Of a stretch of 39,485 bases of DNA, positions 1 through 39,485 are shown piece by piece. The notes beneath the pieces are model-generated. The model did not search any database. It worked only from the letters and a program-made list of their open reading frames with translations, and was not told the origin of the DNA. The stretch is from a virus (Duplodnaviria > Heunggongvirae > Uroviricota > Caudoviricetes). The stretch is from the IMG/VR virus record IMGVR_UViG_2534682294_000013, one strand, 5' to 3'. Numbering within the stretch: position 1 is the stretch's first letter; each line of letters opens with the position of its first letter. The position numbers were made by a program, and so were the translations under genes.

Positions 1-511
1 CAATTCCATTTGGTACAATCTCAATATCTGCATTTGCTAAATAAGATTGGTAATACTTTTTCAAGTATAAACTAGGCACTATCATTTTAACATTTTGCTC
101 AAGCAATTTTGGTTCAAATGCATTATGCATATGTATAACCACTCTTGCCTGAGGAGCTCGCTTACGAATTTGAGTGTATAGCTTCATGCTATTATGAACT
201 ACAATAACACTTTCTTTCGTTATAGGAAAATCATGTGCAATATTCAATATTCTCTGTGAATATGGAAGAGGATCAAGTCTTGTCCATTTTTGAAATAACC
301 GCTTATATATGCGACTGAATCCAACCCTATGAATACTACAATTATCATTAACAAAGGTGTAATTTGAGTATCCTGGATTTTTGATACAAACAATACGATT
401 TGGAAAATTGGTACGCTGAGCAACCTGATACATCCACGTTTCAACAGCAGCCGCTCCGCGAGGAGGAATTGAAAAAATAGGAGTAACCGTAAATATTATT
501 TTATCAACCAT
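1..511 (-). CDS. waaD: Outer-core LPS glycosyltransferase, GT4 WaaK/WaaD-like (3' end cut by window edge)
   Basis: ATG at 511-509 lies 8 nt after the waaJ stop. The frame is open to the window edge. The translation begins MVDKIIFTVTPIFSIPPRGAAAVETWMYQVAQR..KRLFQKWTRLDPLPYSQRILNI, which matches my memory of the WaaK/RfaK-type N-terminus. It is absent from the ORF track because it runs off the edge. The symbol rests on the R3 gene order. Confidence 0.65.
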   Translation of the reverse strand, partial: MVDKIIFTVTPIFSIPPRGAAAVETWMYQVAQRTNFPNRIVCIKNPGYSNYTFVNDNCSIHRVGFSRIYKRLFQKWTRLDPLPYSQRILNIAHDFPITKESVIVVHNSMKLYTQIRKRAPQARVVIHMHNAFEPKLLEQNVKMIVPSLYLKKYYQSYLANADIEIVPNGI

Positions 512-519
512 CTCGTATA

Positions 520-1533
520 TTAACCTTTCATAACATTATATTTAATTGCTGTAAAAACACCATCGAGAAATTTTTTCTGGTAAAGCAAGTGTTTATATTT
601 TTCTTTGTACTCATGTTTTTTAACAGCTTTTTTATAAGGTATATTTCTCCATGGTGATATATTATAAATATTACGAAAATAATCTGCAGAGGCGTAGTTC
701 GCCCAATCATGCCATGGCTTAGTTATACCAGTATAATGTATGAAGACAGTGTCATCATTAATAAACCGGGTGTAATATTCACTATTTTTTTCTTCAAATT
801 CTGACTTTATAGTATAAATACAATTATATTTTCTCGGTAATATTTTAGCATGATGTAGAAACATTAAGTTTAAAATATCTTGATCCGGGTACTTTAATTT
901 TTTTATAATTGACTCATCTGATAATAGATCAAAGAATTTTTCCGTTAGTCTTTGTTTTAACCATTCCCGTAAATTAATATACATTACACCAGAGTTAAAA
1001 TAGCTACCGTTAAAATCCTCATTACACAAACGCTCAGCGCTTTTACTTTGCATAGCATCTACATCAATTACCACTGCCCCATATTCATCTTTAAACTCTA
1101 ATGCTATTAACTCGTTCAATGAACCCTTACAGACGATATCAGCATCAAGATATAATAATGAATCCAATCGCGCAGAAAAATAATCAAATGAAAGCAAACG
1201 ATAATAAATAGATACTGGCCAGATATTTGATTGAGGTAGCGCCTTCAATGGCTCAGAATCAATATGATATAATTTAATTACTGTTTGATACTTCGTTGCT
1301 AATTGTGATAATAATTCAATATACTCTTTGTCTAAGTAATCAGCGATTATGTGAAAGGTAAATTTGTTTTGTTTATTATTTTCAAGAATTGAAGCAATTG
1401 AAATCGCAGCCCCAACCTGGTAGTTCTCATCAATACCCCATGAGACATTAAACGTTTCCCGTTCATCAAGTTTAACGGGGCGCTTGTCCAGTTCAATTAT
1501 ATCTTTAAATTGAGTAAGATGTTTAAAATCCAA
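520..1533 (-). CDS. waaJ: LPS outer-core GT8 glycosyltransferase (UDP-glucose:(galactosyl)LPS alpha-1,2-glucosyltransferase type)
   Basis: 337-aa ORF with the GT8 signature LYLDADIVC (DxD) and HYTGITKPW. It sits after waaY in the waa operon. Confidence 0.8.
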   Translation of the reverse strand: MDFKHLTQFKDIIELDKRPVKLDERETFNVSWGIDENYQVGAAISIASILENNKQNKFTFHIIADYLDKEYIELLSQLATKYQTVIKLYHIDSEPLKALPQSNIWPVSIYYRLLSFDYFSARLDSLLYLDADIVCKGSLNELIALEFKDEYGAVVIDVDAMQSKSAERLCNEDFNGSYFNSGVMYINLREWLKQRLTEKFFDLLSDESIIKKLKYPDQDILNLMFLHHAKILPRKYNCIYTIKSEFEEKNSEYYTRFINDDTVFIHYTGITKPWHDWANYASADYFRNIYNISPWRNIPYKKAVKKHEYKEKYKHLLYQKKFLDGVFTAIKYNVMKG

Positions 1534-1557
1534 TTTAATTACCCTTCATTATAATCA

Positions 1558-2265
1558 TTATTTGCTCTTCAATCCTAGTTTGACTTTTACATCCCTGATT
1601 ACTTTTTTAATTTTCTTTTTGAATATAAGATATGTATAGCCAAAGTCTTTCAATTCATTTTTTATATTATAGTGCCGTTCAAGATCAATGCGATCTTTTG
1701 CTTTTAAAACAGCGGTTGTTTTTTTACCTGAAAGGTCAATTAGTCTTAAACCTTTTTCGGATACTATAAAATTTCCCTTATGAGGATCGCCAGACACCAT
1801 TCCATGCTGATGCAACTCTTTTATCGATTCTGATAATTGATCCTTCAGATCTTCAGAAATTTCCAAATACTCATTTAACCCGACACCTTCAATATACTCA
1901 ATGAGCATAATATAATAATGAGCGAAATTTAATGTTTTACGTTCAGCTAGCAAAAAATAGTCATTAATTGATTGGATGCCTTCACCACGTACCCGATCGG
2001 TTTGATAAATTAAATTTTCATAATAATCTTTTTTTATGCAAGATTTTAAGAAACGTTCGGTCATTTTATGCTTTGGCGCATAAACTTTAAGTACAAGAGG
2101 TCCACGAGCAGTGTCAATAAGAATGACTTTAGTATCATCAATAGAACGAAAAACTTTTAATGTTTTAACCCTGCAAGTTAAAAAGTCATTTAGAACTTGC
2201 TCATAAAAGGGATCATTATCTTTTATGAAAACTTTCACCCCATTTATCGTTTTATTATATATCAT
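1558..2265 (-). CDS. waaY: LPS core heptose II kinase
   Basis: 235-aa ORF with the kinase-like catalytic loop HGMVSGDPHKGNFIV. It lies between two GT8 genes of the waa operon. Confidence 0.85.
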   Translation of the reverse strand: MIYNKTINGVKVFIKDNDPFYEQVLNDFLTCRVKTLKVFRSIDDTKVILIDTARGPLVLKVYAPKHKMTERFLKSCIKKDYYENLIYQTDRVRGEGIQSINDYFLLAERKTLNFAHYYIMLIEYIEGVGLNEYLEISEDLKDQLSESIKELHQHGMVSGDPHKGNFIVSEKGLRLIDLSGKKTTAVLKAKDRIDLERHYNIKNELKDFGYTYLIFKKKIKKVIRDVKVKLGLKSK

Positions 2266-2290
2266 AATGAATTATTTTAACCTTAAATCT

Positions 2291-3298
2291 TTAGAAGCAT
2301 TTTTCTTTATAATACTTTAAATAATTAAAAATGCCTGCCATATAATGCTTTTGTTTAAATTTATGTTTTGCACAATACCGATACTGATTGCTATTTACAG
2401 GTTTAAGTAAATCTTCTTTACTCCACGGAGAAGCTGCTTTGGCGATCAAAAAACTACGTGACACCGGATAGTCAGCCCACTCATGCCAAGGTTTTGTAGG
2501 TCCCACATAGTGTATAAACACGGTGTCATCATTGACTGGATTATCAACTTTGTCTTTTAATTCATAGTTAATACTATATCGGGTATTATATTTCTCCGAA
2601 ATAAACTTCACTTTACCATTCAATAATACATTCAGTACATCTTGATCAAGGTGGGTGATTTTACTTACCCAATCTGGGTCACGCAACATTTCAATAGCTT
2701 TTGACGAAATGTTATTTAGATTCCACTCATCAATATTTATCAGTAAAAAACCAGCATTGAAATATCCAGAAGCTAACTGTGGTGTAGTTAATACCGAGGC
2801 TCGATTTTGCCACCATTCAACATCTCTTTCAGCTACAACTGCGGCAATTTCATTAGTAGAAAATTGATAATCTAAGAGTTCTTTAATACTACCCTTGCAA
2901 GCAATATCTGCATCAAGATATAGTATTTTTTCATGTTTATGATAGAAATAATCTGCAATTATAAATCGAAAATATGTTGCGTAAGTCCAGTTTTTCGTGC
3001 TTGGTAATGACTTCAGCTTATCACAATTGATAACATAAATATTAATTCTTGAATTATATTGTTTTGCTAAATCAGAAAAATATAATTTGTCTTTATCACT
3101 GATATAATCTGTGAAAACATGAAATTCACAAGAGATTTCTCTATTGTTTAATAGAATAGATGCGATGGCTACACCACATCCAAAAAGAAAATTTCTGTCA
3201 ATACCAAATGCTATATCAAGAGTATTTTTAGATCTTATATTTTGATAATGAAAATTATACTCAAAAAGGATGATGTCACTATCATTGAGTTGAGACAT
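2291..3298 (-). CDS. waaI: LPS outer-core GT8 glycosyltransferase (alpha-1,3-galactosyltransferase type)
   Basis: 335-aa ORF with the GT8 DxD motif LYLDADIACKG and HYVGPTKPW. It is the first gene after waaP. Confidence 0.75.
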   Translation of the reverse strand: MSQLNDSDIILFEYNFHYQNIRSKNTLDIAFGIDRNFLFGCGVAIASILLNNREISCEFHVFTDYISDKDKLYFSDLAKQYNSRINIYVINCDKLKSLPSTKNWTYATYFRFIIADYFYHKHEKILYLDADIACKGSIKELLDYQFSTNEIAAVVAERDVEWWQNRASVLTTPQLASGYFNAGFLLINIDEWNLNNISSKAIEMLRDPDWVSKITHLDQDVLNVLLNGKVKFISEKYNTRYSINYELKDKVDNPVNDDTVFIHYVGPTKPWHEWADYPVSRSFLIAKAASPWSKEDLLKPVNSNQYRYCAKHKFKQKHYMAGIFNYLKYYKEKCF

Positions 3299-3340
3299 AT
3301 TTATTCTGTATCCAAAATTTTGGCAAAAATAAGTTACGGG

Positions 3341-4138
3341 TTACAACGATTTTCGAATCGTTCTTTCCCTGATTTTTGTGGCTTTTGCTTCTGCTTGCGA
3401 CAGCAGTCCTTGTTCCTGCTTGAGAATGTCTTTAAGCGGGGCGGCAAAATACACTTTCATAAACCGCCAGATATCCCGCTGAGTCAGGCCGATATTCATC
3501 GAAGAAAAATAAAGCCCAATAAGATCTTTATCCCGCCAACGACGTGGAACGCGCGTGCGAAGCTGCGCCCGGTGCAGGTCAATTACCGAAATTTTTAACT
3601 CCTCTTCCTTACCGGAAAAAGGCAAGTGCAGCAGGAAATGACAGATATAACAGTCACGGTGGTTAATGCCCGCAGCATGCATATCGTGCACCATCGTCGC
3701 GACACGCTTAATAAGCATACGCTTTACGCGAACATCTGGAGGGTTAGTCGCCCAGTCAGCACAGTAATCTTCAAGACTTATGGTTGGTGTCAGATCTTCG
3801 GTAATAATAAATGAAGTTCTGGTCAGCGGATTCATGCCTTTTTCGCCAAATGCCACCCCATACATAGTATCAACGCCGACATCCCGCAGTCGATGAATCG
3901 CATTCCATTCGCGGTCTGCGCCTAATACTGGCATCCGCAATGAGAGTAAATTTTTGATTATCTCTTTCAGGGTCGTGCCGCGATGCCATTTGAGAAAATA
4001 GCTTTTGCCCGCCATTTCAAATCGCAGAGTGCGGCGAGTTTCCAGTTCACGAAAAACCTCACCCTGCAAGGTTTTAACTTCCTCAAAAGGATCTTTACCG
4101 CGCCATAACGTGGCAAACGGCTCTTTAAGTTCAACCAT
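3341..4138 (-). CDS. waaP: LPS core heptose I kinase
   Basis: Sequence [21 protein letters not shown]... with the catalytic loop [14 protein letters not shown] chose the internal ATG at 4138, which gives 265 aa. It overlaps the waaG stop by 8 nt. The track ORF starts 3 codons earlier at 4147. Confidence 0.93.
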
Positions 4139-5255
4139 CCAGACCACCCGTTATGATATCCGCCGCTTTCTCTGGCAGACTGTATAAATCTTGTGTATCA
4201 GCATAATGTCGCGCATTTTCCGCCCAGGCCTGGCGCAATGAAGATTGCGTTAACGCTTTGCGTAAAATCTCATTCAATGTTTCCTGGCGGAATGGCTCAG
4301 CAATAGCCTCGCCGCAATTGGCGTCGACAATATAATGCGCATAGCCACAAACGGCTGTTGTTAGTACCGGTAATCCTGCAGTAATCGCTTCCAGTAGCAC
4401 AATTCCCGCTGCTTCCTGGTAGGCAGGATGCAGTAATAAATCCGCCGCCGCCATTAATTCCGAGACATCGTTGCGCCCCGAGAAGAAGTGAACATTACTG
4501 CGCACGCCGCGTTTTTCTGCCAGCGCCTCAAATTTTCGCGGTTTATCCTGTCCAACAACATATAGCAATGTGTTGTGGCGCAGCGAATCCGGTAACGAAG
4601 CAAGTGCTTCAATGGAACGATCGACACCTTTACGCGTGAAGTCTGAACCGACCTGCAACAATAAATATTGTTGTTCGGTTATTCCATTCTTCTTACGGAA
4701 GATTTCACGGCTATTAGCTGGCTGCTGGCTATATTTACGATCAGGATAAATCCCCGGTGGTAGAATATGAAAACGCTCCGCTTCAGTCTGATAATGTTTC
4801 TGGAAATCGGCGATTTGCTTATCTGTCAGCATCAGCAGCTGTGTCGGCTTGCCCTGTTCGAAGGTTGCCCGCTCAAAGGCGGCATAATGGCGATAACGTG
4901 ACGTCAGGTGATAGAAAAAGCCTTTTTCCTGCGCGACTTTCTCGGCATAACAAACATCAGCGGCATAATAAACGTCCAGCCCCGGCATTTTGTTGAATCC
5001 AACGACTTTATCGACGGGATGTTCGCGTAAATGTTTTTGCACCCAGGCAAAATACTCCGCATTGCGCCCGTGATTGGTATGCGATTTAACCGGCACTTTG
5101 ATCAGTTCAAATACATCAGGGCATTCGCCTTCCCACGACTGGGTATAAACCCGAACATGATGACCTCGGGCGGCGACTGTCTGAGCAATACGCATAAAAT
5201 CGCGCTGCAAACCGCCAAAGGGAAAATATTTATATAAACAAAAAGCAACGATCAT
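4131..5255 (-). CDS. waaG: LPS core glucosyltransferase I (GT4)
   Basis: 374-aa ORF with the GT4 E-x7-E region [18 protein letters not shown]. It has an ATGA overlap with the waaQ stop. Confidence 0.95.
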
Positions 5256-6310
5256 AACGACGTACCTGTCGTGGAGGAGGGCAGTAATTTATCGACAGCA
5301 GCAATGACATCTGCCGCCGGAATAACCGAAAGATACATCTCATTTCGGTCACGCTGATCGCGCGTTGGCATTTCCCGGTAATCTCCCGCCCAGAATTGAA
5401 TCATGTTATTTGACCAAGGACGCCAGAAAATATGGTCTGTCGCACCAAACAGCGATATCAGCGGCGTATTAACTGCAGCGGCAATATGCGCCGGTGCGGA
5501 ATCAACGCCAATAAACAGCTGCGCATGATCGATTAACGCACCAAGTTCCGGGAAGGTCACCTTTCCAGCCAGCGCCGTTACTGGTGGCGTCTGGCATCCT
5601 TGCGCAATTTCATTGACGCAGGCCAGATCGTCTTTATCTGGGCCGGACGTCAGAACGACTTCATAACCACGAGCATGTAAGGCATCAATCACAGCGGAAA
5701 ACTTGGCGTTGTCCCAGCATTTGAAGATTTGCCGCGCCGTAGGTTGGATAACCACATAATTTTGTCCAACACCAGCGTGATCAAGTTCGCGACGCATACG
5801 TTTCCAGCTTGCAGGCGGGTAACTCATGGTTGTCTGCTTCACCAACGAATCAAGTCCCAATGGTGTCAGCACGGATAAGTTACTTTCCACCACATTTCCA
5901 CCCTGCAACGGCACCAAATGGGTGAAACTTTTACGCCAAAAAGCAGACTGCCGATGATGATAATCCTGGGAAATTTTCACACGGGCATTTAATAAGCGAA
6001 CCAGTATAGCAACCATCCATTGATCGGTAAGATTGACGATAAGGTCATACTTATTGGCACGTAATACCTTGATGAGATGAAAAAAGTTGGCAATTTTTTC
6101 TGAGGCTTTTGCTTTTTTATTTTTTATGCCGTAGAGCGCGTTAATCTCTGGATTTTCAGACAGGATCGGGATGGTGTCCTGATAAAGCAGCACATCGATT
6201 TTTGCGTCAGGGTAATTTTTTTTCAGCGAACTAATGACGGGAGTAGTTAATAACATATCCCCATGAAAACGCATCTTAATGAGCAAAATTCTTCGAAATG
6301 GCTTATCCAC
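5252..6310 (-). CDS. waaQ: LPS heptosyltransferase III (GT9)
   Basis: 352-aa ORF with a GTG start at 6310 and GT9 motifs RILLIKMRFHGD and GVDSAPAHIAAA. An alternative start is Met13 at 6274. Confidence 0.88.
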   Translation of the reverse strand: MDKPFRRILLIKMRFHGDMLLTTPVISSLKKNYPDAKIDVLLYQDTIPILSENPEINALYGIKNKKAKASEKIANFFHLIKVLRANKYDLIVNLTDQWMVAILVRLLNARVKISQDYHHRQSAFWRKSFTHLVPLQGGNVVESNLSVLTPLGLDSLVKQTTMSYPPASWKRMRRELDHAGVGQNYVVIQPTARQIFKCWDNAKFSAVIDALHARGYEVVLTSGPDKDDLACVNEIAQGCQTPPVTALAGKVTFPELGALIDHAQLFIGVDSAPAHIAAAVNTPLISLFGATDHIFWRPWSNNMIQFWAGDYREMPTRDQRDRNEMYLSVIPAADVIAAVDKLLPSSTTGTSL

Positions 6311-6359
6311 AAGTAACTCTTTTTGTTGAGATTATCCGATTAAGGTGAAGCAGAAAAAG

Positions 6360-6409
6360 CACGCTACCGCCCCAGGCTCAACAGCTACCTGAATACTGAT
6401 ACCGCACTG
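6360..6409 (-). promoter_or_regulatory. JUMPstart element containing the ops (RfaH recruitment) site
   Basis: The minus strand reads cagtgcggtatcagtattcaggtagctgttgagcctggggcggtagcgtg. The last 12 nt, GGCGGTAGCGTG (6371-6360), match the ops consensus GGCGGTAGnnTG. The element lies in the leader upstream of waaQ. Confidence 0.88.
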
Positions 6410-6722
6410 ATATTGACGCGCTAGTGTATCACTTCTTTCGCGGCAATCCGACCCGAATGATTTTTAAGCACATTGTTGATTTTCAATAAAGAAATCAATC
6501 AAATAAAATCATTAGCAACCATATTCTTTCACTGTTGCTCTGCGATTCCTTCCTGCACGTACAGCAGAAATCAATGAATCGCATAAAAATACAAAAAAAG
6601 TATAGATGTTCAGCAAGAATTGGCGGGTAAATTGCTATTTAAGTCAAAAACGGGAAAAGTAATGGTAAAGCCACAGCTAAATACATAGAATCCCCAGCAC
6701 ATCCATAAGTCAGCTATTTACT

Positions 6723-8487
<1,765 letters not shown>

Positions 8488-8494
8488 CGTTTAT

Positions 8495-8516
8495 GCCGGA
8501 TGGTATGCCATCCGGC
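8495..8516. terminator. Stem-loop between convergent coaD and mutM
   Basis: gccggatgg-tatg-ccatccggc forms a 9-bp perfect stem. There is no long T tract on either side. Confidence 0.45.
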
Positions 8517-8525
8517 GCGCATGAA

Positions 8526-9335
8526 TTACTTCTGGCACTGCCGACAATAAAACGTTGCCCGCTGCGCATGTTTAGTCGCCACAATCGGCGTACCGCACAC
8601 CCGACACGGCTCACCTTTTCGCCCGTAAACCTGCAATTCCTGAGCGAAATAGCCCGGTTTACCATCACTTTGCAGAAAATCTTTCAGCGTTGTACCACCC
8701 TGCTCAATCGAACGCAGCAACACCGCTTTAATCACCCGAGCTAACAATTCACACTCTGCCAGCGACAGTGATGACGCCAGCCGATCCGGATGGATCCCCG
8801 CCGCAAACAGTGATTCGCTGGCATAGATATTCCCTACCCCTACCACCAGCTTGTTATCCATCAGCCACGGTTTAATCGCCGTTTTTTTCTTCGCGCACTT
8901 CTGATGCAGATACTCACCATTGAAATCGTCGCTAAGCGGCTCCGGTCCAAGATGGGCCAGCACATTATGCCCTTCCAGCTCTTTGGTCCACAGCCAGGCA
9001 CCAAAGCGGCGCGGATCGGTGTAGCGCAGCACTTTGCCGTTGCTCATCACCAAATCCACATGGTCATGCTTTTCAGGGGGAAGTTCTTCTGGAAGGATGC
9101 GCAGGCTGCCAGACATCCCTAAATGAATGATAATCCAGCCCTCAGGCAGCTCCAGCAGCAGATATTTAGCCCGCCGCTGCACGCTAAGCACTGGTTGGTC
9201 GCTTAAACGGTAGATCTCTTCTGAAACCGGCCAGCGCAAGCGTCCGTTGCGCACCACTGCATGAAGAATGGTTGCACCAACGAGATGCGGTTCTATGCCG
9301 CGGCGGCTGGTTTCAACTTCGGGTAATTCAGGCAT
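8526..9335 (-). CDS. mutM: Formamidopyrimidine-DNA glycosylase
   Basis: 269 aa, starting [13 protein letters not shown] (catalytic Pro2). The C-terminus has the zinc finger CRVCGTPI...CRQCQ. Confidence 0.97.
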
Positions 9336-9386
9336 AGCATCTCCAGGAATGAACAGATGCAGTCAATATGGGGGCAAGCAGATAAC

Positions 9387-9414
9387 AAAAAACCCCGCCG
9401 GAGCGAGGTTTTTT
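9387..9414 (-). terminator. Rho-independent-type hairpin downstream of rpmG
   Basis: aaaaaa-ccccgc-cgga-gcgagg-tttttt. This is a GC stem with one mismatch, flanked by A and T runs, so it could act in both directions. Confidence 0.55.
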
Positions 9415-9432
9415 GTTACATCAAAGCGAGAA

Positions 9433-9603
<171 letters not shown>

Positions 9604-9620
9604 TTATTTCCTCTAAGTAC

Positions 9621-9878
<258 letters not shown>

Positions 9879-10073
9879 TTAGCTCGAGCTTCGTATGGGG
9901 TATTGGCGCCTCGTCAGGCTTTACAGCCCGGTCATCGCAGTTCTATGTGAACTCTCGATTGCCAGGCCCAAATGCCAAACCCGAGATTCTCAAAGGTGGC
10001 GTAGTATACGCTGACTCAGCGATGTGCTCAAGTCCCGAACAGACAAAGATCCCGAAGGATCGCGCATAGCGGG

Positions 10074-10748
10074 TTAAATCCAGCCGCGTTCGGCAAAAGA
10101 AACATACTCTCCACGCCCAATCACGATATGGTCGAGCACGCGTAAATCCATGAACTGACAACTCTTTATTATCCGTTCAGTAATGAGTTTATCCGCTTTA
10201 CTGGGTTCAGCACAACCCGAAGGGTGATTATGTGCAAGGATCAGCGCCGAGGCGTTTATTTTTATCGCTTCGCGGATAATTTCCCGAGGATGGACTTCAA
10301 CATGGTTTAGCGTGCCGGAAAAAAGACGGCTATGCGTTATAACCCGGTGTTGGGAGTCGAGAAAGATCACCATAAAGATCTCCCGCTCCTCACCCGTGAG
10401 CTGGCTTTGTAAAAATTCCCGCGTCATCTCCGGGCTGAGTAAAGGGCTTTCTTCACGCATCCGCACGTTGTAGTAACGTCGCGCCAGTTCAGCAATCCCC
10501 TTTAACTGGGCAAATTTCGCTACGCCAATTCCATGAACACCACTAAATTGTTCATATTCAGAGGTTAACAAGCCATAAAGAGAGCCGAAATTCTCCAGCA
10601 TCTCTTTTGCCAGGGTTAATACATCTTTACCGCGCGTTCCGGTACGCAGAAATAGCGCCAGCAGCTCGACATCAGTTAAGGCGCTAATACCAAACTTCAG
10701 CATTTTTTCGCGCGGCATCAACAGCTGTGCATTGTTTTTCACCTTCAC
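10074..10748 (-). CDS. yicR: RadC-like JAB/MPN domain protein
   Basis: Contains the JAB motif [10 protein letters not shown]. An alternative GTG start two codons in (10742) would give 222 aa. Confidence 0.9.
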
Positions 10749-10913
10749 CTCCTTTGTGGTGCTCGCATCCTGTCATAGCCGTTCCGTTAAATCGACGGCC
10801 AGTTTTCAATCCTGGAAAGCGCCTCGCAAAGTGAATCTCAGGTGAAGGCACGACAACAAAAGTATTGTGATAAAATCGCCAACTTCTGGTGTCACCCAAC
10901 AGGAAAAATCATC

Positions 10914-12134
10914 ATGAGCCTGGCCGGTAAAAAAATCGTTCTCGGCGTTAGCGGCGGTATTGCTGCCTATAAAACCCCTGAACTGGTGCGTCGTTTGCGC
11001 GATCGCGGGGCCGACGTCCGCGTAGCCATGACCGAAGCGGCAAAAGCCTTTATCACCCCACTTAGCTTGCAGGCGGTTTCTGGTTATCCCGTTTCCGACA
11101 GTTTGCTGGACCCGGCAGCCGAAGCCGCTATGGGCCATATTGAGCTGGGTAAATGGGCTGATTTAGTGATTCTCGCCCCTGCCACGGCAGATTTGATTGC
11201 CCGTGTTGCTGCCGGAATGGCGAATGACCTGGTATCGACGATTTGTCTGGCTACACCTGCGCCTGTAGCCGTGCTCCCCGCCATGAACCAGCAGATGTAC
11301 CGTGCCGCTGCCACGCAGCATAATTTAGAGGTGCTTGCTTCCCGTGGTTTGCTCATCTGGGGGCCAGACAGTGGCAGTCAGGCTTGTGGTGATATCGGTC
11401 CTGGGCGAATGCTCGATCCGTTAACCATTGTGGATATGGCGGTAGCGCATTTTTCGCCCGTCAACGACCTGAAACATCTGAACATTATGATTACCGCCGG
11501 CCCGACGCGTGAACCGCTCGATCCCGTGCGTTATATCTCTAATCACAGCTCCGGCAAGATGGGTTTTGCTATCGCCGCCGCCGCTGCCCGTCGTGGCGCG
11601 AACGTCACGCTGGTATCAGGTCCGGTTTCACTACCGACGCCACCGTTTGTTAAACGTGTTGATGTGATGACCGCGCTGGAAATGGAAGCCGCCGTGAATG
11701 CTTCTGTACAGCAGCAAAATATTTTTATCGGCTGCGCCGCCGTGGCGGATTATCGCGCAGCTACCGTGGCCCCAGAGAAAATCAAAAAGCAGGCCACGCA
11801 GGGTGATGAATTAACAATAAAAATGGTTAAAAACCCCGATATCGTCGCAGGCGTTGCCGCACTAAAAGACCATCGACCCTACGTCGTTGGATTTGCCGCC
11901 GAAACAAATAATGTGGAAGAATACGCCCGGCAAAAACGTATCCGTAAAAACCTTGATCTGATCTGCGCGAACGATGTTTCCCAGCCAACTCAAGGATTTA
12001 ACAGCGACAACAACGCATTACACCTTTTCTGGCAGGACGGAGATAAAGTCTTACCGCTTGAGCGCAAAGAGCTCCTTGGCCAATTATTACTCGACGAGAT
12101 CGTGACCCGTTATGATGAAAAAAATCGACGTTAA
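10914..12134 (+). CDS. coaBC: Bifunctional phosphopantothenoylcysteine decarboxylase / synthetase
   Basis: [20 protein letters not shown]... gives 406 aa from the ATG at 10914. The track ORF (10842) is a 24-codon upstream extension. Confidence 0.97.
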
Positions 12135-12570
12135 GATTCTGGACCCGCGCGTTGGGAAGGAATTTCCGCTCCCGACTTATGCCACCTCTGGCTCTGCCGG
12201 ACTTGACCTGCGTGCCTGTCTCGACGACGCCGTAGAACTGGCTCCGGGTGACACTACGCTGGTTCCGACCGGGCTGGCGATTCATATTGCCGATCCTTCA
12301 CTGGCGGCAATGATGCTGCCGCGCTCCGGATTGGGACATAAGCACGGTATCGTGCTTGGTAACCTGGTAGGATTGATCGATTCCGACTATCAGGGCCAGT
12401 TGATGATTTCCGTGTGGAACCGTGGTCAGGACAGCTTCACCATTCAACCTGGCGAACGTATCGCCCAGATGATTTTTGTTCCGGTAGTACAGGCTGAATT
12501 TAATCTGGTGGAAGATTTCGACGCCACCGACCGCGGTGAAGGCGGCTTTGGTCACTCTGGTCGTCAGTAA
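12112..12570 (+). CDS. dut: dUTP diphosphatase
   Basis: 152 aa with dUTPase motifs [11 protein letters not shown] and [11 protein letters not shown]. It overlaps the coaBC 3' end by 23 nt. Confidence 0.97.
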
Positions 12571-12676
12571 CACATACGCATCCGAATAACGTCATAACAT
12601 AGCCGTAAACATTTCGTTTGCGGTCATAGCGTGGGTGCCGCCTGGCAAGTGCTTATTTTCAGGGGTATTTTGTAAC

Positions 12677-13273
12677 ATGGCAGAAAAACAAACTGCGAAA
12701 AGGAACCGTCGCGAGGAAATACTTCAGTCTCTGGCGCTGATGCTGGAATCCAGCGATGGAAGCCAACGTATCACGACGGCAAAACTGGCCGCCTCTGTCG
12801 GCGTTTCCGAAGCGGCACTGTATCGCCACTTCCCCAGTAAGACCCGCATGTTCGATAGCCTGATTGAGTTTATCGAAGATAGCCTGATTACTCGCATCAA
12901 TCTGATTCTGAAAGATGAGAAAGACACCACAGCGCGCCTGCGTCTGATTGTGTTGCTGCTTCTCGGTTTTGGTGAGCGTAATCCTGGCCTGACCCGCATC
13001 CTCACTGGTCATGCGCTAATGTTTGAACAGGATCGCCTGCAAGGGCGCATCAACCAGCTGTTCGAGCGTATTGAAGCGCAGCTGCGTCAGGTATTGCGTG
13101 AAAAGAGAATGCGTGAGGGTGAAGGTTACACCACCGATGAAACCCTGCTGGCAAGCCAGATCCTAGCCTTCTGTGAAGGTATGCTGTCACGTTTTGTCCG
13201 CAGCGAATTTAAATACCGCCCGACGGATGATTTTGACGCCCGCTGGCCGCTAATTGCGGCACAGTTGCAGTAA
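12677..13273 (+). CDS. slmA: Nucleoid occlusion factor, TetR family
   Basis: [20 protein letters not shown]... with the [23 protein letters not shown]. It is 198 aa from the ATG at 12677. Confidence 0.95.
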
Positions 13274-13278
13274 TATGA

Positions 13279-13310
13279 CGCCGGATGACTTTTCATCCGG
13301 CGAGTTTCTT
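13279..13310 (+). terminator. Hairpin terminator after slmA (between convergent slmA and pyrE)
   Basis: cgccggatga-cttt-tcatccggcg forms a 10-bp perfect stem followed by agtttcttt. Confidence 0.6.
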
Positions 13311-13951
13311 TAAACGCCAAACTCTTCGCGATAGGCCTTAACCGCCGCCAGATGTTCCGCCATTTCCGGCTTCTCTTCCAGGTAAGCAATCAGGTCTTTC
13401 AGGGTGATGATAGAGATCACTTTGCAGTTGTAATCACGCTCAACTTCCTGAATCGCCGAAATCTCGCCGCGCCCCCGTTCCTGACGATCAAGCGAAATCA
13501 ACACGCCAGCAAGCGTCGCGCCATTAGCCTGAATAATCTCCATCGATTCGCGAATCGCCGTTCCGGCGGTGATCACATCATCTACCAGCATTACGCGTCC
13601 TTGTAACGCGCTACCAACCAGATTGCCGCCTTCACCGTGGTCTTTTGCCTCTTTGCGGTTAAAGCAGTACGGCAGGTCAAGGTCATGATGCTCCGCCAGC
13701 GCCACGGCGGTAGTGGTGGCAATCGGGATCCCTTTGTAAGCAGGGCCAAACAGCAGATCGAACTCAAGGCCGGAATCCACCAACGCTTCAGCGTAAAAAC
13801 GGCCTAACAGTGCCAGATCGCGCCCGGTATTAAACAGCCCGGCGTTGAAGAAATAGGGGCTTTTGCGCCCGGACTTCAACGTAAACTCGCCAAACTTTAA
13901 CACCTGCTTGCCAAGCGCAAATTCAATAAACTGGCGCTGATATGGTTTCAT
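13310..13951 (-). CDS. pyrE: Orotate phosphoribosyltransferase
   Basis: [12 protein letters not shown]... with the PRPP-binding motif [13 protein letters not shown]. It is 213 aa from the ATG at 13951. Confidence 0.97.
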
Positions 13952-13983
13952 GCCTTCGCTCCTCATCTTACTTTTCTACAGAC

Positions 13984-14011
13984 AAAAAAAAGGCGACTCA
14001 TCAGTCGCCTT
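13984..14011 (-). terminator. pyrE attenuator (intercistronic rph-pyrE terminator hairpin)
   Basis: The minus strand reads aaggcgact-gatg-agtcgcctt followed by a run of 8 T. It starts 6 nt after the rph stop codon, which is the known position of the UTP-sensitive attenuator. Confidence 0.8.
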
Positions 14012-14016
14012 AAAAA

Positions 14017-14733
14017 TCAGTTTGCCAGCGCCGCCTTCTGCGTCGCTACAATGGATTCGATTCCCCCTCGGGCCAGAGCCAACAAGGTGAGTAGCTCTTC
14101 ATGGGTGAACGGCTCGCCTTCTGCCGTCCCCTGCACTTCAATGATGCGCCCGTCTTCGGTCATCACTACGTTCATGTCGGTCTCTGCGGCAGAGTCTTCA
14201 ACGTATTCCAGATCGCAAACCGCTTCGCCGTTCACAATTCCGACAGAAACTGCGGCTACCATCCCTTTCATCGGGTTGGTTTTCAGCTTGCCGTTTTCCA
14301 CCAGCTTCTGTAGCGCATCTGCCAGCGCCACGCAGGCACCCGTAATCGACGCGGTACGCGTGCCACCATCAGCCTGAAGCACGTCGCAGTCCAGCGTAAT
14401 GGTGAACTCACCCAGCGCTTTCAAATCTACTGCCGCGCGAAGAGCACGGGCGATCAGACGCTGGATTTCCATTGTGCGTCCACCCTGCTTACCTTTCGCC
14501 GCTTCACGAGCGTTACGGGTGTGGGTAGAACGTGGCAGCATGCCGTACTCTGCGGTGATCCAGCCCTGGCCCTGACCTTTCAGGAAGCGCGGCACGCCTT
14601 CTTCAATAGAGGCGGTACACAACACTTTGGTATCGCCAAATTCGACCAGCACCGAGCCTTCTGCATGTTTTGTATAGTTACGAGTCAGGGTAACGGGACG
14701 CACCTGATTATTGCTACGGCCTGCTGGACGCAT
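14017..14733 (-). CDS. rph: Ribonuclease PH (full length)
   Basis: [29 protein letters not shown]... with the motif [11 protein letters not shown]. It is 238 aa from the ATG at 14733 and has an intact C-terminus. Confidence 0.95.
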
Positions 14734-14859
14734 ATTGAAATCTCCGGCTTGAAACAAATGTGGCTGCGCATTATACGGACTTCCGGCGGTTATTCCTATC
14801 CTGACAAGGCATCGATGGCTATAATCCTTCCACCTCTCCTTTTATAAACAGGAACGTCT

Positions 14860-15723
14860 ATGATCCGCAGTATGACCGCCTACGCCCGGCGTGAAATCAA
14901 GGGTGAATGGGGGAGCGCAACCTGGGAAATGCGCTCGGTAAACCAGCGTTATCTGGAAACTTACTTTCGTCTGCCGGAGCAGTTCCGTAGCCTTGAACCT
15001 GTCGTTCGCGAGCGTATTCGTTCTCGCCTGACGCGCGGTAAAGTGGAATGTACCCTGCGCTATGAGCCAGATGTTAGCGCGCAAGGTGAGCTGATCCTCA
15101 ACGAAAAACTGGCTAAACAGCTGGTAACTGCCGCGAACTGGGTAAAAATGCAGAGTGACGAAGGGGAAATCAACCCGGTTGATATTCTACGCTGGCCGGG
15201 CGTGATGGCAGCCCAGGAGCAGGATCTTGACGCCATTGCCGCTGAAATTCTCGCGGCGCTGGATGGTACGCTGGACGACTTTATTGTCGCGCGCGAAACC
15301 GAAGGTCAGGCACTGAAAGCATTGATCGTGCAGCGTCTGGAAGGCGTCACCGCCGAAGTGGTCAAAGTCCGCGCCCATATGCCGGAAATCCTGCAATGGC
15401 AGCGTGAGCGTCTGGTCGCGAAGCTGGAAGATGCTCAGGTTCAGTTGGAAAACAACCGTCTGGAGCAGGAGCTGGTTCTGCTGGCACAACGAATTGACGT
15501 TGCCGAAGAACTGGACCGCCTGGAAGCGCATGTCAAAGAGACCTACAACATTCTGAAGAAAAAAGAAGCCGTTGGTCGTCGTCTGGACTTTATGATGCAG
15601 GAATTCAACCGCGAGTCGAACACTCTTGCGTCGAAGTCTATCAATGCCGAAGTGACAAACTCCGCGATTGAGCTGAAAGTGTTGATTGAGCAGATGCGCG
15701 AGCAGATTCAGAACATTGAATAA
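14860..15723 (+). CDS. yicC: YicC-family stress-induced protein
   Basis: 287-aa ORF, MIRSMTAYARREIKGEWGSATWEMRSVNQRYLE... An AGGAA sequence lies upstream of the ATG. Confidence 0.93.
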   Translation: MIRSMTAYARREIKGEWGSATWEMRSVNQRYLETYFRLPEQFRSLEPVVRERIRSRLTRGKVECTLRYEPDVSAQGELILNEKLAKQLVTAANWVKMQSDEGEINPVDILRWPGVMAAQEQDLDAIAAEILAALDGTLDDFIVARETEGQALKALIVQRLEGVTAEVVKVRAHMPEILQWQRERLVAKLEDAQVQLENNRLEQELVLLAQRIDVAEELDRLEAHVKETYNILKKKEAVGRRLDFMMQEFNRESNTLASKSINAEVTNSAIELKVLIEQMREQIQNIE

Positions 15724-15757
15724 CTCGTAACGCCAATTCTTACTTTTCAGCCTTCAC

Positions 15758-15792
15758 AAATGCCGCCCACTCAAACAGAGCGGCATTTTTCT
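15758..15792 (+). terminator. Candidate rho-independent terminator after yicC
   Basis: aaatgccgc-(13 nt loop)-gcggcattt followed by ttcttcc. Confidence 0.5.
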
Positions 15793-15882
15793 TCCCCGCA
15801 ACTTCAATTCTGTTTTGCGTGCCTGCTCCAGATTTTGTGATGTTTTTTTGCCCAGCACACTGAGAACGTGAGATACTCACAA

Positions 15883-15898
15883 CTGTATATAAATACAG
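15883..15898 (+). promoter_or_regulatory. LexA box (SOS operator) of dinD
   Basis: CTGTATATAAATACAG matches CTGT-N8-ACAG exactly. It lies 46 nt upstream of the dinD ATG. Confidence 0.88.
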
Positions 15899-15943
15899 TT
15901 ACAGATTTACTTTCTTTGCAATCGATATCACATGGAGTGGGCA

Positions 15944-16768
15944 ATGAACGAACATCATCAACCTTTTGAAGAAATACGGCATTATGGCACTGAAGGGCAA
16001 GAATTTTGGTCAGCTAGAGAATTGGCACCGTTACTGGATTATCGGGACTGGCGCAATTTTCAAAAGGTACTGGCCCGCGCGACTCAAGCGTGCGAAGCCA
16101 GCAATCAAGCTGCATCTGACCATTTCGTTGAAACCACCAAAATGGTTGTATTAGGTTCAGGGGCTCAACGAGAACTTGAAGATGTTCATCTCTCCCGCTA
16201 TGCCTGTTACCTGGTAGTACAAAACGGCGACCCTGCGAAACCGGTCATTGCGGCAGGGCAGACTTATTTTGCTATCCAGACCCGACGGCAGGAGCTTGCT
16301 GACGATGAAGCATTTAAGCAACTTCGTGAAGACGAAAAGCGTCTGTTTCTGAGAAATGAGTTGAAAGAACATAACAAACAATTGGTTGAGGCAGCACAGC
16401 AAGCTGCGGTAGCGACAGCTACTGATTTCGCCATATTTCAGAATCATGGTTACCAGGGGCTGTATGGTGGATTAGATCAGAAAGCCATCCACCAACTGAA
16501 GGGGCTGAAAAAGAGTCAGAAGATCCTGGATCATATGGGTTCAACAGAACTGGCGGCTAATCTCTTTCGAGCTACCCAAACAGAAGAAAAACTCAAGCGG
16601 GATGGCGTGAATTCAAAACAGCAAGCTAATACCACACACTTTGATGTGGGTAGCAAGGTGAGGCAAACCATTCAGGAACTTGGCGGAACCATGCCTGAGG
16701 AGTTGCCGACCCCGCAGGTCAGCATCAAGCAGTTGGAAAACAGTGTAAAAATTACAGAGAAGAAATAG
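15944..16768 (+). CDS. dinD: DNA damage-inducible protein D
   Basis: MNEHHQPFEEIRHYGTEGQEFWSARELA... gives 274 aa from the ATG at 15944. A GGAG lies 6 nt upstream. The track ORF starts 4 codons earlier. Confidence 0.9.
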   Translation: MNEHHQPFEEIRHYGTEGQEFWSARELAPLLDYRDWRNFQKVLARATQACEASNQAASDHFVETTKMVVLGSGAQRELEDVHLSRYACYLVVQNGDPAKPVIAAGQTYFAIQTRRQELADDEAFKQLREDEKRLFLRNELKEHNKQLVEAAQQAAVATATDFAIFQNHGYQGLYGGLDQKAIHQLKGLKKSQKILDHMGSTELAANLFRATQTEEKLKRDGVNSKQQANTTHFDVGSKVRQTIQELGGTMPEELPTPQVSIKQLENSVKITEKK

Positions 16769-17059
16769 CAGAAACTAAAAACTCTTTTTGTTGATTGAGA
16801 TACCCGATGCGTAAGCCAAAGTCCAGGTGCGGTGAACACAATGGCTAAACATTGCACCTTTCTTTTCCACCCCTCAATTTTAACCTATTTTTTCTTATGC
16901 ATTTTCTCAGACAAGAAGTCAGAAGAATGCATCTACGCTACAGAAAATAGCGATTTCACATAACTACAAGTTATCAATTTCCTCTCACCTTAAAAAATCT
17001 CAATCGTGACAATACGCACAAATCGCTACCCTGCCAGACAGATTTTTAGGGAGAGAACC

Positions 17060-19470
<2,411 letters not shown>

Positions 19471-19489
19471 TCACAGGCAAATGCGGAAA

Positions 19490-20237
<748 letters not shown>

Positions 20238-20291
20238 ACCTGATTTCAGTATCATGCCCAGTCATTTCTTCACCTGTGGAGCTTTTTAAGT

Positions 20292-20567
20292 ATGGCACGC
20301 GTAACTGTTCAGGACGCTGTAGAGAAAATTGGTAACCGTTTTGACCTGGTACTGGTCGCCGCGCGTCGCGCTCGTCAGATGCAGGTAGGCGGAAAGGATC
20401 CGCTGGTACCGGAAGAAAACGATAAAACCACTGTAATCGCGCTGCGCGAAATCGAAGAAGGTCTGATCAACAACCAGATCCTCGACGTTCGCGAACGCCA
20501 GGAACAGCAAGAGCAGGAAGCCGCTGAATTACAAGCCGTTACCGCTATTGCTGAAGGTCGTCGTTAA
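20292..20567 (+). CDS. rpoZ: RNA polymerase omega subunit
   Basis: 91-aa [32 protein letters not shown]... Confidence 0.97.
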
Positions 20568-20585
20568 TCACAAAGCGGGTCGCCC

Positions 20586-22694
20586 TTGTATCTGTTTGAA
20601 AGCCTGAATCAACTGATTCAAACCTACCTGCCGGAAGACCAAATCAAGCGTCTGCGGCAGGCGTATCTCGTTGCACGTGATGCTCACGAGGGGCAAACAC
20701 GTTCAAGCGGTGAACCCTATATCACGCACCCGGTAGCGGTTGCCTGCATTCTGGCCGAGATGAAACTCGACTATGAAACGCTGATGGCGGCGCTGCTGCA
20801 TGACGTGATTGAAGATACTCCCGCCACCTACCAGGATATGGAACAGCTTTTTGGTAAAAGCGTCGCCGAGCTGGTAGAGGGGGTGTCGAAACTTGATAAA
20901 CTCAAGTTCCGCGATAAGAAAGAGGCGCAGGCCGAAAACTTTCGCAAGATGATTATGGCGATGGTGCAGGATATCCGCGTCATCCTCATCAAACTTGCCG
21001 ACCGTACCCACAACATGCGCACGCTGGGCTCACTTCGCCCGGACAAACGTCGCCGCATCGCCCGTGAAACTCTCGAAATTTACAGCCCGCTGGCGCACCG
21101 TTTAGGTATCCACCACATTAAAACCGAACTCGAAGAGCTGGGTTTTGAGGCGCTGTATCCCAACCGTTATCGCGTAATCAAAGAAGTGGTGAAAGCCGCG
21201 CGCGGCAACCGTAAAGAGATGATCCAGAAGATTCTTTCTGAAATCGAAGGGCGTTTGCAGGAAGCGGGAATACCGTGCCGCGTCAGTGGTCGCGAAAAGC
21301 ATCTTTATTCGATTTACTGTAAAATGGTGCTCAAAGAGCAGCGTTTTCACTCAATCATGGACATCTACGCTTTCCGCGTGATCGTCAATGATTCTGACAC
21401 CTGTTATCGCGTGCTGGGCCAGATGCACAGCCTGTACAAGCCGCGTCCGGGCCGCGTGAAAGACTATATCGCCATTCCAAAAGCGAACGGCTATCAGTCG
21501 TTGCACACCTCGATGATTGGCCCGCACGGCGTGCCGGTTGAGGTCCAGATCCGTACCGAAGATATGGATCAGATGGCGGAGATGGGTGTTGCCGCGCACT
21601 GGGCTTATAAAGAGCACGGCGAAACCAGTACTACCGCACAAATCCGCGCCCAGCGCTGGATGCAAAGCCTGCTGGAGCTGCAACAGAGCGCCGGTAGTTC
21701 GTTTGAATTTATCGAGAGCGTTAAATCCGATCTCTTCCCGGATGAGATTTACGTTTTCACACCGGAAGGGCGCATTGTCGAGCTGCCTGCCGGTGCAACG
21801 CCCGTCGACTTCGCTTATGCAGTGCATACCGATATCGGCCATGCCTGCGTGGGCGCACGCGTCGACCGCCAGCCTTACCCGCTGTCGCAGCCGCTTACTA
21901 GCGGTCAGACCGTTGAAATCATTACCGCTCCGGGCGCTCGCCCGAATGCCGCTTGGCTGAACTTTGTCGTTAGCTCGAAAGCGCGCGCCAAAATTCGTCA
22001 GTTGCTGAAAAACCTCAAGCGTGATGATTCTGTAAGCCTGGGCCGTCGTCTGCTCAACCATGCTTTGGGTGGTAGCCGTAAGCTCAATGAAATCCCGCAG
22101 GAAAATATTCAGCGCGAGCTGGATCGCATGAAGCTGGCAACGCTTGACGATCTGCTGGCAGAAATCGGCCTTGGTAACGCAATGAGCGTGGTGGTCGCGA
22201 AAAATCTACAACATGGGGACGCCTCCATTCCACCGGCGACTCAAAGCCACGGGCATCTGCCGATCAAAGGCGCTGATGGCGTGCTGATCACCTTTGCGAA
22301 ATGCTGCCGCCCCATTCCTGGCGACCCGATTATCGCCCACGTCAGCCCCGGTAAAGGTCTGGTGATCCACCATGAATCCTGCCGTAACATCCGTGGCTAC
22401 CAGAAAGAGCCAGAGAAGTTTATGGCTGTGGAATGGGATAAAGAGACGGCGCAGGAGTTCATCACCGAAATCAAGGTGGAGATGTTCAATCATCAGGGTG
22501 CGCTGGCAAACCTGACGGCGGCAATTAACACCACGACCTCGAATATTCAAAGTTTGAATACGGAAGAGAAAGATGGTCGCGTCTACAGCGCCTTTATTCG
22601 TCTGACCGCTCGTGACCGTGTGCATCTGGCGAATATCATGCGCAAAATCCGCGTGATGCCAGACGTGATTAAAGTCACCCGAAACCGAAATTAA
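20586..22694 (+). CDS. spoT: Bifunctional (p)ppGpp synthetase II / hydrolase
   Basis: 702 aa with the HD motif LLHDVIEDT plus RelA/SpoT, TGS and ACT regions. The start codon is TTG at 20586. Confidence 0.97.
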   Translation: MYLFESLNQLIQTYLPEDQIKRLRQAYLVARDAHEGQTRSSGEPYITHPVAVACILAEMKLDYETLMAALLHDVIEDTPATYQDMEQLFGKSVAELVEGVSKLDKLKFRDKKEAQAENFRKMIMAMVQDIRVILIKLADRTHNMRTLGSLRPDKRRRIARETLEIYSPLAHRLGIHHIKTELEELGFEALYPNRYRVIKEVVKAARGNRKEMIQKILSEIEGRLQEAGIPCRVSGREKHLYSIYCKMVLKEQRFHSIMDIYAFRVIVNDSDTCYRVLGQMHSLYKPRPGRVKDYIAIPKANGYQSLHTSMIGPHGVPVEVQIRTEDMDQMAEMGVAAHWAYKEHGETSTTAQIRAQRWMQSLLELQQSAGSSFEFIESVKSDLFPDEIYVFTPEGRIVELPAGATPVDFAYAVHTDIGHACVGARVDRQPYPLSQPLTSGQTVEIITAPGARPNAAWLNFVVSSKARAKIRQLLKNLKRDDSVSLGRRLLNHALGGSRKLNEIPQENIQRELDRMKLATLDDLLAEIGLGNAMSVVVAKNLQHGDASIPPATQSHGHLPIKGADGVLITFAKCCRPIPGDPIIAHVSPGKGLVIHHESCRNIRGYQKEPEKFMAVEWDKETAQEFITEIKVEMFNHQGALANLTAAINTTTSNIQSLNTEEKDGRVYSAFIRLTARDRVHLANIMRKIRVMPDVIKVTRNRN

Positions 22695-22700
22695 TGTTTT

Positions 22701-23390
22701 ATGAACCCAACACGTTATGCACGCATCTGCGAAATGCTCGCCAGGCGGCAGCCTGATCTGACCGTCTGCATGGAGCAGGTCCACAAACCTCATAACGTTT
22801 CTGCGATTATTCGTACCGCAGATGCCGTTGGCGTACATGAAGTTCACGCCGTCTGGCCTGGTAGCCGCATGCGCACCATGGCTTCGGCAGCGGCGGGTAG
22901 TAACAGCTGGGTACAGGTGAAAACACACCGCACCATTGGCGATGCCGTCGCTCATCTCAAAGGCCAGGGCATGCAGATTCTGGCAACCCATCTTTCTGAT
23001 AACGCTGTCGATTTCCGCGAAATTGATTACACTCGCCCGACCTGCATTTTGATGGGACAGGAGAAAACGGGCATCACGCAGGAAGCATTGGCCCTGGCGG
23101 ATCAGGACATCATCATTCCGATGATCGGCATGGTGCAGTCGCTGAATGTTTCCGTTGCCTCAGCCCTCATTCTTTACGAAGCCCAGCGTCAGCGGCAAAA
23201 TGCAGGCATGTACCTGCGTGAAAACAGCATGTTGCCGGAAGCAGAGCAACAACGCCTGTTGTTTGAAGGCGGCTATCCGGTGCTGGCGAAAGTCGCAAAA
23301 CGCAAAGGCCTGCCTTATCCCCACGTCAATCAGCAAGGCGAGATCGAAGCTGATGCCGACTGGTGGGCTACTATGCAGGCTGCAGGGTAA
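22701..23390 (+). CDS. trmH: tRNA (Gm18) 2'-O-methyltransferase, SpoU family
   Basis: 229-aa ORF 6 nt after the spoT stop. SpoU-type C-terminal motifs are present (IIIPMIGMVQSLNVSVA). Confidence 0.95.
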   Translation: MNPTRYARICEMLARRQPDLTVCMEQVHKPHNVSAIIRTADAVGVHEVHAVWPGSRMRTMASAAAGSNSWVQVKTHRTIGDAVAHLKGQGMQILATHLSDNAVDFREIDYTRPTCILMGQEKTGITQEALALADQDIIIPMIGMVQSLNVSVASALILYEAQRQRQNAGMYLRENSMLPEAEQQRLLFEGGYPVLAKVAKRKGLPYPHVNQQGEIEADADWWATMQAAG

Positions 23391-23395
23391 GTGCC

Positions 23396-25477
23396 ATGAC
23401 AGGTCGCCTGTTAGATGCTGTCCCACTCAGTTCCCTAACGGGCGTTGGCGCAGCACTTAGTAACAAACTGGCGAAAATCAACCTGCATACCGTGCAGGAT
23501 CTACTCTTACACCTTCCCCTGCGCTACGAAGATCGCACCCATCTCTACCCCATCGGAGAACTACTGCCGGGCGTTTATGCCACGGTGGAAGGCGAAGTGC
23601 TGAACTGCAATATCTCCTTCGGCGGTCGGCGGATGATGACCTGCCAGATCAGCGACGGTTCCGGCATCCTCACCATGCGCTTTTTCAATTTCAGCGCGGC
23701 AATGAAAAATAGCCTGGCGACGGGCCGCCGTGTACTGGCTTATGGCGAAGCAAAGCGCGGTAAATATGGTGCGGAGATGATCCACCCGGAATACCGCGTG
23801 CAGGGCGATCTCAGCACGCCAGAATTACAGGAAACGCTCACGCCGGTTTATCCAACAACGGAAGGCGTAAAGCAGGCCACGCTGCGTAAATTAACCGACC
23901 AGGCGCTGGATCTGCTCGACACCTGCGCCATTGAAGAACTCCTGCCGCCGGAACTGTCACAAGGAATGATGACGCTACCGGAAGCGTTGCGCACTTTGCA
24001 CCGCCCGCCACCGACGCTACAGCTTAGCGATCTGGAAACCGGGCAGCATCCAGCGCAACGTCGTCTGATTCTGGAAGAACTGCTGGCGCACAACCTCAGC
24101 ATGTTAGCCTTACGTGCCGGAGCACAGCGTTTTCATGCCCAGCCGCTGAGCGCCAATGATGCGCTGAAAAATAAACTCCTCGCAGCCTTACCGTTCAAGC
24201 CAACGGGCGCACAGGCACGCGTAGTGGCGGAGATCGAGCGCGATATGGCGCTGGATGTGCCGATGATGCGCCTGGTACAGGGCGATGTAGGTTCCGGTAA
24301 AACGCTGGTCGCCGCCCTCGCCGCGCTGCGTGCGATTGCCCACGGCAAACAGGTGGCATTGATGGCACCAACCGAATTACTCGCCGAACAGCACGCCAAT
24401 AACTTCCGCAACTGGTTTGAACCGCTCGGTATCGAAGTGGGCTGGCTCGCCGGTAAGCAGAAAGGCAAAGCGCGACTGTCTCAGCAGGAAGCCATCGCCA
24501 GCGGTCAGGTGCAGATGATTGTTGGTACGCACGCCATCTTCCAGGAACAGGTGCAGTTTAACGGTCTGGCGCTGGTGATTATCGACGAACAACATCGCTT
24601 TGGCGTGCATCAGCGTCTGGCGTTATGGGAGAAAGGCCAGCAGCAAGGCTTCCATCCGCATCAGTTGATCATGACCGCCACGCCGATCCCCCGCACGCTG
24701 GCAATGACGGCGTATGCCGATCTCGATACCTCGGTGATAGATGAGCTGCCGCCAGGCCGCACGCCAGTGACTACGGTCGCTATTCCTGATACCCGCCGTA
24801 CCGACATCATTGACCGCGTGCGCCACGCCTGCATAACTGAAGGTCGTCAGGCGTACTGGGTTTGTACGTTGATTGAAGAGTCAGAGTTACTGGAAGCGCA
24901 GGCGGCGGAAGCTACCTGGGAAGAGTTGAAACTGGCGCTACCAGAATTGAATGTTGGCCTGGTACACGGGCGGATGAAACCAGCCGAGAAACAGGCGGTG
25001 ATGGCGTCGTTTAAACAAGGTGAGCTACATCTGCTAGTTGCCACTACCGTTATTGAAGTCGGTGTTGATGTGCCTAACGCCAGCCTGATGATTATCGAAA
25101 ACCCTGAGCGTCTGGGTCTGGCGCAGTTACACCAGCTTCGCGGGCGTGTAGGTCGTGGTGCGGTGGCTTCTCACTGCGTGCTGCTCTACAAAACGCCGCT
25201 CTCCAAAACCGCGCAAATTCGGCTGCAAGTGCTGCGCGACAGCAACGACGGTTTTGTGATTGCACAGAAAGACTTAGAGATTCGCGGACCGGGTGAACTG
25301 TTAGGTACGCGTCAGACGGGTAATGCTGAGTTTAAAGTGGCGGATTTACTGCGCGATCAGGCGATGATCCCGGAAGTTCAGCGCCTGGCGCGACATATTC
25401 ACGAACGTTACCCACAACAAGCAAAAGCCCTGATAGAACGCTGGATGCCGGAGACGGAACGTTACTCCAACGCATGA
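23396..25477 (+). CDS. recG: ATP-dependent DNA helicase RecG
   Basis: MTGRLLDAVPLSSLTGVGAA... with Walker A GDVGSGKT and a DEQH box. It is 693 aa from the ATG at 23396. Confidence 0.95.
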   Translation: MTGRLLDAVPLSSLTGVGAALSNKLAKINLHTVQDLLLHLPLRYEDRTHLYPIGELLPGVYATVEGEVLNCNISFGGRRMMTCQISDGSGILTMRFFNFSAAMKNSLATGRRVLAYGEAKRGKYGAEMIHPEYRVQGDLSTPELQETLTPVYPTTEGVKQATLRKLTDQALDLLDTCAIEELLPPELSQGMMTLPEALRTLHRPPPTLQLSDLETGQHPAQRRLILEELLAHNLSMLALRAGAQRFHAQPLSANDALKNKLLAALPFKPTGAQARVVAEIERDMALDVPMMRLVQGDVGSGKTLVAALAALRAIAHGKQVALMAPTELLAEQHANNFRNWFEPLGIEVGWLAGKQKGKARLSQQEAIASGQVQMIVGTHAIFQEQVQFNGLALVIIDEQHRFGVHQRLALWEKGQQQGFHPHQLIMTATPIPRTLAMTAYADLDTSVIDELPPGRTPVTTVAIPDTRRTDIIDRVRHACITEGRQAYWVCTLIEESELLEAQAAEATWEELKLALPELNVGLVHGRMKPAEKQAVMASFKQGELHLLVATTVIEVGVDVPNASLMIIENPERLGLAQLHQLRGRVGRGAVASHCVLLYKTPLSKTAQIRLQVLRDSNDGFVIAQKDLEIRGPGELLGTRQTGNAEFKVADLLRDQAMIPEVQRLARHIHERYPQQAKALIERWMPETERYSNA

Positions 25478-26328
25478 CCAGACTCATCACAAGACAAGTC
25501 ACGCAGTAAATCTTCAATCTGGATAGTGAGGATATCCATTGCCTCATACGCATCCTGTGCAATTCGCGCCGCCATTGCGCCTTCCGGTTCACCACGCAGA
25601 ATTTCAGCCGCTGCCTGTACGCCAGCCACAATCATTTCAGGTGTTAACATTTGGCGAAGAAAAGCGCGATTATCAGAGGACCAGCCATCTTTATGGCCTA
25701 ATGGATGCCCCCAGCCTATCCATTCTTGCGACCATAACGGATTGGCTTCTATGGGATAAATTAGATGCGCGGCATACTGAATAGCACACACCGCTTTTCC
25801 TGGCGTATCCAGCGCCCACCAGCGCGACCAGAGAGAACGAATTAACGGCGCGGCCCCACCCAGAGTATTGAACACCGCCAGCCAGCAAAGAACGTTATTG
25901 AAACCACGCTCGTTATCCATACGCTGCAACGCGGTGTCCAGTAAAAATTGCCGTACCTGCTGGCGTTGGGAAGCATTCATCATCTCCTGCCAGAGATAGG
26001 GCCGACACAATGCCTTCATTAAGGATTCTTCGAAGTGATCACCATAACCGCCAGCTAAAACGGTTTCATGCCATTGCGCCAGGCAGAGCGGAAACAGATA
26101 GCGAAACAACTCTATTTGCATCGGTTCGTTATAAACGAGATTGAGTACATAGTAAGCACTCAAATCCCATTCGCTGATCTGCTGCCACTCTTTAGCCGCC
26201 AGCGCCTTGAGTTCGGCATCTGCGTAATCAAATTCCGTTTCCCATACACAGAGCACTGGCGGCTCATCACCAAAAATATGGCGACAGTGTTCACGTAGCG
26301 TTTCCGGTTCCTTCCGACGCTTTTTCAT
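25462..26328 (-). CDS. Hypothetical protein (288 aa, Trp-rich, no motif recognised)
   Basis: Long ORF with native-like composition. Its ATG lies 2 nt after the gltS stop on the same strand, and its 3' end overlaps the recG 3' end by 16 nt. I count 13 Trp residues. No catalytic or TM signature is visible. Confidence 0.7.
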   Translation of the reverse strand: MKKRRKEPETLREHCRHIFGDEPPVLCVWETEFDYADAELKALAAKEWQQISEWDLSAYYVLNLVYNEPMQIELFRYLFPLCLAQWHETVLAGGYGDHFEESLMKALCRPYLWQEMMNASQRQQVRQFLLDTALQRMDNERGFNNVLCWLAVFNTLGGAAPLIRSLWSRWWALDTPGKAVCAIQYAAHLIYPIEANPLWSQEWIGWGHPLGHKDGWSSDNRAFLRQMLTPEMIVAGVQAAAEILRGEPEGAMAARIAQDAYEAMDILTIQIEDLLRDLSCDESGHALE

Positions 26329-26330
26329 TT

Positions 26331-27536
26331 TTAACCGGCAAAAATCGGCAACATTAAATACAGCTTAATCACCAGCGCATTGACGATATCGATAAAGAAC
26401 GCACCGACCATCGGCACCACCAAAAACGCCATGTGCGACGGGCCAAAGCGTTCAGTGATCGCCTGCATGTTGGCGATTGCCGTTGGCGTTGCACCGAGGC
26501 CAAAACCACAGTGACCCGCAGCCAGCACTGCCGCATCGTAGTTTTTGCCCATCATGCGCCAGGTAACGAAGATGGCATACAACGCCATGAAGATGGTCTG
26601 TACCACCAGAATCGCCAGCATCGGCAGCGCCAGCGAAGCCAGCTCCCACAGTTTCAGCCCCATCAGCGCCATCGCCAGGAACAACGACAGGCTTACGTTA
26701 CCCAGCACGGATACCGCACGCTCAAAGACGCGGTAAAAGCCCATCATTGACAGACCGTTGCTCAGAATCACGCCAACAAACAGTACACAGACGAAGGTCG
26801 GCAGTTCAAAAGCAGTGCCAGCCAAAAGTTGCGCAACAATTTTCCCCACCGTCAGGCAGATAGCAATCAGCGCGATAGTTTCAATCAGCACCAGCGAGGT
26901 GATCATGCGGCCCACATCCGGCTTTTCAAACGCCGTCGGGACTTCCTGGTCATCCGGAATACCGTTCGGCGTGGTGGAGTGTTTCACCAGATAGCGCGCC
27001 ACCGGACCGCCAATCAAGCCGCCCAGCACCAGACCGAACGTTGCACAGGCCATCGCCACTTCCGTCGCATTGGTGAAGCCATAACGTTCAATGAACAATT
27101 TACTCCACGCAGCGCCCGTACCGTGACCGCCGGAAAGCGTAATAGAACCGGCCAACAGCCCCATCAGCGGATCAAGCCCTAACAGGCTAGCCATACCAAT
27201 GCCAATGGCATTTTGCATCACCAACAGACCAACAACCACAATCAAGAAGATGCCAACCACACGCCCACCGGCACGCAAACTGGCAATGTTGGCGTTCAGG
27301 CCAATGGTGGCGAAGAAAGCCAGCATTAACGGATCGCGCAGGGACATATCAAAGTTGACTTCCCAGCCCATGCTTTTTTTCAGTACTAGTAGCGCCAGCG
27401 CCACCAACAAACCACCCGCAACAGGTTCCGGTATGGTGTATTTCTTCAAAAAGGAGACGGAATGGACCAACTTACGCCCGAGCAACAACGTCAGCGTTGC
27501 GGCAACAAGCGTTGCTAAAGTATCGAGATGAAACAT
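26331..27536 (-). CDS. gltS: Sodium/glutamate symporter
   Basis: 401-aa polytopic membrane ORF, MFHLDTLATLVAATLTLLLGRKLV... Confidence 0.95.
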   Translation of the reverse strand: MFHLDTLATLVAATLTLLLGRKLVHSVSFLKKYTIPEPVAGGLLVALALLVLKKSMGWEVNFDMSLRDPLMLAFFATIGLNANIASLRAGGRVVGIFLIVVVGLLVMQNAIGIGMASLLGLDPLMGLLAGSITLSGGHGTGAAWSKLFIERYGFTNATEVAMACATFGLVLGGLIGGPVARYLVKHSTTPNGIPDDQEVPTAFEKPDVGRMITSLVLIETIALIAICLTVGKIVAQLLAGTAFELPTFVCVLFVGVILSNGLSMMGFYRVFERAVSVLGNVSLSLFLAMALMGLKLWELASLALPMLAILVVQTIFMALYAIFVTWRMMGKNYDAAVLAAGHCGFGLGATPTAIANMQAITERFGPSHMAFLVVPMVGAFFIDIVNALVIKLYLMLPIFAG

Positions 27537-27747
27537 AGTTACTCCTTTGTATCCGCATCACTCTTTCATACTCGTCATACTTCATCGCGCAGTGGCAACT
27601 TCATGAACTATGACGGGTATCGAGTTATGCTTTCCTGGGTCAAATTCTCAGCTGTTAATGAACAAATGGCATGGATTTTAAGCAGAAAAATACCAAAAGT
27701 TATATAAAAAAGTGCATTTATCTCATTTAAATATTTAGATGAGGATG

Positions 27748-27763
27748 TGGCAAACGTTTGCTT
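27748..27763. promoter_or_regulatory. PurR-box-like palindrome upstream of xanP
   Basis: tgGCAAACGTTTGCtt has the perfect palindromic core GCAAACGTTTGC, which matches pur operators (aNGCAAACGTTTnCnT). It lies 53 nt upstream of the xanP ATG. Confidence 0.55.
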
Positions 27764-27815
27764 TTCTCTTTCGGTCAGCTAAAATGCCCGCTTTGCTACC
27801 ACGGGATTGTTTTCG

Positions 27816-29207
27816 ATGTCTGTTTCCACCCTCGAGTCAGAAAATGCGCAACCGGTTGCGCAGACTCAAAACAGCGAACTGATTTACCGTCTTGAAGATC
27901 GTCCGCCGCTTCCTCAAACCCTGTTTGCCGCCTGTCAGCATCTGCTGGCGATGTTCGTTGCGGTGATCACGCCAGCGCTATTAATCTGCCAGGCGCTGGG
28001 TTTACCGGCACAAGACACGCAACACATTATTAGTATGTCGCTGTTTGCCTCCGGTGTGGCATCGATTATTCAAATTAAGGCCTGGGGTCCGGTTGGCTCC
28101 GGGCTGTTGTCTATTCAGGGCACCAGCTTCAACTTTGTTGCCCCGCTGATTATGGGCGGTACCGCGCTGAAAACCGGTGGTGCTGATGTTCCTACCATGA
28201 TGGCGGCTTTGTTCGGCACGTTGATGCTGGCAAGTTGCACCGAGATGGTGATCTCCCGCGTTCTGCATCTGGCGCGCCGCATTATTACGCCGCTGGTTTC
28301 TGGCGTTGTGGTGATGATTATCGGCCTGTCGCTAATTCAGGTTGGGTTAACGTCCATTGGCGGCGGTTACGCAGCCATGAGCGATAACACCTTCGGCGCA
28401 CCGAAAAATCTGCTGCTGGCAGGCGTGGTCTTAGCCTTAATTATCCTGCTTAACCGTCAACGTAACCCTTACTTACGCGTGGCCTCACTGGTGATTGCGA
28501 TGGCGGCCGGATATGCGCTGGCGTGGTTTATGGGCATGTTGCCAGAAAGCAACGAACCGATGACGCAAGAACTGATTATGGTGCCAACGCCGCTCTATTA
28601 CGGTCTTGGCATTGAATGGAGTCTGCTGCTGCCGCTGATGCTGGTCTTTATGATCACTTCGCTGGAAACCATTGGCGATATCACGGCGACCTCTGACGTT
28701 TCCGAACAGCCAGTGTCCGGTCCGCTGTACATGAAACGCCTGAAAGGCGGCGTGCTGGCAAACGGCCTGAACTCGTTTGTTTCGGCGGTGTTTAACACCT
28801 TCCCGAACTCCTGCTTCGGGCAAAACAACGGAGTGATCCAGTTGACTGGTGTTGCCAGCCGCTATGTCGGTTTTGTCGTCGCGCTGATGTTGATCGTGCT
28901 GGGTCTGTTCCCGGCAGTGAGCGGTTTTGTACAACACATTCCAGAACCGGTTCTGGGCGGCGCAACGCTTGTAATGTTTGGCACCATCGCCGCCTCCGGT
29001 GTGCGTATCGTTTCTCGTGAGCCGCTGAACCGTCGGGCGATTCTGATTATCGCGCTGTCGCTGGCGGTTGGTCTGGGCGTGTCTCAGCAGCCGCTGATTT
29101 TGCAGTTTGCCCCTGAATGGCTGAAAAACCTGCTCTCCTCCGGGATCGCCGCGGGCGGTATTACTGCCATCGTGCTGAATCTGATTTTCCCACCAGAAAA
29201 ACAGTAA
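27816..29207 (+). CDS. xanP: Xanthine permease (NCS2/NAT family)
   Basis: [16 protein letters not shown]... with the NAT signature [10 protein letters not shown]. It is 463 aa from the ATG at 27816. The track ORF begins at a TTG 3 codons upstream. Confidence 0.95.
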
Positions 29208-29214
29208 TTCACTG

Positions 29215-29239
29215 GCGGCGGTAAGATAATTACCGCCGC
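29215..29239 (+). other. Perfect 10-bp stem-loop after xanP (no T tract)
   Basis: gcggcggtaa-gataa-ttaccgccgc lies 8 nt after the xanP stop. It may be an RNA-stabilising hairpin or a weak terminator. Confidence 0.4.
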
Positions 29240-29327
29240 AGTCTCACCTCTTTCACCATTCCCGCCTTGAGGATTGCGCGTAAATCGTGCATAACTCCCT
29301 TATGTGCATTTCACGGGATGGAAGACC

Positions 29328-31037
29328 ATGAAATTTATTGGGAAGCTGCTTCTCTACATTCTCATCGCTCTGTTAGTGGTGATCGCTGGCCTCTATTTTC
29401 TTCTGCAAACCCGCTGGGGAGCAGAACATATCAGCGCATGGGTTTCCGAGAATAGCGACTATCATCTGGCCTTCGGGGCGATGGATCACCGTTTTTCCGC
29501 GCCATCTCATATCGTGCTGGAGAACGTCACGTTTGGTCGTGATGGTCAGCCCGCGACCCTGGTGGCAAAAAGTGTCGACATTGCGCTAAGCAGTCGGCAA
29601 CTGACCGAACCACGCCATGTCGATACCATCCTGCTGGAAAACGGGACGCTGAATCTCACCGACCAGACCGCGCCGCTACCGTTCAAAGCCGATCGTCTGC
29701 AACTGCGTGATATGGCGTTTAATAGCCCGAATAGCGAATGGAAACTGAGCGCGCAGCGGGTAAATGGCGGCGTGGTTCCGTGGTCACCAGAAGCCGGTAA
29801 AGTGCTGGGTACGAAGGCGCAGATTCAGTTTAGTGCCGGATCGCTTTCGCTCAATGATGTTCCTGCCACCAATGTACTGATTGAAGGCAGTATTGATAAC
29901 GATCGCGTTACGCTGACTAACCTGGGTGCCGACATCGCCCGCGGGACATTAACCGGAAACGCGCAGCGTAACGCCGACGGCAGCTGGCAAGTGGAAAATC
30001 TGCGCATGGCGGATATCCGTCTACAAAGCGAAAAATCGCTAACCGACTTCTTTGCGCCATTACGCTCTGTCCCGTCGTTGCAGATTGGTCGCCTGGAAGT
30101 GATCGATGCTCGTTTGCAAGGTCCGGACTGGGCGGTGACCGACCTCGATCTCAGCTTGCGCAACATGACCTTCAGTAAAGATGACTGGCAGACACAAGAA
30201 GGCAAACTGTCGATGAACGCTAGCGAGTTCATTTATGGTTCGCTGCATTTATTTGACCCGATTATAAACGCGGAATTTTCCCCGCAGGGCGTAGCGCTGC
30301 GCCAGTTCACCAGCCGCTGGGAAGGGGGTATGGTCAGAACGTCAGGGAACTGGCTGCGTGACGGGAAAACGTTGATCCTTGATGATGCGGCAATTGCCGG
30401 GCTGGAATATACCTTGCCGAAAAACTGGCAACAGTTGTGGATGGAAACGACACCCGGTTGGTTAAACAGCCTGCAACTGAAGAGATTTAGCGCCAGCCGC
30501 AATCTGATCATTGATATCGACCCTGACTTCCCGTGGCAGCTCACCACGCTCGATGGTTACGGTGCCAACCTGACGCTGGTTACCGATCATAAATGGGGCG
30601 TCTGGAGTGGCTCGGCGAATCTGAATGCCGCCGCCGCGACATTCAATCGTGTTGATGTTCGTCGCCCGTCGCTGGCGCTGACCGCCAACAGCAGCACGGT
30701 GAATATCAGCGAACTGAGTGCATTTACTGAAAAAGGCATTCTGGAAGCCACTGCCAGTGTTTCACAAACGCCACAACGTCAGACCCATATCAGCCTGAAT
30801 GGACGCGGTGTGCCGGTGAATATTTTGCAACAATGGGGATGGCCTGAATTACCGTTGACTGGCGACGGCAATATTCAGCTTACCGCCAGTGGCGATATTC
30901 AGGCCAATGTCCCGCTGAAACCTACGGTTAGCGGGCAACTCCATGCCGTGAACGCCGCAAAGCAGCAAGTGACTCAAACCATGAATGCGGGCGTCGTTTC
31001 CAGTAGCGAAGTTACATCGACAGAGCCGGTGCAGTAA
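29328..31037 (+). CDS. yicH: AsmA-family protein
   Basis: MKFIGKLLLYILIALLVVIAGLYFLL (N-terminal anchor). It is 569 aa from the ATG at 29328. Confidence 0.9.
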   Translation: MKFIGKLLLYILIALLVVIAGLYFLLQTRWGAEHISAWVSENSDYHLAFGAMDHRFSAPSHIVLENVTFGRDGQPATLVAKSVDIALSSRQLTEPRHVDTILLENGTLNLTDQTAPLPFKADRLQLRDMAFNSPNSEWKLSAQRVNGGVVPWSPEAGKVLGTKAQIQFSAGSLSLNDVPATNVLIEGSIDNDRVTLTNLGADIARGTLTGNAQRNADGSWQVENLRMADIRLQSEKSLTDFFAPLRSVPSLQIGRLEVIDARLQGPDWAVTDLDLSLRNMTFSKDDWQTQEGKLSMNASEFIYGSLHLFDPIINAEFSPQGVALRQFTSRWEGGMVRTSGNWLRDGKTLILDDAAIAGLEYTLPKNWQQLWMETTPGWLNSLQLKRFSASRNLIIDIDPDFPWQLTTLDGYGANLTLVTDHKWGVWSGSANLNAAAATFNRVDVRRPSLALTANSSTVNISELSAFTEKGILEATASVSQTPQRQTHISLNGRGVPVNILQQWGWPELPLTGDGNIQLTASGDIQANVPLKPTVSGQLHAVNAAKQQVTQTMNAGVVSSSEVTSTEPVQ

Positions 31038-31048
31038 AAATCAATCTC

Positions 31049-31075
31049 GCCGGGTACGACTCAGACGTACCCGGC
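31049..31075. terminator. Stem-loop between convergent yicH and yicI
   Basis: gccgggtacg-actcaga-cgtacccggc forms a 10-bp perfect stem. Confidence 0.5.
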
Positions 31076-31089
31076 ATTCCATCAATAGA

Positions 31090-33408
31090 TTACAACGTAA
31101 TTGTCAGCGCATTCCCTTGAGGCGTCACCACCAGCCCCTGCTCACTTTCAGCCTGCGAACCACCTTGCAGACCATTTACTTTCACAATATTGCGCAAGCA
31201 CAGTGTCCAGTTCTTCGCCTCGCCCGCACCAGTCACAGTAATCGTGTTGCCAGTACGCGCCGCTTTCAGGGTGAAAAGAACGGAACCGTCAGCAGCGGGC
31301 ACTTCACAGATGGCTTCATGCCCGTCTTGTAGATTAAAGAGCTGGAATGCCGTGCCTTCGTGCCACGCGTAATCGGGACGTTGCTCGTTGTTGCCCAGCG
31401 CCAGTAGGGTGTTATCACGCACATAAACGGGCAGACTCAGGAAGCTGTGCTGCTGTTTATGCCAGCGACTACCATCGAGTTCATCGTTGTGCCACAGATG
31501 TGTCCAGCGACCTTCCGGCAAGTAGAACTGCACATCGCCCGCTTCACTGAACACCGGAGCAACCATCACGTTGTCGCCTAACATGTATTGACGGTCAAGG
31601 TAATCACAAGCCGGATCGTCCGGGAACTCCATCATCATGGCCCGCATCATCGGCGTACCCCGCGCGTTCGCACGAGCAGCTTCACGATACAGATACGGCA
31701 TCATGCGGCATTTCAGTTGCGTGAAGAAGCGCACCACATCACAGGACTCATCATCGTAGGCCCACGGCACACGATAAGATTTGCTGCCATGTAAACGGCT
31801 ATGGCTGGAGAGCAAACCAAACGCGCACCAGCGTTTGTAAACGTGCGCCAGAGCGGTATTCTCAAAGCCGCCGATATCGTGGCTCCAGAAACCAAAACCT
31901 GAAAGGCCAATAGACAAACCACCGCGCAGGCTTTCCGCCATTGATTCGTAGTTAGCGTAACAGTCACCACCCCAGTGTACCGGGAATTTCTGCGCACCAA
32001 CGGAGGCCGAGCGAGCAAACAAGACGGCTTCTTCCTCGCCAACGGTGTCCTTGAGCACGTTCCACACCAGTTCGTTGTAGATGTACGCATAATGGTTATG
32101 CATTTTCTGCGGATCGGAACCGTCAAACCACTGAACATCGATTGGAATACGTTCGCCAAAGTCGGTCTTAAAGCAATCAACGCCCATCGCGACCAGACCT
32201 TTCAGTTTGTCGGCGTACCATTTGCAGGCATCCGGATTGGTAAAGTCATAAATCGCCAGACCTGGCTGCCATTTATCCCACTGCCATAACGAACCGTCCG
32301 GGCGTTTGAGTAAATAGCCTTTCTCTTGTAACTCTTTAAAGACAGGGGATTTTTGCCCGATATAGGGGTTAATCCAGACGCAGATTTTTAGCCCTTTCGC
32401 TTTCAGGCGGCGGATCATCCCTTCCGGGTCCGGGAAAGTCAGCGGGTCCCACTCAAAATCGCACCACTGGAAGGCTTTCATCCAGAAACAGTCAAAGTGA
32501 AAAACATGCAGTGGCAGATTGCGTCCCGCCATACCATCGATAAAGCTGTTTACCGTCGCTTCGTCGTAGTTGGTGGTAAATGAAGTGGTTAGCCACAGGC
32601 CGAAGGACCACGCGGGCGGCAGCGCCGGACGACCAGTAAAACGGGTATAACGATCAAGTACCGCTTTCGGCGTCGGGCCGTCGATAACAAAGTATTCGAG
32701 ATATTCACTCTCAACGCTGAACTGCACTTTGGAGACTTTCTCCGATCCCACTTCAAAAGAGACGCATTGAGGATGATTGACCAGTACCCCATAGCCACGG
32801 TTAGTCATATAGAACGGGATATTTTTATACGCCTGTTCAGTACTTGTGCCGCCGTCCCGGTTCCAGGTCTCTACCGTCTGGCCATTGCGCACCAGGGCAG
32901 TAAAGCGCTCTCCCAGACCGTAAACTGTTTCGCCAACGCCAAGATCCAGCCGCTCAAACATATAATTTCGTTGATTATTCGTGTCCTGCACGTAGCCATT
33001 ATTTTTCACCTGACTACCGGTAATACGTTCGCCGTTGCGCAGAAAATCCAGTGACCAGAACTCACCTTTGCTGACACGCGCGCTTAAGTTGCCACTTTTA
33101 AACTCAGCGTAACGTTCTGTGTTTTCGATTGTGACCTTCACGTCCTGCAAAATATTGAGCGGATAATGAGGACCGTTATTCAGCGCCCCCTGAAAATGCT
33201 CAATCCGTACACCGACAATACCTTCCTGTGGGGAGAAAAAGCGCAGCGTAAATAAAGGCGTATCAAGCTGCCAGGTTCGTTCACGCACATCACGGGGGGC
33301 AGCATAGACCACCATTTCATTACCCTGCTGTTCAACCTCGAACACCTGAAGCGGGTGAATCAAATTGAGGCCAGGTTGAATCAACCAGTTTCCGTCGCTA
33401 ATTTTCAT
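31090..33408 (-). CDS. yicI: Alpha-xylosidase, glycoside hydrolase family 31
   Basis: 772 aa with GH31 catalytic-region motifs VWINPY and [12 protein letters not shown]. Confidence 0.95.
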
Positions 33409-33417
33409 TGCCGTTCC

Positions 33418-34800
33418 TTAGTTCTGCACTTCTTGAGAGGTGAATTGTTGCTGGCAACGGCGTTTGCCCTGGGCCAGCTGTTCCATAACGGTTTTCAGAT
33501 TGTGCGTCGTGAGTGAGTAGTAGCGTTTAGCGATAATCGCGCTCAGCAAATAACAGATCGCCGGAACAATCGTGAATAGCGCAATAATGATGCTAATCGT
33601 GGCGCTGTTCTGCGCTTTTTCTGCCGCATCATATCCGCCATAAGCCAGCATCCAGCCGATAAGAGCGCCGCCGAAGGCCAACCCCAGTTTGAGCACAAAC
33701 AGCGTGCCAGCAAAACTGATCCCGGTCAGGCGTTTACCATTGCACCACTCGCCGTAGTCGACGGTATCGGACATCATTACCCACTGGATAGGTGTCACCA
33801 GTTGATGCAATACACCAATCACGAAGATGAAGACAAACATAGTGATGCTGGCCTGCATAGGAACAAAGAACATCGCGAGGCTAATCACTGCCAGCAGGGC
33901 GTTCGTCCACCAGAAGATAGTGACTTTACATTTCCAGTCGGTCAGCGGTTTTGCCAGTGCGGAACCAATCAGGTTACCCACGCAATAAGTGGTGAGAAAA
34001 GCGACAAACACTTCCGGCGTACCCAAAATCCATGTGACGTAATACATCATCGCTCCACCGCGGACGCACACCGCCAGGATATTGAAAATGGTTAGTAAAC
34101 CGACAATCCGCCACTGGTCGTTTTGCCAGATATCACGTAAATCTTCCCGCATAGACGTCGTTGTAGGTGGTGCTTCAACGCGTTCTTTAGTGGTGAAGAA
34201 ACAGAATGCCAGCATCATGAATGCCACCACGGAAAGGACCGCGATACCGCCCTGGAAACCGAGTGGTTTATTATCACCGCCAATTAAATTAACCAGTGGC
34301 ATCATCAGAACAGTAGAGAGCATGCCTCCCGCGGTCGCCAGCACAAAACGCCAGGATTGCAGCGAGATACGCTGAGTCGGGTCATTGGTGATTACACCAC
34401 CCAATGCGCAGTAAGGGATATTGACGACGGTATAAAGTAAGGTAAGTAGGGTGTAAGTAATTGCTGCATAGATCATTTTGCCGTTCATACTGAGATCTGG
34501 CGTGCTATAGGCCAGTACACAGACGATCCCAAATGGCAGTGCGCCACACAGTACCCACGGACGAAATTTACCCCAGCGAGAGCGCGTTCGATCGGCCAAC
34601 AACCCCATGCAAGGATCGGAAATCGCATCCAGTGCACGAGCGACCAAAAACATGGTTCCGACAAATCCGGCAGGTATGCCAAAATTATCGGTATAAAAGA
34701 ACATCATATATAACATTACGTTATCGAAAATAATGTGGCTGGCGGCGTCTCCCATGCCATAACCAATTTTCTCTTTAACGGACAACACTTCACTCTTCAT
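33418..34800 (-). CDS. yicJ: GPH-family (glycoside-pentoside-hexuronide) cation symporter
   Basis: MKSEVLSVKEKIGYGMGDAASHIIFD... gives 460 aa from the ATG at 34800 (AAGGAA upstream). It lies 9 nt upstream of yicI. Confidence 0.92.
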   Translation of the reverse strand: MKSEVLSVKEKIGYGMGDAASHIIFDNVMLYMMFFYTDNFGIPAGFVGTMFLVARALDAISDPCMGLLADRTRSRWGKFRPWVLCGALPFGIVCVLAYSTPDLSMNGKMIYAAITYTLLTLLYTVVNIPYCALGGVITNDPTQRISLQSWRFVLATAGGMLSTVLMMPLVNLIGGDNKPLGFQGGIAVLSVVAFMMLAFCFFTTKERVEAPPTTTSMREDLRDIWQNDQWRIVGLLTIFNILAVCVRGGAMMYYVTWILGTPEVFVAFLTTYCVGNLIGSALAKPLTDWKCKVTIFWWTNALLAVISLAMFFVPMQASITMFVFIFVIGVLHQLVTPIQWVMMSDTVDYGEWCNGKRLTGISFAGTLFVLKLGLAFGGALIGWMLAYGGYDAAEKAQNSATISIIIALFTIVPAICYLLSAIIAKRYYSLTTHNLKTVMEQLAQGKRRCQQQFTSQEVQN

Positions 34801-35033
34801 CTGCTTTTCCTTGATGCTATAGGGGTGCTGAGACCGATAACGCATTTTGTAAACCATCCCTGTGAGAGCGAATATTCCGATATCTGGTTATTAATTTATG
34901 ATTCTTGTTTTATGTGATCGTGGTAGCGTTAATTCCGCTCATATATCATTGTAAAATATGAGTTTTATATGAATTATAATGCTTTCGTGATAATACGCTG
35001 CGTGTATTAGGCGGAAAAAACTGATCTGGGGGA

Positions 35034-35061
35034 TGTAGAAACTCAAGGAAGTAGCTATAAT
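35034..35061 (+). promoter_or_regulatory. Candidate selC promoter
   Basis: A perfect TATAAT at 35056-35061 is followed by the GC-rich discriminator gcgccccgcc. A weak -35-like tgtaga lies 16 nt upstream. The tRNA 5' end is 31 nt downstream of the -10. Confidence 0.4.
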
Positions 35062-35092
35062 GCGCCCCGCCTCCATGTAGCAATCGAGGCGC

Positions 35093-35187
35093 GGAAGATC
35101 GTCGTCTCCGGTGAGGCGGCTGGACTTCAAATCCAGTTGGGGCCGCCAGCGGTCCCGGGCAGGTTCGACTCCTGTGATCTTCCGCCA
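35093..35187 (+). tRNA. selC: tRNA-Sec (selenocysteine, anticodon UCA)
   Basis: 95 nt, GGAAGATCGTCGTCTCCGGTGAGGCGGCTGGACTTCAAATCCAGTTGGGGCCGCCAGCGGTCCCGGGCAGGTTCGACTCCTGTGATCTTCCGCCA. It has the long variable arm, the extended acceptor stem, the TCA anticodon and an encoded CCA. Confidence 0.98.
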
Positions 35188-35349
35188 AACCTCATCCAGC
35201 CAGTTCCGAGATACTCCATAAAATACTTTATATTCAATACGATGAATAATCAGCTTGTCCGTAATAGTCCGAGATCATCTCCCTGAATCCGCGAAAAATA
35301 TGTATAGTAATGTGTATAGATTTTTTATACGTAGTTTTCAGTTATACAC

Positions 35350-36537
35350 ATGGCTCTAACCGATATACAGATCAAACGTGCAAAACCACAAGACAAACCA
35401 TACACATTGAACGATGGACAAGGTCTGTCATTGCTTATCAATCCCGATGGCTCGAAAGGCTGGCGTTTCCGTTTCCGGTTTGCAGGGAAAGCGCGGTTAA
35501 TGTCATTTGGCAGCTACGATTTAGTAAGCCTCGCAGAAGCACGTGAGAAGCGTGATATCGCCCGTAAGCAGGTTGCTAATGGCATTGACCCGGTAGAGGA
35601 ACGCAAAGCTTTAAGACTCGCTCAAAAGCTATCAACAGAAAATTCTTTCGAAGCAATATGTCGAGAATGGTATACCAACAAAGCTGATCGCTGGACTGTA
35701 GCCTATCGAGAAGAAATCATTAGGACATTCGAGCAGGATGTCTTCCCGTTCATTGGTAAACGTCCTATCAGTGAAATCAAACCATTAGAACTGCTTGAAG
35801 TATTGCGACGAATAGAGAAACGAGGAGCACTAGAGAAGACCAGAAAAGTGCGCCAAAGATGCGGTGAGGTCTTTCGTTATGCAATCATAACTGGCCGAGC
35901 TGAATACAACCCAGCACCTGATTTAGCTATCGCTCTGGCCGTTCCTAAGCCAAAACACCACCCATTTTTATCTGTCGAAGAGTTGCCTTATTTTATTCGG
36001 GATTTGGAGGCATACTCCGGCAGCATAATCACCAAAAATGCAACTAAGATAGTTATGCTTACTGGTGTAAGAACGCAGGAGATGCGCTTTGCTACGTGGG
36101 AAGAGGTTGATTTGGATAAGGAGGTTTGGGAGATACCAGCGGAACGTATGAAAATGCGTAGGCCTCACATTGTTCCTTTATCTACTCAGGTAGTTGACCT
36201 TTTTAAACAGCTCAAACCAATTACCGGTCATTACCCTTACATCTTTATTGGCAGGAACAACCGTAGCAAACCGATCTCGAAAGAAAGTGTTTCACAAGTG
36301 ATTGAGTTACTTGGTTACAAAGGCCGTGCTACAGGTCATGGATTTAGACATACAATGTCAACAATATTACATGAACAAGGGTTTGACAGTGCCTGGATTG
36401 AGATGCAATTAGCACATGTTGATAAAAATTCTATTCGTGGAACATACAATCACGCACAATATTTAGAAAATAGACGCGCAATGCTTCAGTGGTATAGTAA
36501 CTTCATATTTAATAAAATTAGTGAAGACACACTTTGA
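35350..36537 (+). CDS. int: P4-family tyrosine integrase
   Basis: 395 aa with the N-terminal arm-binding domain MALTDIQIKRAKPQDKPYTLNDGQGLSLLINPDGSKGWRFRF. The catalytic residues are in TGVRTQEMR, HGFRHT and IRGTYNH. It is adjacent to a tRNA gene. Confidence 0.93.
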   Translation: MALTDIQIKRAKPQDKPYTLNDGQGLSLLINPDGSKGWRFRFRFAGKARLMSFGSYDLVSLAEAREKRDIARKQVANGIDPVEERKALRLAQKLSTENSFEAICREWYTNKADRWTVAYREEIIRTFEQDVFPFIGKRPISEIKPLELLEVLRRIEKRGALEKTRKVRQRCGEVFRYAIITGRAEYNPAPDLAIALAVPKPKHHPFLSVEELPYFIRDLEAYSGSIITKNATKIVMLTGVRTQEMRFATWEEVDLDKEVWEIPAERMKMRRPHIVPLSTQVVDLFKQLKPITGHYPYIFIGRNNRSKPISKESVSQVIELLGYKGRATGHGFRHTMSTILHEQGFDSAWIEMQLAHVDKNSIRGTYNHAQYLENRRAMLQWYSNFIFNKISEDTL

Positions 36538-36546
36538 TTTATAAAT

Positions 36547-36576
36547 AAAAAGAGCCTCTTCCGAAGCTCTTTTTTA
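36547..36576. terminator. Bidirectional hairpin terminator shared by int and the convergent deaminase/small-ORF unit
   Basis: aaaaagagc-(10 nt loop)-gctcttttt with an A run on one side and a T run on the other. It lies 10 nt after the int stop and 6 nt after the small-ORF stop. Confidence 0.6.
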
Positions 36577-36581
36577 ATTGT

Positions 36582-36755
36582 TTATTTATTGTTCTTCAAT
36601 CTTTTATCTTCTTGTAAAACAAGATTATTTAACACTTTAATTGACTTGGAGGATAAATCATCTCCTCCTAACATATTTTTTTTCCATTCCGGCCATTCAT
36701 TAATTATTTTTTTAGTTGCAACCACATGTTTAATAAAACCATTTTCGATAGACAT
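36582..36755 (-). CDS. Small hypothetical protein (57 aa), translationally coupled to the deaminase gene
   Basis: Not in the ORF track because it is under 60 aa. The ATG at 36755 is 1 nt after the deaminase TAA, with AGGAG 6 nt upstream. Translation: MSIENGFIKHVVATKKIINEWPEWKKNMLGGDDLSSKSIKVLNNLVLQEDKRLKNNK. The stop is at 36584-36582, followed by a terminator hairpin. Confidence 0.55.
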   Translation of the reverse strand: MSIENGFIKHVVATKKIINEWPEWKKNMLGGDDLSSKSIKVLNNLVLQEDKRLKNNK

Positions 36756-36756
36756 G

Positions 36757-38277
36757 TTAAACTCCTATGATCTTTGCGAATAAGTTAACAGAAATCTGCT
36801 CTCTTTCCAAGTAAGAAATAGGCAACAGTGATATTCTTAATGACGAATTAGACTCAGTCCATTTAACAACATTTCCCGACTTATCTTTTCTCTTAATTTT
36901 ATTACCACTTCCATTAACAATGGAAAATAGATTAAAATAGACTCGTGGACCTATTCCAATAAAAGGTTCGAAAAGCACCTTTCCTTGGTTTTTTTCATCA
37001 TTAGTTATTGATTCTGAATGAAATTCATAAGCCTTACTTTTTGGATATGGCTCTATGTAAACCACCCTCTTTATTCCCGAAGCTATAATATGCTTAGCGC
37101 AGTTGTGGCATGGGAAAGTAGTGCAATATATATAAGCATCTTGAGTACTAATATTTGTTCTAGCGCATGCTAAAATAGCTTCCATTTCAGCATGCACCAC
37201 ACGACCATATTCCGTAATATCTTGAATCAGGCTGTTATTGAGGATTCTCTCAAAATTATCACGAGATTTTCTAGGTATTTGATTGAGAATATCATGTATA
37301 ATTTCTCTTTTTTGTTTAGCATTCGAATCAAAACCTCTTACATAGTCCCTTCCTTCCGGATAGTCTTCATAAATTTCGTTCTCTGCATTAAAATATGGCC
37401 AGTATAAACCACCACCAGACTTAGGAACATCATTAGCACCAGTTGACATAATAGCGTAATTTTTTGCTAATACAGCTCCAACTTGTCTTGATAAATCAGC
37501 AGATCTCAAAGCTGAAGAAAAGGCCATATACATTGCATATTCATCAAATGTTGGCGTAATAAAAGGATTACCGAATAGCAAATCAAAAACTCTTTTTATA
37601 TCATTATTAAGTTTATCATCTCGGCCATCTTGGTTTAAAAAGAAATCAGCCAAATGAAATGTATCTCTGGTATGCTGCCCATGCCCAGACTCTTCATCTT
37701 CATCTCTAGCAATCAATAACGCTGCTTTATCTTCTGGAATTCCTTTATTACGAATTAAATTATCTAACCTGCGACTCTCATCAGAAAAAATACCAAACAA
37801 TAAAAATCCCGAGCCATATACTTCTCTTAATTTATACACCTCTTCTGGATGCTTTATTGAATTTATAACATATGCAATTCCTTTTTTATTTATTTGTAAA
37901 CGTGCATGCTTTGCCCTAATCTCATTAATTTTAGCTATTGCTCCAAGAGCCAATATATAATTACATTCACTATCCTCCCTCAGTTTATTTCCCTTAGTCA
38001 TTAAGCCATCAATTCTTTGGTAATTATCTGTATAATCTCCATTACCTAAGAGCTCAGCTATCACATCAGATGAAATCCGAACTTCAGAACATTCAAATTT
38101 ATATAAGGATAATCTATCTCTTATTTTTTTTGTAATTGCTTCTAGGTCTGTGCCAACGGAAGAAACTAACCCTATTACCATTTCTGCTAAAGGTCCTGTG
38201 GATTGCTTATCCTCCCCTGAGTTTTTTAAAAGCTGAGGTGCTTCTTTATTCAATTCTGTTATCTTTGTAATTTTCAT
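36757..38277 (-). CDS. Nucleotide-kinase-like / deoxycytidylate (dCMP/dCTP)-type deaminase fusion protein; candidate anti-phage nucleotide-depletion effector
   Basis: 506-aa ORF. The C-terminal half carries the zinc deaminase signature RSADLSRQVGAVL ... VVHAEMEAI (H362, E364; nt 37194-37177) ... FPCHNCAKHIIASGIKRVVY (C390, C393). The N-terminal half has a degenerate P-loop GLVSSVGTD (no Lys) and a small-NMP-kinase-like stretch INSIKHPEEVYKLREVYGSGFLLFGIFSDESRRLDNLIRNKG. The gene is AT-rich and sits in the satellite cargo slot. Confidence 0.8.
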   Translation of the reverse strand: MKITKITELNKEAPQLLKNSGEDKQSTGPLAEMVIGLVSSVGTDLEAITKKIRDRLSLYKFECSEVRISSDVIAELLGNGDYTDNYQRIDGLMTKGNKLREDSECNYILALGAIAKINEIRAKHARLQINKKGIAYVINSIKHPEEVYKLREVYGSGFLLFGIFSDESRRLDNLIRNKGIPEDKAALLIARDEDEESGHGQHTRDTFHLADFFLNQDGRDDKLNNDIKRVFDLLFGNPFITPTFDEYAMYMAFSSALRSADLSRQVGAVLAKNYAIMSTGANDVPKSGGGLYWPYFNAENEIYEDYPEGRDYVRGFDSNAKQKREIIHDILNQIPRKSRDNFERILNNSLIQDITEYGRVVHAEMEAILACARTNISTQDAYIYCTTFPCHNCAKHIIASGIKRVVYIEPYPKSKAYEFHSESITNDEKNQGKVLFEPFIGIGPRVYFNLFSIVNGSGNKIKRKDKSGNVVKWTESNSSLRISLLPISYLEREQISVNLFAKIIGV

Positions 38278-38475
38278 ATGAAGTCATTCATCCAGTGAAG
38301 ATACAAAACATTTTTATAAATAATTCTTAGCATGTTTTCTATGTTTTCATTAAATTTTTTGAATTACCTCATGTTTTACATTTAAGCAACACAAGGTAAA
38401 CAACTGTTATATAAGAAAATTGAAAGCATAATGAATGATGTAGTTGGCTGTCACGTCTTCCCACTTCGTAGGGCG

Positions 38476-38490
38476 GATTCAGGCTGAATC
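38476..38490. repeat. 15-bp perfect palindrome in the cos-proximal non-coding region
   Basis: gattcag-g-ctgaatc has 7-bp arms around a single central base. That is too tight for a hairpin and is more consistent with a dimeric protein-binding site. Confidence 0.4.
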
Positions 38491-38734
38491 ATAGATAGTT
38501 TTAGACCTCTTATAGGACCGAATGTATAAGATGAAGGTATTAGAGGAGCTGAGCGCCTTCAAAACCGCCACTCAGTATCTAAACCGGGCAATACTTTCTC
38601 GCCCCTAACTTAGCCACTCATGGGCTCATCACGCCATCAAACATTACTGCACGATCACTAATACTCGTTCGAAACGGCACAGTACTACGGTACACCAAGT
38701 CCCGCAAAAATAAATACATTACCGCTGGCGCGCA

Positions 38735-38753
38735 GTGCTTTCCCCGCCTCGCC
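38735..38753 (-). other. P2/P4-type cos cohesive-end sequence (19 nt)
   Basis: The minus strand reads GGCGAGGCGGGGAAAGCAC. This is identical to the 19-nt cohesive end I recall for P2 and P4. Its orientation (psu -> cos -> cargo -> int) matches the P4 map. Confidence 0.8.
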
Positions 38754-38853
38754 CGCCCGCTTTGCGGGGCGGTTTTAATGCAGTTTCACTGACACGCTCA
38801 GGCCGCGCCGGGAATGGCGCGGTCTGCAGAAAATGAGGCAGGAAAACGCATGC

Positions 38854-38887
38854 AAAGCCATGCACCTTATCGATGCATGGCTTTTTT
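38854..38887. terminator. Strong hairpin between psu and cos
   Basis: aaagccatgca-(9 nt loop)-tgcatggcttt forms an 11-bp perfect stem. The T6 tract is on the + strand. On the psu (minus) strand only uuugcaugcguuuu follows. It lies 31 nt downstream of the psu stop. Confidence 0.55.
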
Positions 38888-38917
38888 CAGTAAAAACGGG
38901 CGGATTTTCGGGGAGTT

Positions 38918-39485
38918 TTACACAGACTGATGTGATGCCAGTTGCGCACTTTTACGCGAAAAAATCATGTTCTGCGCAGGGGTGAATTTTTCACGGCTGT
39001 CATCCACCGAAGCCGCGTCAGGCCTGAATCCGATGGTCGTTAAAATGTCGCTATCCTGTGCGGAATAATTAATTTTTTCCCCCTTCGCAAGCCAGGACAG
39101 GAGGGCTTCACGCAGGGCATCTGTGGCACGCTGTATGGCACAGTTTCGGGCAATGGCCGTCAGCTCACTGTAACCCATCAGCTCCGGTGCCAGTGCGGCC
39201 GCCAGTACTGTGCCGTGCTGCTGCATAAAATCATTCAGCCGGTCGCGGATGCTGATGTGCTGAACGGCTTCATGCGAACGAATATAACGACCGGCGGCCT
39301 GATTCACCTGCCATTTTCTGACTTCGATAATATTGCGTAATTCGTCCAGGCGGCTGACGTTTCTGCCTTCTCCTGACAGAAGCCGCAGATATTCCTGTTC
39401 GGCCGCTGCCAGCTCATTTTTGCGTTGCAGCCATGCTGCTTTGTTATTCTGACAGGTGTCAAAGGCCTGCTGTAAGGCTGTGCTT
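38918..39485 (-). CDS. psu: Polarity suppression / capsid decoration protein Psu of P4-like satellites (5' end outside window)
   Basis: The frame is open from the window edge: STALQQAFDTCQNNKAAWLQRKNELAAAEQEYLRLLSGEGRNVSRLDELRNIIEVRKWQVNQAAGRYIRSHEAVQHISIRDRLNDFMQQHG...SRKSAQLASHQSV. This matches my recollection of the 190-aa P4 Psu, so the start codon would lie about 5 nt beyond the window. The track shows only the part from an internal GTG. Confidence 0.85.
   Translation of the reverse strand, partial: STALQQAFDTCQNNKAAWLQRKNELAAAEQEYLRLLSGEGRNVSRLDELRNIIEVRKWQVNQAAGRYIRSHEAVQHISIRDRLNDFMQQHGTVLAAALAPELMGYSELTAIARNCAIQRATDALREALLSWLAKGEKINYSAQDSDILTTIGFRPDAASVDDSREKFTPAQNMIFSRKSAQLASHQSV

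Follow-up and report, generated by a model that had tools for sequence, protein, structure and literature searches.

The region between positions 35093 and 39485 of the analysed DNA (the window, 39,485 nucleotides in total) very probably constitutes the left third of an intact P4-type satellite prophage of 11.07 kb, which is inserted into the 3′ end of the selenocysteine tRNA gene selC. The window matches the genome of E. coli O157:H7 FRIK944 with 100% identity over at least 24.4 kb, and the corresponding locus of this genome (L001; coordinates beyond the window are given on it) also provides the sequence past the window edge. In FRIK944, the attachment sites attL and attR are spaced by 11,069 bp, so that the element is bounded by att sites and lies within the size range of ca. 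10–12 kb of P4-like satellites. It carries Psu, a terminal tyrosine integrase next to an att site and a cos site of the P2/P4 type. The P4 backbone is recovered as one co-linear megablast piece of 7.3 kb (P4 positions 4291–11624) with 97.5% nucleotide identity, and gene order and orientation within the window are co-linear with P4. A preliminary description, based on the nucleotide sequence of the window alone, had recognized the order and orientation of the integrated P4 map, which is borne out by the alignment.

The host gene selC (35093–35187, plus strand) is intact with a length of 95 nt, as had been noted before. ARAGORN reports a tRNA-Sec with the anticodon TCA as the single tRNA in the window, Rfam model RF01852 yields a score of 83.8 bits versus a gathering score of 47, and the sequence is 100% identical to that of K-12-type strains and other E. 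coli. The last 24 nt of the gene, TTCGACTCCTGTGATCTTCCGCCA (35164–35187, plus strand), were identified by pattern search and alignment as the attL core, selC thereby representing the attB/attL host gene. This pattern is found twice in the FRIK944 locus versus zero expected occurrences. The second copy, attR, is located outside the window at positions 31141–31164 and repeats the last 21 nt of selC (35167–35187) exactly; over the entire 24 nt, 23 bases agree, the single mismatch (TTT versus TTC) being outside of the 21-nt core. In ordinary O157 genomes, which represent the empty site, the sequence following attR is found directly after selC and begins at the 21-bp core. The intact tRNA-Sec, the attR core, the empty sites and the occurrence in independent backgrounds (see below) conform to a selC-specific integration that targets the 3′ end and restores the tRNA gene. 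In analogy to P4 and phiR73, the P4-family tyrosine integrase would recombine attP with the last 21–24 nt of selC, and this recombination would restore an intact tRNA at attL and leave behind the second copy of the core at attR. Excision of the satellite is likewise predicted.

The int gene (35350–36537, plus strand) starts 162 nt past tRNA-Sec/attL and encodes a tyrosine integrase of 395 residues, which Pfam searches and protein comparisons assign to the selC-specific type of the P4 family. The presence of the domains Arm-DNA-bind_3, Phage_int_M and Phage_integrase corroborates the earlier view of a P4-type integrase following the tRNA gene. Alignments with P4 Int and other selC-specific integrases, as proposed in the preliminary description, gave identities of 38% to P4 Int, 95% to the integrase of E. 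coli 042p9 and 68% to the LEE-side selC integrase of O157:H7. A phage protein search listed hundreds of phage integrases at 46–49% identity, and a large protein search indicated a family widespread in Enterobacterales, the returned names being generic and without a link to phiR73 by name. The P4-type satellite at selC postulated in the preliminary description is upheld, but its notion of a "retargeted" integrase needs to be qualified. As judged from the sequence comparisons, a swap of modules is the more fitting description. Towards cos, the P4 homology ends ca. 7 bp past the 19-mer, and towards the opposite side it ends with crr, so that the whole int/attP block is a different one. The same int/attP block is common to other selC satellites, as documented by the 042p9 integrase. 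An int/attP unit of the selC rather than the P4 type is the first of two swapped modules.

Pattern search and alignment located the cohesive end of P4, the 19-nt sequence GGCGAGGCGGGGAAAGCAC, at positions 38735–38753 of the minus strand, 2.2 kb past int. It corresponds to P4 positions 1–19 and has one exact occurrence in the window, and in 100 shuffled sequences no match was obtained even with up to two mismatches. Adjoining the 19-mer are 147 nt in which three positions deviate from the right end of P4. The surrounding region (38706–38795, minus strand) represents the packaging signal shared with the helper phage P2 and is 86–88% identical to cos-proximal P2 DNA; this match covers query positions 3614–3703 of segment 20001–31200 of the FRIK944 locus. 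The psu gene (38918–39485, minus strand) for polarity suppression and capsid decoration, assigned by translation, Pfam and PDB searches, is represented in the window by 188 of its 190 codons plus the stop codon. Its two initial codons fall outside the window, and the complete gene for 190 residues is found at positions 23826–24398 in FRIK944. The protein shares 185 of 188 residues with residues 3–190 of P4 Psu and matches the profiles of Pfam PF07455 (3.9e-88) and PDB entry 3RX6 (2.9e-118). Both of these assignments of the preliminary description, the exact cos sequence on the minus strand ca. 2.2 kb further on and the Psu-like frame open to the window edge, hold in actual alignments. A frameshift in psu, considered in view of an open reading frame listed with 129 residues from an internal GTG, was rejected, since the frame continues up to the window edge and aligns with P4 Psu over its whole length; the short listing does not reflect a disruption because the reading frame runs off the window.

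The window itself shows only int, cos and psu, and a decayed, immobile P4-derived remnant or cryptic island that has retained just these three components has to be considered, all the more as many selC islands are fixed remnants and no further att core is found at the distal end of the neighbouring LEE. This explanation is very improbable in light of the sequence past the window edge, where FRIK944 contains, as the preliminary description had anticipated for a complete satellite, delta, sid, the cI RNA, epsilon, alpha and attR, together with alpA/vis and crr. The seven core components defined by SatelliteFinder, Int, Psu, Delta, Sid, AlpA, the Ash/cI region and the Alpha primase-helicase (PMC13586616), are all of full length, those other than Int and Psu being located beyond the window. 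The products of delta (162/166 identical residues), sid (239/244) and alpha (770/776) are 98–99% identical to their P4 counterparts, and alpA/ORF88, the ash/cI region, epsilon, ORF151 and ORF106 have the same lengths as in P4. The immunity RNAs, the C4 antisense RNA (74.2 bits), the c4-a1b1 target (50.2 bits) and isrK (74.9 bits), map to positions 26579–26864 of the locus and each exceeds its Rfam gathering score, which identifies the CI/C4 immunity RNA. Moreover, both att cores are intact, the annotation of the FRIK944 locus contains no pseudogene flags within the element, and the latter occurs with 99.6–100% identity in unrelated chromosomal backgrounds.

In FRIK944, the satellite is arranged in tandem before the LEE, which follows within 8 kb. 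Since a P4-family integrase indeed flanks the LEE at selC in O157:H7, the region might be conceived as part of the LEE island, namely as the cryptic P4-family prophage at its flank. Such an affiliation is extremely improbable and was rejected, as the LEE-side integrase is encoded by a separate gene (31360–32541 of the locus), the product of which is only 68% identical and which is located past the attR of the satellite. Furthermore, ordinary O157 genomes carry this LEE-side integrase gene directly at selC without the satellite, and conversely the satellite is found alone in LEE-negative strains; the region therefore does not represent the left, integrase-carrying end of the LEE island. In a LEE-negative urinary isolate, for instance, the same satellite, with an Int of identical protein accession, is the only element separating selC from setC, which indicates an independent integration. 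The probability of another integrative element with borrowed psu and cos, such as a PICI-type satellite, an integrative mobilisable element or a full temperate phage, is practically negligible: integrases of the P4 family occur in numerous islands and phages, but the size of 11.07 kb, the unbroken 7.3 kb of P4 backbone and the FRIK944 annotation, in which no capsid, tail, terminase or conjugation genes were found between the att sites, are opposed to it. Returning to the intact P4-type satellite, its insertion between selC and the resident LEE would have generated the tandem array in an O157:H7 strain of the FRIK944 type. The position ahead of the LEE does not appear to make the latter mobile, because a third att core at the far end of the LEE is lacking (none in 44 kb downstream, allowing up to three mismatches).

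The segment between int and cos (36538–38734) has a G+C content of 34% versus 55% in the P4 core and comprises the cargo of the element. Its main constituent (36757–38277, minus strand) codes for a protein of 506 residues, assigned by PADLOC, NCBIfam and Pfam as an anti-phage dCTP deaminase and thus as defence cargo in the int–cos hotspot. The PADLOC dCTPase match has a value of 1.2e-168, the NCBIfam equivalog NF041025 scores 470.7 bits versus a cut-off of 400, and the Pfam domain dCMP_cyt_deam_1 (PF00383) was detected. The catalytic motifs H-A-E and P-C-x-x-C of zinc-dependent cytidine/dCMP deaminases are represented by HAE (residue 362) and PCHNC (residue 389), and solved dCMP deaminases align over residues 355–420. 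The preliminary description does not mention this gene. Members of the dCTP deaminase family are reported to stop phage DNA replication by depleting dCTP upon infection, and a corresponding defence activity is predicted for the 506-residue protein. Directly downstream, the cargo cassette contains an open reading frame for 57 residues (36582–36755, minus strand), taken from the ORF list and annotated as hypothetical protein WP_000021256.1; its product gave no match in Pfam, NCBIfam, PHROGs or PADLOC, and a gene is called at this position in six of the eight contigs shown. The non-coding stretch from the start of the deaminase gene to cos (38278–38734), delimited by alignment and megablast, belongs to the same variable hotspot. 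It is not homologous to the P4 left arm, the alignment to the left end of P4 diverging ca. 7 nt after the 19-mer and the megablast match stopping at cos. If packaging needs P4-specific DNA left of cos, the function of cos could be impaired. Variable DNA immediately beside cos is a general feature of P4-like elements, and the psu–int hotspot adjoining cos carries defence systems (PMC9122126). The main text of Rousset et al. 2022 (PMC9122126) contains no mention of a dCTP deaminase, and in a later study a P4-like element of Enterobacter was reported to encode this enzyme (PMC13612085). The single-gene anti-phage dCTP deaminase plus the 57-residue reading frame constitute the second swapped module.

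Comparison with P4 itself (NC_001609/X51522) reveals the same array of cos, psu, delta, sid, ori, cI region, epsilon, alpha and crr at the nucleotide identity given above, an identical 19-nt cohesive end, and matching gene order, gene lengths and overall size with proteins being 98–99% identical. In contrast, P4 Int has 439 instead of 395 residues, the att core of the present element is the selC 3′ end and not that of P4, and the P4 cargo consists of gop, beta and cII instead of the dCTP deaminase and the 57-residue reading frame. The preliminary description had implied that selC is an unusual site for a P4-type satellite, which is not supported, as phiR73 (PMC6868368) and 042p9 (PMC2808357) have both been published and a P4-type element is present at selC in at least 447 of 5,426 complete E. 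coli genomes. Knowledge of satellites of this type at this site dates back to 1991, and they are frequent; the present element is an ordinary, already known representative. The retronphage phiR73 (Inouye et al. 1991; Sun et al. 1991) is a P4-like element residing in selC. Upon infection with P2 it gives rise to infectious particles, which lysogenise new hosts and again integrate at selC (PMC6868368, PMC6174562). On the basis of the published description it resembles the present element as a P4-like satellite in selC with defence-type cargo, but its cargo is the retron Ec73 (Eco3) and not a dCTP deaminase. The element 042p9 (ROD61) of E. coli 042, published in 2010 as an 11,030-bp P4-like satellite at selC (PMC2808357), shares the site, the 21-bp att core on both sides, the int/attP module and the P4 backbone with 93–97% nucleotide identity outside the cargo. 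It differs in its cargo, an AAA ATPase and a DUF4435 protein, in a short Delta of 81 residues, and in having no adjoining LEE. With the P4-like psu/cos–int defence hotspot of Rousset et al. 2022 (PMC9122126), the element shares the variable low-G+C anti-phage cassette beside cos, without any difference in architecture. The LEE-flanking integrase of O157:H7 belongs to the same integrase family and uses the same selC 3′ core, but resides in a fixed island with IS elements and without a far-side att core rather than in a complete satellite.

The near-identity to P4 and the published behaviour of phiR73 (PMC6868368) suggest that the element depends on a P2-type helper phage. In this scenario, replication would be accomplished by the Alpha primase-helicase together with ori and crr, and immunity would be conferred by the C4/CI-type RNA. 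The products of epsilon, delta, sid and psu would derepress and transactivate a P2-type helper and re-size its capsid, and the terminase of the helper would package the satellite via the P2/P4-type cos site. A more far-reaching proposal, that in O157:H7 carriers the satellite is an active defence module, mobilised by a helper, and affects which phages, Stx-converting or therapeutic ones included, are able to grow, with the product of the constantly linked 57-residue reading frame serving as a functional partner of the deaminase (e.g. a regulator or trigger sensor), is regarded as rather unlikely.

As a textbook-type P4 satellite with a known alternative attachment site, a known defence gene and a known hotspot, the element is of small discovery value. 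Its descriptive value lies in clearly illustrating how P4 elements evolve: the backbone hardly varies, whereas the int/attP module and the cargo next to cos are swapped. A subset of O157:H7 strains has acquired this satellite together with its defence gene in a tandem arrangement with the LEE, which could bear on phage typing or phage therapy of these strains; only a minority of O157:H7, represented by seven complete genomes, carries the element. It is already provided with a RefSeq annotation.

The right end of the window (35093–39485) harbours the left third of an 11.07-kb P4-type satellite prophage inserted at selC. As stated in the preliminary description, the tRNA-Sec gene is found at 35093–35187 on the plus strand, where ARAGORN predicts the single tRNA of the window in agreement with Rfam; its sequence is identical to that of selC in K-12-type strains. 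The remainder of the satellite lies in a locus of E. coli O157:H7 FRIK944 (L001 of NZ_CP016625.1; window position = L001 position + 15092), which is 100% identical to the window over 15093–39485. The preliminary description had proposed to search beyond the window edge for an attR copy of the selC 3′ end and for the remaining P4 core genes, and both are present. The attR core TTTGACTCCTGTGATCTTCCGCCA at L001 31141–31164 agrees with the final 24 nt of selC (attL core, 35164–35187) in 23 of 24 positions, 21 of them contiguous and exact. The distance between the two cores is 11,069 bp, corresponding to the size of the P4 genome. Judged from the sequence, the att cores are intact and the tRNA gene is regenerated.

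The cos and psu assignments withstood alignment as well. The exact cos 19-mer GGCGAGGCGGGGAAAGCAC occurs once in the window (38735–38753, minus strand); shuffling the sequence 100 times did not produce it. Approximately 90 bp at cos share 86–88% identity with the helper phage P2 (megablast against a phage collection), as expected of a shared packaging signal. The psu frame on the minus strand extends from 38918 openly to the window edge, and 185 of its 188 residues are identical to residues 3–190 of P4 Psu; a shorter version in the ORF list (38918–39307, 129 aa from an internal GTG) is an artefact that might be mistaken for a truncation, as the true ORF leaves the window. Beyond psu, L001 encodes Delta (166 aa; 162/166 identical to P4), Sid (244 aa; 239/244) and an AlpA/ORF88-type regulator (88 aa), followed by the ash/cI region, epsilon (95 aa), ORF151, ORF106 and alpha (777 aa; 770/776), all of these proteins having P4 length. 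No pseudogene flags are attached to the delta-to-alpha genes in the FRIK944 annotation. The C4-type antisense immunity RNA, the a1b1 target and isrK were detected by Rfam at the expected location, and two crr-type direct repeats of ca. 120–130 bp with TGTTCACC-type iterons (L001 30703–30822 and 30883–31015) separate alpha from attR, an arrangement shared with P4. At the sequence level, the satellite possesses a complete P4 gene set and an intact cos.

Comparison with P4 revealed a co-linear piece of 7.3 kb with 97.5% identity (megablast against the phage collection), which corresponds to P4 4291–11624 and spans crr, alpha, epsilon, the cI region, ori, sid, delta, psu and the right cohesive end. 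On the cos side, the match to the P4 left end proceeds ca. 7 bases past the 19-nt cohesive end before diverging completely; on the far side, the homology breaks off precisely at the outer crr edge. These boundaries show the element to be P4 with two blocks exchanged, namely int/attP and the cargo between int and cos, the latter being occupied by gop-beta-cII in P4 and by other genes in the satellite. The integrase of 395 aa (35350–36537, plus strand) starts 162 nt past tRNA-Sec and has the domain set of the P4 integrase family (Arm-DNA-bind_3, Phage_int_M, Phage_integrase), but shares only 38% identity with P4 Int. The satellite does reside at selC; what was called “retargeted” is better seen as a P4 backbone joined to another int/attP module, one that is widely shared. 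The G+C contents of the P4 core (55%), int (43%) and cargo (36538–38734; 34%), compared to 51% in the chromosomal flank, parallel the block exchange, and this three-way mosaic fits repeated module exchange.

The cargo consists of an anti-phage dCTP deaminase of 506 aa (36757–38277, minus strand), assigned by PADLOC (dCTPase, 1.2e-168), the NCBIfam equivalog NF041025 (470.7 bits versus a cut-off of 400) and a Pfam dCMP/cytidine deaminase domain. Its match to solved dCMP deaminases is limited to the catalytic core, in which the zinc motifs HAE (362) and PCHNC (389) are found. The predicted defence protein hence exceeds the curated family threshold and retains the catalytic motifs. Directly downstream, 1 nt past the deaminase stop, lies an ORF of 57 aa (36582–36755, minus strand); searches of Pfam, NCBIfam, PHROGs and PADLOC returned no match. 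The ORF may be spurious, or it may act together with the deaminase gene. A gene is called at this position in six of the eight contigs shown that encode the exact same deaminase. In all eight, the same satellite integrase adjoins the deaminase, and psu is present whenever the contig extends far enough in its direction. The spot next to cos, between psu and int, has been described as a hotspot for defence genes in P4-like satellites (PMC9122126), and an Enterobacter P4-like satellite with a dCTP deaminase has already been reported (PMC13612085).

In analogy to P4 and phiR73, integration and excision at the selC core would be carried out by Int together with AlpA. Epsilon, delta, sid and psu would exploit a P2-type helper, and the helper terminase would package the 11-kb satellite DNA from cos. 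During infection, the deaminase would deplete dCTP.

The preliminary observation is confirmed and its interpretation as a P4-type satellite at selC supported; the finding is, however, ordinary and already known, and consequently of low interest. A retron review (PMC6868368, referring to Inouye et al. 1991 and Sun et al. 1991) describes the retronphage phiR73 as a P4-like element residing in the gene for selenocysteine tRNA; upon P2 infection it forms infectious particles, which re-integrate at selC. The E. coli 042 genome paper (PMC2808357) reports an element of 11,030 bp at tRNA selC and refers to 042p9 as a P4-like satellite; we take both to be the same entry, the last of nine prophage regions. 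P4-like satellites are known to use several tRNA sites (PMC10121019) and to occupy a limited number of chromosomal locations (PMC13586616). The E. coli 042 record indeed contains a P4-like element at selC. Its Int is 95% identical to that of the window, it is bracketed by the same 21-bp core, and its backbone, including the crr-to-attR arm, is 93–97% identical. In contrast, its hotspot carries an AAA ATPase and a DUF4435 protein (L003, the 042 locus, 2681–5052), a pair which presumably resembles the PARIS defence system, and its delta is short (81 aa; 5843–6088) compared to the double-domain P4 Delta of 166 aa. A composite query joining selC and 10 kb of its flank to int and the P4 core was covered to ≥80% in at least 447 of the 5,426 complete E. 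coli genomes surveyed; as the flank by itself accounts for 48%, such coverage means that a P4-type element is present at selC.

Past attR, FRIK944 contains a second intact selC-type P4-family integrase (393 aa, 68% identical to the satellite Int), followed by ISEc31, a truncated YeeU antitoxin gene with the CbtA toxin, ISEc8 and the type III secretion island LEE from espF onward (L001 31141–44393). In ordinary O157 genomes the flank and the post-attR sequence are present and the satellite is absent; the second integrase directly follows selC, the match starting exactly at the 21-bp core. This empty arrangement indicates that the satellite inserted between selC and the resident LEE, forming a tandem array. 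The satellite alone has att sites on both sides; at the far LEE end no att core with up to three mismatches was found within 44 kb downstream. Between LEE and yicL there is just an MFS transporter gene fragment, possibly a setC remnant judging by its position (L005). The satellite occurs at 100% identity in seven complete O157:H7 genomes, the only ones with the satellite-before-LEE arrangement, and at 99.6–99.8% identity in five other E. coli. One of these five, a LEE-negative urinary isolate, carries the satellite alone between selC and setC with the same Int accession, which suggests that the satellite integrated site-specifically on separate occasions and so has been mobile recently. Between attR and setC, LEE-negative strains have a small fragment of a rhuM pseudogene (L003 12333–12494; L004 21044–21172), probably left over from an older selC island.

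Follow-up and report, generated by a model that had tools for sequence, protein, structure and literature searches.

The gene for an anti-phage dCTP deaminase carried by a P4-like satellite is followed, one nucleotide beyond its stop codon, by a gene encoding a 57-residue microprotein, and comparative sequence analysis indicates that the two form a translationally coupled, two-gene operon that has been co-inherited across many phyla. Such an operon, with such coupling, had been proposed from this locus by the original prediction, and conservation, coding selection and co-divergence all speak in its favour. Current models of nucleotide depletion by dCTP deaminases describe either a single gene or an enzyme under the control of a 5′ sRNA. 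What appears to be new is a deaminase clade spanning phyla with a coupled microprotein, which gene callers often miss and which no defence or domain model covers; the ORF itself was already known, as a RefSeq hypothetical protein.

The operon lies in a window of 39,485 nucleotides (IMG/VR record IMGVR_UViG_2534682294_000013), whose relevant features are listed in Table 1. On the minus strand the junction between the two genes reads ...ATC ATA GGA GTT TAA C ATG TCT..., so that the deaminase TAA (36757–36759) and a single base (36756) precede the microprotein ATG (36753–36755). Reading the sequence confirms the AGGAG that had been noted, which is separated from this ATG by the 6-nt spacer TTTAAC. 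The product, MSIENGFIKHVVATKKIINEWPEWKKNMLGGDDLSSKSIKVLNNLVLQEDKRLKNNK, is Lys-rich as described earlier (10 Lys among 57 residues), with 0 Cys and no hydrophobic segment. The frame had also been called unannotated, which holds for the ORF track supplied with the window but not for RefSeq/PGAP, where it is the hypothetical protein WP_000021256.1 of E. coli O157:H7 FRIK944 and 11 other complete genomes. The microprotein stop codon (36582–36584) is followed, beginning 7 nt beyond, by the hairpin AAAGAGCUUC-GGAA-GAGGCUCUUU, which has a 12-bp stem and a predicted ΔG of −15.9 kcal/mol (z −5.57 versus shuffles). A simple terminator scanner did not call this hairpin; it also lies 9 nt beyond the stop of the convergent integrase gene, in agreement with the earlier description of a terminator common to both.

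The 506-residue enzyme matches the PADLOC dCTPase model PDLC02373 (E 1.2e-168) and the Pfam domain PF00383, dCMP_cyt_deam_1 (E 5.6e-20), and its HAEMEA and PCHNCAK segments, containing the HAE and PCxxC motifs, are invariant in the alignment. Family model and zinc deaminase domain together place it among the anti-phage dCTP deaminases, and its RefSeq product name is ‘anti-phage dCTP deaminase’. Upstream of the deaminase gene come a leader of 640 nt, GGCGAGGCGGGGAAAGCAC, which we take to be the P2/P4 cos, and the first part of psu. The same layout is found in 12 of the 5,426 complete E. coli genomes in RefSeq, seven of which are O157:H7. In RefSeq, psu, ogr/delta and alpA-like genes lie alongside cos and icd-like genes are annotated as well, and psu, ogr/delta and alpA-like genes are also found in the Klebsiella loci, whose layout matches that of the window. 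Cargo between int and psu, cos, ogr/delta and alpA-like genes, and integration at a tRNA gene are the features of a P4-like satellite defence hotspot. In such satellites the defence cargo sits between the integrase gene and psu (Rousset et al. 2022, PMC9122126). The deaminase and microprotein genes thus occupy the int–psu hotspot for defence genes in a P4-like satellite that is integrated at selC.

Table 1. Features of the satellite locus in the window (positions on the whole stretch; strand as shown, ‘.’ for both).
Feature	Position	Strand	Basis or remark
57-aa microprotein gene (WPxWK family), stop codon included	36582..36755	-	ORF list; RefSeq CDS WP_000021256.1
W21-P22-E23-W24-K25 core codons (TGG CCG GAA TGG AAA)	36681..36695	-	
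Shine-Dalgarno AGGAG within the last deaminase codons	36762..36766	-	sequence
506-aa anti-phage dCTP deaminase: N-terminal P-loop kinase-like region and zinc deaminase domain	36757..38277	-	
Bidirectional intrinsic terminator hairpin, common to the deaminase-microprotein operon and the convergent integrase	36547..36574	.	RNA fold
Near-invariant leader block AAAACAT-N20-ATGTTTT, 28-61 nt 5′ of the deaminase ATG	38305..38338	-	
P4-type tyrosine integrase, selC-side border of the defence hotspot	35350..36537	+	Pfam Arm-DNA-bind_3, Phage_int_M, Phage_integrase
Presumed P2/P4-type cos sequence, psu-side marker of the hotspot	38735..38753	-	exact match, 0 expected by chance
tRNA-Sec	35093-35187		integration site selC
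psu	from ~38918		runs past the window end
Opposite-strand 64-aa ORF, TTG start	36589-36783	+	ORF list

Conservation downstream of homologous deaminases, the check suggested with the original prediction, was assessed in 80 loci, fetched at one per species and encoding deaminase relatives at 46–90% identity. The hosts comprise Enterobacterales, Vibrio, Pseudomonas, Acinetobacter, Photorhabdus and Burkholderiales as well as Myxococcota, Desulfobacterota, Planctomycetota, Paenibacillaceae, Oscillospiraceae and Bacteroidota; summed by phylum they include Proteobacteria, Planctomycetota, Myxococcota, Desulfobacterota and Firmicutes. Sensitive tblastn searches with the 57-aa peptide gave weak matches, nearly all of them directly 3′ of the deaminase and on the same strand, and ORF extraction revealed, at most loci, frames of 45–75 aa with the common core [FL]xx[HY]Lxx[AS]xxxVxxWPxWK[KQR]xxL. 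Of 82 non-redundant loci, 62 have an ORF with this motif at the deaminase stop in the sense orientation and none has one on the antisense strand; equally sized control regions contain it in 2 of 81 cases, and the recurrence is far beyond chance.

The position of the small ORF relative to the deaminase stop is equally constrained. Of 61 extracted ORFs, 15 start at −4 (an ATGA overlap) and nine at +1, and the remainder start mostly between −23 and +2; the start codon is ATG in 57, and an SD-like motif lies 5′ of the start in 53. In the same 61 ORFs the motif proline is encoded by CCA (22), CCT (18), CCG (12) and CCC (8), and the motif lysine by AAA (37) and AAG (21). Since all synonymous codons are used at both residues, selection acts on the amino acids rather than on the DNA.

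Among close relatives the same conclusion is reached from substitution patterns. Direct searches with the peptide recovered no more than nine clusters, whose members come from E. coli, Scandinavium and Klebsiella grimontii, and in every fetched locus of these clusters (P0003, P0004) the ORF begins 1 nt past a 506-aa deaminase. The microprotein has a dN/dS of 0.10–0.20 at a dS of 0.6–0.8 (0.06–0.09 for the deaminase in the same relatives), with most substitutions at third codon positions; the comparison of synonymous and non-synonymous changes, which had likewise been suggested, therefore points to coding selection. At a Scandinavium locus the integrase has decayed to fragments and the deaminase and small ORF are intact. 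It is extremely improbable that the frame is not a gene, whether as an open stretch that arose by chance in AT-rich 3′ DNA or as the reverse of a real gene, the 64-aa ORF on the opposite strand, which is indeed present as listed earlier. The antisense frame is likewise open and has a low pN/pS of 0.27–0.39, and the peptide alone has no Pfam or PADLOC match; however, pN/pS is lower in the sense frame (0.16–0.26), which has an ATG start and a Shine-Dalgarno site, whereas the antisense ORF starts at TTG and runs against the terminator. Its low pN/pS is the expected shadow of the sense frame, as the two frames share their third (wobble) codon positions. Moreover, the motif is kept across phyla despite very different nucleotides, and on the sense strand only. 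The data contradict the reading as a non-gene, and the comparative evidence identifies the 57-codon frame as a genuine protein-coding gene.

Within the family W21 and W24 are invariant, and P22 and K25 are kept in at least 90% of the sequences. The window peptide carries F7, H10, V11, I18 and W21-P22-E23-W24-K25-K26 of this core. The C-terminal tails (median 30 residues) are polar and unconserved, and net positive in 75% of cases. Pairwise identity over the 26-residue core tracks that of the deaminases (Mantel r 0.78, p <= 5e-4), consistent with co-inheritance of the two genes.

AlphaFold2 models, run with alignments of 30 and 100 sequences, both place a helix at residues 3–19, a turn at W21-P22 and a short helix at 23–29, with pLDDT values of 72–85 for the core and low values for the tail. 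The core of about 26 residues is thus probably built from an amphipathic helix and a short helix joined by a W-P turn, followed by a variable, mostly basic tail that is probably disordered. The models do not suggest a globular protein on its own and fit a module that folds on a partner; the invariant W, P, W and K residues could be purely structural. Foldseek searches of the PDB and BFVD returned nothing below E = 1. The villin headpiece subdomain (Pfam VHP, PF02209; HP35 ...FANLPLWKQQNLKKEKGLF) shows a gap-free PxWKQQxL likeness with spaced hydrophobic residues ahead of it, and its stretch LPLWKQQNL accounts for four weak Pfam VHP matches. Homology to villin is not supported, and the likeness is no more than a lead: VHP matches only 4 of 47 members (best E 0.0057), hhalign gives a probability of 30% over 13 columns, the PDB profile search recovered no villin, Foldseek was empty and the AlphaFold models are two-helix hairpins rather than three-helix folds.

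The microprotein is found in nearly all clades of a neighbour-joining tree of the deaminases. It is missing from one monophyletic clade of about 15 loci, which includes a 589-aa E. coli variant and in which the deaminase gene is often followed directly by a long ORF read, from its translation, as the type I restriction gene hsdR; three further losses are scattered over the tree. The AW1.7 deaminase is 27% identical to the window enzyme and the U09-like one 25%, and no WPxWK ORF lies 3′ of either gene at its native locus. Three loci encoding other E. coli variants at 34–37% identity also have no WPxWK ORF downstream. The microprotein therefore appears to be an accessory of one large deaminase clade and not a universal component of dCTP-deaminase defence.

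The two of these three E. coli variants that were checked for an upstream ORF (L115 and L117) both have an acidic ORF of 61–62 aa immediately upstream of the deaminase gene. These ORFs were considered as carriers of the motif and rejected, being unrelated acidic peptides that do not contain it. They occupy the position that has been described for AvcI-like ORFs.

A construct from Vibrio bears on the same question. The defence-assay plasmid pAvcID carries V. parahaemolyticus CP006004 468,152–466,174, and the primer used for the His-tag knock-in consists of avcD codons, His6, TAA and then CTGGCACGACAGGTTTC. We take CTGGCACGACAGGTTTC to be vector sequence, in which case the clone would end at the avcD stop, and V. 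parahaemolyticus AvcD in pAvcID appears to protect E. coli without a downstream gene. The V. parahaemolyticus avcI/avcD primers have no match in the deaminase loci collected here; allowing up to 3 mismatches gave only three chance-level matches, in unrelated viral or metagenome loci. Probes made from two E. coli variants did not recover the locus of ETEC H10407.

Beyond deaminase operons, the microprotein belongs to a much larger family. No Pfam, NCBIfam or PADLOC model matches it, and the one existing profile is PHROG 38465, of unknown function, which matches 36 of 47 deaminase-linked members (best E 4e-13) and, weakly, the window peptide (E 0.0027). A relative 84% identical to the window peptide (P0003) scores 3.1e-12 against a 30-member family profile that was built including both P0003 and the window peptide. 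Core residues and profile match together assign the window peptide to this WPxWK family. A profile search of 1.84 billion cluster representatives recovered 508 proteins at E <= 1e-3, mostly 40–70 aa long.

The expectation that the family would be specific to deaminase operons did not hold. In a set of 70 non-redundant metagenome members, 23 lie directly 3′ of an AvcD-like deaminase and 29 clearly do not, the contigs of the other 18 being too short for a decision; of the members that can be classified, about half are thus away from deaminases, mostly in phage-like DNA. When IMG/VR was scanned for the motif with a 25-column core alignment, irrespective of any deaminase, 22 viral loci were found, none of which has a deaminase near the family member. 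The core consensus is identical in linked and unlinked members, the latter being either free microproteins or terminal modules of larger proteins. An example of a free copy is gp73 of the Xanthomonas jumbo phage XbC2 (UYE98502.1, 37 aa; MTDFLKYLEEASRIVATWPKWKQD...); tblastn of a phage collection with the window peptide gave no match, and with a more typical family member it gave only XbC2 gp73, weakly. Members away from deaminases occur in phage modules for replication or nucleotide metabolism, and free copies adjoin ORFs read as primase, DNA polymerase A, ribonucleotide reductase, sliding clamp and DNA methyltransferases, names that come from reading the translations and not from a family search.

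The fusions, identified with Pfam, join the module to a dCMP/cytidine deaminase domain (L154), MazG (P0277 and, weakly, L192), dGTP_diPhyd_N with DUF4406 (L149), RNase H (L164) and HTH domains (P0290, L166), and tandem copies of the module are also found (P0164, P0176, P0234). Among the 120 closest AvcD-like deaminases none is fused to the microprotein. Enzymes of the dNTP pool are enriched among the fusion partners but are not the only ones, since HTH proteins occur there too. WPxWK is thus a large, unnamed microprotein family that is widespread and phage-associated and, apart from PHROG 38465, absent from domain and defence databases.

Upstream of the operon, the leader block (AAAACAT-N20-ATGTTTT) is almost invariant in an alignment of four genera, E. 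coli, Klebsiella, Raoultella and Scandinavium, and probably serves as a promoter or operator or belongs to a regulatory leader. The predicted fold of the 193-nt leader is not significantly more stable than those of shuffled sequences (z −1.26), and 3 of 18 predicted pairs show compensatory change, among only four close sequences. A search of 36400–39485 with Rfam found no plausible family, its sole match (E 0.046) being to a eukaryotic snoRNA model, below the gathering score, inside the deaminase gene and at chance level. The conserved leader could nevertheless encode an AvcI-like element.

Taken together, the favoured reading, to which we give about even chances, is that the microprotein is a small non-catalytic docking or regulatory subunit of the deaminase. 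Translational coupling would ensure that it is made in step with the enzyme, and its conserved core of helix, turn and helix would bind the deaminase; this contact might tune the activity of the enzyme or link it with a common partner from DNA replication or nucleotide metabolism, and where phages have the domain fused to an enzyme it would do the same in cis. That there is a common target in replication or nucleotide metabolism is conjecture. Recurrence of the mini-domain fused to or beside dNTP-pool enzymes in phage-like DNA counts for a subunit, whereas the partner-less subclade of about 15 loci, the three sporadic losses and the apparent sufficiency of pAvcID count against it.

The original prediction had suggested a regulator, an antitoxin-like inhibitor or a sensor adaptor. 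A labile inhibitor is conceivable but unlikely: the microprotein would hold the deaminase off and decay when a phage shuts down host expression, so freeing the enzyme, and the phage copies would be captured antitoxins with an anti-defence role. AvcD-type enzymes are toxic unless restrained, which in the known case is done by a labile RNA, AvcI (Hsueh et al.). An inhibitor would be in keeping with the tight coupling of toxin, then partner, with a tail that is basic and probably disordered, as is typical of antitoxins prone to proteolysis, and with stand-alone phage homologues that have no deaminase nearby (XbC2 gp73 and the IMG/VR loci). The window clade has no annotated AvcI-like ORF upstream, whereas other E. 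coli variants have a small ORF upstream and none downstream. However, the domain is fused in cis to various enzymes that look active, with dCMP deaminase, MazG, RNase H and a diphosphohydrolase domain among them, and fusions to several unrelated phage enzymes are not expected of an inhibitor dedicated to one. Whole deaminase lineages are without the microprotein, as are the experimentally tested AW1.7 and U09 enzymes, the V. parahaemolyticus construct apparently needs nothing downstream, and the strongly conserved leader could still supply an AvcI-like element.

A passenger that does not bind the deaminase at all is rather improbable. Here a phage-derived protein would act independently on a target of its own, such as a factor that the host or the invading phage uses in replication or nucleotide metabolism, and would travel with the deaminase because the two effects complement each other. 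It would fit that about half of the classifiable members are away from deaminases, that none of the 22 members in viral contigs has one nearby, and that linked and unlinked members share a core consensus, as if their common ligand were something other than AvcD. Against it, stop and start codons that overlap and divergence in parallel across many phyla are seen more often in subunits than in passengers, and a fusion to a deaminase-fold domain exists.

That phages have the mini-domain both on enzymes (dCMP deaminase, MazG-type, diphosphohydrolase) and as free copies in replication modules points to a shared interaction in the contest over the dNTP pool, and the free phage copies are candidate anti-defence proteins. 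A speculative and, in our estimation, unlikely reading is that WPxWK is a general handle for dNTP-pool enzymes. Within AvcD-type defence it would supply a protein regulator that has so far been missing, acting as a labile brake or as a sensor of infection and so timing the deaminase, and phage copies would protect the phage's own nucleotide supply, act as decoys or anti-defence proteins, or plug into the same hub. If so, AvcD-type defence would be a two-protein system with a phage-encoded counterpart. Should the microprotein regulate or target the deaminase, the detection of these systems and the account of how they are triggered would change, and constructs that end at the deaminase stop would omit a component.

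Toxin-first type II toxin-antitoxin operons, such as higBA and mqsRA, offer a working analogy, in that a small protein is translationally coupled 3′ of a potentially toxic enzyme. A type II antitoxin neutralises its toxin by binding, is readily degraded by proteases and in most cases controls its own operon through a DNA-binding domain. They differ in that the window microprotein has no DNA-binding antitoxin fold (searches against HTH, RHH and AbrB families gave no match) and its domain is also fused to enzymes. PHROG 38465 and XbC2 gp73 share the same mini-domain, which in their case is free or fused elsewhere, with no deaminase nearby.

Among described defence systems, the dCTP deaminase of E. 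coli AW1.7/U09 (‘dCTPdeaminase’ in DefenseFinder/PADLOC) belongs to the same defence class with the same enzyme chemistry, the window protein matching the PADLOC dCTPase model, and has been described as a single gene (Tal et al. 2022; bioRxiv 10.1101/2021.04.26.441389). At 25–27% identity and with no WPxWK ORF downstream, these enzymes represent a different subfamily, on which the single-gene description therefore rests; the window clade, having a conserved coupled ORF, does not fit it. Nor are defensive deaminases all single-gene systems, as the original prediction had held, since AvcID has an sRNA partner. The further claim that a component of this kind was unrecognised fares better: no PADLOC model covers it, and a small protein partner of dCTP deaminases appears to be unrecognised in the literature searched, in which the system is either a single gene or a deaminase with a 5′ sRNA.

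AvcID (DcdV-DifV) of Vibrio cholerae and V. parahaemolyticus is the closest parallel, with a deoxycytidylate/dCTP deaminase that has an N-terminal P-loop kinase-like region, a potentially toxic enzyme and small partner on one transcript, and a location on mobile islands. Its partner AvcI (DifV) is a non-coding RNA of ~150–175 nt located 5′ of avcD (Hsueh et al. 2022; bioRxiv 10.1101/2021.03.31.437871; PMC10511110), and it remains active when its start codons are changed to stops, its sequences being reported as unconserved (Hsueh et al. 2022; bioRxiv 10.1101/2021.03.31.437871); in a 2025 review AvcID is still presented as an enzyme with an sRNA. Identity of the microprotein with AvcI, the type III partner of AvcID, was rejected because AvcI is 5′ and non-coding. 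In the window, by contrast, the element lies 3′ of the deaminase, is under selection on its amino acids and belongs to a protein family.

The 64-aa ORF of the supplied annotation is an antisense shadow of the microprotein gene, and it is open and apparently constrained only because its wobble positions are common with the sense frame.

Coordinates of features in the window and in comparison loci
Sequence	Feature	Position	Strand	Remarks
Window	64-aa ORF of the supplied track	36589-36783	+	opposite strand to microprotein gene
Window	leader block AAAACATGCTAAGAATTATTTATAAAAATGTTTT	38305-38338	-	28-61 nt upstream of deaminase ATG
Window	P2/P4-type cos sequence GGCGAGGCGGGGAAAGCAC	38735-38753	-	exact match
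L093 (viral contig)	WPxWK microprotein gene	3745-3957	+	consecutive, overlapping pair
L093 (viral contig)	WPxWK microprotein gene	3896-4132	+	consecutive, overlapping pair
L115 (E. coli variant)	acidic ORF, 61-62 aa	1067-1252	+	directly 5' of dCTP deaminase
L117 (E. coli variant)	acidic ORF, 61-62 aa	1535-1723	+	directly 5' of dCTP deaminase

Upstream of the deaminase, the leader block forms an inverted repeat with 7-nt arms separated by 20 nt, and is near-identical across E. coli, Klebsiella, Raoultella and Scandinavium, with synonymous sites of the adjacent gene differing by about 45-50%; possible roles are those of an operator, promoter or regulatory leader. Further out lies a cos site of the P2/P4 type, flanked by psu on one side and the deaminase leader on the other, and the cargo therefore sits just within the packaging end of the satellite. 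The block surrounding this site is kept in Klebsiella, Raoultella, 'Vagococcus' WN89Y and Yersinia loci. A metagenome contig of Scandinavium (L006, 2242-3407) has the satellite integrase in four fragments and the deaminase and 57-aa ORF whole, a pattern consistent with selection on the two-gene cassette and not on the mobile element.

The WPxWK module also occurs in fusions and in tandem. A 219-aa ORF from a metagenome (L154, OFQY01008549.1) carries the motif at residue 23 in a natural fusion with a deaminase domain of the stand-alone dCMP/cytidine type (Pfam PF00383, E 2.4e-12). Other fusions join the module to MazG (protein P0277 and, weakly, locus L192), dGTP_diPhyd_N with DUF4406 (L149), RNase H (L164) or HTH domains (P0290 and L166). 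Two tandem modules lie within a single protein in P0164, P0176 and P0234, and the overlapping gene pair of L093 is flanked by what, from their translations, appear to be primase-like and DNA polymerase A genes.

Some deaminases have other neighbours. In three loci of a microprotein-less clade, the deaminase is followed at once by an overlapping, long reading frame (roughly 870-1,000 aa), which starts at -1 (L071), -4 (L073) or -31 (L074) relative to the deaminase stop; its translation reads as a probable type I restriction hsdR, an arrangement that suggests another fixed genomic partnership. Burkholderia phage phiE094 (Peduoviridae, P2-like) encodes a deaminase 33% identical to the window protein, followed by gp46 (L199, 3080-3301), an unrelated 73-aa hypothetical protein; more distant deaminase lineages may have small downstream partners of their own.

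No microprotein lies downstream of the deaminase at the E. coli AW1.7 locus (L112), and the AW1.7 construct, protective in E. coli, includes only about 83 nt 5' of the deaminase start (3501-3583), leaving little space for an AvcI-like RNA. The L115 and L117 deaminases are 34-37% identical to the window protein, and no small ORF was found on their downstream side. AvcI-like ORFs were placed immediately 5' of the enzyme by Hsueh et al., and the acidic upstream ORFs of L115 and L117 occupy this same position.

Follow-up and report, generated by a model that had tools for sequence, protein, structure and literature searches.

The closest described systems are the AvcD/DcdV deaminases, in which both domains of the protein are required, dCMP and dCTP are both deaminated, and an RNA inhibitor is encoded on the 5′ side of the deaminase gene (bioRxiv 10.1101/2021.03.31.437871). 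For those Vibrio systems that have been tested, this inhibitor is the sRNA AvcI, encoded 5′ of avcD. The AvcI/DifV antitoxin lies immediately 5′ of avcD on the same strand, is co-transcribed with it, and measures 152-174 nt in its minimal form and <300 nt at full length; AvcI sequences are reported to be non-conserved (bioRxiv 10.1101/2021.03.31.437871). Homologues are toxic when uninhibited (bioRxiv 10.1101/2021.03.31.437871), and in the AvcID type III toxin-antitoxin system the deaminase without its cognate RNA causes filamentation. Once transcription is shut off, AvcI decays and AvcD becomes active (PMC10511110). Activity is abolished in the DcdV zinc-site mutants E384A and C411A/C414A (bioRxiv 10.1101/2021.03.31.437871), and the published inactivating Walker A variants, S52K in DcdV and S49K in AvcD, introduce a lysine into the motif. 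The system of Tal et al. 2022, as it is cited in PMC10511110, consists of one catalytic gene, whose product depletes dCTP upon infection. The silencing and release of dCTP deaminases are only partly understood. The defence hotspot of P4 is the interval between cos/psu and int, and adjoins cos (PMC9122126). For a P4-like satellite, avcD has been reported earlier from Enterobacter cloacae (PMC13612085), which was the sole such report returned by the literature search.

The window, i.e. the whole stretch of 39,485 nt that was analysed, ends in part of an element of this kind. The locus is very probably the defence cargo of a P4-like satellite prophage at selC, and would comprise a small operon, with a promoter and a terminator of its own, that encodes an AvcD/DcdV-type deaminase and a 57-aa partner. 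The features of the region are as follows.

35093..35187, + strand: tRNA-Sec gene, selC (ARAGORN; Rfam RF01852, 83.8 bits; RefSeq annotation of the identical locus)
35350..36537, + strand: P4-type tyrosine integrase gene, int (Pfam Arm-DNA-bind_3, Phage_int_M and Phage_integrase, E 1e-26 to 1e-36)
36547..36574, - strand: GC-rich hairpin and U-run, predicted intrinsic terminator of the deaminase/small-ORF operon (fold -15.9 kcal/mol, z -5.5)
36582..36755, - strand: 57-aa small ORF with core motif FIKHVVATKKIINEWPEWKK (RefSeq: hypothetical protein)
36757..38277, - strand: avcD-type anti-phage dCTP deaminase gene, 506 aa, ATG start (RefSeq WP_000704989.1; NF041025; PADLOC; phrog_9198)
36913..37548, - strand: C-terminal zinc-dependent dCMP-deaminase-fold domain, ~aa 244-455
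37099-37113, - strand: PCHNC, aa 389-393
37186-37194, - strand: HAE, aa 362-364
37573..38187, - strand: N-terminal P-loop nucleotide-kinase-like domain, ~aa 31-235
38146-38172, - strand: degenerate Walker A GLVSSVGTD, aa 36-44
38278..38545, - strand: AT-rich non-coding leader of the cargo (G+C 0.30-0.31)
38313..38341, - strand: promoter-like TAGAAA-17 nt-TATAAA (read from the sequence)
38425..38454, - strand: second promoter-like site, GTGACA-18 nt-TATGCT (consensus scan, 9/12 matches, in a region with fewer such sites than shuffles)
38735..38753, - strand: P2/P4 cos core GGCGAGGCGGGGAAAGCAC (exact string), the other border of the cargo slot
38854..38884, - strand: hairpin past the psu stop codon (-24.4 kcal/mol, z -3.6; kept in relatives L005 and L006)
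38918..39485, - strand: psu, polarity suppression protein gene, running past the window end (Pfam Psu, E 4.5e-63)

The selC tRNA gene is the integration site of the satellite, and the order of the element from there is int, cargo, cos, psu, delta and alpha primase. One border of the cargo slot is formed by int. In the RefSeq annotation psu is a 573-nt CDS, and beyond it the identical RefSeq locus continues with delta, Icd-like, DUF5375 and alpha-type primase genes. The deaminase gene thus lies between psu/cos and int of a P4-like element at a tRNA gene, the position that defines the hotspot. The cos core is kept in five P4-borne relatives (L004, L005, L006, L084 and L086), and the Yersinia and Serratia copies carry the variant GGGGGTAG. 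Among P4-borne relatives, the stretch from cos to a conserved upstream block varies in length and content. The composition of the cargo is foreign, with a G+C content of ~0.32 versus ~0.5 elsewhere.

These results bear on a sequence-only reading of the same DNA, which had described satellite-borne cargo in a variable int-to-psu slot. All four landmarks (tRNA-Sec, P4-type int, cos and psu) were located, in agreement with the published hotspot (PMC9122126). The reading's estimate of about one third G+C in the interval against about one half in the flanks was borne out by measured values of 0.28-0.36 over 36450-38550 and 0.43-0.57 on either side. It had also described a single ORF filling the interval. 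The 506-aa ORF is present at 36757..38277 on the minus strand; however, it is not the sole occupant, as the interval also contains the 57-aa ORF, a terminator and, from the deaminase ATG to cos, ~455 nt without coding sequence.

The 506-aa protein matches the NCBIfam equivalog NF041025, "anti-phage dCTP deaminase", with 470.7 bits (cut-off 400) over aa 32-453, corresponding to profile positions 1-432 of 437. It also matches the PADLOC dCTPase model PDLC02373 (E 1.2e-168) and phrog_9198 (E 3e-144). RefSeq assigns the name anti-phage dCTP deaminase to the identical protein in 12 of 5426 complete E. coli genomes, and many of the 7859 homologues found at E<=1e-10 bear the same name. Identity to other annotated family members is only ~48-57% overall, and 51-57% to those of Photorhabdus, Vibrio and Pseudomonas. 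Given the curated profiles, the RefSeq name on the identical protein and the earlier report of avcD from a P4-like satellite, the protein adds a routine case to a defence family that is already known. Judged by these matches, the protein is a plain, already annotated AvcD/DcdV family member and not a divergent one. The sequence-only reading had left a choice between a member and a divergent relative of the class that joins kinase-like and deaminase domains; the first was upheld over the full length by NF041025 and PADLOC, and the second was not, at 51-57% identity. Profile, PADLOC and structure comparisons, which it had named as checks, all agreed with the assignment. An anti-phage function of the protein would be expected by analogy with its homologues.

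Both domains are supported by fold comparison, which places the C-terminal domain within the dCMP-deaminase fold and bears out the earlier suggestion that the N-terminal ~230 aa are kinase-like. No full-length relative was found among solved structures by sequence and fold searches. The zinc-deaminase signature that had been read from the sequence, HAE and PCHNC followed by the tail AKHIIASGIKRVVYIEPY (aa 394-411), was found at the residues given, so that the zinc site H-A-E / P-C-x-x-C is intact. Further motifs are RSADLSRQVGAVL at aa 258-270 and STGAND at aa 278-283. Residues H362, E364, C390 and C393 are invariant among 36 family members, and T43 is conserved in at least 90% of them. The motif GLVSSVGTD had been described as a P-loop that lacks the Walker A lysine, and T43 appears to occupy the position of that lysine. 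From their spacing, S52 of DcdV and S49 of AvcD probably match T43. The missing lysine is a family trait and no peculiarity of the present copy. The separation of STGAND from HAE, noted before as about 80 residues and longer than in housekeeping enzymes, was counted as 78 residues, and the matching gap in HMMER alignments is ~72 residues here versus ~23 in the Streptococcus mutans (S. mutans) enzyme and ~56 in that of T4. On these alignments the insertion between the two motifs is real.

The C-terminal domain matches dCMP_cyt_deam_1, and among solved structures it comes closest to housekeeping or phage dCMP deaminases, as would be expected of a metabolic ComEB/Dctd-type enzyme that supplies dTTP synthesis and resides in a mobile element by chance. 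However, the ComEB model TIGR02571 reaches only 67.1 bits, far under its cut-off of 219.45, and covers aa 359-417 only. The protein is also longer, by a kinase-like domain of 230 aa and an insertion of 50 aa, its presence in so small a fraction of complete E. coli genomes and its location in AT-rich foreign DNA within a defence hotspot do not suit a housekeeping role, and neither does the toxicity of uninhibited homologues. Such a role is highly improbable. A second enzymatic alternative is a nucleic-acid-editing or polymorphic-toxin deaminase (MafB19/APOBEC-like) that would mutate phage DNA or RNA and not deplete free nucleotides. Pfam MafB19-deam does match above its cut-off (36.7 bits), but only over 61 residues at the zinc motif that the families share (profile positions 46-108 of 142), and dCMP deaminases outscore it in sequence as well as in fold comparisons. 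A secretion or toxin-delivery domain is absent, the N-terminus being a kinase fold, and the biochemistry of homologues gives dCMP and dCTP as the substrates (bioRxiv 10.1101/2021.03.31.437871). An editing enzyme is scarcely credible here, and the protein is predicted to be a nucleotide-depleting deaminase of the AvcD/DcdV family.

The hairpin that follows psu is probably the terminator of the P4 late operon, and the cargo therefore needs its own promoter. The TAGAAA-17 nt-TATAAA element is the best-conserved block of the upstream region, kept in 5/5 compared relatives (L003, L004, L083, L084 and L005), and is probably the deaminase promoter. The GTGACA-18 nt-TATGCT site could conceivably, if used, give a leader of ~140 nt. 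At the other end, 0/200 shuffles of the hairpin at 36547..36574 fold as well as the native sequence; a pattern-based terminator scan overlooked this element, and RNA folding confirmed it as a terminator. On the opposite strand the same hairpin sits just past int. The terminator after psu, the conserved promoter-like block and the terminator after the small ORF suggest that the cargo is best explained as a transcription unit of its own. Upstream of the deaminase gene ~190 nt can be aligned with the closest relatives, at 62-69% identity versus 85-86% for coding sequence, and this is the fastest-diverging part of the module.

An AvcI-like RNA was sought in the same region. Rfam searches over 34800-39485 returned only tRNA-Sec and a chance snoRNA match. 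The 143 nt and 443 nt upstream of the gene show no folding stability beyond that of their shuffles (z -1.8 and -1.4), and a local hairpin at ~38366-38397 is not retained in relatives. A profile of the upstream region built from the 340 nt conserved in nine Photorhabdus loci found no match in any other genus, and the RNAalifold consensus of the Photorhabdus region is weak (-5.4 kcal/mol). In three P4-borne relatives only 154-215 nt lie between the start of the cos core and the ATG. Since no AvcI-like RNA was recognised, no fold signal was found, divergence is fast and the distance from cos to the ATG is short, the published trigger mechanism may not carry over unchanged. As AvcI sequences are reported to be non-conserved and the Photorhabdus profile matched no other genus, an RNA of this kind may nevertheless be encoded here.

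By analogy with the tested homologues, the deaminase would be present in an uninfected cell and held inactive. Shut-off of host transcription by a lytic phage would lead to loss of a labile inhibitor, and the freed deaminase would convert dCTP and dCMP to dUTP and dUMP. Collapse of the deoxycytidine pool would then be expected to cause failure of phage DNA replication and of the production of viable virions. The 57-aa protein, predicted to form a helix - W-P-x-W-K - helix, would be translationally coupled to the deaminase.

The small ORF begins with an ATG located 1 nt beyond the deaminase TAA, with AGGAG 9 nt upstream of it. Among 80 deaminase loci, which come from many phyla, 63 have a homologue at this position; the ORF is absent from the other 17, and also from the second E. 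coli type, L002. No off-target matches below E=0.5 were found in 1.05 Mb of six-frame translation. The homologues share the core motif F-x-x-H-L…V-x-x-W-P-x-W-K. The tail is variable and is predicted with low AlphaFold confidence, and the predicted structure as a whole (pLDDT 68) is helix - WP - helix. There is no family entry for the ORF in Pfam, NCBIfam or PADLOC, and its match to phrog_38465, for which a function is not assigned, is weak. Nothing meaningful was returned when solved structures were searched with the small-ORF profile, and no natural fusion of the deaminase and the small protein is present among the proteins returned by the search. An apparent in-frame fusion was, however, seen in Methylocucumis oryzae (L059). 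A likeness of the small protein to the villin headpiece was rejected as chance, since Pfam VHP matched 3 of 40 members with a best E of 0.0035, and on comparison with the headpiece sequence the likeness shrinks to a 5-bit P-x-W-K-Q match.

An ORF of this length, which most pipelines leave uncalled and for which only 28 database proteins were significant in a profile search, could instead be a conserved 3′ RNA or DNA element, such as a terminator or an mRNA-stability element, or a set of chance ORFs. Against this, it is the amino-acid sequence that is conserved, with the W, W and K of the core motif invariant, in genomes that range from AT-rich enterobacteria to Planctomycetota, Myxococcota and Firmicutes. 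Substitutions between close copies are biased to the third codon position (2/2/9 and 4/2/9), and nucleotide identity to the nearest relatives is 84-85%, as in coding sequence, versus 62-69% in the non-coding flank. Shine-Dalgarno-like motifs precede 52 of 60 starts compared with 15% of control positions, and at 45 of the 60 the start overlaps the stop region of the deaminase gene, with a reading frame that differs between loci. Each of the four homologues that turned up through a protein search only is encoded immediately 3′ of a deaminase gene. A non-coding or chance origin is unlikely, and this pattern of conservation shows the small ORF to be a conserved protein-coding partner of most family members.

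The small protein may bind or regulate the deaminase; it could, for instance, be a labile inhibitor, a factor in assembly or an adaptor for a sensor. More broadly, it is proposed, tentatively, that most AvcD-type systems have an unrecognised second component, a micro-protein of 50-75 aa (helix - W-P-x-W-K - helix) whose translation would be coupled to that of avcD, at its 3′ end. This protein might bind the deaminase and set its activity or activation threshold, for example as a protease-labile inhibitor beside the AvcI RNA or, in some lineages, in place of it. Phage protection was obtained with AvcD constructs bearing a C-terminal His tag (PMC10511110). Because such a tag probably disrupts the overlapping downstream ORF and the tagged protein was protective, neither catalysis nor defence as such is likely to require the small protein. 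A simple either/or relation between the small ORF and AvcI was considered and rejected, as the ORF-free gaps upstream of the deaminase gene have a median of 189 nt in loci with the small ORF and 198 nt in loci without it; it is also countered by Vibrio loci that carry the small ORF. A small protein downstream of avcD is unmentioned in the DcdV preprint, the 2023 follow-up, a 2022 V. cholerae paper and a 2025 review.

The same cargo was found between cos and int in Scandinavium, Raoultella, Kosakonia and Yersinia. DNA similarity searches of the E. coli genome collection detected two avcD types only, and H10407, an ETEC strain with a tested homologue, was not among the matches. The second type, L002, encodes a protein of 589 aa and is located beside restriction genes near yecA. 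That P4-like elements of several genera carry the module, that AvcID behaves as a type III toxin-antitoxin pair (bioRxiv 10.1101/2021.03.31.437871), and that the gop-beta-cII cargo of P4 itself is also toxin-antitoxin-like (PMC9122126) would fit a module that serves mainly for addiction, stabilising the satellite, or as a weapon against a P2-type helper, and not for host defence against unrelated phages. However, the same two-gene module also occurs outside satellites, amid unrelated genes, in Lonsdalea, Pantoea, Acinetobacter and Pseudomonas, and tested homologues protect against lytic coliphages (PMC10511110). A mainly addictive or helper-directed function is very unlikely. Addiction and defence are mutually compatible roles.

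The deaminase adds one further case of nucleotide-depletion immunity in the P4 hotspot, at selC of some O157:H7 and other E. coli, and belongs to a cargo that travels with P4-like elements in Escherichia as well as in Scandinavium, Raoultella, Kosakonia and Yersinia. Of more worth than the deaminase itself is the conserved, unnamed micro-protein gene that directly follows avcD in ~4/5 of the sampled family, across several phyla. As AvcI sequences are reported to be non-conserved between genera, a conserved protein partner would be a testable handle on regulation. If the proposal of a second protein component is true, the system has been studied and catalogued minus one part, published C-terminal tags on AvcD would have disturbed the small protein, and the cloning, tagging and cataloguing of the system (DefenseFinder, PADLOC) should change.

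In comparison with known systems, the dCMP deaminases of S. mutans (2hvv), T4 (Cd, 1vq2) and human (DCTD, 2w4l) and the bifunctional dCMP/dCTP enzyme of PBCV-1 (7fh4) have no kinase-like domain, and the two halves of their deaminase core are far closer than in the present protein. They are biosynthetic, unlike the defence enzymes. The housekeeping dCTP deaminase of E. coli, Dcd, has an unrelated dUTPase-like fold, and vertebrate CDADC1 has deaminase domains in tandem and lacks a kinase-like one. Other cargo of the P4 hotspot (gop-beta-cII, retrons and restriction-modification systems; Rousset et al. 2022, PMC9122126) shares the slot, the AT-rich foreign character and the expected role in virus competition, but consists of other genes, with 0 occurrences of dCTP deaminase in that paper. 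The anti-phage dCTP deaminase of Tal et al. 2022, with its E. coli homologues, listed by DefenseFinder and PADLOC as a single-gene system, belongs to the same family by the PADLOC and NCBIfam models; the E. coli type L002 is 48% identical to the present deaminase and lacks the small ORF. AvcD/DcdV (V. cholerae VC0175 and V. parahaemolyticus; AvcID) has the same architecture of P-loop kinase-like and dCMP deaminase domains, the same H-A-E and P-C-x-x-C motifs, and a Walker A degenerate in the same way, the lysine being replaced by Ser or Thr. It falls in the same NCBIfam equivalog family, and Vibrio members are 53-55% identical to the present deaminase. The V. cholerae gene is located on VSP-I, whereas the present one is in a P4-like satellite, and an AvcI-like RNA was not recognised upstream here by Rfam, folding or comparison. 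In the descriptions covered, AvcID has two components and no downstream protein, whereas the small ORF is found both at the present locus and at the Vibrio loci L011, L012 and L022.

The 57 aa small ORF just 3′ of the deaminase gene shares with it the interval between a P4-type integrase on one side and a cos core and psu on the other, the surroundings described in the sequence-only reading of the window. The features are:

35093-35187, tRNA-Sec
35350-36537, P4-type integrase
36582-36755, minus strand, small ORF, 57 aa, ATG 1 nt after the deaminase TAA and preceded by AGGAG
36757..38277, minus strand, deaminase ORF, ATG start, 506 aa
deaminase residues 36-44, GLVSSVGTD
deaminase residues 258-270, RSADLSRQVGAVL
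deaminase residues 278-283, STGAND
deaminase residues 362-364, HAE
deaminase residues 389-393, PCHNC
38735-38753, P2/P4 cos core GGCGAGGCGGGGAAAGCAC
from 38918, past the window end, psu

The sequence-only reading had placed a 506 aa ORF with an ATG start at 36757..38277 on the minus strand, which is exact, as is the position of every motif it quoted. The AT-rich interval it described was measured as G+C of 0.28-0.36 over approximately 36450-38550, versus 0.43-0.57 either side. The long spacer between STGAND and HAE is also real, the gap between the halves of the deaminase core being ∼72 residues here, ∼56 in T4 Cd and ∼23 in the S. mutans enzyme in HMMER alignments with solved dCMP deaminases. 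The claim that a single ORF fills the interval needs correcting, as the small ORF shares the slot.

By every feature testable from sequence or structure, the protein belongs to the anti-phage dCTP deaminase (AvcD/DcdV) family. A profile search and a PADLOC run had been suggested as checks. The Pfam match (dCMP_cyt_deam_1, E 5.6e-20) is confined to the core of the deaminase, and the whole protein is recognised by defence-specific and annotation-specific libraries, with the PADLOC dCTPase model (E 1.2e-168) spanning aa 31-501 and the NCBIfam equivalog model NF041025 "anti-phage dCTP deaminase" scoring 470.7 bits against a cut-off of 400. The housekeeping ComEB model scored 67 bits in the NCBIfam search, below its cut-off of 219. 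H362, E364, C390 and C393 are invariant in the family alignment, and this active site, with the NF041025 and PADLOC matches, bears out the proposed kinase-like plus deaminase anti-phage class. The Walker-A lysine is missing as claimed; T43, the residue taken as its position, is at least 90% conserved in the family alignment, and the missing lysine is therefore a family trait. This agrees with V. cholerae DcdV, where filamentation was lost with the Walker-A variant S52K (Ser to Lys) and also with E384A and C411A/C414A (bioRxiv 10.1101/2021.03.31.437871). An AlphaFold model of the deaminase, with 36 family members as input, has a mean pLDDT of 80.5 and a pTM of 0.77, and none of the solved structures searched by sequence and fold spans both domains.

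Homologues at E≤1e-10 number 7859 among 5.8 billion proteins, and many are named anti-phage dCTP deaminase, also the RefSeq product name of the identical protein WP_000704989.1. The identical 2.2-kb locus is present in 12 of 5426 complete E. coli genomes, 7 of which are O157:H7. In PHROGs, the family is phrog_9198, annotated as function unknown, and full-length relatives (33-53% identical) were seen in only four phage records, NC_055911.1 and MW072790.1 (Burkholderia phage phiE094) and the faecal phage contigs MT838710.1 and MT839973.1. A second type of deaminase in E. coli occurs in CV839-06 (locus L002, 5215-6984) and in 17 further complete genomes of the species; it has an extended N-terminus, a length of 589 aa and 48% identity to the window deaminase. 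It lies next to yecA beside type I restriction and PD-(D/E)XK nuclease genes, outside any satellite.

RefSeq annotation of the identical locus gives a P4-like element with the order int, small ORF, deaminase, psu, ogr/delta-like, hypothetical, HTH regulator, Icd-like, DUF5375 and alpha-type primase-helicase. The interval from psu/cos to int is the P4 defence hotspot as defined by Rousset et al., which in P4 itself holds gop-beta-cII; the deaminase is not mentioned in that paper (PMC9122126). Carriage of avcD by a P4-like satellite of Enterobacter cloacae was reported in a 2026 survey (PMC13612085). The original finding is correct but not new, because the family was described in 2022, RefSeq already names the exact protein and P4-like carriage has already been reported.

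The same cargo lies between cos and a convergent integrase in Scandinavium and Raoultella (89-90% protein identity) and in Kosakonia, Yersinia and a "Vagococcus"-labelled contig (74-75%), and several related satellite loci have yicJ/yicI-like neighbours, as at selC. The labelled contig (Vagococcus sp. WN89Y, 138.5 kb) carries a P4-type cos, psu terminator, deaminase cargo and P4-type integrase typical of Enterobacterales, and its Firmicute label is probably contamination or mis-assignment. Satellites are not the module's only setting; in Lonsdalea, for instance, it lies between mnmE and hipBA. In Enterobacter sp. Cy-643 (L024, 5700-5752), ∼50 nt with 87-88% identity to E. coli tRNA-Sec lie ∼250 nt upstream of the deaminase; the selC region is thus used as well by a deaminase island of different organisation. 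In E. coli O157:H7 FRIK944 (L001, 21913-26157, past the window end), a second integrase, ISEc31 and a CP4-type yeeU/cbtA toxin-antitoxin remnant directly follow the P4-like element, indicating tandem islands at selC in these strains.

The small ORF is labelled hypothetical protein in RefSeq, and searching the protein directly yielded no more than nine close homologues. A clade-specific gene was nevertheless rejected, as homologues are present in most deaminase loci. Five close copies were made into an HMM and run on six-frame translations of 80 deaminase loci drawn from GTDB species genomes; most of these loci have a homologue on the same strand at the deaminase 3′-end, and at E<0.01 a broader profile detected it in 63 of the 80. 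With the window's own copy (again in L001) set aside, no off-target match to this broader profile fell below E=0.5 in 1.05 Mb. Homologues occur in hosts such as Pseudomonas, Photorhabdus, Vibrio, Acinetobacter, Morganella, Planctomycetota, Myxococcota, Desulfobacterota, Paenibacillaceae, Cohnella and Oscillospiraceae. Four homologues taken from a context-free profile search of the protein database (Pantoea, Acinetobacter, a metagenome contig and Pseudomonas) were all directly 3′ of a dCMP_cyt_deam_1 gene for 496-585 aa, with wholly different remaining neighbours. The 17 loci lacking the small ORF are chiefly the most distant; the second E. coli type also lacks it.

The predicted proteins of the 63 loci are 49-75 aa, encoded directly 3′ of the deaminase gene and frequently overlapping it. 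They share the core F-[LI]-x-H-L-x-x-[AS]-x-x-x-V-x-x-W-P-x-W-K-[KRQ], in which W21, W24 and K25 show no variation and P22 almost none; the leaders at the N-terminus and the tails at the C-terminus are variable. AlphaFold (pLDDT 68) predicts helices at 3-19 and 23-29 joined by a W-P turn, and a low-confidence tail. Pfam, NCBIfam and PADLOC hold no model of this family, all sources calling it hypothetical, and there is a weak match to phrog_38465 (annotated as function unknown). In the draft genome of Methylocucumis oryzae (L059, 2517-4112), the motif (…HVKQWPNWKKNVLGTF) is fused in frame to the deaminase C-terminus, a single case that could be a natural fusion or an assembly frameshift or error.

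A conserved small gene is coupled to the deaminase, and several features point to its translation. Substitutions between close copies fall mostly in the third codon position (2/2/9 and 4/2/9), and nucleotide identity to relatives is 84-85% for the small ORF and 85-86% for the deaminase gene, against 62-69% for upstream non-coding DNA. Of 60 small-ORF starts, 52 have a Shine-Dalgarno-like tetramer 5-17 nt upstream, compared with 15% of control positions within the deaminase gene. The start overlaps the deaminase gene end in 45 of the 60, 15 of these by the classic 4-nt ATGA, and is ≤10 nt downstream in 14 others. Independent gene callers predicted the ORF on several contigs.

The deaminase and small ORF form an operon. 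Hairpins follow the psu stop codon (-24.4 kcal/mol, z -3.6) and the small ORF (36547-36574; -15.9 kcal/mol, z -5.5, called the second, stronger one), making the cargo its own transcription unit. The latter hairpin is GC-rich, has a GGAA loop and is flanked by an A-run and, at its opposite end, a T-run. It separates the integrase and small-ORF genes, which are convergent, and therefore probably terminates both; a pattern-based terminator scan did not report it. The best-conserved upstream block is promoter-like (TAGAAA-17 nt-TATAAA, 38341..38313).

AvcD/DcdV deaminates dCTP and dCMP, requires both domains, and is kept inactive post-translationally by the sRNA AvcI/DifV, whose gene lies directly 5′ on the same strand; this RNA is far more abundant than the avcD message and is reported as non-conserved in sequence (bioRxiv 10.1101/2021.03.31.437871). 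When phage shuts off host transcription, labile AvcI decays and releases the enzyme; the dC pool collapses, with less replication and defective virions, and fast replicators like T7 can outrun the effect (PMC10511110). By analogy, we infer that the window locus may follow this logic, an inhibitor lost at transcription shut-off releasing a deaminase that would protect the lysogen and its satellite.

The inhibitor is the weak step. No recognisable AvcI was found upstream of the window deaminase by Rfam (no match), folding (no excess energy) or comparison with relatives. The nearest relatives have only ∼190 nt of upstream DNA in common, and in three P4-borne relatives the cos core starts only 154-215 nt from the deaminase start codon, leaving little room for a promoter and an RNA of at least 150 nt. 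The Photorhabdus loci L013-L021 and L025 have ∼340 nt of non-coding DNA upstream of the deaminase with 77% mean column identity (alignment A5), including a small hairpin with two covarying pairs (UA to CG) in columns 164-192. For Photorhabdus this region is a candidate for an AvcI-like RNA; its profile shows no similarity across genera, and no relative was detected elsewhere. As AvcI is reported as non-conserved and this profile is genus-bound, the negative searches do not amount to absence of AvcI from the window locus. In Pantoea ananatis (L090/L091, 637-1494), only 23 nt separate the deaminase start from the end of a 285 aa gene on the same strand that has no Pfam match. A 5′ sRNA would have no intergenic room there, and the arrangement suggests an operon of three genes in this lineage.

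The small protein suggests itself as a candidate regulatory partner of the deaminase. It is unlikely to be essential for catalysis or general defence, because published systems function with C-terminally tagged AvcD (PMC10511110) and some family members have no small ORF. Its family-wide occurrence somewhat raises the modest importance of the deaminase finding. No small ORF appears in four descriptions of the AvcID toxin-antitoxin pair (the DcdV preprint, the 2023 mechanism paper, a 2022 V. cholerae paper and a 2025 review). In those four, AvcID consists of AvcD and AvcI RNA only, whereas the window locus carries the small ORF.

Follow-up and report, generated by a model that had tools for sequence, protein, structure and literature searches.

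The region upstream of an anti-phage deaminase in a P4-like satellite: a probable composite of promoter DNA and decaying helper-phage DNA

The DNA between an anti-phage dCTP deaminase gene and the cos site of a P4-like satellite is, with a probability that we put at roughly 70%, a composite of about two-thirds dead helper-phage DNA and one-third conserved promoter region. Judged by its alignments, the distal part of the interval (38432-38734) is a decaying copy of helper DNA that takes in the cos-to-portal spacer and the 3' end of the portal gene; beyond it lies a dead second cos. Coordinates refer to the window, by which we mean the whole stretch of 39,485 nucleotides that was analysed. The end of the window is 100% identical to Escherichia coli O157:H7 strain FRIK944 and holds a P4-like satellite integrated at tRNA-Sec (35093-35183), the relevant parts of which are as follows.

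35350-36537, plus strand: tyrosine integrase of the P4-like satellite
36582-36755, minus strand: ORF of a conserved 57-aa WPxWK protein
36757-38277, minus strand: anti-phage dCTP deaminase, 506 aa (NF041025, PADLOC)
36582-38277, minus strand: two-gene cargo (deaminase and WPxWK protein) served by the interval
38278-38734: interval under study, 457 nt, between the deaminase ATG and cos
38735-38753: working cos (cos1) with the P2/P4 cohesive-end sequence of 19 nt, upper boundary of the interval
From 38918 and past the window end, minus strand: psu (RefSeq annotation)

The deaminase scores 470.7 bits against the NCBIfam equivalog NF041025 (cut-off 400) and matches PADLOC dCTPase at 1.2e-168, which marks it as a genuine anti-phage dCTP deaminase. 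The locus has the same order as the P4 hotspot, namely psu, cos, variable cargo and an integrase at a tRNA gene (PMC9122126), which here is tRNA-Sec. The FRIK944 system (WP_000704989) has indeed been catalogued as cargo of this hotspot (Rousset et al. 2022, PMC9122126) and was synthesised as pFR98, listed as 'Cytidine deaminase, P4, 2 genes, E. coli O157:H7 FRIK944', with the deaminase and the 57-aa WPxWK protein as its proteins 1 and 2 (PMC9122126 Table S2B). The pFR98 insert begins just outside cos and its printed sequence, truncated in the table, reaches ~38383; the construct comprises cos, the interval and both genes on a low-copy plasmid under the native promoter in MG1655, where it conferred no defence against eight phages (PMC9122126). 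MG1655 accepts the pFR98 locus as a clone, so the module as a whole is tolerated.

Only 12 of 5426 E. coli genomes contain the interval, in 12 identical copies that each accompany the same deaminase, and a plasmid search for the 457 nt did not find it. A further E. coli type combines a 589-aa deaminase with a 521-nt upstream gap and occurs in 18 genomes; ETEC H10407, the source of an experimentally tested system, is among neither the 12 genomes with the present gene nor the 18 with the 589-aa type. This narrow distribution, the absence from plasmids and the end of P4 homology 7 nt from cos were first read as signs that the whole interval is cargo-specific, a reading that was overturned by the inter-cos element described below.

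The sequence-only reading had portrayed the interval as devoid of ORFs of at least 60 aa, with an AT-rich, cargo-like proximal part, a distal part of backbone-like composition and a weak Shine-Dalgarno sequence in front of the deaminase, and all of this was borne out. The longest ORF on either strand of 38278-38734 encodes 33 aa, and the small ORFs present (28-33 aa) have no match in NCBIfam. In 100-nt windows the GC content is 0.22-0.26 across 38250-38449 and 0.39-0.51 across 38400-38749. The ribosome-binding signal consists only of TGGATGA 14-20 nt upstream of the ATG; a Raoultella relative has GGGGGAGG at proper Shine-Dalgarno spacing.

At its upper end the interval abuts the 19-mer GTGCTTTCCCCGCCTCGCC, which begins at 38735 and is the reverse complement of GGCGAGGCGGGGAAAGCAC, an exact match on the minus strand. 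Past this 19-mer, TGCGCGC is all that the window has in common with P4, with four satellites of E. coli and with five from other genera, and these seven nucleotides are the last base-for-base homology with P4 and P4-like satellites. The only blastn match to P4 (P4 11478-11624, 98% identity to the right end) extends from 38754 rightwards, and neither blastn nor alignment revealed homology to the P4 left end (P4 positions 20-246) in the interval. The cos side is matched in 2,250 E. coli genomes with a leftmost reach of 38706, which is also the furthest that P2-like phages reach. Backbone homology to P4, instead of running up to the deaminase start, stops 7 nt from the 19-mer. The earlier proposal that the distal part is probably conserved P4 packaging sequence holds only loosely: the DNA is a cos-adjacent satellite element, but not one conserved in P4, which shares 7 nt and gives no match to the profile of the element. 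Cargo begins 7 nt past the 19-mer in canonical P4 and in most satellites of E. coli, whereas in the present locus it is separated from cos by ~300 nt of DNA from the helper and by a dead second cos. The components of this distal part are listed below.

38728-38734: universal 7-nt cos flank, GCGCGCA on the plus strand (P4 and satellite alignments)
38583-38727, minus strand: relic of the helper cos-to-portal spacer, first part of the inter-cos element (nhmmer profile)
38490-38582, plus strand: remnant of a P2-like portal gene (Q), 3' end, non-coding, with the stop-codon region deleted
38432-38489, minus strand: relic second cos region (cos2*), including the palindrome at 38476-38490 (profile positions 280-326, a second cos in other satellites)
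38458-38489: left flank of cos2*
38439-38457, minus strand: decayed 19-mer of cos2*, GACGTGACAGCCAACTACA, 8 of 19 positions matching
38432-38438: decayed 7-nt flank of cos2*, 1 of 7 positions kept

Beyond the universal 7 nt, the window and the Raoultella locus L008 have a longer flank in common (…GCGCGCCAGCGGTAA…), which is also printed for a Klebsiella satellite (PMC9122126 Table S2A). A scan of viral contigs with an exact 22-mer seed returned 15 P4-like satellites, in 13 of which ~300 nt past cos can be aligned with the window before the sequences diverge into cargo, and the cargo differs in each of these 13 IMG/VR satellites. Besides the window, no fewer than 15 P4-like satellites carry the inter-cos element after cos. 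A profile built from the elements of nine satellites matches the window end to end from 38734 to 38446 (nhmmer, E=2.8e-24); with the seed region removed the match persists at E=1.2e-15, and none of 200 shuffled sequences matches. Window positions 38421-38600 are sufficient on their own (E=1.6e-10), whereas the proximal 38278-38430 give no match to the profile. Searches with the same profile of P4 and eight other satellites, single-cos deaminase relatives included, were negative.

The element corresponds to helper-phage DNA beside the cos of Klebsiella P2-like phages. A blastn search with the copy in satellite L117 matched Klebsiella P2-like phages, and the inter-cos profile finds Klebsiella phage ST147-VIM1phi7.1 directly to the right of its cos with E=1.6e-50, in a match that spans the cos-to-portal spacer and continues into the annotated portal gene, which lies on the opposite strand and is covered over its last ~108 nt. 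In phage L122, the final ~108 nt of the annotated portal CDS align with profile positions ~179-281. Compared directly, the window and ST147-VIM1phi7.1 match at E=4.6e-4, and the flank is missing from E. coli P2-like phages. The C-terminus of the portal protein, (R/K)SYT..TE.D*, is weakly matched in satellites L107, L116 and L119 (tblastn, E 0.07-0.95), and none is detectable by tblastn in the window. The helper cos region, with ST147-VIM1phi7.1 as an example, is colinear with the distal part and significantly similar to it; in the satellite copy the portal fragment ends after ~100 nt, is non-coding and gives way to a second cos and defence cargo, where the helper phage has structural genes instead.

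A profile of true cos regions recognises the second cos with significance in nine satellites (E 2e-20 to 5e-7), at a position ~306-334 nt after the first. Its mismatches range from 0 to 7 and number none in L117, 2 in L108 and L118, 4 in L120 and 5 in L110. In the window, a repeat search (D1) pairs 38460-38479 with 38756-38775 at 75%, and the interval contains no intact 19-nt cos with conserved flanks: 8 of 19 core positions and 1 of 7 flank positions are all that survive. The backbone/cargo junction that results, at ~38432-38446, lies essentially where it had been expected (near 38440-38470). The palindrome noted earlier at 38476-38490 does exist (GATTCAG-G-CTGAATC, 7+1+7), but a single one of this kind is within chance (shuffle P=0.115) and it is broken by three substitutions in the 92%-identical orthologue L104; we have discarded it as a significant feature. 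It corresponds, in decayed form, to the ATGCAACTGCAT motif of the left flank of cos.

The remaining ~153 nt next to the deaminase we regard as cargo-specific because they do not match the inter-cos profile, are AT-rich and agree in length with the cos-to-ATG distance in single-cos relatives from Yersinia, Kosakonia and Serratia (135, 191 and 196 nt). This proximal region accompanies the deaminase in L008, L088, L103 and L104, and its features are the following.

38278-38431, minus strand: cargo-specific 5' region of the deaminase operon, ~153 nt
38303-38345, minus strand: most conserved block, candidate sigma-70 promoter (conservation and consensus)
38341-38336, minus strand: -35-like TAGAAA, imperfect (4/6)
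38318-38313, minus strand: -10-like TATAAA, without the usual final T
38355-38375, minus strand: conserved block further upstream that includes a degenerate dyad, TGAGGTAATTCA (38371-38360)
38359-38342, minus strand: A/T tract after the dyad block
38425-38454, minus strand: best-scoring promoter-like match, GTGACA-18-TATGCT (PWM 8.6, consensus scan)

In comparisons with the Raoultella and Scandinavium relatives, whose deaminases are 88-90% identical and diverge by 41% at four-fold sites, positions 38278-38378 are ~82% identical, a divergence of 18% against the 41% at four-fold sites. Within them the 38-nt core TAGAAAAYATGCTAARAATTATTTATAAAAATGTTTTG has two differences to each of these relatives (~95% identity). 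The arrangement TAGAAA-17-TATAAA is invariant in the window, L104, L008, L106 and L088, with indels lying just outside it. Its hexamers are imperfect (4/6 for the -35-like and 5/6 for the -10-like element), the spacer measures 17 nt and the PWM score is 4.7. From this pair we predict a transcription start near 38306 and a leader of ~29 nt. Further upstream, (A)TGATACRTAaCAAAA is conserved ~85-95 nt from the ATG in an alignment of ten relatives, and the dyad is perfect in the Scandinavium relative (TGATACGTATCA); the dyad block and the A/T tract may possibly constitute an UP element or an operator. Like an ordinary sigma-70 promoter the region has a -35/-10-like pair at 17-nt spacing with an A-tract immediately upstream, and it differs in its imperfect hexamers and in the conservation of 38 contiguous nucleotides. 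This exceeds the needs of a bare promoter and hints at an overlapping operator.

The assignment of this candidate promoter draws on consensus and conservation, and the best PWM match lies elsewhere, at 38454-38425. That match, GTGACA-18-TATGCT, overlaps the dead 19-mer of cos2, would give a leader of ~140 nt and is kept in L104 but cannot be aligned in L008 or L088. An inverted repeat around the -10-like hexamer (38298-38311/38332-38345) was also considered and rejected, as it is not maintained in L104 or Kosakonia. In the reading that we favour, the conserved ~100 nt would act at the DNA level as a promoter/operator region, in which TAGAAA-17-TATAAA with its upstream A/T tract and dyad would produce a short, poorly translated leader and would drive a two-gene operon of the deaminase and the small WPxWK protein.

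The most serious alternative is that the DNA 5' of the deaminase encodes a type III antitoxin RNA of the DifV/AvcI kind, most likely as the ~140-nt leader starting near 38418 from GTGACA-18-TATGCT or as a shorter RNA within 38278-38431, which would bind and inhibit the enzyme until phage-induced shut-off of transcription depletes it. The precedent invoked for it is real. In Vibrio cholerae the inhibitor resides in a 504-nt intergenic region 5' of dcdV; it is co-transcribed with the gene and acts post-translationally, and its RNA is far more abundant than the deaminase mRNA (bioRxiv 10.1101/2021.03.31.437871). For three further homologues, too, the DNA upstream inhibits the cognate enzyme, although these regions have no sequence similarity to one another. 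All four AvcD homologues examined by experiment therefore have an upstream RNA inhibitor (bioRxiv 10.1101/2021.03.31.437871), which raises the prior for one here. AvcI is moreover labile, so that its depletion upon transcription shut-off frees the enzyme (PMC10511110). A search of solved structures found no AvcD-RNA complex.

Several properties of the present locus accord with such an RNA. The deaminase of the window falls into the same NCBIfam equivalog, a region without ORFs above 33 aa lies 5' of the co-oriented NF041025 deaminase, as in AvcID (DcdV-DifV), and its length of 457 nt is close to the 504 nt of V. cholerae; a promoter-like site for the 140-nt leader exists, constraint acts on ~100 nt upstream of the ATG, and the clonability of the complete locus in MG1655 implies that something keeps the enzyme harmless. 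Against this, some two-thirds of the interval consists of unrelated relic DNA, which leaves cargo-specific upstream DNA of only ~153 nt, and known AvcI RNAs have a minimum of 152-174 nt within a transcript of ~300 nt; the available space is too little for a promoter plus an RNA of 152-174 nt. The upstream DNA of relatives is just as short (135 nt measured from cos, 121 and 141 nt from the neighbouring upstream gene), and the median ORF-free upstream distance across 77 loci of the family is 125 nt.

Nor do the searches for RNA structure favour it. The known AvcI RNAs have no common sequence, and the interval has no Rfam match. Folding z-scores lie between -2.3 and +1.7 in ~60 windows covering both strands, with -1.75 for the leader, and a covariation check by RNAalifold on six orthologous leaders yielded -2.2 kcal/mol with a positive covariation term (+1.1). 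The sole local inverted repeat (AAAACAT/ATGTTTT) is weakened in L104 without compensation, there is no terminator or attenuator between the candidate promoters and the ATG, and the conserved small protein encoded downstream offers an alternative partner for the enzyme. The ~500-nt upstream regions of Photorhabdus were tried as a model of AvcI, as they look strikingly conserved and include a few compensatory pairs; the model was dropped since their divergence (0.16-0.34) equals that at four-fold sites (0.22-0.36) and thus indicates no constraint, and nhmmer found nothing like them outside Photorhabdus. A DifV/AvcI-like RNA in the interval is accordingly unsupported, and we consider it unlikely. 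Of the suggestion that the proximal part holds a promoter together with an inhibitory RNA, the first half agrees with the conserved promoter-like block and the second finds no echo in Rfam, folding or covariation.

A composite of promoter region and relic raises the question of whether the distal part still does anything. Positions 38597-38674 are 62% identical to Raoultella L008, much as four-fold sites are (59% identity, 41% divergence), and the rest of the relic differs from L008 by many large indels. The window copy lacks stretches of 13 nt and 19 nt of the element consensus. Against L104, substitutions are spread evenly across the relic and promoter parts, and constraint becomes visible only in more distant comparisons. 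In the window the relic is probably inert debris; the cos-proximal part of the element may have some function. An ancestral satellite of a Klebsiella/Raoultella-type P4-like lineage would have gained helper DNA from the right of cos, with the copied segment, made up of the cos-to-portal spacer and the last ~100 nt of the portal gene, being placed beside the satellite cos. The copying would have created a second cos ~300-335 nt downstream of the first, with defence cargo after it. In the lineage of the window, cos1 would be the working packaging site, and the helper stretch and cos2 would have decayed through substitutions and deletions, probably without function. We infer this order of events, and the relic's lack of function, from a record in which the homologies, boundaries and constraint pattern were directly observed.

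An unlikely alternative is that the flank taken from the helper, alone or together with the second cos, is functional. It would lengthen the packaging signal to imitate the entire cos region found in Klebsiella-type P2-like helpers, or would supply homology for recombination between helper and satellite beside their defence hotspots, the window copy then being a decaying former version. The element occurs in at least 17 satellites with differing cargo, its satellite and helper copies are ~80% identical, cos2 is perfect in L117 and almost so in L108 and L118, and a hairpin at ~38674-38700 keeps its pairing through two-sided changes in the window/L104 lineage. A consensus structure of the whole inter-cos alignment shows nothing beyond one short hairpin. 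Among the IMG/VR satellites the first ~80 nt of the element hardly vary, but these are close relatives (psu four-fold divergence 17%) found by an exact seed, and near-identity there is to be expected from the 22-mer and the relatedness. Past these 80 nt, divergence in the same satellites exceeds the 17% at psu four-fold sites, and cos2 and the portal fragment are met at every stage of decay, deletions included. P4 and most E. coli satellites, furthermore, package well with only 7-29 nt on that side of cos, and the flank, as noted, is foreign to E. coli P2-like phages. That a duplicated cos and captured helper flank form a recurrent, selected device of one P4-like lineage strikes us as improbable. 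If it were so, the device would give the satellite its helper's full packaging signal, or else P2/P4 homology beside both defence hotspots would let cargo shuttle between helper and satellite, with the window retaining a decayed remnant of the device.

A small protein, or a pseudogene of a former defence gene, is very hard to credit: ORFs of 28-33 aa exist and recombination remnants are said to be common in such hotspots (PMC13586616), but the ORFs match no family and are not present in L008, the 33-aa ORF at 38618-38719 shows no third-position bias between the window and L104 (3 of 7 substitutions), and the sole sign of coding ancestry comes from the 3' end of the portal gene, unreadable in the window.

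Taken as a promoter region and a fossil, the interval is mostly ordinary in meaning. The combination of a helper cos-to-portal fragment with a second cos, common to a P4-like lineage, is a modestly new variation on the cos-adjacent hotspot architecture; the hotspot papers (PMC9122126, PMC13586616) do not mention a helper-derived insert with a second cos. For cloning of the system or searches for AvcI-type antitoxins, the native control region would amount to only the last ~150 nt upstream of the deaminase. The ~300 nt of the 'intergenic region' of the locus that are fossil would be unsuited to the mining of regulatory RNAs, and the search for an inhibitor narrows to the ~150-nt leader and the conserved 57-aa partner protein. 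The fossil itself would record a transfer of DNA from a P2-like helper to a P4-like satellite exactly at cos, which yielded tandem cos sites, and such a helper-to-satellite transfer beside the hotspot would be a useful footnote to the exchange of defence systems.

Upstream of the deaminase gene, the satellite retains helper-derived DNA next to its cos site, and in another P4-like satellite, L117 (IMGVR_UViG_2713897180_000006), such DNA lies between two intact cos copies:

L117, about 3416-3799, minus strand: two perfect 19-nt cos sequences

These copies lie in direct orientation, 334 nt apart, with helper-derived DNA between them, and in the satellites related to L117 all stages of decay of the second copy are represented. 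The orthologue of our interval on metagenome contig OKVJ01011358.1 (L104), which matches it at 92% identity between 38732 and the deaminase ATG, abuts a truncated and divergent psu directly, the cos and the psu 3' end having been deleted; L104 is apparently a satellite remnant that has lost its packaging ability.

Hairpins are found within the helper-derived spacer and at cos itself:

38674-38700: short hairpin, rich in GC, within the spacer of helper origin (columns 46-77 of A6, our alignment of helper-derived inter-cos elements)
38753-38772, plus strand: terminator-like hairpin directly at cos, CCGCCCGCTTTGCGGGGCGG, then TTTTAATG
38721-38736, minus strand: weak terminator-like hairpin directly at cos, followed by a T-rich run, just past the psu operon

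The spacer hairpin is kept in all 17 aligned sequences, and in the lineage of the window and L104 two of its pairs have changes on both sides; its counterpart in the helper phage ST147-VIM1phi7.1 (L122) was spotted by eye only. The two terminator-like hairpins at cos may insulate the cargo against read-through from the late operon. FRIK944 carries three cos-bearing elements, and the integration site of the satellite adjoins a tRNA gene that RefSeq likewise annotates as tRNA-Sec:

35093-35183: tRNA-Sec gene (83.8 bits)

When the upstream DNA of the Scandinavium loci (L088 and L089) is aligned to that of the window and of the Raoultella locus L008, similarity is restricted to the last ~130-180 nt before the ATG, a pattern that fits a small functional control region. 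In the Scandinavium MAG, L089 has a gene fragment with an rve_3 domain (transposase-family integrase core) some 215 nt 5' of the ATG. A second E. coli type of anti-phage dCTP deaminase, 589 aa long and found in 18 genomes, is preceded by a gap similar in length to the 504-nt upstream region of the V. cholerae deaminase, and this gap is a better site than the window for seeking an AvcI-type RNA:

L087 (E. coli ETEC1747), 2194-2714: unannotated gap of 521 nt upstream of the 589-aa deaminase

On its 3' side the deaminase gene of the window has a close neighbour:

36582-36755, minus strand: 57-aa ORF beginning 1 nt past the deaminase stop

The product belongs to a family of small proteins with the consensus F..HL......V..WPxWK, in which the W-P-x-W motif is invariant and usually followed by K or R; the tail C-terminal to it is variable and probably disordered. 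None of the Pfam, NCBIfam and PADLOC models matches the 57-aa ORF, which is protein 2 of pFR98, the plasmid bearing the FRIK944 deaminase locus, and was entered there without comment (PMC9122126). The E. coli 589-aa type lacks a WPxWK ORF. We surveyed the region just 3' of each deaminase gene in the window and in comparison loci L008-L082, and homologous loci with such an ORF range from Enterobacterales through Planctomycetota and Paenibacillaceae. At 53 of the 79 homologous loci a small WPxWK ORF directly follows the deaminase gene; in most of the family, therefore, the 'single-gene' dCTP deaminase system appears to be a conserved operon of two genes.
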